From an uncultured Gammaproteobacteria bacterium (GTDB taxonomy: Bacteria > Pseudomonadota > Gammaproteobacteria > UBA9214), in the NCBI GenBank assembly GCA_963773065.1, contig CAVYZN010000019.1:1-64000 (forward strand): a DNA stretch of 64,000 nt. The letters run 5' to 3'. The number at the start of each line of letters is the position of its first letter. Position 1 is the first letter of the stretch. Made by a program: the position numbers and the translations under genes. Shown piece by piece: positions 1 through 64,000 of this stretch. Under the pieces are notes generated by a model, which was given only the letters and a program-made list of their open reading frames with translations, was not told the origin of the DNA and ran no database searches.

Positions 1-774
1 CCGACTCCCGCGGGCGCTCCCATGAAACGCCTGATCAGCAGCGCACCGGTCAGGCCGAACAACGCCAGCACCCAGACGATGACCGCGCCGGCGGGCAGAT
101 CGAGCAGCGCCGACACGATCAACCCCGCGGCATAGCTCGCGATACCCAGCAGATAGGCCGCGAACAAGGCGTATTTCTCGAAGCGGCGCACCGCCAGGGC
201 CGGAATGATCAGGCTGGCGAACACCAGGTAGACACCGACCAGTTGCACGGACGCCGTGATCGCCAGCGCGAACAGAATATAGAAAAGTATCGATCGGTGC
301 GAACCCCCGAAGCCGGAACCACACGAACAGGATCGGCGCGTACAACAGGGCGACCGGCACCAGTTGGTCCCGGTCCACCCACAGGACCTGCCCCACCAGC
401 AGGTCCTTGAGATGCTCGCCGCCGTGCGGGTTGTTGGCGAGTATCAGGATCGCGGCGCTCGCCGCCAGGATGAAGGACGTGCCGATCACGGCTTCCAGGA
501 TCTCGGGCCAGCGCCGTTCGCACAGATAGAGGGCCAGCGCGCCGAGCAGCGCCGCGGAAAACGCCGTCAACTGTATCGTCAGGGCGTTTTCCTCCCACGC
601 CATGGCATGCGCCCACAGCACGCCCAGGCCGGCGATCTGGGCGATCGCCAGGTCGATGAAGATGATGCCCCGGCGCAATACCTGCTGCCCCAGGGGCACA
701 TGGGTCGAGAGCACCAGCAGGCCGGCGAGGAAGGCGGGGCCGAGTATGACGATGTCCAGACCATCGGTATTCAT
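1..774 (-). CDS. Metal (Zn/Mn) ABC transporter permease, ZnuB/MntB-like; 3' end runs off the window
   Basis: Manual translation from ATG 774: MNTDGLDIVILGPAFLAGLLVLSTHVPLGQQVLRRGIIFIDLAIAQIAGLG...FYILFALAITASVQLVGVYLVFASLIIPALA; hydrophobic ABC-3 pattern; start overlaps stop of upstream SBP gene (ATGA). Confidence 0.85.
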   Translation of the reverse strand, partial: MNTDGLDIVILGPAFLAGLLVLSTHVPLGQQVLRRGIIFIDLAIAQIAGLGVLWAHAMAWEENALTIQLTAFSAALLGALALYLCERRWPEILEAVIGTSFILAASAAILILANNPHGGEHLKDLLVGQVLWVDRDQLVPVALLYAPILFVWFRLRGFAPIDTFLYSVRAGDHGVRATGRCLPGVRQPDHSGPGGAPLREIRLVRGLSAGYRELCRGVDRVGAARSARRRGHRLGAGVVRPDRCAADQAFHGSARGSR

Positions 775-1676
775 GGCTGCGCCCCCTTCAACAACTCGAT
801 GCTCGAATCGAACAGGCCGAACAGGTCCTTGGCCTGCGCGTTGCCGCCGACCGTATACGGCAATTCGAGCATCACCAGGCCGGGTGCCTGCTTGCTCAGC
901 CATTCGGAGGCGCGCGCTTCCTCGAACGGCGCGCGGATGACCGCCCTGGCCGGCGTCGCCTTCAAGGTCTCGAGCAGTTCCGCCAGGTGACTGCTGCTGG
1001 GGGGGACGCCGGGCTTGGGTTCCAGCGTGCCGATCTGGTTCAGACCCAGCCAGTGATTGAGATAGGTCCAGGACTCGTGATGCACCACGATCGGCATCCC
1101 CTTGAGGGGCTGCGCCTGTGTTTCCCAGCGTTGCATGGCGGTCTGCCAGCGTTGGTTGAAATCGTCCAGGCGCTTGCGGTAATCCCCGGCATTCGCGGGA
1201 TCGAGCTTGGCCAGGCGTTCACCGAGCGCCGGCGCGATGCGCTCGATATTGTGCGGATCGAGCTGGATGTGCGGGTTTCCCCGGGGATGGATGTCCCCTT
1301 CGGCCCGGTCCAGACGCTGCGGCACCCCCAACATCGGCACGAAATTCGCCGCCTCGAAGTAGCCATCGGTCCCCGGCTTGACCTTGGGATTTCCCCCGCG
1401 CGCCATCAGCACGGGAAGCCAGCCGACTTCCAGTTCGGCCCCCGTGCAGACCACCAGATCGGCGCGCCGCATCTGGGCGATCAGGCTGGGCCGCGCCTGG
1501 ATATAGTGCGGATCCTGTTGCGCCGTGGTGGCGGTAAAGACCTCGGCGTGATCGCCGGCCAGTTCCGTCACCAGCGCCGCCCACTCGGGTTCGCAACTGA
1601 AAACGCGCAGCGCGGCCGGCGCGTTGAGCGGCAGCAGGAGGAGTGCGAATAAAACAGAAAGCAGATAACGTGTCAT
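771..1676 (-). CDS. Metal ABC transporter substrate-binding protein (ZnuA/TroA family)
   Basis: Signal peptide; QDPHYIQARPS, GNPHIQLDP, HHESWTY, EPKPGVPPS motifs. Confidence 0.9.
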   Translation of the reverse strand: MTRYLLSVLFALLLLPLNAPAALRVFSCEPEWAALVTELAGDHAEVFTATTAQQDPHYIQARPSLIAQMRRADLVVCTGAELEVGWLPVLMARGGNPKVKPGTDGYFEAANFVPMLGVPQRLDRAEGDIHPRGNPHIQLDPHNIERIAPALGERLAKLDPANAGDYRKRLDDFNQRWQTAMQRWETQAQPLKGMPIVVHHESWTYLNHWLGLNQIGTLEPKPGVPPSSSHLAELLETLKATPARAVIRAPFEEARASEWLSKQAPGLVMLELPYTVGGNAQAKDLFGLFDSSIELLKGAQP

Positions 1677-1691
1677 GGATTCATCCTCAAA

Positions 1692-3162
1692 TCAGAATTC
1701 GTGTGCACCATGGGCGCCGAGGCTCATGATGTATTGCAGCGTCCACTCGTTGTCGATGCGGTTGATGAGGGATTCGTCGCGGTCATACTGCAGACGCAGG
1801 CGACTGAACTCGCTGGGCGACCAGTCCAGCATCGTCGTCCAGCGCTGCGGGTGATGCCCGTTGTTGTCGAGGCCGGAGGCGTCGATCACGTCCGCGTTAG
1901 TCGCGAAACCGCCGAGGCTGGTTACCTTGAGGTTGTTGTCCGCGCTCAGGCGGTCATAACGCAGCCCGGCGCGCCAGTGCGCCATGAACTGGTAGACCCC
2001 CTGCGCATACCAGCCCCACTGATTGCCGTTGTAATCCATCAAGGCGGAGTTGCCGGCGTTGTCTACCGCGACGTCGCCCGACTCGTCGCGATAGAAGTAT
2101 TCGCTCTGGAACTTGAAGTTGCGCTGCGTGGCGTTGCCGTTCGGCGCCCACTTCCAGACGAAATCCCCGATCAGCAAATTGGAATCGCCGTTGAAGGTGT
2201 CGCTGGCGCCGCCCGGCACCTCGGTCTGGCGATCGTGCGCGTTTACCCGCAGCCCGGACACGCCCGCCTGCCAGGCGTTGCTCGCCCCCGCGTCGCCGCC
2301 GAACTTCACGAACAGGCTCTGCACGTCGCCGAACACCCGGTTGGAGGTGCCCGCGGGGAAATTATTGCCGGCAAAGGTCTCGCCGCCGATCATGACATAG
2401 GTGTCGGTCGGCGCCACCCAGGTCGAGGCGCACGCCGTCGTCGCCGTACTGCTTGTTGAGAAAGGCCCGATAGGCGAGCGGTGCGTCATGGAAATCCCAG
2501 GCATGGGAGTGAAACCGGTTGAGATAGCCGACGTCGGAAAAAAATCGCCCGAAGCGTCCGTCCAGACCGGCCGGCAGCATCTGGGGATCGACATAGGCCT
2601 CTTCGATGCTGACCTCGGTTCCGCCGTTGCTCTGATCCGCCAGGCTGATGGTCGTCTGGCCATAAAACAACGGGTCCACGTTCGCCGAGGCCGTGATTTC
2701 GGTCTCGTCCAGGGTGAGTCCCTGGGCGGCGAGTCCGCCCTCCTCGCCCAACTGGAAGCCCGGCAGGGCATAGTCGTCGGGATCCTCGGAATAGCTGTTC
2801 ACCGAACCCTGCAGGACCACCGACATCGCCGGGTTGAACGCGTTGCCGACGGCCGGCGTTCCCGGCGACGCGGGGGCCGGGTACTCCGCGGCGGCGGCCG
2901 GCGGAGCGGCTTTGGCCTCGGCCAGTTCGCTCTGGTTCTGCCGCGCCAGGGCCTCTGCCTGCTCCAGCCGGGTTTCGAGTTCCTGCAGCCGCGCCTCGTA
3001 ATTCTTCTGCAAGGCTTCCATTTGCCGGCGGATATCCGCCAACTCATCCGCTGACGCCGCATAGGCGCAGACGGGTAAAGACAATGCCAATGTCGTGATA
3101 CAAGCTTTTACGCCTGGACTCATGCTGCACCCCCATGCACGGCACGCACGCCGTTTGATCAC
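1692..3162 (-). CDS. Outer-membrane beta-barrel protein associated with metal uptake (frameshift near 2420)
   Basis: ORFs 2362..3162 (signal peptide, coiled coil, NAFNPAMSVVL, HSHAWDF) and 1692..2771 (beta strands, C-terminal GAHGAHEF) join into one protein. Confidence 0.75.
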
Positions 3163-3196
3163 GGCACGCGCGGTGGAATCGAGTTAACGGGAAAAA

Positions 3197-3550
3197 CTAG
3201 GCTGGCAGTGCGAGGACGGGCGGGGAACGTGCGACCAGCCGCACCGGGGTGCGGGTAACCGTGAAGGACGCCGGCAAGGCGCCGGGGGATTCGGCGACAA
3301 CCTCGATCGTCGGGGGTACGAATCCGATGGGAAGCGCGTGATCGAGACCCTGGGCCGCCAGGCAGATCGTGCATTCCTTGCCGTTGGCGTGATGATCGAA
3401 ATCGAGCTGGTGCAGCACCAGGCTCAACTGGCCGATGACGAGCAGCGCCGCAAACAGAAGCCGGTGGATTCTGTCAGACATGCGATTGCGTGCCAGTGAG
3501 CCGATGATCATGACCGGGGAAGGATAACCACAGTCCGAAGGGAACGGCAA
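3197..3550 (-). CDS. Small DUF2946-like metal-binding protein
   Basis: Hydrophobic N-terminus, HH-x5-CxxC, C-terminal ARSPP; first gene of the metal-uptake operon; true start probably ~3481. Confidence 0.6.
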   Translation of the reverse strand: MPFPSDCGYPSPVMIIGSLARNRMSDRIHRLLFAALLVIGQLSLVLHQLDFDHHANGKECTICLAAQGLDHALPIGFVPPTIEVVAESPGALPASFTVTRTPVRLVARSPPVLALPA

Positions 3551-3613
3551 TCATTTTTTACCGGCCCGGCGTTACGGCGATGAAGACCCCGGAGGTCTGT
3601 TTATTGAGGTGTC

Positions 3614-3832
3614 TTAGAGATTAACCCCCTCGACGATCCGGCGACGCCTCCGGTATTCCACTTCCATGGTTGCCAGGTGCCCGACCACATTTTCCAGCGT
3701 CTCCCGCTCCGACTGATCCTGGGCTTCCTCCAGCCATTGCTCCATCTCCTCCCGCAGCAATGTCAGGATATCGAGGGCGCCGATCAGTTCGTGCAGTTCG
3801 TCACGCCTCTGCGATGTGTGTTCTTCGGACAT
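3614..3832 (-). CDS. Hypothetical acidic helical protein
   Basis: 72-aa ORF with RBS-like GAGG upstream and protein-like composition. Confidence 0.55.
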   Translation of the reverse strand: MSEEHTSQRRDELHELIGALDILTLLREEMEQWLEEAQDQSERETLENVVGHLATMEVEYRRRRRIVEGVNL

Positions 3833-3920
3833 GAAAGAACCTCTCCGTTATGGGTTTTCCTGCGAGCTTGTCGGTTGGCGATATTATCCGTTTATGGAAT
3901 CGGTTCGACGCGCTCCGCGG

Positions 3921-4364
3921 TCAAAGCCGGGAGGCGCCGCCGGCTTGCGCGGCCTCCGGCGCGGGCGGCTCGCCGCGTTGCGGCGTGCCGATCTCATAGC
4001 CAAGCGTGGTCAACGCCTTGTCGATCTTCCCGACATCGAAGCCATAAATGATGGCGGGGCCTACCACCGAAACCGGGACACCCCTGCCTCTCAGCGCCCA
4101 GAATCCCATGCCGCCGTTGAAGGACTTTTCGACATCATAGTCGGTGTAGGCTACGTGGCGAGCGTCGAGATGGGCTCGCAGCCTCTTACAAAACGGGCAC
4201 CACGCCGTGGTGTAGATGACCACTGCCCTTGAATCCGGGCCGGGGCGATGAAGGTAGGCCGCGGTTCTGTCGAGACACAACAGGGTGAGCGCGAGGAACA
4301 ACGCCGCGTATAAGGCGATACGGCGGTATCTGGTCAGGTCACGCATGCGGGCTAGGCAGCTCAC
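3921..4364 (-). CDS. Membrane-anchored glutaredoxin-family protein
   Basis: N-terminal TM, YTTAWCPFC, GVP motif. Confidence 0.8.
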   Translation of the reverse strand: MSCLARMRDLTRYRRIALYAALFLALTLLCLDRTAAYLHRPGPDSRAVVIYTTAWCPFCKRLRAHLDARHVAYTDYDVEKSFNGGMGFWALRGRGVPVSVVGPAIIYGFDVGKIDKALTTLGYEIGTPQRGEPPAPEAAQAGGASRL

Positions 4365-4382
4365 GATGAACCGCCGGCAGGT

Positions 4383-5317
4383 TCAATCGCGAAGACCCGC
4401 TTCGACCAGCCCGATAACCAGCTCTCCGGCCCCGGCCCGCTCACCCGTGATCTGAACCGGCAGCCGGTTGGCGGCATCGAGGTAGATCGCGATGGCGCCG
4501 CGCAGTTCCAGCAGCTCGAAGGCCGCCGGATCCGCCCCTGGGGTGATCGGCTCGACCCGGAGCGACACTTTCTGAATCCTGCGGTTGCCGCTGACCTTAT
4601 GCGTCGTGCCGCCGGCTTTCACGGCATAGTCGACGGGGCGCAGCGCATCGCCATCTGGCTCGAGCCATACCCGGTAGAGCACGTCATCGAAGAATACGCA
4701 TTGCGGCTTGCCGCCGTCGGCGGGATCCACGGAAGAGGCGCGGTAAAGCAGCAGCGCCGGGGTGGTCACGACGTCGCAGCCGGCGGCGACCGGGGCATAC
4801 GGATAAAAGTTCCGCTTGATCTTCGTCCAGGAGGCGGGCGCTTGTGCCGCCTCATTCCGGCCAGCCGGTTCCAGTCCTGATTCTTAGAACGCCGTCACCG
4901 GCGAAACGATAGATCTTGCGGGAGCCGCCCGTGACCGGGTTTCAGACGGTCAATCTGCAGGACGGCGCCGCTCGCGGGATCGAACCAGATCCGGCCTTCG
5001 GTATTGTAGCTGTCGAGCGCGGTTTCGGCATGGGCATGGATGCCGAGCCGCATGACGTCGGCGACGGCGGTCTGAAATGCCGCGTTACCGAGGGCACTAT
5101 AAGGCGGGGCCTGCATTTCCCGGCGCGAGGATTCCGCGAGATCGAGCGTCGTCGACAGGGTGACGCCCATCTTGTTTGCTTCGTAGCGCAGACTGACCCA
5201 GTCCACTTGCGGTCCTGCGCGCGCCACGACCGCCGCTACCGGCACGGCCTCACCGCCCGCCTGGCAACACAGCGACAAAGACAGCAAGCAGGCGAATAGC
5301 GGGATGCGCGGCATCAC
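4383..5317 (-). CDS. Hypothetical exported protein, split by frameshift(s)
   Basis: ORFs 4895..5317 (signal peptide) and 4383..4769 are collinear with coding-like sequence between them. Confidence 0.5.
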
Positions 5318-5343
5318 ACGGGAAGGGTGGGCATGAAGCCGGG

Positions 5344-5997
5344 TCAGTGCGGGTGGGCCGGCTCGTGGTCAAGGTCGTGACCTCCTTCGGCGTGCGGGTG
5401 CTCGCTGTTTTCATCCCCCTCGCCGGGGCCGGCGGTCCTGTCCATATCCTCGTACTGCTGTGCACTCATGTGCGGCAGCTTCTCGAGGAAAGCCACGATG
5501 GCCCAGATCTCTTCATCGCTATGGGTCGGTCCCCAGGCGGGCATGGCGGTCATTTTCACACCGTGCTTGACGACCCAGAACAACTCCGCCGAGGTCCACT
5601 CCTCCACCACCTCCTGCAGCGCGGGCGCCTCGGGCATCAGGCCCTTGCGGATTTCCGATGACGTAATGCCTGGGGCAAGATGGCAGTCGACGCACATCTC
5701 CCGGTAGTGGCGAAACCCGTTCACGACCAACTGGGGATCTTCCAGCGGTGGCGCCTCGACGCCCTTGGCGTGAGCGCGTACCGAGCTGTCCATCGCGGCG
5801 CCGAGCAGCCATTGGGTAAAGGCATTGTGTGGATTGGTGGCGCCCACATCGATGATCCCGGAGTAGAGGGTGACCAGACCGGCCACGGCCGCCGCGACCA
5901 ACAATACGAAGATTCCTTTGATACAGTTCATATCCGCTCCCGTGCCTGATGAAGGTGATGTTGCGTGTCGAAGGATAATATAAGCCTCAGGATACAA
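5344..5997 (-). CDS. Membrane-anchored monoheme cytochrome c with His-rich tail
   Basis: CVDCH heme motif, KHGVKMTAMPAW; probable start MNCIKG at ~5931. Confidence 0.85.
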   Translation of the reverse strand: MYPEAYIILRHATSPSSGTGADMNCIKGIFVLLVAAAVAGLVTLYSGIIDVGATNPHNAFTQWLLGAAMDSSVRAHAKGVEAPPLEDPQLVVNGFRHYREMCVDCHLAPGITSSEIRKGLMPEAPALQEVVEEWTSAELFWVVKHGVKMTAMPAWGPTHSDEEIWAIVAFLEKLPHMSAQQYEDMDRTAGPGEGDENSEHPHAEGGHDLDHEPAHPH

Positions 5998-6270
5998 AAA
6001 GACTTTTATGGACGATCAATAACCCGGGAGCGGGGCCGGGGAACTCTTTTTACTCAGCGAAAATCTGCTGAGTGGACTCCGGGAACATCGTGTACGCATC
6101 AAGTTGTGGGATGTTCCTAGGCTTCTCAAAAATTAGTTCATAGGTAGATTTTCTCTTAGGCCATTGGTGAATTTCCCCTTAGTTATTCAATGGATGACAG
6201 TGCAAAGGGCGGTCATTATCCGGTTATCGACTTCAGTAAAGTAGAAATACGTATATAGAAATGTGACTCA

Positions 6271-7545
6271 GTGCCGTTATCACCCATGCCATACAGTTGC
6301 CTTTTGTTGAAATCACGCGATGAGGATCAGCCAATGCCGGTAACGAAAATCAGTACTGCGGAAGTCGAGATTGGAATGTTCGTCTCCAGTCTGGATCGCC
6401 CCTGGTGCGAATCCCCGTTCCTGTTCCAGGGCTTTCCGATCCGGGAAAAGGCGGAAATCGAGGAGCTGAAGAAACTATGCAGCCATGTCTATATCATGCT
6501 GCCGGACGAAGAGATCGAGCTCAGCAGCAGGACTTCCGTTCCCAAACCGGGGCCGGTCTACTCCGATGTTATTTGTCGGAAACATTACAGCGTTACGAAC
6601 TCGGTCGGTGAGGAACTGCGGGTAGCTCGAAAATCCCATGATGATATCTCCCATCTGATGATGGAGATAGAAAACGCCCTGCGTGAGGACAAGGAACTCA
6701 AACTACCGACGATCGCGAAGTCCATCGAATTCATGGTGGACAGCATCGAGCGCAATCCGGACGCCTATATCTGGCTTACCCGAATCAAGAAATTCGACTC
6801 GCACGTCTACAAGGATTCCCTCAGCGCCTCGGTGTGGGCGACGACCCTGGGCCGGGAACTGGGACTGGAACGGGACAAGTTGAACGCCCTGGCGACCGGT
6901 ACCCTGTTCATGGACATCGGCAAGACGGCGCTGCCTAACAAGTTGTTGAACAAGCTGGGCCGTCTGTCGGACGACGAGTGGGCGCTGATGAAATCCCACG
7001 TCGAGCACGGCATCCGCATCCTTTCCGACAACGCCGAAGTTCCGGTTGACATCCTCGACATCATCCGCACCCATCATGAACGGCTGGATGGGAGCGGTTA
7101 TCCCGCGGCCATGAAAGGTAATGAAATACCCTTCCTCGGACAAATTGCCGGCATTATCGATTTCTATGTGGCGGTGACATCGACGCGGCCGTATGCGAAA
7201 GCCGTTTCACCCTCCAATGCCACCTACATGATGTATCAGCAGCAGGGACGCTACTTTAACGAGTTACTCGTCAAGAATTTCATTCACGCCCTCAGCACCT
7301 ATCCGACCGGTACACTCATCGAGTTGAGCAGCGGTGAAGTCGCGGTGGTGATATCCCAGAATCCGGGTTTGCGCCTGAAACCCAACGTGGTATTGATCCT
7401 CGATCCTGACAAGACGCCGTACGGGTCATACCCGATCATCAACCTGGCCGATTATACCCACGGACACATCGGCAACCCGGTCAATGTCAAAAAGGCCCTC
7501 GCGGACGGTGAATACGGCGTCAGGATAGAGGAACTCTCCTTCTGA
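6271..7545 (+). CDS. DUF3391 + HD-GYP c-di-GMP phosphodiesterase-like protein
   Basis: IGMFVSSLDRPW (DUF3391), HHERLDGSGYP; HD dyad appears as MD (LFMDIGK). Confidence 0.88.
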   Translation: MPLSPMPYSCLLLKSRDEDQPMPVTKISTAEVEIGMFVSSLDRPWCESPFLFQGFPIREKAEIEELKKLCSHVYIMLPDEEIELSSRTSVPKPGPVYSDVICRKHYSVTNSVGEELRVARKSHDDISHLMMEIENALREDKELKLPTIAKSIEFMVDSIERNPDAYIWLTRIKKFDSHVYKDSLSASVWATTLGRELGLERDKLNALATGTLFMDIGKTALPNKLLNKLGRLSDDEWALMKSHVEHGIRILSDNAEVPVDILDIIRTHHERLDGSGYPAAMKGNEIPFLGQIAGIIDFYVAVTSTRPYAKAVSPSNATYMMYQQQGRYFNELLVKNFIHALSTYPTGTLIELSSGEVAVVISQNPGLRLKPNVVLILDPDKTPYGSYPIINLADYTHGHIGNPVNVKKALADGEYGVRIEELSF

Positions 7546-7636
7546 TTGCGTGCAGGGCGTAAGAGCGCAAACATTCCGTATACAGCCGAAAACACAGCGG
7601 CGAAGACCAAACGGAAGTATTGACCCCGTTCATTCC

Positions 7637-8198
7637 TCACATCCTCTGCCAGCTTCCATCCGGCTGGCGGCAGGCGGTTCCATAGACCTGCTGCTTTTTG
7701 CCGCCGATGATGGCATCCGTTTGGTATTCACGGCAGTAGCGGTTCTCCGATGCCTGATAGGTCCGCACCGGCGTGACCGTGTACGCACTGCCGTTATCCG
7801 GGTCTCTCCATCTGACGGGTACATTATCCGGCGCATATTCCAGCGTCTGCCCGGTGCAGTTCTGGTCGATTTCATCCATGTGCCGGCCTATGGACTGGCC
7901 GACCAGGATGCCGATGACGGCGCCCGCGACGGTGGCGACCGTTTTACCCTTGCCGTCGCCGATCTGTGAACCCGCCACACCGCCGATGACACCGCCGAGC
8001 ACGGCGCCGAGTTTTTCCCGGTTGCAGCGGCCGCCGGTGACATAGTCGCTGTGATAACCCCTTGTCAACCAGGGGAGGTAGAAATTGTTGCCGCCGTTGT
8101 ACCATCATCGTCATCGTCGTGTCGTATTGCTGATGCTTGCTGCGATAGCCGTGGGCCGGCGCCCACGGCGGCGGGGTGGCGAGCGCCATGCCCGCCAT
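7637..8198 (-). CDS. Glycine-zipper 17-kDa surface antigen-like protein (RT0821/Lpp0805 type), frameshifted
   Basis: PPPWAPAHGYR N-terminus, glycine zipper GAVLGGVIGGVAGSQIG, CREY...GTACRQPDGSW. Confidence 0.8.
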
Positions 8199-8412
8199 CG
8201 TGAGTATCAGACAACTTCAGGAAAGCTCTAAACGCTTTCCGAGTAACTGGCTTTATGTGCCGTCGTGGTCATGGATGCCTCCCATCGTTTACGTGTTAGC
8301 TCAGCCGCATCCGGTCAGGGGGGATTATAGCGTACCGCTACCCTGCACGGAGCGGCCAGATATATATCGATTCTTCCCAAGGGGAAAAAATGTTTTGTGT
8401 CACCCTTTCGCT

Positions 8413-8619
8413 TCAGATTCTCACAAAATACGGTACGGCAACCAAAAGAAGTCCGACAAGCACCAGAAGGTAGACGTTTGATATGAAGTAGGGAACGACA
8501 AACAGAGCGACTCCGACAAGTAGCGGTACGATGGCCTGTTGTTTCCGCCCATAGATAAAGAACCCGACACCGACAGACCCGAATAGCACGCCCCAGAGCA
8601 GCACCGATGTATCGTCCAT
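8413..8619 (-). CDS. Small membrane protein
   Basis: 68 aa with three hydrophobic segments, FIYGRKQ; RBS GGAGG upstream. Confidence 0.7.
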   Translation of the reverse strand: MDDTSVLLWGVLFGSVGVGFFIYGRKQQAIVPLLVGVALFVVPYFISNVYLLVLVGLLLVAVPYFVRI

Positions 8620-8659
8620 AAGAAGTACCTGCCTCCAGAATCTGTCCCCGTGCTGTTTT

Positions 8660-9652
8660 CTAAAGCCACCCGAACCGCTTGAGGCGCAGATACAGCCAGA
8701 TGCAAACCAGCGCCACCACAGCCAGGATGACTGGATAGCCGTAGTCCGAGGCGAGTTCGGGCATGTGTCTGAAATTCATGCCATACAGACTGAACACCAC
8801 GGTGGGTATCGCAAGAATGGCGCCCCAGCCGGCCAGGCGCTTCACGGCTTCGTTCTGTTCCACGGAGACCAGCGCAAGATTCACCTGCATCGCGGCGGTC
8901 AGCATTTCGCGCGTTTCGTCGATGGTGGAGAGCAACCGGATCACATGGTCGTGTATGTCGCGGAAATAGACGCGGGCATCCTTGGGAATCAGGTCGGAGT
9001 GGAAGCGAATCAAGCCATCGGTAATCTCCAGGACCGGCGCCGCCGCGCCGCGCAATACCAGCAGCTCCCGCTTCAGGTCGTAGAGCCGCTCGATCGTCTC
9101 CCGGTTGTATTGGCCCGCGAACAGATCCTTCTCGAACTGCTCGAATCTGGCCTCCATGGCGTCGGCGATCGGGCCGTAGTTGTCGACCACGAAGTCCATC
9201 ACGCCGTGGGCGGCCATCGCCGGCCCTCTCGCCAGGTGTGCCGGCGTGGTTTCCAGGCGTTCCCGGACTTTGAGATAGGTGACCGATGGTCCGTGCCGGA
9301 CCGTCATGAAGAAGCGCGGCCCGACGAACATATGGGTTTCGCCTAGCTGCACCTGCTGATCCGACAGCATGGCGGTCTTGAGAACGATGAACAGCGTGCT
9401 GCCGTACTGTTCCAGCTTGGGTCGTTGATGCGCGCGGCGCGCGTCCTCGATTGAAAGCTCATGCAGGTCGAACTCGCTCTGCGCCAATTGCAGCAGATAT
9501 TCATTGGGCTCGTGCAGCGCGAGCCAGACGAACGTGTCCTCGCGTTCCAGGGTCTCGCTGATATCGTCGATCCTGATATCCCCCAGCCGCTGGCCTTTAA
9601 GGTAGGCGATGCAATATCTGATCATGCTCGGGTTGTAATCGCTGCCGGTCAA
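8660..9652 (-). CDS. corA: Magnesium/cobalt transporter CorA
   Basis: HQRPKLEQY, YFRDIHDH, YGMNF signature, MPEL loop, two C-terminal TMs. Confidence 0.93.
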   Translation of the reverse strand: MTGSDYNPSMIRYCIAYLKGQRLGDIRIDDISETLEREDTFVWLALHEPNEYLLQLAQSEFDLHELSIEDARRAHQRPKLEQYGSTLFIVLKTAMLSDQQVQLGETHMFVGPRFFMTVRHGPSVTYLKVRERLETTPAHLARGPAMAAHGVMDFVVDNYGPIADAMEARFEQFEKDLFAGQYNRETIERLYDLKRELLVLRGAAAPVLEITDGLIRFHSDLIPKDARVYFRDIHDHVIRLLSTIDETREMLTAAMQVNLALVSVEQNEAVKRLAGWGAILAIPTVVFSLYGMNFRHMPELASDYGYPVILAVVALVCIWLYLRLKRFGWL

Positions 9653-9709
9653 GGCCGTGTCCTCTCGCTGGGTGGCGGGATTATAGTCTGGCGGTCGCCG
9701 CCGGGGCAG

Positions 9710-11543
<1,834 letters not shown>

Positions 11544-11704
11544 GGAGGAATTGTACGACGTTGCGGGGTCGGCGCACATTTTCTGCTTCCATTCGGGAAA
11601 CAGGTGCGCAACCGGCGCCTGTCGGTACGAGGATGATATCCGGGATGACGCATGCGGGCTGTCCCGATCGGAAACGGCGCGGGACAGCCCCAATGCAGGA
11701 TGAT

Positions 11705-12049
11705 CTAGCTCTTGGCGGTCCAGGACATGCACCAGCCATTGGCATTTACCGCCTTGCCCGGGAACAACTGGCAGGGGCGCCAATCACCGGCATCCGCCTG
11801 CACGAACCGGCAGTTGTGGCAATACTGCTCGCCGGCGGCGGTTCCACCCTTGGCTGTGCGGTTGCCCTTGGCCGCATCGTTCACATAATGCAGCGCCTTC
11901 GCCATCGGATCGTCTTCACCGAGATGCGGCAGATCCCCGGCACGGGCTACCGTTACGTTGACAAGATTGAGCAGCGGACCGGCGGCAATGCCGCCGAGCA
12001 GCAGCCGGACCGCGTCCCTACGACTCTGATTGATGTTCTTTTCATTCAT
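11705..12049 (-). CDS. High-potential iron-sulfur protein (HiPIP) with Tat signal
   Basis: SRRDAVR Tat motif; ALHY; CHNCRF...[18 protein letters not shown] four-Cys pattern. Confidence 0.92.
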
Positions 12050-12253
12050 CCCGTTACCCTCCATTTGCTGAGACAGGTGCGGTAGGCGGCGACGACCCGC
12101 GGGCTTCGCCACCCGGTCAGGTATCCGGATCCGCAGGCTGTGGCCATTGACCGGATTGCGGACACTGCTATGAGTCTAGATTAACCATCCGGCTTTGCCA
12201 TCCCGAACACCCGCCGGTGATCAGCGGGAACCGGGACGGCGGTGCATATTCCT

Positions 12254-12514
12254 CTATGAGGGCGGACTTATGCCCACCGCGATCAGGTAATCGCGCAGAT
12301 GACGGATGTCCTGCTTGCTGCACACGCCGCTATGATGGGGACGGTGCAGGGTACCGATGACACCGTTCAGCTCGATCCTAAGACGCGCGCCGTGGCTGGG
12401 TTCGATGACGGCGCCCAGGTGCTGCAGGAGGGACTCGACATCGCGCCAGTGGATGTTGGCGCTCAGGGGTTCCTGGAGGATGGCGGAGAGCAGGCGTTCG
12501 TGGCTGTGGCTCAT
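12254..12514 (-). CDS. HicA-like protein, no adjacent HicB
   Basis: NIHWRDVESLL...GARLRIELNG...LHRPH pattern. Confidence 0.75.
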   Translation of the reverse strand: MSHSHERLLSAILQEPLSANIHWRDVESLLQHLGAVIEPSHGARLRIELNGVIGTLHRPHHSGVCSKQDIRHLRDYLIAVGISPPS

Positions 12515-12901
12515 CGGGCTATGGTCCTGGACGGGAATATTGCATCATCCTCGACCCGGCGGTGCAAGAAAACAATGGTCTTCCCGGAAAGCCGGATTAT
12601 CGGGATTTACCAACACCGAAACAACCCGCCAAACAAACGTTCCATCGAAGGGATGCAACATCCTGCCGCGTCACCCGCCGTACACACCATGGAACACGGG
12701 ACGCTCGATCGGAGCTCGCCTGGCGAAAGCGGTAATCTAACCGCAACAAACCTGGAAGACCTCCCCGCATTTTTTACCTGAACAGACACCCGTAACCCAC
12801 TATAATTGGGCATATGCGCCAAATCAGACCCCTACTGATTCACGGCTATCATCCTGCTGCTGGCCGCAAATGCCGGCGGTACGGGCGCGTCGAATACCGC
12901 C

Positions 12902-13655
12902 ATGTCCCTCATCCGCGTCGGAAATACCGTGACCCTGGCGAGGGAACCGGCGGCCGGCCTGTTTCTGGTGGCCAGACGAGAGCTCGATGACCCCCACTTC
13001 GCACAATCCGTCATCTATCTGTTGCGACACGGACCTCTGGGCACCAGCGGGCTGATCGTGAACCGCCCGAGCGGACTGAATCTTTCCGATGCCGTATCGG
13101 ACATCGACGACCAGGGCGTCGACTCCCGTCCAGTCTACTTTGGCGGACCGGTGGAATTCAGCACGGTGTCGATGCTGATCCGCAACGATCAGGAAAGCCG
13201 GCTGGTGGAGCATATTTCCGACGATGTCTACCTCAGCGGCGATCGCACGCGTTCTCGACCGGCTGCTGGCCGAGAAGAAACCGGACAATGCCCTGCACTT
13301 CTATCTGGGACATGCCGGCTGGACGCCAGGGCAACTGACGCTTGAGATCGAACGTGAAGAGTGGTACATCGTTGACGCCGATCCGGCGGTCATCTTCAGC
13401 GCCGACCCCGAATCGATCTGGAAACGGCTGATCGAAAAGATCGACCCGAGCGGCATCATTGCCGGCAGCGATTGGCCGGCAGACTCTCCTAGCCGGAGCC
13501 GAAATGTAGGGTGGGTTAGCGTTTTTTGCGTAACCCACCAAGCGTTGCGCAGCAACACAACGCATCTTTTTAATGAGTGCCTGGCGGCACATCCGGTGGG
13601 TTACGGCACCAACGGCGTGCCTGACCCACCCTACATCGATTCTGGAACCGCCTGA
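12902..13655 (+). CDS. YqgE/AlgH (DUF179) family protein, frameshift near 13245
   Basis: LDDPHFAQSVIYL, GLIVNRP, YFGGPV, GHAGWTPGQL; possible signal-peptide extension from ATG 12814. Confidence 0.85.
13506..13652. repeat. GTAG-type REP doublet (REPIN/BIME-like)
   Basis: GTAGGGTGGGTTAGC...CGTAACCCACC and inverted partner GGTGGGTTAC...ACCCACCCTAC; 13551-13652 recurs at 45653-45749. Confidence 0.8.
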
Positions 13656-13734
13656 GTAAGTGCCATTCGCGCCTTAATCCAATTCTTTTCACTCGCTAAT
13701 CTTTTCCTAACATCCTCCCTCTATACAGTGCGCC

Positions 13735-15634
13735 ATGTCCTGCGTCGTGAACCCGAACCCGCGCACCGAAAGCGCCTCGCTGGAGTCGCTGCTCGAAGAG
13801 GTCATCGAGCTGCGCACCGTCGCCGTGCAGCGGGCGGCCGCGCGCCTCGAACAGTTTGAAAGCTGTTTTCCCGAGGCCCGCTACACGCCCAGCGCCGCGA
13901 ACCTCGCCCATTACCTGGCGGTGCGCCAGCACGAGCTGCGTACACTGCAGGACCGGCTGGCGCAGGTCGGGCTGTCCTCGCTCGGGCGCGGCGAGGCGCA
14001 CATCCTCGCCAATCTCGACAGCGTGATCGATATCCTGTCCCGCCTCACGGGCCGCCCGGCGCCGGCCTTCGCCGGCGCCGGGGACGTCGTCACCCACGCC
14101 GAGGGCAGACGCATCCTGGAGGAACACACCGGGCAGTTATTCGGCCCGAAACCCGCTGAGCGCAATGTCCGCATCATGGTGACCTTCGCCAGCGACAACG
14201 CCACCGATTACGACTCGGTGCGGCAGTTGCTGCTGCAGGGCATGGACTGCGCGCGCATCAATTGCGCCCACGATGACCGCGCGACCTGGCGGCGGATGAT
14301 CGGCAATATCCGCCGCGCCGAGGCGGAGACCGGCCGCCCGTGCCGGATATTGATGGACCTCGCCGGGCAGAAGCTGCGCACCGGGCCGATCGCCGCCGGT
14401 CCCGCGGTGCGTCACCTGAAGGTGAGGCGCGACCGCTACGGCGCCGTCGTCGAACCGGCAACCGTGCTGATCGGCGCCGATACCCAGCCGGATGAACTGC
14501 CCGCCGGGGCGGCCGGCGCGGCACAGTACCGCCTGACGATACCCGCGGCCATCCACGAGGAACTGCTGCCGGACGACCGCCTCAGTTTCACCGACACGCG
14601 CGGCAAACGCCGCCACCTCGAGATCGCCGGACGCAGCGCTCGGCGGCGACCTGATCGCGTACTGCCGGCAGAGCGCCTATCTGGCGGCCGACACCTGCTT
14701 CGAATGGTACCGGCGCGGAGCGAGCGGGCATTACCGCTTCGGTCCGGGCGTGCCCCTGACCCCCTTCCGGGGCGAACCGGTGCGCATACGCCTGTTTCGC
14801 GGCGACCCGCTGCTGCTGGTGGCCGATGGCGCACCCGGCCGCGACGCCCGGCGCGATGACGGCGGGACCATCATCGAGCCGGCCCGCATCAGTTGCTCCC
14901 ACGGTGAGGTCATCCGCGCACTCCGGCCCGGGCACACGGTCTGGATCGACGACGGCAAGATCGGCACGGTCGTCGAGACCGTGCAGGATCATGGCGCCCT
15001 GCTGCGGGTGGCGGAGGCGGCGCCGCGGGGGGCCGTGGTCCGCGAGGACAAGGGACTCAACTTTCCCGACACGGAACTGAACCTGCCGGCGCTCACGGAC
15101 AAGGATCTCGATGACCTGGATTTCGTCTGCGAACACGCCGACATGGTGGGCTACTCCTTCGTGCAGAGCCACGAGGACGTACTGCAACTGGTCCGGGAAC
15201 TGGAGCGTCGCGCCGCCGCCCACCTGCCGGTGATCGCCAAGATCGAGACCGGCAGGGCGGTCAGAAATCTTCCCGGGATCATCCTCGGCACCATCGGCCG
15301 CCACGCGCTCGGCATCATGATCGCCCGCGGCGACCTGGCGGTGGAACTGGGCAGCGTGCGGCTGGCCGAGATCCAGGAGGAAATCCTGTGGCTGTGCGAG
15401 GCGGCGCACGTACCGGTGATCTGGGCGACCCAGGTGCTGGAGACGCTGGCGAAGCACGGGGCGAAATCCCGCCCCGAGATCACGGATGCCGCCATGAGCG
15501 TGCGCGCCGAATGCGTCATGCTGAACAAGGGCGACTACATCCTCGACGCCCTGCGGGTGCTGGGCAATATCCTGTCGCGCATGGAGGCCCATCAGCATAA
15601 AAAGACCACGCGCCTGCGCGCGCTGCACTGGTAG
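13735..15634 (+). CDS. pyk: Pyruvate kinase, long variant (frameshift near 14640)
   Basis: ARINCAH, MDLAGQKLRTG, IDDGKI, KGLNFP, IAKIET, MIARGDLAVE, ATQVLE, ECVMLNKG. Confidence 0.92.
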
Positions 15635-15901
15635 AGCGGCCGGCTATCGCCGCCCCCGCCCGGCGCCATGTCCGGCCACGCCGCGGATACACGTGCCGAG
15701 GTGGCGCCCCCCTGGAACGAAGTGTCGCTGCCCGCCGTCCTTGATCTGAAGCAATACATCGTCCGATAGTCGGCTATATACTCCCGTGAGTCGCTTGCTA
15801 CCGTCACCGGCAATCCACACCCGATGTATGGGAAGTCCCTCCTCTCCGATGGCGATAGCTAACACCCGACACCCGTAGCAAAAACATCGGAGGAACACTT
15901 C

Positions 15902-16096
15902 ATGCGCAACGTTGAACTGGCCCAGACCGACATCGCCGAATGGATCGCGTCGTTACTCCCGCCTGAGCTTTGGGATCGTTATTGCTATCTCACCTATGCC
16001 CAAATGGCGGAGGTTCCCGAACTGGCGGAATATGCTGACGATTTACGTGAGGCCGAGAGGGATTGGTATCGCGCGCGTAAGATACGGCGTCATTGA
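15902..16096 (+). CDS. Small hypothetical protein
   Basis: 64-aa ORF with GGAGG RBS in lower-GC sequence. Confidence 0.5.
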   Translation: MRNVELAQTDIAEWIASLLPPELWDRYCYLTYAQMAEVPELAEYADDLREAERDWYRARKIRRH

Positions 16097-16459
16097 GGTA
16101 GCCTTACCGCATGACATTAAGCGACTAGCAGGAAGCACACGAAGTCATCTTTGATGAACTGCACCTGCCTCGCCTGCATAATCCGCTCATGCTCCCCCCG
16201 CTCCCACTGAGCCAGTAGCCGCAAGGGGACTGCCACTTGCTCACGGTCATTCGCTTGATGGCATCCCTGCGGGAAGCATGGCATGACGGGTGTGGCGCGT
16301 CTGTCGGCCTTGGTTGATGTTGATATATCGAGAAAGCTAAATAGGCGGGTTCGACCCCTAGTTGCCCTACGAGCGACCGTCGGAATTCCTAGCAGCTTTC
16401 CCGCTCCTCAACCGCCGACCCGGTGTGTAGCAACCGACAGAAGAGCCAGGGAGCGCGCG

Positions 16460-16575
16460 TGAGCCTAACGCTCTCCGATGGGCAAGACCTGATGAAGGGC
16501 AAGCGAGTTGCGGCATTCACGGACAACGAAGAACGTGCTGTCAGACTCGACACAGTGGTGCGGTATCTGCGGGCG
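16460..16575 (+). pseudogene. Fragment of DJ-1/PfpI (type 1 glutamine amidotransferase-like) gene
   Basis: LTLSDGQDLMKGKRVAAFTDNEERAVRLDTVV resembles an internal segment of that family; no start or rest of gene. Confidence 0.6.
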
Positions 16576-16930
16576 ACAATGGCCCCGCAACGCGGCGGGA
16601 ATCGGCGGCATTGGCCCCCTGGCGGCCGAAGCAGCCAGGGTGTGCAACCGTCAGATCATTAGAGGGTAGGACCCGGTAAGGGAGCGCCCCCCGGATGTAG
16701 CTGCCCATCGTCACCGAGAATCTGGCCGTCCCACGTCGCCGGGCGGTGCGTAGTCTCAAATGCGAGGATTTGCACAGGAGCCCTATAAATACCACCGCGC
16801 ACGGCCTGATGGCGGTGTTGACCGGAAAGTAGAGGTAGAGAGGAAGGATTCTTCGGCGGTAGTGGAGGAATTCAGTAAGATTTCGTGCCGATAGCGTGGC
16901 GGACGGCTGTCTACTACCTGTGAACGACAC

Positions 16931-18937
16931 GTGGACTTTGGGAAAAATGGATGTTTATACTTTCTTGTATCTCATGCTGCTAACGTTCTCCCACCGGATG
17001 AGGGCCCAGCGATTCAGACTTTTCAGCGTGCGCCCGGCACACCCGCACTGCCGGCCACCCCGTTCCGCTTCATCTGTTATTTCGTAGCAGATACCGCTGG
17101 TGGTATCTCGGCATGCTGGTGTTTGAGACCGCCAACGCCACATGCGGCATCATGATCCCCTACGCGCTCTCGCGCATCATCAAGAGCGTGACCACGGCGC
17201 AGGAAACCTCGATGGCGGTGGTTGCCCATCTGCGGGGGCCGTTGCTGCTGTTCGTCGCCTTGTGTGTGGGTGAACTGGTATTCGGCCGGCTGGCCGGCGC
17301 CATCCAGATCCGCCTCGGTCCGCGCCAGCGCCAGAGCGTGACGCGCATCGTTTATCATTACTTACAGCATCACTCTTATCGTTATTTCAGTAGCAACTTC
17401 GCGGGTGCGCTCGCGCATCGCATATCGGAAACCTCAATGGGCGTGACACAGACACTGTGGGCGCTGATCACCGAATTCTGGCCTATCGCCATCGCGATCA
17501 CTGTTGCGGTGGCGCTGTTGTTCCAGGCGCATGCGCAGTTGGGCTATTTGCGCTGGCCTGGGCGATATTCTTTATCGGCGTGTCTTTTCTGCTGGCCAGG
17601 CGTTGCCGGCCGTATGCTCAGGCGGCCGCGGCCACGCGCAGCGAGACCACCGGCACGGTGGTCGATTCGGTGACCAATCTCACCAGCGCGCGGCTATTCG
17701 CGCGCCTGGGCTTCGAGCGCGAGAATCTGGAGCACAATCTGATGCGCGAGATGAAGGCCATCCTAATATCCCATAAGTACTCCGAGGGCATTCGCTGGTT
17801 CCAGTTTTCGGCGGCGGCAGTGCTCAAGGTTGGGCTGCTGTACTACGCCTTGCGTCTGTGGGGACAGGGGCAGATCGGCGTCGGCGACTTCGTCATGGCG
17901 GTCAGCCTGTCGCTGCTCGTCATCAACGAGGCGCGCAATCTGAGCCGGCGCTTCCTGGAATTCTTCGAATACGTGGGCAACGTTTCCAACGGCGTGTACA
18001 CCATCGTGCGCGCGCACGAACTGATCGATACGCCGCAGGCTAAGGCCATCCCCATCCGCCGGGGCGACATCGAGTTTCGTGAAGTCGATTTCGGCTACAC
18101 GCCGGGGCGCAAGGTCTTCGACAAACTCAGCGTGCACATCCCGGCCGGCCAGCGCGTGGGCCTGGTGGGCTTGTCGGGCTCGGGCAAGTCGAGCTTCGTG
18201 AGCCTGATCCTGCGCCTCTACGATCCACAGGGCGGCCGGATCCTCATCGATGGCGTCGATATCCGCAGCATGACGCAGGATTCACTGCACACGCAGTTGA
18301 GCCTGATCCCGCAGGACCCCGGGTTGTTTCACCGCACGCTGCGCGAGAATATCCGCTACGGCCGGCTAGAGGCGAGCGACGAGGAGGTGGCCGTGGCCGC
18401 GCGCAAGGCGCATGCGCACGAATTCATTGCGCAGATCAAGGAAGGCTAGATTCACTGGTCGGCGAGCGCGGCGTCAAGCTCTCCGGCGGGCAGCGCCAGC
18501 GCATCGCGATCGCTCGCGTCATCCTCAAGAATGCGCCCATCCTGATCCTGGATAAAGCCACCTCGGCCTTGGATTCCATCACCGAGCACGCGATCCAGGA
18601 CACGCTCAATACGGTGATGCGCGGCAAGACCGTCATCGTCGTTGCGCACCGGCTCTCGACCATTGCCCACATGGATCGCATACTGGTGTTCGATGACGGC
18701 CGCATCATCGAGGATGGGTCGCATACCGAACTGCTGGCGCAGGGCGGCGCCTATTACCGTCTGTGGAGCCGGCAGGCGGGCGGCTTCCTGCCCGAGGCCA
18801 TCGGCGGCGAATCCGCCGGCAAGACGGGAGGCCTGGCCACCTTGTCGGCGCACGAGGGCGGGTTGCTGATCGTCGACAAGGACATCCATGAAGACGATGA
18901 CGAACCCGACGCCCCGGCGCCGCCGCCGCTGGTGTAA
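16931..18937 (+). CDS. ABC exporter, fused permease/ATP-binding protein (several frameshifts)
   Basis: TM domain; Walker A GLSGSGKS; [13 protein letters not shown] at ~18480; VAHRLST; pieces 16931..17155, 17113..17673, 17457..18449, 18569..18937. Confidence 0.88.
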
Positions 18938-19124
18938 GGCGCATATCGAGATGACTTCCAGGCGGGCGACAAGCGCATCAGCCTGTACGTGTTCGGCGAT
19001 GATTTCTCCAGCCCGATCTTCGCCGCGCTGATGTGCAAGCGGGCCGAGAACAACAACGGCGGCTTCGTGGGGCTCAGCAGCAAGCATTCCGCAGTTTCAA
19101 ATTCGATCAGCCTGTCGTGAGAAC

Positions 19125-19338
19125 GACATCGTCGCCTCCCGCATCATCGGCCAGTTCGAGGGCACCATCGAAAAGATCGTGGCCCTGGCCGCGCTCATGC
19201 CCATCGTGGCAAGCGTCGGTGGCAATACCGGCCAGCAAACCCTGGCCCTGATGATCCAGGGCATGGCCCTGAAACAGGTAAATTCCGGCAACTTCCGCTA
19301 CCTGCTGAGCAAGGAAGTGGGTGTGGCTTTGATTTTTC
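19125..19338 (+). pseudogene. mgtE membrane-domain fragment, interrupted by ISL3 and resuming at 20973-21012
   Basis: SRIIGQFEGTIEKIVALAALMPIVASVGGNTGQQTLAL...KEVGVAL, then IFLGLAASFLSV* after the IS; resembles intact MgtE at 37292..38599. Confidence 0.8.
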
Positions 19339-19373
19339 GGCTATTCCGCACAAAATGTGGGTAGCCGGTGTGG

Positions 19374-19688
19374 CTAGTTGAGGTTTTTAAGGAAGATATT
19401 TCTTCCTATTTTGACACAGCGTTTGACCTTGGCTTGTCCCTCTGTGGTGGGCATGAGATGGCCACATTTTCGGTATTGATCAAGTTCAACACGGTAGACA
19501 TCGATGCGTCTGCCGGCGAGCCTGCCATTAAGATCGACTGGGTAGGTGGCGATCTTACGTTTGAGCGAAGTGCTTGAGCACTGCTCGCAGATGCCAGAGG
19601 TGGCGTGGGGGTTTTTGCGCTTGAGTAGGGTGAGCCAGTTCCGCATACTCCGATTTTCCCAGAACTGGATGATCCATGCACCTTGCAT
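19374..19688 (-). CDS. YgiT/MqsA-type zinc-finger-like passenger protein
   Basis: CEQC...RIDVYRVELDQYRKCGH; one Cys of the second pair replaced by Tyr; start probably ~19646. Confidence 0.55.
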   Translation of the reverse strand: MQGAWIIQFWENRSMRNWLTLLKRKNPHATSGICEQCSSTSLKRKIATYPVDLNGRLAGRRIDVYRVELDQYRKCGHLMPTTEGQAKVKRCVKIGRNIFLKNLN

Positions 19689-20967
19689 TGAAGACGCTGC
19701 TCAACCGCGTTGAGCCGATGAAGGGGTTTGTCTATGAGTCGAGCCGAATCAGCACGGCGGTTGGCACTCGAAGGGGGAGCTTGTCCGCCTGTGTGCCGAG
19801 CATCGAGATCGGTCTTCGCGCGCATCAGGGCAAGCATGGCAAGTGCTCGCAGTGCCTGTTGCCGGCGCCGGGGTACGACAGGCTGGCGGAGCGGTGCTTT
19901 CAATTTGTGCCACTGTGGGGAATGACGACTTGGTTCGTGTACGCGCCACGGCGGCTGGAGTGCGTTCGGTGGGGTATTCACGTGGAGCATCTACCGTGGG
20001 CCTTGGGCAAGCGCCCGGTCACGCAGAGTTTTGCCTGGTTCCTCGCCAGTTGGGCCAAACTGCTGAGCTGGCAGGTGGTATCCCGGCGCTTCCAGACCAG
20101 CTGGGAGAGCGTATTTCGCTCCGTCGAGATGGCGGTGATCTGGGGACGCGAACGCTGGATCTCACCGGTATTTCGGCTATCGGCGTGGATGAAATCTACT
20201 GGAAGAAGGGCAAGTTCCTCACGCTGGTGTATCAGATCAACCAGGGTATGAAGCGGCTGTTGTTTGTCATCGAGGATCGACAAGAGAAGAGCCTGCGTAA
20301 GTTCTTCGTCTGGTTCGGCAAGGAACGTAGTGCGCTCATCGAGTTCGTCTGCTCGGACATGTGGAAGCCCTATCTTAATGTCATCGCCAAGCACGCACCC
20401 AACGCGCTGAACATCCTGGATCGCTATCACATTGCCGCCAAGATGAACAAAGCCATCGATGAGGTTCGCGCGAAGGAAACACACGCTCTGAAACTCCTCG
20501 CTAAAGGAGCGAAGGTGATCCTCACGCACTCGCGCTGGTGTCTGTTGAAGCGCCCTGAGAACTTGAACGAGAACCAGGCGACCAAGCTCAAGGATCTGCT
20601 CTTGTACAACCTGAAATCCATACGGGCCTACCTGCTCAAGGAAGAGTTCCAGCTGTTTTGGGAGTATGTCTCCCCGGCGTGGGCGGAAAAGTTCCTGGAC
20701 CAATGGTGCAAAAAGGTGATGCGATCGCGCCTTGAGCCGATGAAGAAGATCGCACGGCCAGGATCCGTACGCACAAGCAGCATCATCCTGAACTGGTTCG
20801 AGGCGCGCGATGAAGTCTCACTCGGCGCAGTCGAGGGCCTGAACAACAAACTCAAGGCGAGTATCAGAACATCCTACGGATTTCGAACCGCGAAGGCGAT
20901 AAAGATTATGCTTTATCATAAACTTGGGGCGCTACCCGAGCCACAGCTCACCGACAGATTCGGTTAG
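19676..20967 (+). CDS. ISL3 transposase (frameshift near 20155)
   Basis: Zn-finger CSQC; IGVDE, CSDMWKPY, LDRYH, VEGLNNKLK, YGFR. Confidence 0.92.
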
Positions 20968-21297
20968 GATCTGATTTTTCTCGGTCTCGCCGCAAGCTTT
21001 CTCAGCGTCTGAGCGATGGGCTGATGCTGCGGCTGACCCGGTGTTCTTCGACCCGTTGTAGTCCTTAGAACAAAATGCCGGAATGGCTGAAACGCAGGGA
21101 AAACCGGACGTTCACATCGTTATAGAACTCGTACTATAGTAATCGTACGTGCTATCGGTTGGGGTAAATGACAACGGGCGAAGATCCCTGCCATGTTGAA
21201 CGGCATTCATAACAATGCCTGCTTTACTAACGACTGGCACGCATATGTGGCCCGCCGGCTCGAGATTCCGTCCGCGCCGGACCCGAAGGAGAATGAT

Positions 21298-22236
21298 ATG
21301 ACCGACTCCAGCGCGAGCCACCCTGCCTGGCCCGAACTGCCGTACACGGCATGGGTGGAAAGCTGTACCACGCTGCATCTTTGGACCCAGGTCGTCGGCA
21401 AGGTCCGTCTAGCCAAGTCGACCTGGATTAACCACTCCTGGCACGTGACCCTCTATGTGACCGCGCGGGGACTGACCACCTCCCCGATCCCGGACGGCCA
21501 GCGTCAGTTCCAGATCGACTTCGATTTCATCGATCACCGGCTGCTGGTGTCTGTGAGCAATGGCGAGACCAGGAGCCTGCCGCTGGCCCCGATGTCGGTT
21601 GCGGATTTCTACCAGGGCTTGATGGGATTGCTTGCGGAATTGGATATAGACGTAAGCATCCATGAATTGCCAAACGAGATTCCGGACCCGGTCCCGTTCA
21701 GCCAGGACCATGTTCACGCCGCCTACGACGCCGACTACGCCAATCGGTACTGGCGGGTACTGCTGCAGGTGGACCGCGTGCTCAAGGAATTCCGGGCGTG
21801 TTTCACAGGCAAGTGCAGCCCGGTCCACTTCTTCTGGGGCAGCAATGACATGGCGGTCACGCGCTTCTCCGGAGGACTGCGCCGCAACATCCGGGGGGCA
21901 TTCCCCATCTGCCGGATCGCGTGACCCGCGAGGCCTATTCACACGAGGTCAGCAGCGCGGGCTTCTGGCCTGGGGGCGGTCCCATCGACTATGCCGCTTT
22001 CTACTCCTACGCCTATCCGGTGCCCGAGGGCTTCGCCGATCAGCCGGTCGGTCCGGAGGCGGCATTCTTCCACGATGACTTGGGCGAATTCCTCTTGCCC
22101 TACGACTGCCGTGCGGACCGCCACCGATCCTGACGCGACGCTACTCCGGTTTCTGCAAAGCACCTACGAAGCGGCGGCGAGGACCGCTGACTGGGATCGA
22201 GCGGCTCTGGAGCGTGAGCCCGGGCCGCCGACTTAG
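21298..22236 (+). CDS. DUF5996 family protein (frameshifts)
   Basis: TLHLWTQVVGKVRL, NHSWHVTLY, SPVHFFWGS, EAYSHEVSSAGFWPG. Confidence 0.85.
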
Positions 22237-22537
22237 CCGCGCTGGTAATGACCGATTACAGTAGACCTGCCGTTCCCATGAATTATGCGAATGACGTGTT
22301 CTGGCCGTTATGTACAATGTCGACCAATGTGCAGTGCGGTCGCTCATCTCCGACCCACCCGGTGCCGGGCCGGCCACGCTGCGGATACGCGTGCCGTGAC
22401 AGACAACCCACGGAATGAACTGTTGCCGCCAGCCAATTCGGCCAGACTCCAGTGTCGTCATACCGGCTGTGGTCGTCGGCAATCGACTCCAATATCTGCC
22501 ATTCATGCGTCGTTGGACTTGGACCCCGATTCCACCG

Positions 22538-23587
22538 CTAATGGCTGTGCCGGTGGTGCGTATCCGGAAAGTGGGGATGCGTATGTGTTAATGCTCCGTG
22601 CCGATGTAGATGGCGATGCTTTGTTCCTGGTGCAATTGGAACGTTGTGATTGTGCTGGTGATGTTCGTCATGAACATGTTCATGCTCATGCACGATATCC
22701 TCATGAGTGTGTTCGTGCTCATGGCGCTCGCTGAGATGTAGCCATGCGCCCAATGCCATCAAGGCACCGGCGGCGAGCAATTGAACCGTGACGGGGTCAC
22801 CCATAAGCACAGCCACCAGCGCACCGAAGAACGGTGCGACGGAGAAATAGGCTCCGGTCCGGGCCGTCCCAAGATGACGTAAGCCGACTACGAATAACAC
22901 CAGACTCACACCGTAGGCAAGCAGACCAACGATTAATGCCCCTGCCAGGTTGGGCAGGGTTGGCATGGATGCGCCCAGGTACAAGGCCAGAATCAGATTG
23001 ACAGTGCCGGATACCAGGCCTTTCACGGCGGCGATCCATGTGGCATCGGCAAGCGAAATCTTGCGGGTGAGGTTGTTGTCAACACCCCACGCGAAACAGG
23101 CGCCCAAAACCGCAAGCGAGGACCACAGACCGGTGATCCGCGCTTCTCCCGGCCAACTTAGAACGACTGCGCCGGCGACGATTGCCATCATCCCCAGCGC
23201 AATGCGTCGGTCGAAATTTTCCTTGAAAACGAACCATGCCAGCAATGCGGTGAATGCGCCTTCGGCATTCAGAAGCAGAGAAGCGCCCGATGCAGGCATG
23301 CCCGTCAGACCGATCATAAGAAGCACAGGGCCAACGATACCGCCCACCAGAATTGCTCCCGCAAACCAGGACAGCTCGTTCCGTTGAAGATGAACGGCAG
23401 GCGCCCTGACCAAGCGCCGATAGAGCGTCAATCCTAGACCAGCCCCCAGATAGAGTAAGCCCGCCATCATCCAGGGACTGATGGCGTCAAGCAGCCACTT
23501 CGCAAGTGGGGTTCCAGCGCCAAACAACACTGCCGCCCCGAGAGCCGCGGAAATGCCCGACTGACGAAACGTCTTTTTCGATTCCAT
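22538..23587 (-). CDS. EamA/DMT transporter with His-rich C-terminal tail
   Basis: About 10 TMs, DNNLTRK, GTARTGAYFS, tail HEHEHTHE...HPHFPDTHHRHSH. Confidence 0.9.
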   Translation of the reverse strand: MESKKTFRQSGISAALGAAVLFGAGTPLAKWLLDAISPWMMAGLLYLGAGLGLTLYRRLVRAPAVHLQRNELSWFAGAILVGGIVGPVLLMIGLTGMPASGASLLLNAEGAFTALLAWFVFKENFDRRIALGMMAIVAGAVVLSWPGEARITGLWSSLAVLGACFAWGVDNNLTRKISLADATWIAAVKGLVSGTVNLILALYLGASMPTLPNLAGALIVGLLAYGVSLVLFVVGLRHLGTARTGAYFSVAPFFGALVAVLMGDPVTVQLLAAGALMALGAWLHLSERHEHEHTHEDIVHEHEHVHDEHHQHNHNVPIAPGTKHRHLHRHGALTHTHPHFPDTHHRHSH

Positions 23588-23865
23588 GTTCGGTTCTTAA
23601 TCGTGCGAACTAGCGAGGGTAAGCCTGTAACCTTCAAGTGTCCAATGACGATTTTGGCCGTAAGCCGACCCCGGCCCTTTGTTTGGCGCTTAACTATCAC
23701 AACCCAGGTGGATTGATCCAGCAAGTTGCCGGTCATTCATCACACGGGTTAATCGAGGGTTTATTGACAAAGCAGTTGCGAAACCCGTACCGCCCGTCAA
23801 TGCAGGGCTTGCGTATTTCTAATAATGTACCTTCGTCTGCCGGTTCTGATCCGCATTACGACACC

Positions 23866-24096
23866 TCAGGAAAGCCGCGCCAGGCGCTGTTCCACCCGCT
23901 CCAGCTCTTCGGCCGTCGATCTCGCGATGGCTTCCAGCACCTCGGCGTTCGCCAGTTGCGTAGCGCGTTCTTCCGAATCGGATTCGAGACCTTGCCGGAT
24001 ATCCTGCTTGATGGCTTCGAGCCGGGCGCGCAGCGCCCCACGCCGTGCCATCAGGCGCGCCTTTTCAGCCGCCAGTTCATCGTCTGCATCTGCCAT
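23866..24096 (-). CDS. DksA/TraR-like coiled-coil protein without zinc finger
   Basis: Two helices with DSEERA tip (DxxExA), ends LARLS* where the C4 finger would start; GGAGAG RBS. Confidence 0.65.
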   Translation of the reverse strand: MADADDELAAEKARLMARRGALRARLEAIKQDIRQGLESDSEERATQLANAEVLEAIARSTAEELERVEQRLARLS

Positions 24097-24318
24097 GGCT
24101 CTCCCCTATCCTGTTGCGATCAACGGGGCTGTTGGAAAAATGCGCTCCGCCTGCTACCCGTTGCCGTAATTCTACGGCATTCCCTGCCGGAAACCGATCT
24201 TCCGCTTTTTTTGCCGGTACAAACTGGTATGGTACGCCTCTGAGACACAGGCAGTCGCAGGCGAAACCGATCACCCGTCAACGCCCGCCTGGACACGCCC
24301 TGCACGAGAGACCGCCCG

Positions 24319-24818
24319 ATGGGACGTTACCGGCCACCCGCACCGAAATCCTCGCCCTACATCACCCCGGAGGGCCATCAGGCCCTGCAACAGGAGCTGA
24401 AGGACCTGTGGCTGCGCCGCGCCGAGGTCACCCGCGCCCTGACTGCCGCCGCCGCCGAGGGCGATCGCTCGGAGAACGCCGAATACATCTATCGCAAGAA
24501 GGAACTGCGCGAGATCGACTGGCGCCTGCGCTACCTGCAGAAGCGCCTGCCGGAGCTGAAGGTAGTGTCCAGTCCACCGTCCAATCCGGAGCTGATCTTT
24601 TTCGGCGCCTGGGTCACCCTGGAAGACGACGACGGCGTGGAGCGGGTCTATCGCATCGTGGGCGCGGACGAGTTCGACACCGCCCGCGGCTGGATCAGCA
24701 TGGACGCCCCGCTGGCGCGCGCCCTGATGAAGAAGACGCTCGATGACGAGTCCAGGTCGAGACGCCCGGTGGAGTCCGGCATTACCTCATCGTCGGGGTA
24801 CGCTACGAGGCACCCTGA
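24319..24818 (+). CDS. greB: Transcription elongation factor GreB (frameshift near 24750)
   Basis: [57 protein letters not shown]. Confidence 0.93.
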
Positions 24819-25012
24819 TCGCCGGCGCGGGCGAAACCGCGGCCGTGCCGGAATGCCATTAAATACAGCTCGGATTTTTCACGCAAAGACGCAAAGAATC
24901 TTTAGCGCTAACGAGGCGTTGCGTGAAACATCTTTGTAGTGAGTGCCGCGGAATTCGGGTTCGCACAAACGCGTGCCTAACCAGCCTCAACGGAACACCA
25001 TGCAATCACTTT

Positions 25013-26251
25013 TCACTTCGTGGTTGCAGCCGGTGATATCCGCCGCAGGCGGAACAGCCCCTCGGTGGCGCCGCCGTCGCTGGTGAAATAGAGCGCGCCG
25101 TCGGGCCCGAAGGCGACGCCGACCGGGCGCGCCCAGCGCTCGCCATTATCGAGCTGGAACCCGCTGACCAGATCTTCCACACCCTGCGCCACGCCGTCGC
25201 GGAAGCGCACCCGCACCAGCTTGGGAGGTCGGCGCGTGGCGGGATTGCCGAACGCCCCACCGGATGGCCGCGTGCCCCAGGAGCCGTGCAGGGCGACCAC
25301 GGCATCGCCGGTGAATTGCGGATCGAGGGCGCCCGGCGGCACGAATGCCACGGCCATCGGCGCATTGCGCGCGGGAAAGGTTGCGACCGGGATGGCGACA
25401 TCGCTCTCCGGCCGCGGCGGCCGGCTCTTCACACACTCATCGCGGCGCAGCCGCTCCCCGTCGTACTGGAACCAGGGCATGCCGTGAAACGAGCCGGCAT
25501 CGAGACGGCTGAAGTATTCCGGCGGCTGCTCGTAGCCGTGGTGGTCCGGCCCGTTGTTGCTGGCATACATAACCCCGGTCTCCGGCTGCCAGTCGAAGCC
25601 GACCGGGTTGCGCAGACCGGAGGCGTAGGGTTCGAAACGCGGCGTCGCGCCGTCCTCGCGCAGCACCAGCACGCCGCCGCGCCGTTGATCGAACGGATAA
25701 TCGGCGCCCAGATACTCGTCGCTGCAATTCTGGCTGATGCCGAGGCTCACGTACACGCGCCCGTCCGGACCGATGCGCACGGTGCGGCTGTTGTGCCCGC
25801 CGTCAGGCGGCAATGCCGCCAGCAGGGTGAGCGTCTCCGGCGGAATGGCCGTTTGACCCGGCCGGTAGGGCGCGCGATAGAGGCCGTCGGTCTGCGCGAT
25901 CAGCATCTCGCCCTCGCGCAGCGCCACGCTGTGCGGGTAGTCGTTCAGGGTGATCAGCACCTCGGGATGCGTGTAGGGCGGCGCGAGCCGGTAGACCTTG
26001 CCGGATTTCGAGCCGATGAACAGATCACCGTTGGCGGCAAACGTCAGCAGACGCGGCCCATCCAGCTTCGCGGTCAGCAACTCGAGGGTATAACCCGACG
26101 GCAGAGTCACCCGCTGCCTGGCGCCGCCCTCGAGGATGAGTTCCTGTTGCCGGTACTCGAGCGCCGGGGCCGCGGCAACGTACAGGCCGCCGAGCAGGCA
26201 AGCGAGACGCGCCGTGTTGCCGAGTCGTCCGGTCGTGCTGAATACCCTCAT
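25013..26251 (-). CDS. Glucose/sorbosone dehydrogenase family beta-propeller (PQQ-dependent sugar dehydrogenase-like)
   Basis: Signal peptide, GLRNPVG, ALHGSW, ARPVGVAFGPDGALYFTSD. Confidence 0.85.
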   Translation of the reverse strand: MRVFSTTGRLGNTARLACLLGGLYVAAAPALEYRQQELILEGGARQRVTLPSGYTLELLTAKLDGPRLLTFAANGDLFIGSKSGKVYRLAPPYTHPEVLITLNDYPHSVALREGEMLIAQTDGLYRAPYRPGQTAIPPETLTLLAALPPDGGHNSRTVRIGPDGRVYVSLGISQNCSDEYLGADYPFDQRRGGVLVLREDGATPRFEPYASGLRNPVGFDWQPETGVMYASNNGPDHHGYEQPPEYFSRLDAGSFHGMPWFQYDGERLRRDECVKSRPPRPESDVAIPVATFPARNAPMAVAFVPPGALDPQFTGDAVVALHGSWGTRPSGGAFGNPATRRPPKLVRVRFRDGVAQGVEDLVSGFQLDNGERWARPVGVAFGPDGALYFTSDGGATEGLFRLRRISPAATTK

Positions 26252-26423
26252 GCGAAAACCCTCCCGGGTGGATAATTGACCCTGACTAGTATACCGGCCG
26301 GAACGGGCATTGCCGCATCGGGGTTTGTCCGTGATCGTCGCAACCGGAAACGTGGCTTGCTATGGCATGTCGGGAACTGTCATGCTAGAAATTGAATACA
26401 TCCCTCACGATCCGGAGCCCGCT

Positions 26424-27055
26424 ATGAAGCCCTTGCCGTTTCGCGCCAATCGCCCCCTGCAGGGCATGTTGCTCTGGCTGATCCTGCTCTGGGCGATCAC
26501 CGCGATCGATCCCTTCAACCGGCATGACTGGCTGCTCGAGAATCTGCTGGTCTTTATCTACGGATTCCTGCTGGTGATCAGCTACCGGCGCTTCGCCTTC
26601 TCCAACCTCTCCTATGGTCTGTTCACCGTGTTTATCAGCCTGCACCTGGTCGGCGCGCACTATACCTATTCCGAAACACCGTTCGGCTTCTGGCTCCAGG
26701 ACCTGTTCGACCTGGAACGCAATCACTACGACCGCATCGTGCACTTTTCCTTCGGCCTGCTGATCGCCTACCCGTTTCGCGAACTGCTGCTGCGCGCCAC
26801 GGGCATGCGCGCGGCATGGTCATACCTGCTCACCGTAACCGTCGTGCTGGCTTTCAGCAACTTCTATGAAATCATCGAGGCCATCGTCGCGGAAATCGTC
26901 AGTCCCGAACTGGGCTCCGCCTACCTCGGCACCCAGGGCGATACTTGGGATGCGCAGAAAGACGCTTCGTGGCCTTTCTCGGCAGCGTCATGGCCATGAC
27001 CGTCACCTGGTTGAGGGTACGCGGGCGGCGCGCCGCGGCCGGTGACACGTATTAA
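26424..27055 (+). CDS. DUF2238 (YjdF-like) membrane protein (frameshift near 3' end)
   Basis: DWLLEN, GAHYTYSETPFG, RNHYDRIVHFSFGL, LGTQGDTWDAQKD. Confidence 0.88.
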
Positions 27056-27278
27056 CGACGCGCCTGCGCAACACGCCAGCGCGTGTCTTGAACTGGCGGG
27101 ACTGTCGGTACGGGTAATATCGTGTATAAATAGCGCACCGGCTGACATCCAGAAAGTCACAATAAATGGGCATGCGAGACCTGACGACGATTCACGGAGA
27201 TACTGATTTCCGCGCCGCGACGGTGCCCGTGTCCGCACTTGGGCGGAGGGCACATCAGCGAGCCGCAGACCGTCTTTC

Positions 27279-29939
27279 ATGAACAAGATCAACATCATCA
27301 TCGCCGTGGCCATCACGGCGGTCACCATCAGCGTCTGGGCCTGGATCAACCGCCCGGACACCGAGCCGCCGTGGCCGCCGGTCATCCAGGGCTTCTCGTT
27401 CTCGCCCATGCGGGCCCACAACAACCCGCTGCTCGGCAGCTATCCAACCGTCCAGGAAATTGAGGAGGACCTGGTCTTGCTGAGGGGCAAGACCAACTCC
27501 GTGCGCACCTACACGCTGGAAGGAACGCTGGCAGAGATCCCGGCCCTGGCCGCCAAGCACGGCATCAACGTGGCACTGGGCGCGTGGCTCGATACCCGCC
27601 TCGATCACAACGACGCCGAGATCAAGCGGCTGCTAGAGATCGCACAAAAGCACCGGCGCAACGTGGTCCGGGTGATCGTCGGCAACGAGGCGGTGCTGCG
27701 CGGGGACATCCCGGTCGCCAAGTTGATCCAATACCTCGGCAAGGTGCGCGCCAAGGTGAAAATCCCAGTGAGCACCGCGGAGCCCTGGCACATCTGGAAG
27801 AAAAACCCGGAGCTGGTCAAGCACGTCGATTACCTCGCGGTGCACGTGCTGCCCTACTGGGAAGGCGTGCCCGTGCAGCGGGCGGTGGACTTCGTGGTCG
27901 AGCGCATCAATGAACTGCGGGTGATGTATCCCAACAAGCCGATCGTGATTACCGAGGTTGGCTGGCCCAGCAATGGACGCACGCGCCAGGGAGCGGTCGC
28001 CTCGGACGCGAATGAGGCGATCTTCCTGCGCCGCTTCATCCAACGGGCGGCGCAGGAAAATTACATTTACTACATCATGGAAGCCTTTGATCAACCTTGG
28101 AAAACGGCACGCCAGGCAGAAGGCGCCGTGGGCGCCTACTGGGGCGTGTTCGACGTCGAGAGGCAACCGAAATTCGCCTTTTCCGACCCCATTGTAGGAA
28201 TCCCCGGCTGGCCCAAGCTGGCCGGGATCTCCGTGCTGCTCGCCGCCATCACCTTTGCCCTGCTGCTGATCGACAGCAAGACCCTGACCAGCCACGGCCG
28301 CAGCTTTCTCGCCATCATCGCCTATGCCGCCGCCACGGCCGCGGTGTGGATCGTCTATGAATATACCCATCAATACCTGACCCTCAGCACCATCCTCACA
28401 GGGCTGCTGATGCTGGTCGGCATGATCGGGGTGATCGTGGTGCTGCTGATCGAGGCGCATGAGTGGGCCGAGGCGCTGTGGGTGCAGGAACGGCGGCGGC
28501 TGTTCAAGCCGCGGCCGATGGCCGATGCGGACCTGCCGATGGTCTCGATACATGTGCCAGCCTACAACGAGCCGCCGGAGATGCTGATTGAAACGCTCGA
28601 TACTCTCGCGCGGCTGAATTATCCCCGCTTCGAGGTCCTGCTCATCGACAACAATACCTGGGACCCCGCCGTCTGGAAGCCGGTCGAGGCGCACTGCCGG
28701 CGACTCGGCGAGCGCTTCCGCTTCTTTCACGTCGCCCCCCTCGCCGGCTTCAAGTCCGGGGCATTGAATTACGCGCTCGCGCACACGGCGGACGAGGCGC
28801 GGATCATCGCCGTCATCGACAGCGACTACAGCGTCGACCCGGACTGGCTGCGCGACCTGGTGCCCCGGTTCCAGCGGCCGCAGATCGCCATCGTGCAGGC
28901 GCCGCAGGATTACCGGGACGGCGGCGAGAACGCCTTCAAGGCGATGTGTTACGCGGAATATCGCGGCTTTTTCTTTATCGGCATGATCACCCGCAACGAG
29001 CGCAACGCGATCATCCAGCACGGCACCATGACCCTGGTTCGCAGGACGGTGCTGGCCGAGGTCGGCGGCTGGAGCGAATGGAGCATTACCGAGGATGCCG
29101 AACTCGGCCTGCGCATCTTCGAGAAGGGTTACGAGGCGACCTATTTCCCGAACAGCTACGGCAAGGGCCTCATACCCGACACGTTCATGAGCTACAAAAA
29201 CCAGCGCTTCCGCTGGGCGTATGGCGCCATGCAGATCATGCGCCGCCATGCGTCGAAATTGTTTGGCGGCGGCGCCAGCCGGCTGACCGCCGGTCAGCGC
29301 TATCACTTTCTGGCGGGGTGGCTGCCATGGATTGCCGACGGCGCGAACCTGGTGTTCAACCTGGCTGCGCTGGGCTGGTCACTGGGGATGATCACGATGC
29401 CGGTACGCTTCGACCCCCCGTTGATCATTCTTTCCGTCCTGCCGCTGGCGCTCTTCAGTTTCAAGATCGCGAAGGTGATCTACCTGTACCGGGGCGCCCG
29501 GGTGGTCGGAACCGCGTGGCAGACACTGGCCGCCATACTGGCGGGACTGGCGCTCTCGCACACTATCGCCAAGGCCATGCTGTTGGGGATGGTCACCAGC
29601 GGCAGGCCCTTTTTGCGCACACCCAAACGGGAACACAGCCTGGCGCTGGTGAAGGCCCTGGCGAGCGCGCGCGAAGAAAGCCTGTTCATGCTGGCATTGT
29701 GGGGCGCCGCCGCGGGTATCGTCATGAAGCACGGATCGGACAGCCTGGATCTCCTGCTCTGGATCATCGTCCTGATCGTGCAATCGATCCCCTACCTGGC
29801 GGCGTTGTTGATGTCCCTGATCAGCGGCCTGCCACGCATGCGCGCGAAACTGGTCTATGCGGATCATCCTGTCGCTACCGGGCAAGCACCGGCGGCGGTG
29901 AACGGCGATGCCGGCATGCCTTCGGCGCACCAGAAGTAA
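27279..29939 (+). CDS. NdvB-like glucan synthase: GH17 domain + GT2 glycosyltransferase
   Basis: IVGNEAV, HVLPYWEG, ITEVGWPS (GH17); PAYNEP, DSD, TED, QRFRW (processive GT2); multiple TMs. Confidence 0.9.
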   Translation: MNKINIIIAVAITAVTISVWAWINRPDTEPPWPPVIQGFSFSPMRAHNNPLLGSYPTVQEIEEDLVLLRGKTNSVRTYTLEGTLAEIPALAAKHGINVALGAWLDTRLDHNDAEIKRLLEIAQKHRRNVVRVIVGNEAVLRGDIPVAKLIQYLGKVRAKVKIPVSTAEPWHIWKKNPELVKHVDYLAVHVLPYWEGVPVQRAVDFVVERINELRVMYPNKPIVITEVGWPSNGRTRQGAVASDANEAIFLRRFIQRAAQENYIYYIMEAFDQPWKTARQAEGAVGAYWGVFDVERQPKFAFSDPIVGIPGWPKLAGISVLLAAITFALLLIDSKTLTSHGRSFLAIIAYAAATAAVWIVYEYTHQYLTLSTILTGLLMLVGMIGVIVVLLIEAHEWAEALWVQERRRLFKPRPMADADLPMVSIHVPAYNEPPEMLIETLDTLARLNYPRFEVLLIDNNTWDPAVWKPVEAHCRRLGERFRFFHVAPLAGFKSGALNYALAHTADEARIIAVIDSDYSVDPDWLRDLVPRFQRPQIAIVQAPQDYRDGGENAFKAMCYAEYRGFFFIGMITRNERNAIIQHGTMTLVRRTVLAEVGGWSEWSITEDAELGLRIFEKGYEATYFPNSYGKGLIPDTFMSYKNQRFRWAYGAMQIMRRHASKLFGGGASRLTAGQRYHFLAGWLPWIADGANLVFNLAALGWSLGMITMPVRFDPPLIILSVLPLALFSFKIAKVIYLYRGARVVGTAWQTLAAILAGLALSHTIAKAMLLGMVTSGRPFLRTPKREHSLALVKALASAREESLFMLALWGAAAGIVMKHGSDSLDLLLWIIVLIVQSIPYLAALLMSLISGLPRMRAKLVYADHPVATGQAPAAVNGDAGMPSAHQK

Positions 29940-30029
29940 CCGTCGCGGGCGGCTTCGCCTTCATTCACACCCTTCCCGATACGAAGCCGGCACTGACGCG
30001 GAGGCGGTCATCGGGCAAAATACCCTGCC

Positions 30030-31857
30030 GTGAATACTGACAGCCGCGAAGACGATCATCCGCCGCCGGCCGACCAGGCGCGCGAGCTGCTCGCGCGAGT
30101 CATCGCCAGGCTGGCGCAGCGCTACCGCGATGCCCCTCCGCCGTTGAGTACGGATGAGTTGGCCCGGCGCCTGGCGGCATTGCAGTTGGCCGACGCGGCG
30201 CTGCGCGATCTCGCCGCCCTGGACGGCCCGACCACGCGTCCGCTGCAGGTGGCCGTGATGGGGCCGACCCAGGTCGGCAAGAGCACCGTCGTCAACCTGC
30301 TGCTCGGCAAGCGCGTTGCCGAGGTGAGCCCGCTGGCAGGTTACACCATCCACCCGCAGGGTTTCGCCCTCAACCCGCGGGATGCGAGCCTGGCATGGAT
30401 CAAGCCCTTCTTCCCCGGCTGGGAATGCCGCGACGGCGCGGCGCTGACCCGCGACCGGCTCGACTGTTATGCCCTGCGTACCCTCGGCGGCGACACGGCC
30501 GGCATGGCTCCCGATACGGTGATCTGGGATACGCCCGACTTCGACTCCTTCAAGGCCCACAGCTATCAACGCGGCGTGCTGGAAGTCGCCGCCCTCGCCG
30601 ATGTGATCGTGCTGGTGGTGAGCAAGGAGAAGTACGCGGACCTGTCGGTGTGGAAAACCCTGCAGTTGCTGGAACCCCTGCGGCGGTCCCTGGTGGTGTG
30701 CCTGAACAAGACCAACGGAGACGCCCGGGAGCTGCTGGTAGCGGCGCTGCGGACCCGGCTCGCCGAACTGACGGCGGCGGCCGGCACCATCGATGTCATC
30801 GTCATACCCTACTGCCCCGACATCGATGCGTTCGCGGCCGCGGGCCGCCCGCCGGAGGCGGCCGAACTGCGCGCGGCGCTGCGCCGTGCGCTGGATGGCG
30901 TGGACCGCCGCGGGCGTGGCGCCGGCGTGGGGGCGCTGCTGCAACGCCACTGGACGGACTGGATGGCGCCGGTCACGATTGAACTGGCGGCGGCCGGAAT
31001 CTGGGAGCAATCCATCGACGCGGCCATCGGCCAGGCGCTGACAGCCTACCGGGATGAGTTCCTGGATCACCCGCAACGCTTCGACACCTTTCGCCTGGCC
31101 ATACTCGAACTCCTGCAACTGCTGGAATTGCCCGGTCTTGCCAAGTCCCTGACACGCATCCGCCAGGCGCTCACCTGGCCGGCCCGCCAGCTCTTCGATT
31201 CCCGGCGCATGAAGACCCTCACGGGGCGCCTGCGCGGCAAGGCGGCTGCATGACCTGCCCGGTGAGGAACTGATCCTGCGCGACCTGCTGGGGCAATTGC
31301 TCACCACGCTGTCGCGCGATGCCCTGCGCCGCGGCGCGCCGCAAGCGCCGGGCGCCGCATTCTGGCAGGCGCTCGGCCTGCGCCTCGCCGAACGGCAGGC
31401 GGACCTGACCGGACAATTCGCCGCGGCCGCCCACCGGCACCACCTCGACTTCCAACCGGAAATCGAGACCGCGGCTCACGAACTCTATGCCAACCTGCAG
31501 CAGAAACCCGCCCTGCTCAACACCCTGCGCGCGGCGCGCCTCACCACCGACGCCGCTGCCATCGTTCTGGCCCTGAAAACCGGGGGCGTGGGGCTGAATG
31601 ACCTGCTGTTCGCACCGGCGATGGTGTCGCTGACCTCCATGCTGACCGAGGGCGCCCTCGGGTCTTACATGACGCAGGTCGCCGGCCGGCTGAAGCAGGC
31701 CCAGTATGCCGCCGTAGAGCGGCGGCTATTCCACGGCCCGGTACGGGAGGCGTTAAGCGCGCTGGCCGAAAACCTCGAGGCGCCCGGCCTGTTCGGCATC
31801 TCGCGGCCGGAATACGCGGCGGCGGAGCAGGCGCTCAAGGCGTGGCGGCATGACTGA
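30030..31857 (+). CDS. Dynamin-like/TRAFAC GTPase 1 (frameshift near 31250)
   Basis: G1 GPTQVGKS, G3 DTPD, G4 NKTN; helical C-terminus with hydrophobic segment AAAIVLALKTGGVG. Confidence 0.8.
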
Positions 31858-33568
31858 GCGGATCTCCCAACTGCGCGAGCGGGTCGGCGCCTGGATCGCC
31901 CGCGCGCAGGCCATGGCCTGGCTCGGCGAGACGGAACTCAAGGCGCTGCAGCAGGTGGAACAGCGCACGCCGGCCGACCTGTTCACCCGGGCGCAGCCTG
32001 CCCGCCCCCTGGTCGTCGCCTTTTTCGGCGGCACCGGCGTGGGCAAGAGCAGCCTGCTCAACCGCCTCGCCGGACAAGCCATCGCCCGCGTCGGCGTGGA
32101 GCGCCCGACATCCCACGAGGTCACGGTCTATGTGCACGCGGCGGTGGAACTGGCCACCCTGGCGGAACACTTCTCCGTGAACCAGGTGCGCATCGCGCGG
32201 CATGCCGATGCGTCGCGGCGCGATGTCCTGTGGATCGACATGCCGGATATCGACAGCACCGAACAGCGCAACCGGGAACTGGCGTTTGCCTGGCTCCCCC
32301 ATGTCGACCTGCTGATCTACGTGGTCAGCCCCGAACGCTACCGCGACGACATCGGCTGGCGGGTATTGCACCGGCGCGGCCACCGCCATGGCTGGATGTT
32401 CGTCATGAATCACTGGGACGAGGGCGCGACCGAACAGCAGGCGGATCTGCTCGCGATACTGCACGAGGCCGGTTTTGCCGACCCGCTGGTGCTGCACACC
32501 TGTTGCGGCGGCGGAACGTGCCCGGATGACCAGTTCAACGAGTTGGAGGCCGCAATCCGGACCGTTCAGGCTCAGCATGGCCAGCAGGAACTCGAGCGGC
32601 TCGGACACCGTGCCCATTTGCAGGACGTGGCCGCGGTTCTGGAGGCGGCGCTGCGACGCCTCGGGGAGACGGCTGACTGGCGGGACATAGGGAGCGGTTT
32701 TCTGCGGGACTGGTCGCACGCGGCGGCGGCGATCGCGGACGGCATGATCTGGCCCATCCAGGAGATCGCCGCGGAATTCGCCAGCCGCGACGCCAGTCTG
32801 CTCACGCGCTTGCTGGGGGAACGCCATGACACGGCGGCAGCGGGAACGGAACGCTCGCGGGAAGCGCCGCCCGCGCCGCGCACGGCCAGGGAACGTGAGG
32901 CGGCAACCGCGCTCTGGGACCCCTGGGCGCAGGGCAAGCTGACCGAGGTCTGCGATACCCTGGAGATCGCCCTGCGGCGCAACGGGGTGGCCCCGCAACC
33001 GCTGCTCGCACGCCTGCAGCCGGTGACCGGCACCGCCAGTCAAACGGTTAATGAGGAACTGCAACAGTCATTGCGCCAGGGACTGGCACGTCCCGGCATG
33101 CCGTGGCAACGCGCCCTGCGCCGCATCACGGGCGCGGCGCTCAGTCTGCTGCCCATCGCGGCCCTGCTGTGGGTGTCATACCGGGTGATCACCGGTTTCC
33201 TGCAAGGCGCCGCCGGGCAGGCGGCCTATCTTGGCGCCGACTTCGCCATCAACAGCCTCCTGCTGGTGCTGGTCGCCTGGCTCCTGCCCTTATTGCTGCA
33301 CCGCCGCCTCAAGCCCTCCACGGAAGCGACGGTGATACGCGCGCTGCGCACGGGTCTCGGAGTGGGGCTGGAGGAACTCAACGTGAGGGCGGAGGCGGCG
33401 TTCGCGGCGACCAGCGCGGAACGCGGCGCGTTGCTGGTTGAGGCAAACAGGCTCCGCGATGATTTGGGTCGGTACAGCGGCGCGCCGCATCCCGCCCCCA
33501 GCGCGGCGGTCGCACGCCTGCTGGCGGTGCCGGATCACCCCGGATCTGCCAAACCGCGATCCATGTGA
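31850..33568 (+). CDS. Dynamin-like/TRAFAC GTPase 2 with two C-terminal TMs
   Basis: G1 GGTGVGKS, G2 RPTS, G3 DMPD, G4 NHWD; overlaps GTPase 1 by 8 bp. Confidence 0.82.
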   Translation: MTERISQLRERVGAWIARAQAMAWLGETELKALQQVEQRTPADLFTRAQPARPLVVAFFGGTGVGKSSLLNRLAGQAIARVGVERPTSHEVTVYVHAAVELATLAEHFSVNQVRIARHADASRRDVLWIDMPDIDSTEQRNRELAFAWLPHVDLLIYVVSPERYRDDIGWRVLHRRGHRHGWMFVMNHWDEGATEQQADLLAILHEAGFADPLVLHTCCGGGTCPDDQFNELEAAIRTVQAQHGQQELERLGHRAHLQDVAAVLEAALRRLGETADWRDIGSGFLRDWSHAAAAIADGMIWPIQEIAAEFASRDASLLTRLLGERHDTAAAGTERSREAPPAPRTAREREAATALWDPWAQGKLTEVCDTLEIALRRNGVAPQPLLARLQPVTGTASQTVNEELQQSLRQGLARPGMPWQRALRRITGAALSLLPIAALLWVSYRVITGFLQGAAGQAAYLGADFAINSLLLVLVAWLLPLLLHRRLKPSTEATVIRALRTGLGVGLEELNVRAEAAFAATSAERGALLVEANRLRDDLGRYSGAPHPAPSAAVARLLAVPDHPGSAKPRSM

Positions 33569-33645
33569 ATGGGATGCGGGTAGCGCGACACCTTGCACCC
33601 GGCTTCTTTTCACATGCGGAAAAATGTACTCTGGACCCGTTCATC

Positions 33646-34362
33646 ATGCGCCCTAATCGAATAACACCGAAGATCCTGCCAGTCGCACTCGTCGCGTGCT
33701 GCATCGGCCTGGCCCTGGTTCTCATGCCGATCTGGGCGCAGGAGCAAAGCGTCAATCCCGGCATCAACCGTAATTACGAGAACCCCGACTGGGCGCAGTG
33801 GGTTGCCGCCTTCGAGAATGAAGGCCGCGAAGTCTACGCGCGGCGTCAGGCCATCGTCGACGCCACCGGTGTCCGTCCGGGCATGGCTGTGGCGGATATC
33901 GGCGCCGGCACCGGCCTGTTCACGCGGCTGTTTGCCGCCCGTGTGGCGCCCGCCGGCAAGGTCTATGCCGTGGACATTTCGGCCACCTTTATCGAGAACA
34001 TCCTGCGCACCTGCCGCGAACAGGGACTCGGCAATGTGGAAGGCATCGTCAACACATCCCGGGACGTCACCCTGCCGGATGCCTCAATCGACCTGGCTTT
34101 CATCACCGACACCTACCACCACTTCGAGTATCCCGCGAGTATGCTGGCCTCCATCCGCCGCGCGCTGCGCACGGACGGCGAGCTGGTCATCATCGATTTC
34201 CGGCGTGACCCCCGTGTCAGTCCGCCATGGATCATGGGCCATGTGCGCGCCGGCAAAGACACCGTGATCCGGGAGGTGCAGGCGGCCGGCTACGATTTCG
34301 TGGAAGAGAAACCCGTGCTGCGCAGCAATTACTTTCTGGTGTTTAAAAAGACTGGTCAGTGA
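33646..34362 (+). CDS. Class I SAM-dependent methyltransferase with N-terminal signal/anchor
   Basis: VADIGAGTG, VYAVDI, DTYHHFEYP. Confidence 0.88.
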   Translation: MRPNRITPKILPVALVACCIGLALVLMPIWAQEQSVNPGINRNYENPDWAQWVAAFENEGREVYARRQAIVDATGVRPGMAVADIGAGTGLFTRLFAARVAPAGKVYAVDISATFIENILRTCREQGLGNVEGIVNTSRDVTLPDASIDLAFITDTYHHFEYPASMLASIRRALRTDGELVIIDFRRDPRVSPPWIMGHVRAGKDTVIREVQAAGYDFVEEKPVLRSNYFLVFKKTGQ

Positions 34363-34479
34363 ACCGCCCTGAACCTTCGACCGTTAAATGAAAAACTATC
34401 AGACAACTACTTACATTACATATCACGGAAGACCGATTAAGTCATACGGCCTGAGCCCGCCTCTGGAGCGACACGACGC

Positions 34480-34857
34480 ATGAACGCTATCGAACAGAAA
34501 AACGTATTGGGAGAACCGCTGGAAACCTGTTCACTGCGACCGCTGACCGGCTATACCCGCACCGGCTCCTGCGAAACCGGGCCACGGGATCCGGGCGTGC
34601 ACACCGTGTGCGCCAATGTGACGCAGGCCTTTCTGGATTACAGCCGGACTCATGGCAATGATCTGGTCACGCCCATGCCGGAATTCGGGTTTCCCGGCCT
34701 CAAGCCCGGTGACCGCTGGTGCCTGTGCACGGCGCGCTGGAAAGAGGCATTTGCGGCCGGTTGCGCACCTCATGTCTGCCTGCGCGCCACCCACGCGCGG
34801 ACACTCGAGGTGGTTGCGCTGGCCGATCTGAAGGCGCATGCCATCGACCTGAGCTAA
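34480..34857 (+). CDS. DUF2237 family protein
   Basis: NVLGEPLETCS, GNDLVTP, FPGLKPGDRWCLC. Confidence 0.92.
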   Translation: MNAIEQKNVLGEPLETCSLRPLTGYTRTGSCETGPRDPGVHTVCANVTQAFLDYSRTHGNDLVTPMPEFGFPGLKPGDRWCLCTARWKEAFAAGCAPHVCLRATHARTLEVVALADLKAHAIDLS

Positions 34858-34890
34858 GGCGCGTACCCCGCGCGGCGGAATTGTGATTGG

Positions 34891-35106
34891 GTGATGGACA
34901 TCTCGAAATTGGGTTTCTGGGCCATGATTCTCTGCTGGCTGTCGGCGATAGGCGGCATTGCACTGGCCATCCTCTGGGCCGCTTCGAAAAGCCAGCATCC
35001 GGTTGACGACGAATTACTGGTCAAGTCCCTGCAACTGCGCCTGAAGGCCGGCGAGCTCAACCAGGAGGAGTACGAGAAAAAGCTTGCTGACCTGCATCGG
35101 GAATGA
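34891..35106 (+). CDS. Small SHOCT-domain membrane protein
   Basis: TM followed by LRLKAGELNQEEYEKK. Confidence 0.7.
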   Translation: MMDISKLGFWAMILCWLSAIGGIALAILWAASKSQHPVDDELLVKSLQLRLKAGELNQEEYEKKLADLHRE

Positions 35107-35151
35107 CCTCGCCGAGTGGACCCTGCCTCGCAGGGGAAGCTACCGCCGGAA

Positions 35152-35373
35152 TCATTGCAGGTTCCGGCTCCGCAGGGCAGTGTAGGTGGCATGGCTGGGG
35201 AAGATCCGGCACTGCAACCCGAGTACCAGCGTATTGATCTGCCAGAATTCCGGAAACAGCACCCAGTCAGCCGACCGGAGCAACGGCAGATGCCGGAGAA
35301 AAAGTTCCGGCTTGATGTAGGTGGCGCCGGGCAGTTTCAGCGTGCGCAGCGCATCGAAAGTAACCAGTTTCAT
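35152..35373 (-). pseudogene. N-terminal fragment of a RimK-like ATP-grasp protein
   Basis: MKLVTFDALRTL...YIKPE...ADWVLFPEFWQINTLVLGLQCRIFPS, then abrupt end. Confidence 0.6.
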
Positions 35374-35558
35374 ACCCAAAACAACGGTTGCCGGACACGC
35401 GCGGATTTTACCCGGCGGTGACGTACACGCGAAGCTACGCCTGCGGTGTGGCTCTCTACCCTTCGGTTTCTCAACAATCGCCGCCGGCAAGGTTGGTGCG
35501 GTTCGGCAGCCTGTGTATAGTTAGCGCCACTGTCAGCACCTACCCAGCGGACTCGATC

Positions 35559-36464
35559 ATGGCAGTTACGCCCCACGCAGCGCCGATAACACCGCCGCCC
35601 TCTCCGCTCAAGGAGATCGGGGTGAACCTCATCGACAATCCGCGCCTGTGGCTGGAGGGTGCGCTGCGCGAGTTGACGGTGGCTCTCAAGACTTTTCTGC
35701 CCCACCTGCTGGAGGCGCTGGCGCTGCTCGTCATCGGCTGGCTGGCGGCTTTCATCGTGCGTTGGCTGGTGCACCGTTTCGGCAAGGGACTGGACGTGAT
35801 CCTGTCCGTCGTCCACCGCTGGCTCGGCCAGGAGGTCACCCGCGCGCGCTGGTCGGTCTCGAACCTGGTCGGCAACGTCGCCTTCTGGATAACGCTCACC
35901 TACGCCGTGAGCGCCGCCGCGGAGCAGCTCGGCCTCATCACCTTCGCCAACTGGGTGCTGGGACTGCTGGGTTACCTGCCGAAGGTGCTGATCAGCGCCT
36001 TCATCCTGTTCATCGGCTACCTGATCAGCAGCGGCATACGCAACATGATCGTGGCGGTCGCCGACTCCAGCGGTTTTCAGCATGGACTCTCGCTCGGTCA
36101 CCTGGTGGCGGGGCTTATCCTCGCCTTCGCGCTGCTGCTCGGGCTGAATCAGCTCGGGCTCGATGTGAGCCTGTTCGCCAACATCATCATTCTGGCGGCG
36201 GCGGCGCTCTTCGGCAGCGCCGCGATTGCCTTCGGCATCGGCGCCGCGGATGCGGTGCGTAACGTCATGGCATCGCACTATGTGCGCAAGGTCTATCGAC
36301 CCGGACTGCGGGTGCGCGTGCAGGGGCTGGAGGGCGAGATTCTGGAGATGACCCAGGTGGCGGTGATGGTGGAGACCGCGGAGGGAGAGGCATGGATCCC
36401 GGCGCGCGCCTTTCTGGAAACCGTGTCATTGATCATCGAGGAACAGGAACCCGGCCGTGCTTGA
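35559..36464 (+). CDS. MscS-like small-conductance mechanosensitive channel (TM-helix repeat type)
   Basis: LLGYLPKVLISAFIL, AIAFGIGAADAVRNVMA, short C-terminal beta domain. Confidence 0.75.
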   Translation: MAVTPHAAPITPPPSPLKEIGVNLIDNPRLWLEGALRELTVALKTFLPHLLEALALLVIGWLAAFIVRWLVHRFGKGLDVILSVVHRWLGQEVTRARWSVSNLVGNVAFWITLTYAVSAAAEQLGLITFANWVLGLLGYLPKVLISAFILFIGYLISSGIRNMIVAVADSSGFQHGLSLGHLVAGLILAFALLLGLNQLGLDVSLFANIIILAAAALFGSAAIAFGIGAADAVRNVMASHYVRKVYRPGLRVRVQGLEGEILEMTQVAVMVETAEGEAWIPARAFLETVSLIIEEQEPGRA

Positions 36465-37290
36465 CGCGCTCACCAAAGGTTACCTCACCCTGCACCCGGC
36501 CGCCGCGGCCCGCACCCTGGCGCGCCTCGATGGCCGCGACCTCAAGGCCATCTTCCAGGCCATGCCGCGCCCACTGGCGGCCAGCGTGCTGGTACACATG
36601 ACGCCGGTTGCGTCCGCCCGCTGCCTCGGCCAACTGCAGACCAAGGCGGCGGCCGAGATACTCGGGCGCATTCCGTCGCTGTCGGCCGTGGCGGTGCTGC
36701 GCCTGATGAACGCCGAGCAGGTAAAAGGCCTGTTCTCGGCCATGCCGCGTCCGGCCGCGGCCCGGCTGCGCCTGCGCCTGCGCTACCCGGAAACGATGAT
36801 CGGTTCTTACGTCGATGCGGATGCGCTGACCCTCAACCTGGACCAGCGCGTGGGCGACGCGCTGCGTCTGGTGCGCCGCGTCGGGCAGCGCACGGGACAC
36901 ACGCTTTGCGTGCTGGACGAACAACGCCGTCTGGCGGGCGTGGTTGACCTGCGCGACCTGCTCGGCGAGCGCGACCGCAGCAAGATCCAGCGGGTGCTGC
37001 GCCCGGCGCCCGTGGTGCTGAACGCACGCGCCGCGCTGCAGACGGTCGCCAACCATCCCGCCTGGTTGACCCACGACAGCCTGCCGGTGGTCAACCGTGA
37101 GGGCCTGTACCAGGGTGTGCTGGCGCGCGCGAAGGTGATGACGGAAGAACAGCATCTGCTCACCGAGGTGGCGGAGCGCAACGAGCTTTCCGCCACCCGC
37201 ACCGCGCTGGCGGACATCTTCTGGCTGGGCGTGGCGGCGCTGTTCACCGGCAACCCCGGCGCGAGCGCACACCACAAGACGGAAGACTGA
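36457..37290 (+). CDS. MgtE N-terminal + CBS domain protein without membrane domain
   Basis: Helical repeats, LRYPETMIGSY, VLDEQRRLAGVVDLRDL, LPVVNREG. Confidence 0.75.
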   Translation: MLDALTKGYLTLHPAAAARTLARLDGRDLKAIFQAMPRPLAASVLVHMTPVASARCLGQLQTKAAAEILGRIPSLSAVAVLRLMNAEQVKGLFSAMPRPAAARLRLRLRYPETMIGSYVDADALTLNLDQRVGDALRLVRRVGQRTGHTLCVLDEQRRLAGVVDLRDLLGERDRSKIQRVLRPAPVVLNARAALQTVANHPAWLTHDSLPVVNREGLYQGVLARAKVMTEEQHLLTEVAERNELSATRTALADIFWLGVAALFTGNPGASAHHKTED

Positions 37291-37291
37291 C

Positions 37292-38599
37292 ATGAAACCG
37301 GGGATCGACAACGCCATCCATGTCCTGCAACGGGACCTCATCGAAGACCACCCGGACGACGCCGTGCAGTTGCTGGAACGACTGCCGCCCGCGGACATCG
37401 CGGACGTCCTGTCCAGGCACCCCATCACGGTGACCGCGCGTGTCTGGGAACGGCTGTCCCCGGATGTCGGCTGGCGCGCCATCGATACCCTGGCGGAAGC
37501 CCGGGCGACGGAGGTGCTGCGCCACATGGGTACTCCCCGTGCGGCGGCGCTCCTCTCCATGGGTGATCCGCAGTCCCGCGAGACGCATCTGGCAAGGCTG
37601 CCGGCGGCGACCGCGGAGGAGCTGCGCGCCATTCTTTCCTATCCGGCCGACAGCGCGGGCGCCCTGATGGACCCGCGGGTGCTGCTGCTGCGCCCCGACA
37701 CCACGGTGAATGAAGCCCTCGCCCGCATCCGCGCGCTGCGCCGGCGCGGCGTGCGCATGCTCTTCGTGGTGAACGCCGACAATCGTCTCGAGGGAGAGGT
37801 GGACATCCAGGACATCGCGACCGCGAGCACGACGACGCGGCTCGATGAGATCCAGCGCCCGGTGCGGGCGGTGGTCGGCGCGGTGGCGCCGCGCGAGGAG
37901 GTGGTGGATATCCTGGAGCGCTACCGCCTCACCGACCTGCCGGTGGTGGACACAGAAGAGCGCCTTATCGGCGTGGTCCGCTACCGCAACCTCATGGCCG
38001 CCGCCGAGGACGAGGCCACCGTGGCCATGCAAACGATGGTGGGCGTCAGCAAAGACGAACGCGCCCTGTCGAAGGTGTCCTTTGCCGTGCGCAAACGCCT
38101 CCCGTGGCTGCAAATAAACCTGGCCACCGCCTTCCTGGCCGCCTCCGTCGTCGGGCTGTTCGAGGGCACCATCGCCAAATACACCGCGCTGGCGGTGCTC
38201 ATGCCGGTCGTGGCCGGACAATCCGGGAACACCGGCGCCCAGGCGCTCGCCGTCACCATGCGCGGCCTGGCGCTGCGCGAGATCCGCGTCCAGCACTGGC
38301 CGCGGGTCATCTTCAAGGAAATGTCCACCGGTTTCTTGAATGGCATCGCCGTCGCCGCCACCACCGCGCTCGGGGTCTGGGTGTGGAGCGGGTCCCCCGG
38401 CCTGGCGGGGATCATCGGCGTCTCCATGATCCTCTCCATGGTCATCGCCGGCATCTTCGGCGCGGCCATCCCGCTGCTGATGACGGCAATCGGCCAGGAC
38501 CCCGCCCAATCCTCGACCATCGTGCTGACCACGGTGACCGACGTGACCGGGTTCTTCAGTTTCCTCGGCATCGCCACACTGTTCTCGGGCCTGCTGTAA
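37292..38599 (+). CDS. mgtE: Magnesium transporter MgtE
   Basis: YPADSAGALM, CBS pair, RLPWL, MPVVAGQSGNTGAQ, DPA, TTVTD. Confidence 0.93.
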   Translation: MKPGIDNAIHVLQRDLIEDHPDDAVQLLERLPPADIADVLSRHPITVTARVWERLSPDVGWRAIDTLAEARATEVLRHMGTPRAAALLSMGDPQSRETHLARLPAATAEELRAILSYPADSAGALMDPRVLLLRPDTTVNEALARIRALRRRGVRMLFVVNADNRLEGEVDIQDIATASTTTRLDEIQRPVRAVVGAVAPREEVVDILERYRLTDLPVVDTEERLIGVVRYRNLMAAAEDEATVAMQTMVGVSKDERALSKVSFAVRKRLPWLQINLATAFLAASVVGLFEGTIAKYTALAVLMPVVAGQSGNTGAQALAVTMRGLALREIRVQHWPRVIFKEMSTGFLNGIAVAATTALGVWVWSGSPGLAGIIGVSMILSMVIAGIFGAAIPLLMTAIGQDPAQSSTIVLTTVTDVTGFFSFLGIATLFSGLL

Positions 38600-38689
38600 C
38601 GCACGCGGCGGTTCGCGGTGAGGGCGCAGTGGATTCCCGCGGAATGGGTGGGTTATGCTTTCCCAGTCAGCTCCAGGAGTCTGCGGGCC

Positions 38690-38980
38690 ATGCGATTGTC
38701 AGTGACGGAACGGCGCGAAATCCGCGCAGCGGCGTCGAAATATTTCGGCGCCGAGGTATATCTTTTCGGCTCGCGCCTGGATGACACCCGCCGCGGTGGC
38801 GATATCGACCTTTATATCGAAACATCGCTCGACGACGGCAGCGCCGCACGCGCGAAGATCGCCATGCTGGGGTATCTCTATCATCGCATCGGCGAGCGCA
38901 AGATCGACATCGTCGTCAATAACGGACGCGGCGATTTGCCCATCTACCGACTCGCCCGGCAAAGCGGGGAACGCCTGTGA
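38690..38980 (+). CDS. Minimal nucleotidyltransferase (MNT antitoxin)
   Basis: VYLFGSR...GGDIDL, KIDIV. Confidence 0.85.
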   Translation: MRLSVTERREIRAAASKYFGAEVYLFGSRLDDTRRGGDIDLYIETSLDDGSAARAKIAMLGYLYHRIGERKIDIVVNNGRGDLPIYRLARQSGERL

Positions 38981-39425
38981 CGCCGAAGCTGCGTGCGGTG
39001 ATCGAGGAATGTGGCCGGCATGTGCGTTACATGAACTACGCCCGGTCGCGACTGCCGCGCTCGGTAAGCGAAGCGCACTTCGCCGATTCCCGTGACGAGT
39101 TTATCGCGGCGCTGGATCAGTTCGCGTTCCGGTTATCCGGTTTCAGGATGCGCTGGGATGGGGAGCGCTGCGGCTCGTGCTCGTCGAGGTGTTTCGCGAG
39201 CCATTGGAAGATGCGCCGTTCCGCGATGTCCTTGACCGGCTGGAGAAACTCGGCGTGAATCCAGACGCCCAACGATGGGAGGAGAGCCGGGCCATCCGCA
39301 ACATGTTTACCCATGACTACCCCGAGACACCGGCCGCCAAGGCGGCGTCCCTCAATGCGGCCCTGGACATGGCGGACGAGCTGGAACGGATCTATCTGAG
39401 CATCAAGGCGAGAAGTGACGGCTGA
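38977..39425 (+). CDS. HEPN toxin partner of MNT (frameshift near 39140)
   Basis: LDQFAFR, RNMFTHDY (Rx4H); GTGA overlap with MNT. Confidence 0.8.
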
Positions 39426-39519
39426 ATCCTGGGGACAGCGTCGCGTTCGCGACCAAGGCCGCTCCGGAAAAATTCCCGATTTTCCGTGCTGACCTCAAGG
39501 AGGCGACCTGAGGTGAGTG

Positions 39520-39592
39520 ACGGCGACAACATCGCCCGGAGCGACTGCGGCCGGCGAGCCTCCAGGGACGGATTTACGGCGAGTCCCGCTCG
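39520..39592. repeat. Intergenic repeat resembling the gammaproteobacterial GCCGTAAAT-CATCC-GGCTC family
   Basis: Minus strand reads CTCGCCGTAAATCCGTCCCTGGAGGCTCG between convergent genes; single copy in this window, recognised from memory. Confidence 0.4.
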
Positions 39593-39609
39593 ACCCCTCC
39601 TGCCCTGTG

Positions 39610-41385
39610 TCAGAACCTCCAGACGAAGGGCACGATGGCGAGCGTCACCGCGGCCATCAGCAGGTTGAGCGGTATCCCCACCCTGAAGTAGTCGGTGAAG
39701 CGGTAACCGCCGGGGCCGTACACCATCAGATTGCACTGGTAGCCGATGGGCGTGGAGAAGCTCGCCGAGGCGGCCATCATGATCGCGATGGCGAACGGCA
39801 TGAAACTCACGCCGAGGCTCTCGCTGGTCGAGAGCGCGATGGGGAACATCAGCACGGCGGCGGCGTTGTTGGTGATGAGCTCGGTGAACAGCATGGTCAC
39901 TAGGTAGACGACGGCGAGCGTGCCCCACGGGCCGCCCTGCGCCAGCGCGATCAGGTTCTCCGCGATGAACTGCGCCGCGCCGGTCTTCTCCAGGGCGAAA
40001 CCCAGGCCGAAAGAGGCGGCGATGGCGATGAGCACCTGCCAGTCCACCGCGGCCCGGGCCGCCCCGCCGCTGATGCACCGGGTCGCCAGCATGAGTCCGG
40101 CCGCCACCAGCGCGCCCTGCAGCATCGAGACCCATGAGGCGCTTACCGCAACGACCATCCCCGCCAGGATCACCAGGGCCGCCAGGGCCCGGTCATGGCG
40201 CAGCGGGTGGGCGTTCTCCAGACGGCTCACCAGGTAGAAGTCCCGCGAGTTGCGCTGGCGCTCGACGAACGAGGGATCGGCCTCGAGCAGCAGCGTGTCG
40301 CCCGGGCGCAGCACGATGTCCCCGATCTTCTTCTGCAAGCGTTCGCCGTTGCGTGCCACCGCGATGACAGCGGCATTGTAAATATTGCGAAAGCGACCCT
40401 CGCGGATGCTCTTGCCGACCAGGGGTCCGCTGTCGGAGACCACGGCCTCGACGAGTGATCTTTCCGGGCGCGGGAGTCCCAGCTTGAACACCTGATCGGT
40501 GGCCGGCACCAGCCCGCGGAACCGCTGCAGATCCACCACGGAATCGAGGATGCCGGCGAACACCAGCCGGTCGTTGGCCTTCAGCCGGTGATGCGGGGCG
40601 ATGGCGGGGAACACATCGCCGTCGCGTTCGATCTCCACCAGATACATGCCCGGGAGGTGGCGCAGCCCTGCCTCCTCGACGCTCTTGCCTACCAGGGGAC
40701 TGGCCGGCTGCACCAGCATCTCGACCGTATAGCGGCGCGGGTCGTCCTGGGGATCCATCACCGGGCGGCGGTCCGGCAGCAGCCAGCGTCCGAGCAGCAC
40801 GATGTAGGCGATGCCGATGAGCGCAGACGGCAGGCCCACCCAGGTGATGTCGAACATGCCGAGCCCCGGGAGATTGGTGCGGCTGAGCAGCAGGCCGTTG
40901 ACGACCAGGTTGGTGCTGGTCCCGATGAGCGTGCAGGTGCCGCCGAGGATCGCGGCATAGCTTAAGGGGATGAGGAGCTTCGACACCGGCAGGCGGTTCT
41001 GGCGCGCCCAGTCGATCACGGCAGGCAGGAACATGGCCACCACCGGGGTGTTGTTCAGAAAACCGCTCACCGCCGCCACCGGGGCCATGAGCCGCAGTTG
41101 GGCGTGCAACAGATTCCGGGGCCGGCCGAGCACCCACTGGACCAGCCAGGCGACGGCGCCGGTCTCCCGCAGGCCGGCGGCGATCACGTACAGCACGGCG
41201 ACCGTCACCATGCCCTCGTTGGATAAGCCCGCGAGGGCCTCCTGGGGGGAGATCACCCCGGTGATGAGCAGCAGCGTCACCCCCGCCACCAGCACCACAT
41301 CGGCGGCGAACCGGGTGAACACGAGCAGCCCGATCACCATCGCCACCACGGCCAGAGCGATCCATGCATCCAGGGTCATCAGCAC
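39610..41385 (-). CDS. SLC13 family permease with two TrkA-C domains
   Basis: SGFLNNTPVVA, GTCTLIGTSTNL, TELITNNAAA, TPIGYQCNLMVYGPGGYRF. Confidence 0.92.
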   Translation of the reverse strand: MLMTLDAWIALAVVAMVIGLLVFTRFAADVVLVAGVTLLLITGVISPQEALAGLSNEGMVTVAVLYVIAAGLRETGAVAWLVQWVLGRPRNLLHAQLRLMAPVAAVSGFLNNTPVVAMFLPAVIDWARQNRLPVSKLLIPLSYAAILGGTCTLIGTSTNLVVNGLLLSRTNLPGLGMFDITWVGLPSALIGIAYIVLLGRWLLPDRRPVMDPQDDPRRYTVEMLVQPASPLVGKSVEEAGLRHLPGMYLVEIERDGDVFPAIAPHHRLKANDRLVFAGILDSVVDLQRFRGLVPATDQVFKLGLPRPERSLVEAVVSDSGPLVGKSIREGRFRNIYNAAVIAVARNGERLQKKIGDIVLRPGDTLLLEADPSFVERQRNSRDFYLVSRLENAHPLRHDRALAALVILAGMVVAVSASWVSMLQGALVAAGLMLATRCISGGAARAAVDWQVLIAIAASFGLGFALEKTGAAQFIAENLIALAQGGPWGTLAVVYLVTMLFTELITNNAAAVLMFPIALSTSESLGVSFMPFAIAIMMAASASFSTPIGYQCNLMVYGPGGYRFTDYFRVGIPLNLLMAAVTLAIVPFVWRF

Positions 41386-41454
41386 ACTCCTCTACCGGTA
41401 CCGGTCCGCCGGGCGGATCGGGCTCAGCCCAGCGGGGCGGCAGTATACGCCGGC

Positions 41455-41555
41455 GGGTCCGTTCAGGCCATGCGGGACGACGCGCGACGGGAGGAGAGAA
41501 CCCAACAGCGAGCCCGCTGTTGGGCGCTCCGGTTGAACGGCGGGTTCGGCGTCTC
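41455..41555 (-). other. Degenerate attC-like site after hicA
   Basis: GCCGAAC just after the stop, CCGTTCA/TGAACGG arms, internal hairpin CCCAACAGCG/CGCTGTTGGG; no clear final GTT. Confidence 0.6.
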
Positions 41556-41556
41556 C

Positions 41557-41769
41557 CTAGAGGAGTGCGCGGAACTGCTCGACGGTGAGCCCGGCATCAC
41601 GAACCAGACCGCCCATCGTGAATGCGTTGATTGGATTGTGACGCGGGACAGTGAGGATCCGCTGGCCATTGGTCATCACGATATGCTTGCTCTGGCGGGC
41701 AACCCAAAACCCTGCCTTTTCGAAGGCGCGCACTGCATCGAGATGATTGATGCCTGGGATCTTGGGCAA
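41557..41769 (-). CDS. hicA: HicA toxin
   Basis: AVRAFEKAGF..RQSKHIVM...VPRH. Confidence 0.9.
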   Translation of the reverse strand: MPKIPGINHLDAVRAFEKAGFWVARQSKHIVMTNGQRILTVPRHNPINAFTMGGLVRDAGLTVEQFRALL

Positions 41770-41772
41770 AGG

Positions 41773-41970
41773 CTACACCGTTATCTCGACTTCCCGAATC
41801 CCTTCACCCTTTAGCTGCTCGTCAACCACAGCCAGGTACTCTCGGATCGCATCCCGAATGTTTTCCAGAGCTTCTGCCTCGGTAGCACCCTGAGACCAAC
41901 AGCCCGGCAATCCCGGCACGGAGACGCTATAGCCTTCGTCAGATTCGTGAATCGCAATCTTGTACTTCAT
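41773..41970 (-). CDS. hicB: HicB antitoxin (short form)
   Basis: YSVSVPGLPGCWSQGATEAEALENIRDAI. Confidence 0.92.
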   Translation of the reverse strand: MKYKIAIHESDEGYSVSVPGLPGCWSQGATEAEALENIRDAIREYLAVVDEQLKGEGIREVEITV

Positions 41971-42153
41971 GGGTACCTCCTCTGGCAGTATAGCTCGCCC
42001 ACCCGCGAGACGCCGAACGCCCAGGTTCAGCGGCGCGGCGCAGCTAACAGGTGCAAGGGGTCAGACCCCTTGATCGGACTTCTCCACGGTATTCAGCGCC
42101 AGTTTCCCAACGCCCAGCTTCGGTCCTCCGAAGCACCGGGGAGATATCCCGGG

Positions 42154-42684
42154 TTAAGACACGTTACCTTCACTGCATAGACGGACCAGCCCCACGAGCG
42201 CGGCCTTGATCATGGCGTAAACGGCGCCGCCCACAAACGGCACGCGCTCGGCGTTGCAACTGCCGATCATGATGATGCGCCCGCCCGTCTTCATGTGCTT
42301 GACGGCAGTCTGCGTGGCGACGAACACGGCGCGCAGGTTGATAGCCAACGCACGATCGAAGTCTTCCAGGCGATAGTCGTCGATGGGGGCCATTACACCA
42401 ATGCCGGCGTTGTTCACCAGGATGTCGATGCCGCCCAACTCCGCTACCGTTTGCTCCACGGCGGCAATCACCGCCTTGGCATCCGCGCTGTCGGCCTGGA
42501 TGGCGATCGCCGGCACGCCGAACGCTTGCGCCGCCTTTGCCGTTTCGTTGGCCTGATCGGACCTGCCAACATAGGTCAGCGCGACGTGGGCGCCTTCGCG
42601 TGCGAGACGCTTGACGATCGCAGCGCCGATGCCGTGGCTGCCGCCGGTGACCAGCGCCCGCTTGTTTTCGAGTGGTCGATCCAT
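42154..42684 (-). pseudogene. SDR oxidoreductase, 3'-truncated
   Basis: TGGSHGIG, NNAG, YAMIK (YxxxK); similarity ends at LVGLVR. Confidence 0.85.
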
Positions 42685-42745
42685 ACTGTTCCTAATACAA
42701 CTTCAGTTTAGCAGTTTGACCCGCATTGCAAGGCGTTTTCCACAG

Positions 42746-42813
42746 CTTGAACGTACCGCCTGAGCGGCGGCGCGACAACGCCGCGCGATGGAATGGTCAG
42801 GCGATGGTTGGCA
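42746..42813 (-). other. attC-like site after GNAT gene
   Basis: GCCAAC-CATCGCCTGA...TCAGGCGGTAC-GTT imperfect palindrome starting a few bases after the stop. Confidence 0.6.
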
Positions 42814-42815
42814 CA

Positions 42816-43373
42816 TTACCTTAGCTTCATCTGCATGACATGGCGCCGCGTGCCTGCCCGCCCGACCTCGCAAAAGCCAGCCTTCTCGAAAACGGGCACG
42901 AACCCCATGAAACGGTAACTCGGAGAATCCGGATCCACGGGGTATGCCTCGACAATCGAGGCGCCGTGCGCTCGGGCATGCTCGACGGCGGCCTTGATGA
43001 TGCGTTGCGTAATCCCTTGACCTCGCAGCCTTCGCAGCACGAAGAAACACGCAATCGACCAGATGCCGTCGTCATTGCTGTCAGCGACGAGTCGCCGATA
43101 GGTGGACCGCGGGGCCACCGAGCACCATGCCACAGGCTCACCATCCAGGTATCCGAGCAGTCCAATCGGGAGTCCCGCAGATACCCGTTTCGCGATAGCC
43201 GCCTTGCGGCTCGCGCCGTCCTTGTGCTTCGCCTCAGCAGGCGTCGCTCTCCAGAGCATGCACCAGCACGCCTTCGGCCCCCCGCGACTTTCGAACAGAC
43301 GCTCGAAGTCCGCCCACCGCCGGGAATTCACCTCGTGAAACGCGAGACGGTCGAGTTCAGCGTGATCAGTCAT
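42816..43373 (-). CDS. GNAT acetyltransferase
   Basis: CWCMLWR, WSIACFFV...RGQGIT, VEAYPV; bounded by GTTGGC/GCCAAC. Confidence 0.88.
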   Translation of the reverse strand: MTDHAELDRLAFHEVNSRRWADFERLFESRGGPKACWCMLWRATPAEAKHKDGASRKAAIAKRVSAGLPIGLLGYLDGEPVAWCSVAPRSTYRRLVADSNDDGIWSIACFFVLRRLRGQGITQRIIKAAVEHARAHGASIVEAYPVDPDSPSYRFMGFVPVFEKAGFCEVGRAGTRRHVMQMKLR

Positions 43374-43423
43374 CCGATGCTCAAGCCAACGAGTCTAAAG
43401 TGCGTACGCCATAATTGCGTAAA

Positions 43424-43595
43424 GGGGGACACGTTTTCGTGTGATCGCTGAAATTCGTACTGCCACAAATGATAATCACTTCTTGGGTAACGAACGCTTC
43501 AAGGCAGAAGTGTCCCGCATGCTGCAACGACGTGTCACTCCCGGAAAAGCCAGAAGACTTACAAAGCCAGAGTATAAACGTGGTCTGTCCCCCAT
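43424..43595 (+). mobile_element. Remnant (C-terminus) of a Y1/REP-associated-type tyrosine transposase
   Basis: IAEIRTATNDNHFLGNERFKAEVSRMLQRRVTPGKARR; bounded by inverted GGGGACACGTTT / AAACGTGGTCTGTCCCC. Confidence 0.65.
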
Positions 43596-43638
43596 TCTTA
43601 TGCCGCAATATCAGCGCACTTTGAAGCCGGCGCGCGGC

Positions 43639-45276
43639 CTAAAGTTTGATCTGGCGAATCGCAGCTTTGACACCCGGCACCAGCGGCGGCGCGACGCTGA
43701 GGGTACGGAGGCCCAGCTCCAACAAGGAAGGAAGGGCACTCAACTGTCGTGCCAGTTCGCCGCACAACGCGACAGGCACTTGGCCGGCCTCTTCGACAAT
43801 GATGCGCAGCAACCGCAAAACCGACGGGTGATCCTCCTGGAAATAATCGTTCACCAGTGGGTTCTCCCGCCCGGCCGCCATCGTGTATTGGGTCAGATCG
43901 TTCGTGCCGATACTGAGAAAATCGGCATGCGCCTTGATCTCGGCCACGCTTAACGCGGCAGCCGGAGTTTCGATCATGGCTCCAAGAGGTGGAAGTTTTT
44001 CCCGACCGATGCCGTTCGCCACCGCTGCCAAACGGCTGCGGACCTGCACCATTTCGTCAGCCAGTGTCACCATCGGCACCATGATGCGCACATCGTGATC
44101 CTGCGAGAATTGCCCAAGGGCTTGCAACTGCGTATCGAGCAGGTCCGGATACCGCAGGAGCAAACGCACGCCGCGCTGGCCGAGGAACGGATTGTCTTCG
44201 GGCGGGAGTTTCAGAAATGGCAACGGTTTGTCCCCGCCCAGATCCAGCAGGCGCACGGTGATTGGCTTTCCCTTCATGGGCGCGAAGGTCGCCCGCAACT
44301 CGGCCAGCAGCTCGGCTGCAGACGGCGGAGTTTTACGCGACAGATAAAACTGTTCGAGCCGATACAGCCCGACGCCCTCCGCACCATTGTCGGCGGCCGC
44401 GCTCACGTCTTCGCGGCAGCCCACGTTGGCCAGCACGCTGACGGCGGTGCCATCCAGCGTTTGCGCGGGTTGGCGGGCAGATTCCATGACCTGAATGGTT
44501 CTGCACTGCGCACTCCGGATTTCTTCGGTGTAGGTCGTTTGGGTGGCCGCGTTGGGATTGATCAACACTTCGCCGCGGAAACCATCCACGATCAACACAT
44601 CCTCGTCGGCAACTTTCTCCGTCACCTTCGCGACTTGGGCCACGGTCGGAATTCCCAACGCTTCCGCCAACAACGCGGCGTGCGATCCCGGTCCGCCAAA
44701 CTCCACGACGATCCCTACCACCGAGCGGCGCGGCAGCGCCACCGTGTCGGAGGGTAACAGCCGCCGCGCGACCAGCACACGGCCCGGCGGCATTTTTTCC
44801 AACGGCGTGGTTTTGACGCCTGCCATTTCCCGCAACAACCGCCGTCTCAAATCCGCCACGTCGTCCGCGTGTTGCTGGTGCGTCTGCTCAGATATCTCGC
44901 GAAATTTGCGTTCCCAGCGGCGGAATACGCGGGTCAACGCTTGCGCTCCGCAAATCAATTCTTCCTCCACCACTTCGTGGATTTCCCGGCGCAAATCCGG
45001 ATCCTCAAGCATCGCTTCGTGCGCCTCAAAAATCGCCGCCAGCTTCGTGTTGGTGTCGGTTTCGATGCGGCGGGAGGAAACACGTAAATCCTCGCCCACC
45101 GTTCTCATCGCGCGTTCGAGGCATTGAAGTTCATCCCCGACTTGGTGCTGTTCGATGTCGTAAGTCCCCGCGAGCGCCTCAAGTCGTTCCCTGTGGTAAA
45201 CAAACGCTGGACCTATCACCAATCCCGGCGAAATGGTGCGCCCGACGATTTTAATGTTGCTGTTCTGTTCAGTCAT
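43639..45276 (-). CDS. ptsI: Phosphoenolpyruvate-protein phosphotransferase (PTS enzyme I)
   Basis: IFEAH, GSHAALLA (phospho-His), RLLDLGGDK, NPFLGQRGVR, MIETPAA, SIGTNDLTQY, CGE. Confidence 0.92.
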   Translation of the reverse strand: MTEQNSNIKIVGRTISPGLVIGPAFVYHRERLEALAGTYDIEQHQVGDELQCLERAMRTVGEDLRVSSRRIETDTNTKLAAIFEAHEAMLEDPDLRREIHEVVEEELICGAQALTRVFRRWERKFREISEQTHQQHADDVADLRRRLLREMAGVKTTPLEKMPPGRVLVARRLLPSDTVALPRRSVVGIVVEFGGPGSHAALLAEALGIPTVAQVAKVTEKVADEDVLIVDGFRGEVLINPNAATQTTYTEEIRSAQCRTIQVMESARQPAQTLDGTAVSVLANVGCREDVSAAADNGAEGVGLYRLEQFYLSRKTPPSAAELLAELRATFAPMKGKPITVRLLDLGGDKPLPFLKLPPEDNPFLGQRGVRLLLRYPDLLDTQLQALGQFSQDHDVRIMVPMVTLADEMVQVRSRLAAVANGIGREKLPPLGAMIETPAAALSVAEIKAHADFLSIGTNDLTQYTMAAGRENPLVNDYFQEDHPSVLRLLRIIVEEAGQVPVALCGELARQLSALPSLLELGLRTLSVAPPLVPGVKAAIRQIKL

Positions 45277-45360
45277 TTGAATGACTTGAGCTTCCCCTTG
45301 GTTTTTACAGCGAGAGACTTCGACTCAATAGTGACATGGCGATTCAGGCATTACACAAGC

Positions 45361-45445
45361 CGCTAACGTATATCGTTTATCCGCCGCGCAGATAGAGCTG
45401 TATCGGAGCGCGGTCTTGTTTCGCGGTGGATAAACCTCGTCGGAC
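45361..45445 (-). other. attC-like long hairpin upstream of ptsI
   Basis: GTTTATCCGCCGCG (45375) pairs with CGCGGTGGATAAAC (45422); minus strand ends GTTAGCG. Confidence 0.55.
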
Positions 45446-45652
45446 TGCACTGCCGCAGTGACGGTTGATAAGGGGATTGTAAGCCTCGGGAGGCGATGTG
45501 CGTCAAGCGGCTGCTATCGATGATCAAACTATTGCGGCGGATGGGAGGGGGAAAGCGATTTCCGGCGGGCAGTATGGAGCAACCACAGTGGGTGGCGGCG
45601 GTCCGTCAATGGGGCTGAGGCTGGCGCGGGGCGCACGCCACCCTGGCACCGT

Positions 45653-45749
45653 AGCAACACAACGCATTTTTAATGAGTGCCTGGCGACAGCCGGTGGGTT
45701 ACGGCACAAACGACGTGCCTAACCCGCCTACATCGATTATGGAACCGCC
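45653..45749. repeat. Second, partial copy of the REP-containing unit at 13551-13652
   Basis: Near-identical AGCAACACAACGCAT...GGTGGGTTACGGCAC...CCTACATCGATT.TGGAACCGCC. Confidence 0.85.
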
Positions 45750-45917
45750 ATCGTCAGTCAGGCAAAGACATAGACCATCTTCATCTGACGCTCCTTGGCC
45801 CCCGCGTCGCGCACGGGCTCTGGAAAAGCCGCGGCGCAACCCGGATAATCCCCTCAGCCATAGACGCCCGGCCGATGCCTGCCGGCATACCCCTATCCGT
45901 CACACGAGGACCGACCC

Positions 45918-46322
45918 ATGACTGAAGACATCACCATCAAAAGCGACCAGAAGGGCTTGCGGATCTTCAACAAGCTCCCCTACACCCTGCTCCTCATCGC
46001 CTACCTGCTCGTCGTGCGTTTCACCGGCCTGGACATGCACGGCATCACCGGCTACATCTTCATCGGACTCTGCCTGTTCGTGCTGTTCATCGAGTTCTTC
46101 AAGTCCGGTGACATCAGTACCGCGTACTTTCTGTCCGATATCTTCTTCGCGGTGCTGGCGGTGGTCATCGCCACCGCCCTGATGTCCTACGCGGTGTTCA
46201 AGCTGGGCGAGACGCCCACCTTCTATCACTGGCTGGGCTACGCGGTCATCATCGGTGACGCGGTATTCAGCCCCTTCAACTCCTTCCGCACCGCCCTGCG
46301 CAACTTCGGCGTGGGGAGCTGA
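45918..46322 (+). CDS. Hypothetical four-TM membrane protein
   Basis: GAGG RBS, strong codon bias, IEFFKSGDI. Confidence 0.75.
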   Translation: MTEDITIKSDQKGLRIFNKLPYTLLLIAYLLVVRFTGLDMHGITGYIFIGLCLFVLFIEFFKSGDISTAYFLSDIFFAVLAVVIATALMSYAVFKLGETPTFYHWLGYAVIIGDAVFSPFNSFRTALRNFGVGS

Positions 46323-47981
46323 CTGCCGGACACGATCGCCTGGCGCCCGGGCGCCGACGGACGACCAGGCCCAGGCCGGAGAAGAACACCAGCAGCGGAA
46401 ACAGCGGATCGCGACCGCCGGCACGCCGGAGTGCGCATCCGCCGCCCCCGCCCGCCGCCACCACCACCGCCTCCGCCACTATTTGCGGTGTTCATCTGCG
46501 GCACACTGCAGCCGTCGGGATCCACGGGTGACCCGGCCGGCGTGCCCGGACACAGATCGTTGATATCCATCACCCCGTCGGCGTCGCTGTCCGGGCTGCC
46601 CGGTGTCGTGACGGACTGCTGCACGGCGGCGCTGGCGTCGACGATCCCGGCGCCGCAGAGCAAGGGGTCGCAACTGGCATCCGGGAACGCGCGGGCGCTC
46701 TGCACCAGGATGTCACGCACCTGCTGCGGGTTCAGTTCCCCGTTGACCGACAACATCAACCCGGCAATACCGCTGACCTGGCCGGTCGCGAAGCTGGTAC
46801 CCGCCACCGGCTGGTAATCATCCGCCGCCGCCACGGTGCCGCCGGTGTTGGAGAGCGCGGGCAGACCCTCGCCGGCGTCACCGCCGGGTGCGCTCAGATC
46901 GACCCCGCTGCCGGTGTTGGTGTAGGCGGCGCGGGCTCCGCTGCGCGTCGTGGCCGCCACGGTCACCACGCCCTGGCAATTGGCGGGATTCTGACCGGCG
47001 ACATCGCCCCCCGCGTTACCCGCCGCCGTCACGACCACCACTCCCCGCGCATTCACCTCATCGATGGCGTCCTGCTCCAGGCGGGTACAGGGGCCATCCC
47101 CGCCGAGACTCAGATTGATCACCCGCACGGGATTGGCGTTGTCCGGCACGTTGGGAACCCGCAGGCCGGCGGCCCAGCGCAGCGCATCGACGATGTCCGA
47201 GGTAAAACCGCCGCACTTGCCGAGCACGCGTGCCATCAGCAGGCGTGACCCGTGGTTCACGCCGGCGATGCCCACGCCATTGTCGGTCGCCGCACCGATG
47301 ACGCCGGCGACCCGTGTCCCGTGCCAGGAACTGCGTTCGGCCGGCTCGCCCGAACCGCATTCACCGGCGGCGACCCAGTCACCCGGGTCGGCGAAATCGG
47401 CATCGCGCCCATCGCCGTCATTGGCCAAATCCCGATCGCTGATAAAGTCATAACCGGGCACCCACCGCGCGGGGTCGAGATCGGCATGCGCCAGGATGCC
47501 GGTGTCGAGCAGCCCGATCACGACCGCGGGGGCGCCGCGCTCCTGGTCCCAGGCATCCGGCAGGCGCACCCCGCCCGCATCCTCGAACAGGTTCCACTGC
47601 TGGGCATACAAGGGGTCGTTGGGAACGAACAAGGGCTTCATCATGCGATCCGGTATCGCGTAGGCGACGGCGGGATCGGCGGCCAGACGCGCGGCCATGG
47701 CGGCCGCCACCGCCTCGGGCACCCGCGCCGGCAACGCGAAAACCCGGGCGTTGTAAGACATGGCGTGAAGTGGCGTGAGGATTCGTGCCGGCACGCCGGT
47801 TCAACCGCCCGAGCAGCACGGCATCGACCCCTGCCGGTGTTCCGCCATCCGCCGGGTTGACGAACCTGACGATCAGGCGATGGGTCGATGCATGGCCGCC
47901 GGCATCGACGCCTGGGGAAGGCAGCGCCAACGCGGCGGCGAGCAGGACGGCAGCAAGCCGGGTGCGGCGTCTAATCGGCAC
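46276..47981 (-). CDS. S8 subtilase with GlyGly/JDVT-CTERM-like sorting tail (frameshifts near 47780 and 46450)
   Basis: LLDTG, SSWHGTRVAG, INLSLG, AAGN, GTSFA; DSDADGV repeat; GGGGGC...DPLFPLL...RRR tail; 3' end uncertain. Confidence 0.88.
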
Positions 47982-48068
47982 GGTAGGCGAGTGTTGCGGT
48001 CAGCGGCGCCCGCTCCCCGGTGCGCCCTCCCGGCACGTCCGCTACGATCACCCGAATCCGGCAGACGA

Positions 48069-49442
48069 CTAGCGTGGCGGGGCCTGTGGATAAGCGGATT
48101 GGTAGTAGGGTTGCCAGGAAGATTGCGGCGGATAGTAACCATAGCCGTAGCCGTTTGCGGGGTAGCGCGGCGGGGTTGCGGCCGGCGGCGGCGACGGCTT
48201 CTTTGGTGCGGCAACTTCGGCTTCGGTTGCTGGCGGGGACGCCGCCGCGGGACGCCCCTCATCCGGCAATGTGGCGGACGCCGGATTCGTCTGCACCGGT
48301 TGCGGGGCATTACCGGCCACCGCCTCCTCCTGCGGACCGGCCGCCGGTGTTACCGGCTCGTTGTGTTCCGTGGTCGCGGCAGGCGGCGCATCGGCCGCCG
48401 GCTCGCGTGATGGCGCCGCATCAGTGTCGGCGGAAGGTGTCTCGGTGCGCCCGGCAGTCGATTCCGGCACAGCCACCACGCTGATGGGCGGCGCCGTCAT
48501 CTCCACTCCCGTCACCGGTCCGTTCGGCTCGATGATCGCCGATGTCGCGGCGGGCACGTCGCTTGCCGCGTGATCAACGGCGATCCAGTGCCGGTAGCCC
48601 AGCCAGCCGATCATCATCAGGATACCCAGCATGACGGTCATGCTCGCCGATATGCGACGCGCGGTTACCCAGCGGGCAACGGCAGGGATCCGCGGAGGGG
48701 TCGCGGCCATCCCGGGCTGAACGGCAGGGGGTGTATCCGCGGATAGCACTCCCCGGCATCGAATGCCTGACGGCAGGATTACATCGCTGGGCATCCCCGG
48801 AGATGCGGCCAGCGTCTGGATGAATTCCCCGGGGATGCCCGCCGGTTCACCGGCATCGAGGGTGGTACCGTCATCCTCCCACGCCAGTGCTTGCTCACCC
48901 TGGGAAGTTTCCGCACTGGCCTTGAGCGCCAGCGCCTGTTCCAACTGTGAAGCCTTGACAGCATCCAGCGCCTTGACCGCCTGCGTAGCCATCCAGGAAA
49001 GTGATTTCGCGTCATCCGGCGCCGTAGCGGGCGCCTTCGCGCGCGTACCGGGAAGTATTCCGCGCCGCCTGGGGGGTCGTTCGGCGGCCGCCGGCCCGGC
49101 ATCAACCGCGGCCTGTCCGGGGGCCTGTGGCGGTTGGCTGGAACCGTCCTTTGAAGCAGTGGCCGTTTTGTTGGCGGCAGGGACTCTGCTTTCGGTGAGT
49201 TTCTTTTTGGCGGCGGATATCCTGCCGGTGTCGGCCTTTTCCTCGACAGGGGTCTGCTTCTTCACGGCCGCCTTCTTGGCGGCCGCCTGCTTCTTCCCAT
49301 CGGCAATCTTCCGCTCTGGCGGAGCGTCAGCGGATTTATTGCCGCCGGCCCCGCCGATGAGTTTCTTCTTACTCTTGCCAGCGCCCGTATTCAATTCCTT
49401 CGCCGCCTGATCCCGCGCCTCAGTCGTTTTCGCAATACTCAT
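48069..49442 (-). CDS. Low-complexity single-TM protein (Lys/Ala-rich N-terminus, Pro/Ala-rich C-terminus)
   Basis: Long ORF, GGAGG RBS, one TM, Tyr-rich tail YGYGYYPPQSSWQPYY. Confidence 0.6.
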   Translation of the reverse strand: MSIAKTTEARDQAAKELNTGAGKSKKKLIGGAGGNKSADAPPERKIADGKKQAAAKKAAVKKQTPVEEKADTGRISAAKKKLTESRVPAANKTATASKDGSSQPPQAPGQAAVDAGPAAAERPPRRRGILPGTRAKAPATAPDDAKSLSWMATQAVKALDAVKASQLEQALALKASAETSQGEQALAWEDDGTTLDAGEPAGIPGEFIQTLAASPGMPSDVILPSGIRCRGVLSADTPPAVQPGMAATPPRIPAVARWVTARRISASMTVMLGILMMIGWLGYRHWIAVDHAASDVPAATSAIIEPNGPVTGVEMTAPPISVVAVPESTAGRTETPSADTDAAPSREPAADAPPAATTEHNEPVTPAAGPQEEAVAGNAPQPVQTNPASATLPDEGRPAAASPPATEAEVAAPKKPSPPPAATPPRYPANGYGYGYYPPQSSWQPYYQSAYPQAPPR

Positions 49443-49689
49443 AAGGACCTCCGCTTTCAATCCATGGCCAACAAAGAGCGCCATCATTCCCAAAACGGGG
49501 GGCGATTACAACCCATACCCCGGCCACACGGTCTCGTCATCCGCACGGATTCCCCGGCCAGTGTAGCGGATATTATATACAATGACATTAATAATTATTA
49601 ACTTATGAAATATTTATAATGCATACTCTCCGTCACACGTCGTGTTTCCAACGTGGTCAATTGGCGAGGGCGGATCGGATAAATAATCG

Positions 49690-49710
49690 CGTGTTATCCC
49701 GGATAACACG
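49690..49710. promoter_or_regulatory. Perfect inverted repeat, possible operator
   Basis: CGTGTTATCC-C-GGATAACACG near an AT-rich tract (49570-49620) upstream of the 48069..49442 gene. Confidence 0.4.
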
Positions 49711-49821
49711 AGACGGCAGGCGGGTTCCAACATCAAGGTGCAAGAGCCGCTTGAAAAATCAGCGGAGGATGGCCGTGTGTATTCAGCGTAACGGCAGCGA
49801 CCGTTTCAAGGTGCCCCGCCA

Positions 49822-50625
49822 TCAACTACCGCGCACAAACAGCTCGTAGAGCGTCAGCAGGATCTCCACGACGATCAGAACGACGATATACCATTCGACG
49901 CGCAGCGAGCGTTTCGCCTGCAGCAGCTCCAGTTGGGTTTCGACGGTGCGTGAAATCAGCTCCAGCTTGCGCTCCAGAGCCAGCTTGCGCTCACGGATCT
50001 CGAATTCCCGTTCCAGCCGCACGTACAGCGGTTCCAGCTCGGGATGGTCCCAGAGGATTTCCGGCTTCTCGCCGACCTCCACCCGTCCCACCATGCGATA
50101 CAGGCTCAGCAGGGTGTCGCCCATGTTCCGCCTCAATTTGCCGGCGGCCCAGGTGGTGGTGCCCCGGTATTTCATCTCTTCCGCCAGCGGTTCCACCCGG
50201 TCGAAGGTGGCGGCGATACTGTCCTCGTATTCCGCCAAGACCATGCTCTGCGCCAGGACCTCGGCGACCGTCTGCAGGCGGTCCATCGAGGCCTCGTGGA
50301 TCTGCAGGATTCCGCCGCTGAATCCCTCATCGGTCGCCGGGTCGACCCGGATATCGAGTTCCTCCGTCTCCATTCTGGCCACGCTCTCGCTCACCAGCGG
50401 GGTCAGCGAGGCAATCAGTTCGGCCTCCTGCTCGACCGGGACATCGAACAGCACCACCGCGCCGTAGCGGAACAAAACCGCCAGCCCCTTTTCTCCCGAG
50501 GACAGCGTCAGGGATTGCACGGCTACCCGCTTGGCCTGGCCCAGGCTTCTGAGGTCGAGCTGCTTACCGATCAGCCTCCCCCGCGCCTTGACCGTAGGCA
50601 ACGTGGATTTTGAGGTCGCATTCAT
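49822..50625 (-). CDS. RMD1/DUF155 family protein
   Basis: LFRYGAVVLF, LAQSMVL, KPEILWDHPELE, RVEWYIVVLI. Confidence 0.9.
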   Translation of the reverse strand: MNATSKSTLPTVKARGRLIGKQLDLRSLGQAKRVAVQSLTLSSGEKGLAVLFRYGAVVLFDVPVEQEAELIASLTPLVSESVARMETEELDIRVDPATDEGFSGGILQIHEASMDRLQTVAEVLAQSMVLAEYEDSIAATFDRVEPLAEEMKYRGTTTWAAGKLRRNMGDTLLSLYRMVGRVEVGEKPEILWDHPELEPLYVRLEREFEIRERKLALERKLELISRTVETQLELLQAKRSLRVEWYIVVLIVVEILLTLYELFVRGS

Positions 50626-50740
50626 CGTGTTCTTCGTGGCGAATAGTGACGATTTGATTTTTATCGAGGCACCGTCATGCCAGGAGGGTCGGTGCGTTTG
50701 TTACCGGCTTAGCGTCATCGTTGCAGACCGAACAGCCGCT

Positions 50741-51889
50741 TCACGCCGCGGCTTTTCCGACCGTGCCTTTGTTACCGCCTTTGGCACGCGCTGCCTTGGC
50801 GCGCCGTTTGAGGATCAGGGCGGCTTCCTGCCCGGCCTTGCCGTAGCGGGCCATGCGCTCGAAATCCTTTTTCAGGATCGGCATATTGATGCTATCGGTG
50901 GCGGTCTTCCCCGCCTCATAATCCACGTAGGGGTCGTGCACGTAAATGTACTTTTCATCGAATCCGGTCACCACCACCCAGTGCGGGAATTTTTCCCGGT
51001 AGATCCGGTAGGAGCTGATCAGCACGATGGGCATGCCGCCGGCCTCGAATATTCTCTGGATCTCATGCACCCGCAAGGCCCGGTGGCTCAACTTGATCGG
51101 CAGCTTCGCCAGTTCGCCGATGAAGTCCTCCTGCACCAGGCGCATGACTTCCTTCTTTTCATCATTGCGCACGGAATCCACGAACAGCACGCCCGGCTCC
51201 TTGACATAGACCTCGACATCGAAGCCGCGGTGATAAGCCGACAGCGCCATGCCGTAGGGACCGCAGCCGCCGTGACCGGAGGTCATGAAGATGGTGGTGG
51301 ATTCCCGCCACAGGCGCAGCTCCAGCAGACGGCTGAGTTCGACCTTCGGATCCAGCACCTTCATGGCCATGAGCAGCGCCGATGGCCCGCAGGTGAAATC
51401 CAGAGTCTGCTCGTAGTACGGCACCCGGACCATGTCCGGTTCCAGATGCGGCGCCAGCAGTTTCTCGTGGCGCAGGGCCTCCATGTGGTCTTCGTAATAA
51501 TCCGGCAGGGAGCCGATCCGCTTATAACCCAGCTTCTCATAGAGGCGTATCGCCGTGGCATTGTCCTGGCGCACCTCCAGGCGCAGGTAAATGCAGTCAT
51601 GCGCGACGGCGGATTCCTCGGCGGCCGCTATCAGGACGCTGCCGACGCCCCTGCCCCTGAGCTCCGGATCGACGGCCAGCGAATAGAGCCGCGCGAGCGA
51701 CGTGCCGGTGTTAAACAGCAGCATGACATAGGCAAGCACCCGTTCCTGCTCCGCGTAGACCAGGGTTTCGGCATTGGCCTTGGTCAGCAGATAACGGAAA
51801 CTGCGGCGACTGAAACGGTCGACGTCAAAGGAGCGGTTTTCGATGGCTACCAGGGCTTCCAGGTCCTGCAGCCGGGCTGGGCGAATCAT
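50741..51889 (-). CDS. GNAT (RimI-like) acetyltransferase fused to peptidase C39-like (DUF3335) domain
   Basis: RGRGVG, LEVRQDN; QTLDFTCGP, WRESTTIFMTSGHGGCGP, PHWVV, HDP. Confidence 0.9.
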   Translation of the reverse strand: MIRPARLQDLEALVAIENRSFDVDRFSRRSFRYLLTKANAETLVYAEQERVLAYVMLLFNTGTSLARLYSLAVDPELRGRGVGSVLIAAAEESAVAHDCIYLRLEVRQDNATAIRLYEKLGYKRIGSLPDYYEDHMEALRHEKLLAPHLEPDMVRVPYYEQTLDFTCGPSALLMAMKVLDPKVELSRLLELRLWRESTTIFMTSGHGGCGPYGMALSAYHRGFDVEVYVKEPGVLFVDSVRNDEKKEVMRLVQEDFIGELAKLPIKLSHRALRVHEIQRIFEAGGMPIVLISSYRIYREKFPHWVVVTGFDEKYIYVHDPYVDYEAGKTATDSINMPILKKDFERMARYGKAGQEAALILKRRAKAARAKGGNKGTVGKAAA

Positions 51890-52030
51890 AACTGGCCTTT
51901 TTGGTTGACTGATGACAGGGGGTCACCGGAACGAACCCCTGATTTTGAAGTACCCTGAGCGGTTTGCCATGTTTCTTGGCGATGACGGCGCGAGTATAGT
52001 CGCGCCGTCATCGGCTGCAAGGAGTTTACC

Positions 52031-53722
52031 GTGGAAGCTGCCTGTTTTGATACCTATTATCGCTACGATAAACTCAGCCGGGTGCTGTACAACTACGCGG
52101 CGCGGCACCCCGGGCTGACCCGGCTGGAGAGCATCGGCAAGAGCTTCGAAGGCCGTGACATCTGGCTGGTCACCATCACCAACTTCGCGACCGGTGCGGA
52201 CACGGACAAACCGGCGCTGTGGGTCGATGCCAACATCCACAGCGCGGAGTTGGTGGCCTCGATGGCCGCGCTGCGGCTCATCGAACACCTGCTGAGCGGG
52301 TATGCGGCGGACCCGGACGTGACGCGCTGTCTCGACAGCCGCGCCTTCTATATCTGCCCGCGGGCGAATCCGGACGGGGCCGAATGGGCGCTCGCGGACA
52401 TCCCGAAACTGATCCGCTCCAGCACCCGCCCCTACCCGTTCGAGGAAACGCCCGTCGGCGGCCTCGTCACCGAGGACATCGACGGCGACGGGCGCATCCT
52501 GACCATGCGCATCACCGATCCCAACGGCCCCTGGAAGGCGTGCCCGCAGGAACCGCGGCTGCTGGTGCGACGCGACCCGACGGAAACCGGCGGCGTCTAC
52601 TACCGGCTCCTGCCGGAAGGCCGGCTGGAAGACTACGACGGCCTCACCATCGGCCTGCGGCCACTGCGGGAAAATCTCGACCTCAACCGCAACTTTCCCG
52701 GCCGCTGGCGCGGCGAGCACGAGCAGAAGGGGGCCGGTCACTACCCGACCTCCGAGCCCGAAGTGCATGCCCTGGTCGATTTCGTGGCCCGGCATCCAAA
52801 TGTCTGCGCCGGCCTCGCCCTGCACTCCTACAGCGGCGTGCTGCTGCGCCCCTATTCCTACCAGGCGGACGAGGCCATGCCGGTCGAGGACCTGTGGACG
52901 TTTGAAAAAATCGGCGCCGCGGGCAGCGCGCTGACCGGCTACCCCGCCGTGTCCGCCTACCACGAGTTCCGCTATCACCCGCAGCAGGTCATCACCGGCG
53001 CAATGGATGACTGGCTCTATGAGGAACTCGGCCTGTTTGCATGGACGGTGGAAATCTGGAGCCCGCAACATCAGGCGGGCATCGAGGATTACAAGTTCAT
53101 CGACTGGTATCGCGAACATCCGCTCGCCGATGATCTCAAGCTGCTCGCCTGGAGCGACACCACGCTTTCGGGACAGGGCTATGTCGACTGGTATGCCTGG
53201 GACCATCCGCAACTGGGCGCCATCGAGCTGGGCGGCTGGAATCCGCTGTATTCGTTCTGGAACCCGCCGCCGCATCTGCTGCAACGGGAGGTCGAGCGGC
53301 TGCCCCGCTGGCTGGTCTGGCACAACCTGATCTCCCCGCGCCTGGAGATTCCGCGGTGCGGTTCGGAAGCGTTGTCACCCGACACCTACCGGGTGTGGTG
53401 CGTGGTGCAGAACAGCGGCTGGCTGCCGACCTACGTCACCCGGCATGCCCGCGACAAGAACCTGCTGCGCGGCATCGTATGCGAGATCGAACTGCCGGAG
53501 GGGGCGACGCTGGTCGGCGACCCGCCGCGCCGGGTACTGGGGCAGCTCGAAGGCCGGGCCGGCAAATCCTCTTCGCCCTCGGGCTGGGCCGGTCAGGCCG
53601 CCGACGTGACCGATGATCGCCTCAAGGTGGAATGGCTGGTGCGCGCCGCCGCCGGCATGACGCTGCGCCTGCGCGCAAAACACGAGCGCGCGGGCGTCGC
53701 GGCGACAACCATAACTCTGTAA
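52031..53722 (+). CDS. M14 zinc carboxypeptidase
   Basis: NIHSAE (HxxE), NPDG, DLNRNFP, SEPE, HSYSG. Confidence 0.9.
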   Translation: MEAACFDTYYRYDKLSRVLYNYAARHPGLTRLESIGKSFEGRDIWLVTITNFATGADTDKPALWVDANIHSAELVASMAALRLIEHLLSGYAADPDVTRCLDSRAFYICPRANPDGAEWALADIPKLIRSSTRPYPFEETPVGGLVTEDIDGDGRILTMRITDPNGPWKACPQEPRLLVRRDPTETGGVYYRLLPEGRLEDYDGLTIGLRPLRENLDLNRNFPGRWRGEHEQKGAGHYPTSEPEVHALVDFVARHPNVCAGLALHSYSGVLLRPYSYQADEAMPVEDLWTFEKIGAAGSALTGYPAVSAYHEFRYHPQQVITGAMDDWLYEELGLFAWTVEIWSPQHQAGIEDYKFIDWYREHPLADDLKLLAWSDTTLSGQGYVDWYAWDHPQLGAIELGGWNPLYSFWNPPPHLLQREVERLPRWLVWHNLISPRLEIPRCGSEALSPDTYRVWCVVQNSGWLPTYVTRHARDKNLLRGIVCEIELPEGATLVGDPPRRVLGQLEGRAGKSSSPSGWAGQAADVTDDRLKVEWLVRAAAGMTLRLRAKHERAGVAATTITL

Positions 53723-53869
53723 GGCAACGTGCCGCCGCCGGATGGGTGGCATGATCGGAACACGCCTGCGCGGGCGCATTGTTATTTTTATCCCCAGCAT
53801 AGCGGGATATTGAACCCCAGTCCGCTACCCTATCCAGCGAAGATACTCACAATCGCCGCGGGTGTGGAT

Positions 53870-54562
53870 CTAATCTTCCGACTGCTGGCTGACGGCCTTG
53901 ATCCCCTTGTAGGGAATGAACAGCCCGCAACCGAAATAGCGGCAGGATCCCAGGCCGTGCTGCTGCAAGCGAAGAGATTCCTCCGCGGCGAGATCGGCCA
54001 CCATCAGGCTGCGGGTGGTGAGCGGACCGTCCGTGGTGTTGATCACGCCGATCCGGCCGGGCAGCATCTTGCGTACCAGGATGCCCAGCCGCTGCAACTG
54101 GTCCGCCGCCGCCTGCAGGAAACCGTCCTCGTCATCCGCGCTCAGCGCCACGTTACGGGAATAGAGCGTGGCGTTCGGCAGCAATGGTCTCACGACGGGT
54201 GCCGCGGTAACGACCAGGTGCTGTCCGCGCACATCGAGCCGTTGCCCGACCAGCGCTTTAGCGTCGTCCGCGCGGTGGCGCGGAACCCGGATCACCAGGC
54301 GCGTGCGCTTCGACAGATGCAGCAGATCGTCGGCGCCGGCGGGACGCTCCCAGCCATGCGCGGAGATCGCGACCTGGATCGGGTGCACGCCGGCGCCCTC
54401 CTCATCCGGCAACCAGGACAGCACCTGCGCAACCGCCTGGCCCAACGCATAGTTGTGATCGACCGGCAGATAGTGGCAGTCGATCGGATAGACCAGATCG
54501 ACCACGTCATCCGGCCAACTCACCGTGTCTTTCTTTTTACGTTCTTCCCAGTACATCGTCAT
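53870..54562 (-). CDS. Stand-alone Cas6/Cmx6 (type I-MYXAN-like) RAMP protein
   Basis: VVDL...LPVDHNYAL, LSKRTRL, C-terminal G-loop LQQHGLGSCRYFGCGLFIP. Confidence 0.85.
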   Translation of the reverse strand: MTMYWEERKKKDTVSWPDDVVDLVYPIDCHYLPVDHNYALGQAVAQVLSWLPDEEGAGVHPIQVAISAHGWERPAGADDLLHLSKRTRLVIRVPRHRADDAKALVGQRLDVRGQHLVVTAAPVVRPLLPNATLYSRNVALSADDEDGFLQAAADQLQRLGILVRKMLPGRIGVINTTDGPLTTRSLMVADLAAEESLRLQQHGLGSCRYFGCGLFIPYKGIKAVSQQSED

Positions 54563-54589
54563 TCCTGTTTCATAACACGCCCAGGCCGC

Positions 54590-57500
54590 CTAATCACTAT
54601 CCCGCTGCCCCGCCGCGCCCGTGGATTCCGGCCCGGACCTGCCCGGCGGTTGGAAATGGACCGCATGCCACAGGCCGTGGGTGGTGAAACAGGTCCAGCC
54701 CCATTTCAGCCAGCGCAGCAGGGAGAGCGCCAGCCAGAGCGCCCAGGCGAGCATCAGGAAACGATAGAACAGGATCGGCACCGATACGATCCAGGCTTGC
54801 GGCAGGATCTCTCCGGCGCGGTCCTGGTACCAGTTCAGCGCATAGGCCGTCGACTCATTGCCCGCGACCTGCATCTCCGGCAGACCGAGCAGCCCCGTCT
54901 CGACGGCCGAATACAGCATCACCAGGGCAACCAGGGTCAACAGGCCAAGCCCGATCTGGGCGAGATTGAAAACTCTGGTGTCGCGCTCCGGTTCCAGCCT
55001 CGCCCGCAGTCCAAGCGCCAGCAGCCAGCCCACCACGATCAGGCCGACCTGGATGGGGGACTGGCTGAGACCGATGCCGAGCAGAAACCAATGCCGCATT
55101 CTAAGCGGCGTCAGGCCGGTGCGCGCCAGCCCGAAGGACACCAGCACGATGATCGCGATGACGGACCAGTACAAAACCGCCGGCCCCAGTCGCGGGCCAC
55201 CGGCCCACAGCAGCCAGCGGTTCTCCCCCAGCGTAAGCGTGATCGAACTGTTGACGCTGGGCGCACCCAGGTCCGCCGCGGGTGTCCTGAAGTAGTTATT
55301 GATACCCGCCGGTTCGCGCCATTGCAGCGCCACGTGCTGCGTACCCGGGGAAACCGGCAGGGTTACGGCGCGCCCCTCCTGGCGGATCGGCTGGGCCCGA
55401 TCGTCGATGGTCACCGCCTGGAGCTGTGCTCCTTCCGGGAGTCGCAGCGTGTGCTGTCCTCCCTGGCTGCTGCGCAGGGTGAAACCGAGATCGACGTCGG
55501 TGGAGCGCATACCGGGGCTGACCTCGATCCGGCTGGCATCGATGGTCAGGGTCGGGCCTTCTCTCGCCTCGGGCCGCGTGATGGCAAGCCGTATCTCCTC
55601 CCACGGCCAGGGCCGCCATTGCGGCAACCAGGTGCTGTCGCGGTCCTGGTGGTGCGTCACGGCGATCCCGGAGGTGACGACATGCCAGACGGGGCTGATC
55701 TCCGCCTGCCACACCTCGCTCCAGGACAGGGTGTCCGGCGCGCGCAGGGTCAGCACCGGGCGCTTGTCGAGCCTTGAACTCCACCAGAAGACCTGTTGGC
55801 CGGCGGGCAGACTCACCTGCACCTGGCCGTCGTTCACGCGCACGCCTTCGCTGATCACCGCCTCGCCGTCGAGCAGCGGCACTTCCAGCACGATGGCGTT
55901 GTCGGCCGGCGACAGGCGCACGACGCGCGTCTCCACGCTCCAGTCCAGTCCGAGGTGCAGGGTGCGCTCGACCCGGACAAACGGCGGCAGCGTGCCCGGC
56001 TCCAGTGCGGACAATTCCCCGGCGCCTGCGCCGCTCACCCGTGTGAATTGCAGCGGCCCATCCGCGATGCCACCCTCGTTCAGACCGGCAATGGCCCAAC
56101 CTTCTGATTCGATCTCAATCCGGTGCGGTCTCAGCGGCAGCGGCAACTGAAAGGTATCGCGCGGCGGCACGGGACCCGCCAGCGTGAGCTGGTGGCGGCC
56201 GCGCGGCAGTTCGATCCACAACTCGCCCGCGGGTGTGCGGAACAGGGCGGCTGCCGGCGCACCGTCCACCGCCACCTGCGCCGGAAGCCACTGCCGTGTA
56301 TCGGCCGGCAAAACCACCGCGGTATCCTCCAGGGCATGTATCTCGATGCGGGCCTGCAGCGACTTCTCGTTCAACACGATCCGCATGAGTGGAATCTGGG
56401 CGCAGGCGGGCAGGCATCGGGGGGGTTCCAGCAGGCGCGTCTTAAGCTCCTGCAGCAAACCGGTGTCCGGGTAATCAGCCTTGCCGTCGGGCGGCGCGAG
56501 CAGCAACAGGGGCGCAAGGAGCAGTGCACTCGCCACGGCCCCGGTCCGGGACGGCCAGTCGAATCCATGGCCCGGTTTCCAAGACAGCAGGCGTAACGCC
56601 AACGCACTCACCAGCAACACCCGCAGCAGGTTAAGCGCGAGGTTGACCGGGGGTGAGAGCAGCGTGAGATTGAGGGTCTGTCCCCGCTCCACCGGCCCGT
56701 TCCAGCTCAGGCCGACGTACGTCCAGCGCCAGTCCGGCAGGCCCGGCCCGGTCTGTATCCTGGCCTTCGGGTCGATGCTCTCGAATACCGATTTGGCGTT
56801 CGACTTAACCTCCGACACGGCCGCCTCCCCCGACTCGGTCGCCATCTCCTTGCGCAGGACGGGTTCATTCCTGCCGGACGACGCAGGCGCCAGGGACTGC
56901 GCGGGCATCGCCTGATCGTAAACGGCCATCGGGCCGCCGGGGCTCTCCAACTGGGGGTAGATGCCGGTACGGACTTCATCAACCAGGAACGGCACCGCGA
57001 TCACGGCGAGGGCCAGCAGGCCGAGATTGCGGTACCACATTACGGCGGCGCGGAAGCGGTTGGGTGGCAGAACCCGCAGCAGCGCGATGGCCGCCAGAAT
57101 GTTGAGCCACACGAAGCGCGGCGCAGCCGGTTCGTGCCAGATGAGCGCCAGTGTCAGCAGCGCCAGCAATCCCCAGGGCCAGCCCCACAGACGCATCACG
57201 GCCAGGGCCCCCATCAACACCAGGAACAGATCCAGCAGGGTCCAACGCTGCAGCCATGTCGTGGTGACCTGATCGACGCCGGTCGCCGCCAGCAGTTTCC
57301 AGCCGGGCGGCAGGTTCAGCGTGGCGCTCACCTGCTGGAAATCGTGGTCCCAGCCCGCGACCGGCAGCGTGCCGGTCGCGCCGTCATAACGACTGTCCGC
57401 GCTGAGGCGGATGGCGCCGCGGCGCACTTCGACGCCGGCCTCATTCGAGTCGGGCAGGGTCGTGATCAGTTGCGGCATGCCGTCGATGACGACCTGGCCG

Positions 57501-58669
57501 AGTTGGATGCCAGGCTCGGCCTCCAGGCGCCAGGCGCTCGTCATGCTGCCGGAAATCTCGTCCCGCAGCGTGTAGCCCTTGCCGTCGAAATCGAGCCACA
57601 GGGTGCGGCCAAGTACCAGCCGATCCGGCTCGGGCTCGGGATCGCCGCGCCGGATCACCTTGAAGCGCAGGGTATCATCCGGCAGGACGCGATAGGCCGG
57701 AAGGTTCCGCCAGTCCGTCGGCAAACGCGTCTGGCTGGGATCGACGGCCGCCAACCCTTCCAGCTCCACGAGGCGCAGGCTGTTGTTCGCCTCGAAGACC
57801 CACACCTCTTCTCCGGGCCACGGGGCGCCCTCGGCCGTGCGGGACAGTTCCGTGACATAGCCACTGGCGCGGGCGGCCACCTCCACCGTCCAGCGGCCCG
57901 GGCGCACCTGCACACGCAGCCGTCCGTCCGGTTCGAGTCGCGCCGGAATCTGGCTGGTGATGCGCAGCGGCAGAAAGCCTTCCAGCAGCGTCTTGCCGAG
58001 GATCACCTCACGCTGCACGCCCGAAACATCCATGTCGATGCGGGTCAGCACCTGCAGCGGGTTGTCATCGACGATGCGGCGAAAGACCTGGAGTTCGAGG
58101 CGGTCCCCGTCCTGTGTCTGATCACCGGCCTGCCGTCCGCGCAGCCACAAGCGGCCATCCCCCTCCAGTTCGGGAAACGCCACCTCCGCCCCGTCGACGC
58201 TCAGCGCGAGCAGTCCCGAAGCCGGCGGTATCTGCAGCGTTTCCGGCAACCGCTCCCACAGGAACTGACCCTCCACGCGGTAGCCGCCCGCCGGCAACCG
58301 GAGGGCGGGCCTACCCTCGTCAAGGCTCACCAATCCGGGTTCGCCATTGACCGTCACCGTCTGCGGCCAGTGTTCGGCATCGCCGGGAAGCTGGAGCCAG
58401 GATTCGGCATAGAGCTGCCACTGCTGCGTGAATCGCCCGCCCGTGTCGTCCAGTTTCAATTCCAGGCGGGCCGGCCAGGCGCAATGGCGCTGCGGCGCAT
58501 TGTAGAGAAAGGGACACTGCGCCTGCGGCGTATCGTGCAATACCCAGTCCACCCATGGCCGCAGCGGCTCCGGGACCTGAACCGCCGGGACCTGAACCGC
58601 GGCGCCTGCACGAACGGACTGGAAAGGAATGCAGAGCAGAACCAGCGGAATGAGCCATCGGTGTCGCAT
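54590..58669 (-). CDS. Large (~1360 aa) uncharacterised membrane protein with internal duplication
   Basis: Signal peptide MRHRWLIPLV, VPEPLRPWVDWV, two beta-rich extracytoplasmic halves each followed by a TM cluster. Confidence 0.85.
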   Translation of the reverse strand: MRHRWLIPLVLLCIPFQSVRAGAAVQVPAVQVPEPLRPWVDWVLHDTPQAQCPFLYNAPQRHCAWPARLELKLDDTGGRFTQQWQLYAESWLQLPGDAEHWPQTVTVNGEPGLVSLDEGRPALRLPAGGYRVEGQFLWERLPETLQIPPASGLLALSVDGAEVAFPELEGDGRLWLRGRQAGDQTQDGDRLELQVFRRIVDDNPLQVLTRIDMDVSGVQREVILGKTLLEGFLPLRITSQIPARLEPDGRLRVQVRPGRWTVEVAARASGYVTELSRTAEGAPWPGEEVWVFEANNSLRLVELEGLAAVDPSQTRLPTDWRNLPAYRVLPDDTLRFKVIRRGDPEPEPDRLVLGRTLWLDFDGKGYTLRDEISGSMTSAWRLEAEPGIQLGQVVIDGMPQLITTLPDSNEAGVEVRRGAIRLSADSRYDGATGTLPVAGWDHDFQQVSATLNLPPGWKLLAATGVDQVTTTWLQRWTLLDLFLVLMGALAVMRLWGWPWGLLALLTLALIWHEPAAPRFVWLNILAAIALLRVLPPNRFRAAVMWYRNLGLLALAVIAVPFLVDEVRTGIYPQLESPGGPMAVYDQAMPAQSLAPASSGRNEPVLRKEMATESGEAAVSEVKSNAKSVFESIDPKARIQTGPGLPDWRWTYVGLSWNGPVERGQTLNLTLLSPPVNLALNLLRVLLVSALALRLLSWKPGHGFDWPSRTGAVASALLLAPLLLLAPPDGKADYPDTGLLQELKTRLLEPPRCLPACAQIPLMRIVLNEKSLQARIEIHALEDTAVVLPADTRQWLPAQVAVDGAPAAALFRTPAGELWIELPRGRHQLTLAGPVPPRDTFQLPLPLRPHRIEIESEGWAIAGLNEGGIADGPLQFTRVSGAGAGELSALEPGTLPPFVRVERTLHLGLDWSVETRVVRLSPADNAIVLEVPLLDGEAVISEGVRVNDGQVQVSLPAGQQVFWWSSRLDKRPVLTLRAPDTLSWSEVWQAEISPVWHVVTSGIAVTHHQDRDSTWLPQWRPWPWEEIRLAITRPEAREGPTLTIDASRIEVSPGMRSTDVDLGFTLRSSQGGQHTLRLPEGAQLQAVTIDDRAQPIRQEGRAVTLPVSPGTQHVALQWREPAGINNYFRTPAADLGAPSVNSSITLTLGENRWLLWAGGPRLGPAVLYWSVIAIIVLVSFGLARTGLTPLRMRHWFLLGIGLSQSPIQVGLIVVGWLLALGLRARLEPERDTRVFNLAQIGLGLLTLVALVMLYSAVETGLLGLPEMQVAGNESTAYALNWYQDRAGEILPQAWIVSVPILFYRFLMLAWALWLALSLLRWLKWGWTCFTTHGLWHAVHFQPPGRSGPESTGAAGQRDSD

Positions 58670-58974
58670 GCGGAGCCTCGCCTCAAGGATGAAGGGACGG
58701 AAATGTCGGTGCCGCCTGCCGGGGACGCACAGCGAACCCGGGCAGAGCGGGAATCTACCGGATATTCGTCCGGGTGGCCAATCCTGTCTGAGCGGCATCA
58801 GGAAATATATTTCGCGCACGACGGCGGGAGGGACGGTGACGACACCGGCGGCGGGGACCAGGCGACCACCCTCACCAATAAGGTCAGGTGATTGACAGAC
58901 AGTGCAGAGCAAGGAATCCGGCAGGAACCGGCCGCGCGGAGATCATGGGCAGCGGCGGTGCTTCCTTGCAAAAT

Positions 58975-59002
58975 TTGAAAATCCCTCTGGGCAATATACT
59001 AT
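58975..59002 (+). promoter_or_regulatory. Candidate sigma70 promoter reading toward the cassette site (Pc-like)
   Basis: TTGAAA-16 bp-TACTAT in an AT-rich tract. Confidence 0.4.
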
Positions 59003-59098
59003 GAACCCGACTTCATGAATCATGGGCAAGAAGAATTTCGGAAATACCCAAATGGAAAAATCCACTTTTTACTATTGGGCAAGCTATTTGTACGTTAG

Positions 59099-60720
59099 TC
59101 TCTTATGACTTTACTGTTGACAGAAATGGCGAAGAGTTTGTTACTTTGCAGTGGCCAAAGCGGGAACGATACTGAATTCCGTGAGCGAGCAGGCGGCGGC
59201 GATGGCGGCGCGCCCCAAGCGCGTGAGGTAGTAACGATAAGTTCCGGTGACCCGTTTGATCACGCCGAGGGCAAGCAGCCGTTTCAGCTCTCGCGAGAGC
59301 GCAGCCGCCGAGGCGTGGGGCAGCAAAGCCATCAGATCGGCGCGCCGCAGACCGTGGATATTGAACTGCGGACGTTGCAGTGCCCGCAGCAGTTGCTGCT
59401 CGGTGCGCTTGAAGAAGTTCAGGCCCTTGATCGGCCGGTCGCTCTCGCACCGCTCGTCGGTCAGACGCGAGAGCGCGCGCTGTCCGGCGCTGTGATCGTC
59501 CAGCGCGGACAGATACTCCAGGTAGCGGCGATTGCATCCCAGGAGGATCTGGCGCAGATCGATCAGGCTGTAGATGGATTTCTTCAGCGGCGCCAGTTGC
59601 CGCGTGCTGGGTCTATCTCGATGTTCCACCTTGCGGTGGTGCTTGAAGAAGGAGACGTCGTTGACGGTGGTTTCGATGCGCAGCACACGGGCGTATTTGT
59701 CGTACATCTTCACCTGAACCTTGCCCAGGCGATGTTTGATGCAGGTCCCTTCGATGCGGGTGGCAAAGCGGTTGCCGATCTCCTGCGCCAGCGGCGGGGT
59801 GATCTTCTTGCCGAGAAAGGTGGCAATCTGTTCGGCCTTCACCCCCAGCACCGCCTGGCGGGAGAGCTGTTCATACAGGGGCGCCAGCATCTCTTGGGAG
59901 CGGAACACCAGATCGGTAGCGTACTCCACCTGCAGCAGGCTCCAGTGATAGCCTTGCCCGAAGCTCTTGTGCACCGGGCAGCACTGGCGCGCGTAACGAT
60001 CCAGGATGCGGTGCAGTTGCTCGGGCTTGAAGCCATCGGCCAACTGTTGCGCGCGCGCGAAGTCATCCAGGCGCACAAAGGCATTGTCCACCTGGGTAAA
60101 GCCGATGCGCCGGGTTTTAAGCTTCTGCGCCAGCCAACCATGGCCGTTGCAATAGAACTGCAATTTGAACGGGCACCAAGTCGGCACCCGCAGGTAACAC
60201 AGGCCGACGAGCGGGTCGATGAAGTAAAAATAGTAGTGCAGGCATTTGCCCGTATCGGGCTTGAGGTAGGTCTTGCCGCTCGCCTTGTCATGCCAGGGCT
60301 TGTAGCTTTGACAGGCTTCCATCGCCGAAATGATGTGCACCAGACCCGGATGATCGCCGCGCCGCTCAAGCACCTTGGCGACCACATCTTCCTTGCGGAT
60401 GTGGGCTTTGGCGATATGCTCGATCTCGATCCCCGCCGACTGCGCCAGCTCCTGCGCGCGCTCGCGGAGCGCCTCGCGCAAGGGCTCGGCAAACCGGGGA
60501 TAGTCGAAAATCCGAATGCCCCTCGCGTACAAAAACGCCGTCATGCCCTGCGCATAGCAGGCCCCCGGCAACGTGCCCGTCATCACGATGCGGTCGTAAC
60601 AGGAGAGCACCCCATGCAACCGATCTGCGTACCGTTCCACCAACGCCTGTGTCATCGTCGCCACCACCGCTTAGCCCGTGCGTACAATACCTCTTCCTGT
60701 TTGGTTCCGGCTATGCCGGC
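59099..60720 (-). mobile_element. IS-like element without terminal IRs, flanked by TTAG and inserted in a GTTAGGC integron core site
   Basis: TTAG at 59095-59098 and 60721-60724; removal restores tacGTTAGGCgtc; subterminal hairpin CCGGC-TAT-GCCGG at 60707-60719. Confidence 0.8.
59141..60667 (-). CDS. Putative transposase of an unclassified family (Rep_trans-like motif, C-terminal HTH)
   Basis: Fills the element; CLHYYFY, QVEYATD, KMYDK-x4-LRIETTVND, C-terminal winged-helix-like ALSRELKRLLALGVIKRV. Confidence 0.75.
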   Translation of the reverse strand: MVATMTQALVERYADRLHGVLSCYDRIVMTGTLPGACYAQGMTAFLYARGIRIFDYPRFAEPLREALRERAQELAQSAGIEIEHIAKAHIRKEDVVAKVLERRGDHPGLVHIISAMEACQSYKPWHDKASGKTYLKPDTGKCLHYYFYFIDPLVGLCYLRVPTWCPFKLQFYCNGHGWLAQKLKTRRIGFTQVDNAFVRLDDFARAQQLADGFKPEQLHRILDRYARQCCPVHKSFGQGYHWSLLQVEYATDLVFRSQEMLAPLYEQLSRQAVLGVKAEQIATFLGKKITPPLAQEIGNRFATRIEGTCIKHRLGKVQVKMYDKYARVLRIETTVNDVSFFKHHRKVEHRDRPSTRQLAPLKKSIYSLIDLRQILLGCNRRYLEYLSALDDHSAGQRALSRLTDERCESDRPIKGLNFFKRTEQQLLRALQRPQFNIHGLRRADLMALLPHASAAALSRELKRLLALGVIKRVTGTYRYYLTRLGRAAIAAACSLTEFSIVPALATAK

Positions 60721-60732
60721 TTAGGCGTCTCC

Positions 60733-61306
60733 ATGTCGGCACATAGTCCCGAAGTCGCAAAGAAGTTCTGCCAACTTTGCGATTGGCTTCTTCAGGTCTG
60801 GCAGATGCGGAAGTTCCTGTTCGACGAGAACACCGACGTGGCCGTTCTCAGAAAGCCGAGACATGCGCACTTCTTCTTTCGATTGCAAGAAGTCCTGCAA
60901 GAGAACTGGTTGCATCAGTTGGCCAAGCTTCACGACCCTGCCGTACAAGGTGGCCCGAAGGGGCATATCAATCTCTCCGTTGAGTACATGATTGAATACG
61001 GCCAGTGGGACACTTCGATCAAAGCCGAGTTGCTTTCATTGCAGACGGAGATGCTTCGTCTGGCAAAGCCCATTAAGTACGCACGCAACAAGGTCCTTTC
61101 GCACAACGATCTTGCTATCTTGCTGGCCGATCAAGAACTAGGTGCGTTTGATCCCGGAGAAGACGAGAATCTACTTCGAGGCACTTCGCTCTTTTGCTTC
61201 GGTTGTGTCGGAGCGGGTTCTTGGTGAACCATTCACGTACGATGATCTGGTAGCGAACGATGTCGCCATGTTCATGCACGATTTTCTTCGTGGCGCCGAC
61301 GCCTAA
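60733..61306 (+). CDS. HEPN domain protein, AbiU2-like, in a gene cassette (frameshift near 61170)
   Basis: LAKLHDP, RNKVLSH (Rx5H); bounded by complementary TTAGGCGTC (60721) and GACGCCTAA (61298-61306); lower GC. Confidence 0.75.
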
Positions 61307-61903
61307 TCGGATAGCCGGGGGGTTCTCCCCCCCGGCCTCCACAACACCCCGCATGCGGGTCCGCACGGGGCGTTTCCTTCAGAGTGAAAAGGACCGCCAT
61401 TGACTGGCGACCATCAACGCTGGCTACGTGGCGAACCGCCAACGCCGTTTCACCCGCTCGGGTGTCCTACGGCCGTTGAGGCTCGCACGGCTCGCTCGTT
61501 GCCGAAGGTTCAGGCCTTCACCGTGTCCCACCCATTACGGTGGGCGTTTGGCTACTATGCCGTCTGCTGACTTCTGTCCCGTCACACCAAGCGTTACCGC
61601 AGGGCGCGCTGCTCGAGTCACGGTAGGGTTCGATGGTAATTCCAGTCCTTTCGGACTGGCCCTCAGTTCGACTCCCGTAGCGGCACGAGCCGCACGCGGG
61701 ACAAATCTCCCCGGATAAGAACATGAACTTTCCGTGCACAACCGCCGCATTTACCCTATCCCCTGCACCTGACGGGTTTCGTCATCTTGTGCTGACTCAC
61801 CCGGGGACTGAGCCTTCTATCTATGCGGTTTCTGTTCGTCGGCTCGCACCTTTGCGCTCGGGCTTCCTTCAGACATCCCCTCGCGGGTTTGCCCTTGCCG
61901 TTC
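61306..61903 (-). ncRNA. Group IIC intron, ORF-less and 5'-truncated, inserted in attC
   Basis: Short domain V GAAACGCCCCGTGCGGACCCGCATGCGGGGTGT with CGC triad, domain VI ending CTATCCGAT, AGAAGTCAGCAGACGGCATAGTAG and GAAGGCCTGAAC motifs; domain IV only ~140 nt. Confidence 0.88.
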
Positions 61904-62386
61904 CGAATACGGCGGATGCGGATGACGACAACGACGGGCTCTCAGACAGCCTGGAGGCCTCCCTCGGGACCAATCCCCTGCGTGCGGATACCGACGGCGA
62001 CGGTCTGACGGACTATGACGAAGTCGCCTGGGGCGGCAATGCTTCAATCTACACTCCGGGTGTGCATCCTCAACCCGCTGGCCGCCGACACGGACACCGA
62101 CGGCTTCAGGGACGGCATGGAGTTCGCGGCGGGCTACAATCCGTTGAGCGCCGCGAGCTTCCCGGTATGGGGCGACATCAACGACGACCGGGTCGTCGAC
62201 ACGGCCGATGTGCTGCTCGCTACGCGTGCCGTCCTCGGGCTGGTGACGCTGACCGGCGCCGAACTGGCGCGCGGCAACGTCGCGCCGCTCGTCAACGGAA
62301 CGCCCCACCCGCCTGCCGTCGATGCCTTCGATCTCGCCGATCTCCTGCTGATCGAGCGCAAGGCGCTGGGTGAGGTTGCCTACTGA
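61904..62386 (+). pseudogene. C-terminal fragment of a secreted protein with Ca-binding DxDxDG repeats and a dockerin-like domain
   Basis: DADDDNDGLSD, GTNPLRADTDGDGLTD, GDINDDRVVDTADVLL, DLADLLLIERKALG; no start codon, abuts the intron. Confidence 0.7.
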
Positions 62387-62659
62387 TTGCCCGGGAACAA
62401 TTTGCCGGACGAACAATAGCGGTTGTTCAACCTAAAAAACTCAACGCAAAGAACGCATGAACTCTGGGTTATGCGCGCCATGCCCGAATAACCAAGCAGT
62501 CAGGAAAAGCTAATTTTTTGTCGATTAACTTTACGTTATCGGCTATGGCTTTACATGAATAGGTAATCCCAAGCTATTGTTTGATAACAATCCGGCTTTC
62601 GCGGCGCGGTTCTTGCATTTCTTTAATCTTTGTAAGACTTCTGTTAGGAGAACACGCTT

Positions 62660-62932
62660 ATGATCCGCTGCCCTCACTGTGAGAAACCCGGTATTACTCC
62701 GCTGCGCAAGGCGATATTGAGCCCCGGAATTTCCGCCGCTTGCAAGGTCTGTGGAAAGCTCTCCGGCGTAAGCTACCCCGCTTGGCTGACTGCCATGCTG
62801 CCCGGGTCGGTGCTGATGATCGCGGCCCTCTATGTCAATTCGTCACGCATCGAGTGGACCCTCAATACCGTGGGCTTCGTCCTGATGATCGTGATTCCGC
62901 TACTGTTTACCCCGTTGCACAAAGAACGTTAA
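62660..62932 (+). CDS. Small Zn-ribbon membrane protein
   Basis: CPHC...CKVC then two TMs; AGGAG RBS. Confidence 0.7.
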   Translation: MIRCPHCEKPGITPLRKAILSPGISAACKVCGKLSGVSYPAWLTAMLPGSVLMIAALYVNSSRIEWTLNTVGFVLMIVIPLLFTPLHKER

Positions 62933-62965
62933 GAATTGGCTTGCGGCAACAGGTAGCATCCTCCG

Positions 62966-63151
62966 TCAAAGCGTCTTTGTCTTCATGGCCCCGCAGCGAC
63001 TGCAGCGGTATACGGTCACCAGGCGCCCCCGCCTGACGTCGAACTGCTTGTCGCAGAAGACGGCCCACCGATGAAAACCCTCCCGGCAAAGGCTCTTGCC
63101 CTGCGCCTTCTCCGACGGTTTCGGTTTCCTGAACCGGACTACCTCACCCAT
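62966..63151 (-). CDS. Small Cys/His-rich hypothetical protein
   Basis: MGEVVRF...LCREGFHRW...FDVRRGRLVTVYRCSRCG. Confidence 0.7.
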   Translation of the reverse strand: MGEVVRFRKPKPSEKAQGKSLCREGFHRWAVFCDKQFDVRRGRLVTVYRCSRCGAMKTKTL

Positions 63152-63553
63152 GTACACCACCCCGCATCATGGAAACCCGCTCCAGCGCCGTCCCTGACGG
63201 TTCATGAGCCACCCGGGATGAAGACCGGTTGGATGGCAGAAACCGCAGAGGACGGTCAATCCATGCGTCATACGGAAACACCGGCGCACCCGGTTATCCG
63301 GTAGGAAACCGATGGCTGTTTAATCTCAGTATATACCGGGTATGATGCGCCGCCCCGCGAGCGTAGCCTCGTCATCATACTTGTCCTTCATTTTGCGTTT
63401 TCTAGCCATCGATACGCCTCTTCATGGAACCAGTGAGTTTACGGCGGGATGCGCAGCGAATGTCTGCACCGATGATCTCCCGACGGCGGCACGAGCATAC
63501 CAGACCGTTGCATCAACTGAAGACAACCGTGCGCCTGGCCGCGGTGGAGGCGG

Positions 63554-64000
63554 TCATGCAACGACCCGTTGATCTCCGCGCGGTTGTTGCACCACCATGC
63601 AACAGGCAGGTTTCAACGGGTCGGCGCCAATGGTTCCCACCAAGCTCGCCAGGTATTCCTGGCTCTGGACCTGCATGAGTTTATTCCTGGCGGCTTCGAA
63701 GCGCTCGCCGATGCAAAGACGTTCCGCCTCGTCCCGGTATTCGCTATCGTTCAGGAACCGCTGGAGGTTGTACACATGGCGCTTCCACAGGTCGATGTCG
63801 CGGCTCTGCTTGACCGCCAGGCGTTCGTGATACCAGACGGATTCCAGCAGGTAGTCACGCGTGAACATGGCGCGAATTCCGGGGTGATGCGCGTCCATAC
63901 CCCGGTAGGTGCCGGCCGCCATGATATGCAGCAGCGCCTGCAAGCGGCGGACAGGCATCCGCAATGCAGCCACCGTCCAGGTAGCGCTGCGCCACGCGCT
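63554..64000 (-). CDS. C-terminus of a large conserved protein, possibly PPi-dependent PEP carboxykinase
   Basis: MFTRDYLLESVWYHERL...KQSRDIDLW...LVGTIGADP recalls the C-terminus of that family; only the last ~150 aa are visible. Confidence 0.5.
   Translation of the reverse strand, partial: SAWRSATWTVAALRMPVRRLQALLHIMAAGTYRGMDAHHPGIRAMFTRDYLLESVWYHERLAVKQSRDIDLWKRHVYNLQRFLNDSEYRDEAERLCIGERFEAARNKLMQVQSQEYLASLVGTIGADPLKPACCMVVQQPRGDQRVVA

Follow-up and report, generated by a model that had tools for sequence, protein, structure and literature searches.

The minus strand at 61306-61902 of the window, i.e. the whole 64,000-nt stretch of gammaproteobacterial DNA under analysis, very probably represents a 5′-truncated and inactive copy of a group IIC-attC intron devoid of an open reading frame (ORF), and the copy belongs to a family of IIC-attC mini-introns that are probably mobilised in trans. 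As such, the window copy appears to be an ordinary dead fragment, and intact copies of the same mini-intron were identified in many further gammaproteobacterial genomes. The features of the region are, in order of position:

60733-61306, forward strand: HEPN_AbiU2-type gene with a frameshift near 61190 and a TAA stop at 61304-61306
61301-61305, forward strand: GCCTA, the half that is left of a presumed attC R″ core (GCCTAAC), equal to the 3′ exon TAGGC on the intron strand
61306-61375, minus strand: domains V and VI with the intron 3′ end at 61306 (RF00029), the pairs of both domains covarying across the family (helices 30 and 31)
61376-61512, minus strand: domain IV without ORF, 137 nt, with a long stem, collinear in all 18 rows of the family alignment A1
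61513-61719, minus strand: domain II (short form), J2/3 and domain III
61720-61902, minus strand: the 3′ four-fifths of domain I
61899-61902, no strand: breakpoint, where intron homology ends at 61901/61902 and TSP3-gene homology starts at 61899
61903-62386, forward strand: 3′ part of a TSP3-repeat gene (PF18884 TSP3_bac, E 2.1e-15), with no start and with a frameshift near 62070

An earlier note on this DNA had taken the region for an antisense group II intron and had proposed an Rfam search, which covered most of a group II intron with three minus-strand matches, all above the cut-off and in agreement with that assignment:

61890-61720, minus strand: group-II-D1D4-3 (RF02001), 126 bits, cut-off 32
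61608-61513, minus strand: group-II-D1D4-1 (RF01998), 61.3 bits, cut-off 35
61375-61306, minus strand: Intron_gpII D5-D6 (RF00029), 42.6 bits, cut-off 40, model positions 1-77 in a local search

The conserved cores of domains I to III were detected by the first two of these models. Domain V is short with CGC at the triad position, domain VI has its bulged A visible in the RF00029 alignment, and its terminal ..CCGAT at 61306 is followed on the minus strand by TAGGC, so that the class C features named in the earlier note could all be read in the sequence, as could the complement of the last intron base as the third base of the TAA stop of the HEPN gene. The short form of domain II matches four rows of alignment A1 (L040a, L040b, L043 and L063). 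A candidate EBS1 loop, ACAA, is located at 61787-61790 in a domain I hairpin, and domain I contains a 4-nt insertion at ca. 61816-61819, which is missing from the relatives.

Between the end of domain III at 61513 and the start of domain V at 61375 there are 137 nt, where about 140 nt had been estimated earlier. The longest minus-strand ORF within the element codes for 73 amino acids, and none of the four matches obtained with an IIC-attC reverse transcriptase (RT) query in the whole assembly was on the window contig. Because of this short gap, the short ORF and the lack of an RT match on the contig, the window copy has no RT gene, as the earlier note had it.

The earlier note had also placed the intron's 5′ end at 61903, which did not hold. 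A DNA search with the window intron over 61 genomes, including the window's own, gave matches in 18, and all seven relatives' matches that reached the 5′ part of the query started at query base 9 or 10, i.e. at window position 61902/61901. In six relatives, the upstream sequence consisted of ca. 95-105 further intron nucleotides, starting with GTACG right behind TTGT, which in turn was preceded by an imperfect, attC-type hairpin. Counted along L034, the 5′-complete relative nearest to it (96% identity over 203 nt), the window copy starts at nt 101/102, and in the family alignment at column 95; the missing ca. 100 nt are present in all 16 full-length copies. No 5′ splice site with a GUACG/GUGYG-type start was found at 61903, domain I of the window copy being incomplete, and beyond 61903 there was neither AC nor an attC hairpin, the place being taken by the TSP3-repeat gene fragment. 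Of the insertion site proposed earlier, GCCTA/AC, the GCCTA side was accordingly retained and the AC side was not. Without its 5′ splice site, the beginning of domain I and an exon with the hairpin, the window copy would be unable to splice or move.

Intron and TSP3-gene homologies overlap by 3-4 nt at 61899-61902, and such an overlap is a signature of illegitimate recombination, at a junction known from the assembly alone. Relatives were found for either side of the junction, and past it they go on differently from the window. Two contigs from RNA libraries (607 and 568 nt) aligned with the window from 61388/61415 to 61901 at ca. 95% identity and continued past 61901 into true intron 5′ sequence. 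They originate from two soil libraries of one study (X15 and X16, with depths of 83 and 63) and comprise an ORF-less relative from its 5′ region through domain IV; they show presence in RNA libraries, and are not proof of transcription. On the other side, a DNA contig (X2 record 26) aligned with 61899-62300 and extended upstream into more of a TSP3-repeat gene; it carries a single additional C behind 62070, at the point where the TSP3 reading frame of the window breaks. These contigs come from relatives; none of the public sequencing runs contained more than 21% of the sampled words. The TSP3 fragment also gave a weak Dockerin_1 match (E 0.0039), which was below the cut-off. Both genes flanking the intron remnant are frameshifted (61190 and 62070), and many other ORFs of the window match only parts of their Pfam models; these are possibly assembly indels or real decay.

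The HEPN gene was recovered in two frames, 60649/60733-61227 and 61142-61306, the first of which matched PF18734 HEPN_AbiU2 (E 2.3e-09, 37.4 bits, cut-off 26.8). The gene was not found in the genomes of 60 relatives, which fits an acquired cassette. The window copy is oriented opposite to it; position +1 is a T, and of R″ the GCCTA half is present, with the TTGT and hairpin side deleted. The motif GCCTAAC occurred five times in the window against 4.1 expected, i.e. without enrichment, and no attC was recognised by eye upstream of the gene in 60600-60735. Because of these two results, together with the loss of the attC hairpin, the HEPN gene is here termed a presumed cassette. Of the earlier location of the intron in the attC of a HEPN cassette, the GCCTA half-site was confirmed; for the rest, with no hairpin left, the location follows from the behaviour of the family. 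By motif count and by eye, no row of attC sites was found near the window copy, the one attC-like hairpin being on contig C28, and none of six matches to the integron integrase model TIGR02249 in the window's genome exceeded the cut-off of 265 bits (best 81.8 bits).

Further upstream, a Cas6 gene (PF09559, E 2.2e-58) adjoins an ORF of 1440 amino acids (53870-58912), for which no Pfam or NCBIfam family was obtained. An ORF of 508 amino acids at 59141-60667 on the minus strand, divergent from the HEPN gene, was likewise without a Pfam or NCBIfam family, and its sole match was a weak HxlR-like helix-turn-helix at the C-terminus (E 0.015).

Relatives of the window copy were searched for with a 22-nt stretch at the border of domains III and IV in one genome per species, in total 185,579 species. 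The scan produced 25 loci, 24 of them with an intron and in 13 other genomes; the remaining locus (L049) was rejected as a chance match with no intron. The hosts include Rhabdochromatium marinum, Allochromatium palmeri, Thiorhodococcus drewsii and Candidatus Thiosymbion oneisti, as well as a Thiohalocapsa metagenome-assembled genome (MAG), a Competibacteraceae MAG and several MAGs of uncultured Gammaproteobacteria. Within the loci, the anchor motifs followed each other in the order 5′ end, domain I, domain III, domain V and 3′ end, with domain V ca. 150 nt behind the domain III anchor. After removal of overlapping loci, 16 distinct full-length ORF-less copies of 686-830 nt were counted in nine genomes, all with different flanks.

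Alignment A1 was composed of these 16 copies, the window copy and one copy from another genome of the same genus (G001:C98), which has the same short domain IV and 88% identity, and which resides at a different site with a larger and different 5′ truncation. The window copy was 80-90% identical to the other rows. Because domain IV is collinear in all 18 rows at unrelated sites, and because its stem covaries, the ORF was absent before the copies spread; by this alignment, the missing ORF is a trait of the family, not local decay. The option that the ORF was lost after insertion, which the earlier note had left standing, is thereby not supported, and the ragged deletion that would have indicated simple decay applies to the 5′ end of the window copy, not to its ORF.

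Two further loci showed deletions of other kinds. In L037 (G003:C392, 2350-2560), which is cut off early in domain IV, an internal deletion joins the 5′ ca. 95 nt directly to J2/3 and domain III at a short repeated motif, and this deletion begins at the same place as the breakpoint of the window copy. L052 (R. marinum scaffold0029, reverse strand 120-1570) is 5′-truncated, and its 5′ part, from domain II to the start of domain IV, resembles the ORF-less family. Its RT, which is without the N-terminal part and frameshifted, and its domains V and VI resemble the RT-bearing type, so L052 may be an intermediate or a recombinant.

RNAalifold predicted 192 pairs on A1, and 97.9% of the cells formed standard pairs. 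Changes on both sides were seen in 39 pairs, against 20.0 +/- 2.8 in shuffled alignments (0 of 500 reached 39) and 6-9 with slid partners; as the tested structure was itself obtained from A1, it has an advantage over the slid controls. The stem of domain IV (helix 27) had the most compensatory changes, in 11 of its 19 pairs. Non-standard pairs amounted to 2.1% or less in 13 of the 16 full-length copies. The body of the window copy is hardly decayed, with standard pairing retained at 160 of 163 scorable positions of the structure.

A full-length RT-bearing relative (L035) was located in a genome of the same genus, in an attC bottom strand at TTGT/TAGGC, with an open frame of 459 codons in which RVT_1 and GIIM were recognised in 414 amino acids. 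An RT related to it was present in all five tested host genomes of ORF-less copies, at 61-64% identity across 412 residues or as many of these as were available. The frame was intact and full-length in three of them (G061, G064 and G065), had an internal TAA in G062 and ran into contig ends in G063. Within ca. 4 kb of an ORF-less copy, the RT is found in G061 and G065. The ribozymes of RT-bearing relatives were 78-87% identical to those of the ORF-less family over nt 1-510, reaching 99% over nt 1-288 in G065. For the region of ca. nt 510-684, BLAST against six RT-bearing relatives gave no match that would indicate ORF remnants in the ORF-less domain IV. As domain IV has no such match, an origin of the family by ORF deletion is put forward here as a presumption.

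The target sites of the family fit the published IIC-attC consensus TTGT/T in R″ on the attC bottom strand, as given in the available text of PMC7923331; insertion into the attC bottom strand is also stated in that of PMC3001079. The first 3′ exon base was T in 15 of 16 full-length copies, and TAGGC followed in five. The 5′ flanks ended with GT in ten copies, with GTG in four and with AT in one, and one copy was situated behind another intron. By eye on dot-bracket structures, a long imperfect hairpin was seen near the site in 12 of 15 folded 5′ flanks, and the folding z-score against shuffles was -2.8 or lower in six of the 15. The candidate EBS1 loop covaries with the flanking exon, as retrohoming by the ORF-less RNA itself predicts. 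A flank ending with GTG was found in all four copies with the loop CACA, an association that represents fewer than four independent events because three of these copies are close kin, and in none of 11 scorable copies with the loops ACAA or ACGA, the twelfth such copy (L061b) being behind another intron copy. The single ACGA copy had the flank TCGT, and the ACAA copies had flanks ending with ..GT. In Rhabdochromatium marinum and Allochromatium palmeri (L044, L045 and L061/L062), ORF-less copies followed one another head to tail and without any spacer. Of such copies, the upstream one had the loop CACA and a flank ending with GTG, and the downstream one was without its first G in two cases. The tandems look as if occupied sites were entered by the CACA variant at a distance of one base.

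In the window's own genome (G000), which is 91% complete with 6.3% contamination and of which an RT or integrase could be unassembled, BLAST and Rfam searches of the whole assembly found no further full copies, and the best RT match was 38-39% identical and belonged to other introns. The BLAST search for ORF-less copies at other sites and for an RT-encoding parent, as suggested in the earlier note, hence returned no cognate RT and the following fragments only:

C28:120456-120551: fragment of the lineage, intron nt 1-96
C2: fragment of the lineage, ca. 60 nt of domain I
C17: fragment of the lineage, ca. 34 nt of the 5′ end
C26: fragment of the lineage, domains V and VI (RT-bearing type, 79%)

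Given these fragments, the absence of a cognate RT and of an integrase above the cut-off, and the 91% completeness, the lineage appears to be dead in this genome. Other group II pieces were found on C5, C8, C11 and C27, and unrelated class C introns with RT on C10 in two copies. The C10 introns (18624-20559 and 21258-23193) are identical, with a frame of 452 amino acids (GIIM 60.7 bits), and the same GC-rich hairpin immediately precedes each of them; with an RT that is 38% identical, they fall outside the attC lineage. At C11:115094-115823 (L011 844-1573), matches to RF02005 (D1D4-6, 91 bits) and RF00029 (42.3 bits) were only ca. 400 nt apart, and a group II intron of a different class, likewise ORF-less, may be present there. 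For loci L002 and L003, no Rfam match was obtained at E ≤0.01.

The C28 piece is located behind an attC-like hairpin and TTGT (locus L081 3841-6619, corresponding to C28:119840-122618), and ends 4-5 nt short of the start of the window copy. It adjoins an Unstab_antitox gene (E 1.2e-13) and a weak ParE-like gene (E 0.0028) on the other strand. At a distance of 1-3 kb there are also a Y2_Tnp gene of the IS91 type and a Tn5-type transposase that contains a DruA domain. As the first 96 nt exist on C28 and stop only 4-5 nt ahead of the window copy, the intron may have had its 5′ part moved rather than deleted. Joined together, the two pieces would give a HEPN cassette, an intron in its attC and a toxin-antitoxin cassette. 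A simple inversion linking C19 and C28 was rejected, when the sequence past the C28 breakpoint encodes no TSP3 repeats in any frame. A single intron may have been split in one event, or two copies may each have broken at a spot prone to breakage.

The events leading to the present arrangement may be reconstructed as follows. A complete mini-intron of ca. 700 nt would have reverse-spliced at (T)TGT/TAGGC into the bottom strand of the attC behind the HEPN_AbiU2 gene and opposite to that gene, with the reverse transcriptase supplied by an RT-bearing relative. Illegitimate recombination at the 3-4 nt of microhomology would later have removed or moved the first ca. 100 nt of the intron, including the 5′ splice site and the start of domain I, together with the attC hairpin and the 5′ part of the TSP3/dockerin gene. 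The family as such would be a non-autonomous retroelement, which has kept the ribozyme and a structured domain IV, selects its target by its own EBS1 loop and receives the protein in trans. We infer the order of events, the supply of RT in trans and a role of domain IV as protein-binding site, as well as the mobility of the ORF-less family, from the comparisons above. The proposal of the earlier note, a non-autonomous mini-intron mobilised in trans, is in this form supported for the family by the 16 copies in nine genomes, the covariation, the fit of EBS1 and the RT relatives in five of five hosts, and fails for the window copy, from which the ca. 100 nt of 5′ end and the attC hairpin are missing, as is a cognate RT.

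Three other explanations were weighed against a truncated copy of an ORF-less intron. That the window copy is complete and still mobilisable, with its 5′ end at 61903, would agree with the good preservation of its 3′ two-thirds, as seen in the standard pairs and the high Rfam scores; the lack of a GUACG/GUGYG-type start, the ca. 100 nt missing in comparison with every full-length copy, the lost hairpin exon and the failure to find a cognate RT in the genome make this hardly credible. Nearly as improbable is the insertion of an RT-bearing intron which then lost its ORF in place by deletion. The window copy has indeed undergone a deletion elsewhere at least once, namely at the 5′ end, and L037 and L052 carry assorted deletions of their own, but the collinearity of domain IV with the 16 full-length copies and G001:C98 at unrelated sites, together with the covarying stem, speaks against an ORF loss at this one site.

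The junction at 61899-61902 could also be an assembly chimera, the real intron being complete and perhaps continuous with the 5′ piece on C28. The contamination of the bin would allow for this, and so would the complementary nt 1-96 behind an attC-like hairpin and beside a toxin-antitoxin pair on C28, with the two breakpoints 4-5 nt apart. However, 3-4 nt of overlap do not lead an assembler to join sequences, the piece on C28 is in its turn fused to unrelated sequence, and the relatives of both flanks continue in their own ways, which leaves a chimera unlikely. A 5′-truncated copy of an ORF-less IIC-attC intron therefore remains the preferred reading.

Regarding known systems, the IIC-attC introns described in the available texts of PMC3001079 and PMC7923331 (S.ma.I2 and relatives) are alike in having a class C ribozyme with a short domain V and the CGC triad, and, like the relatives of the family (L035 and others), they are located at R″ in the bottom strand of attC and run against the direction of the cassette genes. 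They differ in encoding their own RT, whereas the ORF-less family has a structured domain IV of ca. 150 nt with no ORF, and the window copy differs further by the lack of its 5′ end. A 5′-truncated IIC-attC copy as such is already reported in the text available of PMC7923331: UHB.F1, from a soda-lake cassette array, is likewise opposite to its neighbouring cassettes but still carries a frameshifted RT gene, when the window copy would never have had one at its site.

By analogy, the closest precedent at the family level for ORF-less introns mobilised in trans is TeI3 of Thermosynechococcus elongatus, for which PMC2882425, in its available part, describes ORF-less copies that share one deletion and pair well with their exons, and an experimentally shown mobilisation by ‘driver’ proteins. 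As characterised there, TeI3 is a chloroplast-like IIB intron with sequence-defined sites in one genome; the ORF-less family in turn is of class C, targets attC hairpins in at least nine genomes of several genera and is known from sequence alone, and ORF remnants in its domain IV are not clearly recognisable. Non-coding ‘ORF-less’ integron cassettes (PMC8876359, available part) are similar in having several hundred gene-free bases between attC sites, yet these are described as cassettes, some with promoters, when the family comprises ribozyme-bearing retroelements inside an attC.

A review from 2015 (PMC4424553) regards bacterial ORF-less group II introns as rare, with few judged to be overlooked, and a survey from 2022 (PMC8919778) reports them as increased in certain genomes, with attC unmentioned, both in their available portions. 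No description of an ORF-less IIC-attC family was found in a full-text literature search, which covered main texts, some key earlier work lying outside. Against the ‘rare, few overlooked’ of the review, as far as its available text goes, a single 22-nt probe sufficed for 16 complete ORF-less copies in nine genomes.

The conserved, covarying structure and the targets that follow the loop point to a non-autonomous retroelement on integron recombination sites. We lean, with due reserve, towards a family of actively mobile, protein-less IIC-attC mini-introns of ca. 690-755 nt that live as parasites on the reverse transcriptases of autonomous relatives and move from one integron attC site to another in several genera of purple sulfur bacteria and in related uncultured Gammaproteobacteria, with a CACA variant of EBS1 retargeted to occupied sites and building head-to-tail tandems. 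If this is true, such elements would be annotated as non-coding cassettes. The window copy matters only as a marker, in that such elements would decay by truncation once the RT partner is gone. If confirmed, the family would constitute a second natural system of a ‘driver’ RT and ORF-less introns beside that of Thermosynechococcus, and one in class C, could explain some of the non-coding cassettes in environmental integrons, and would bear on the proposed participation of IIC-attC introns in the formation of cassettes.
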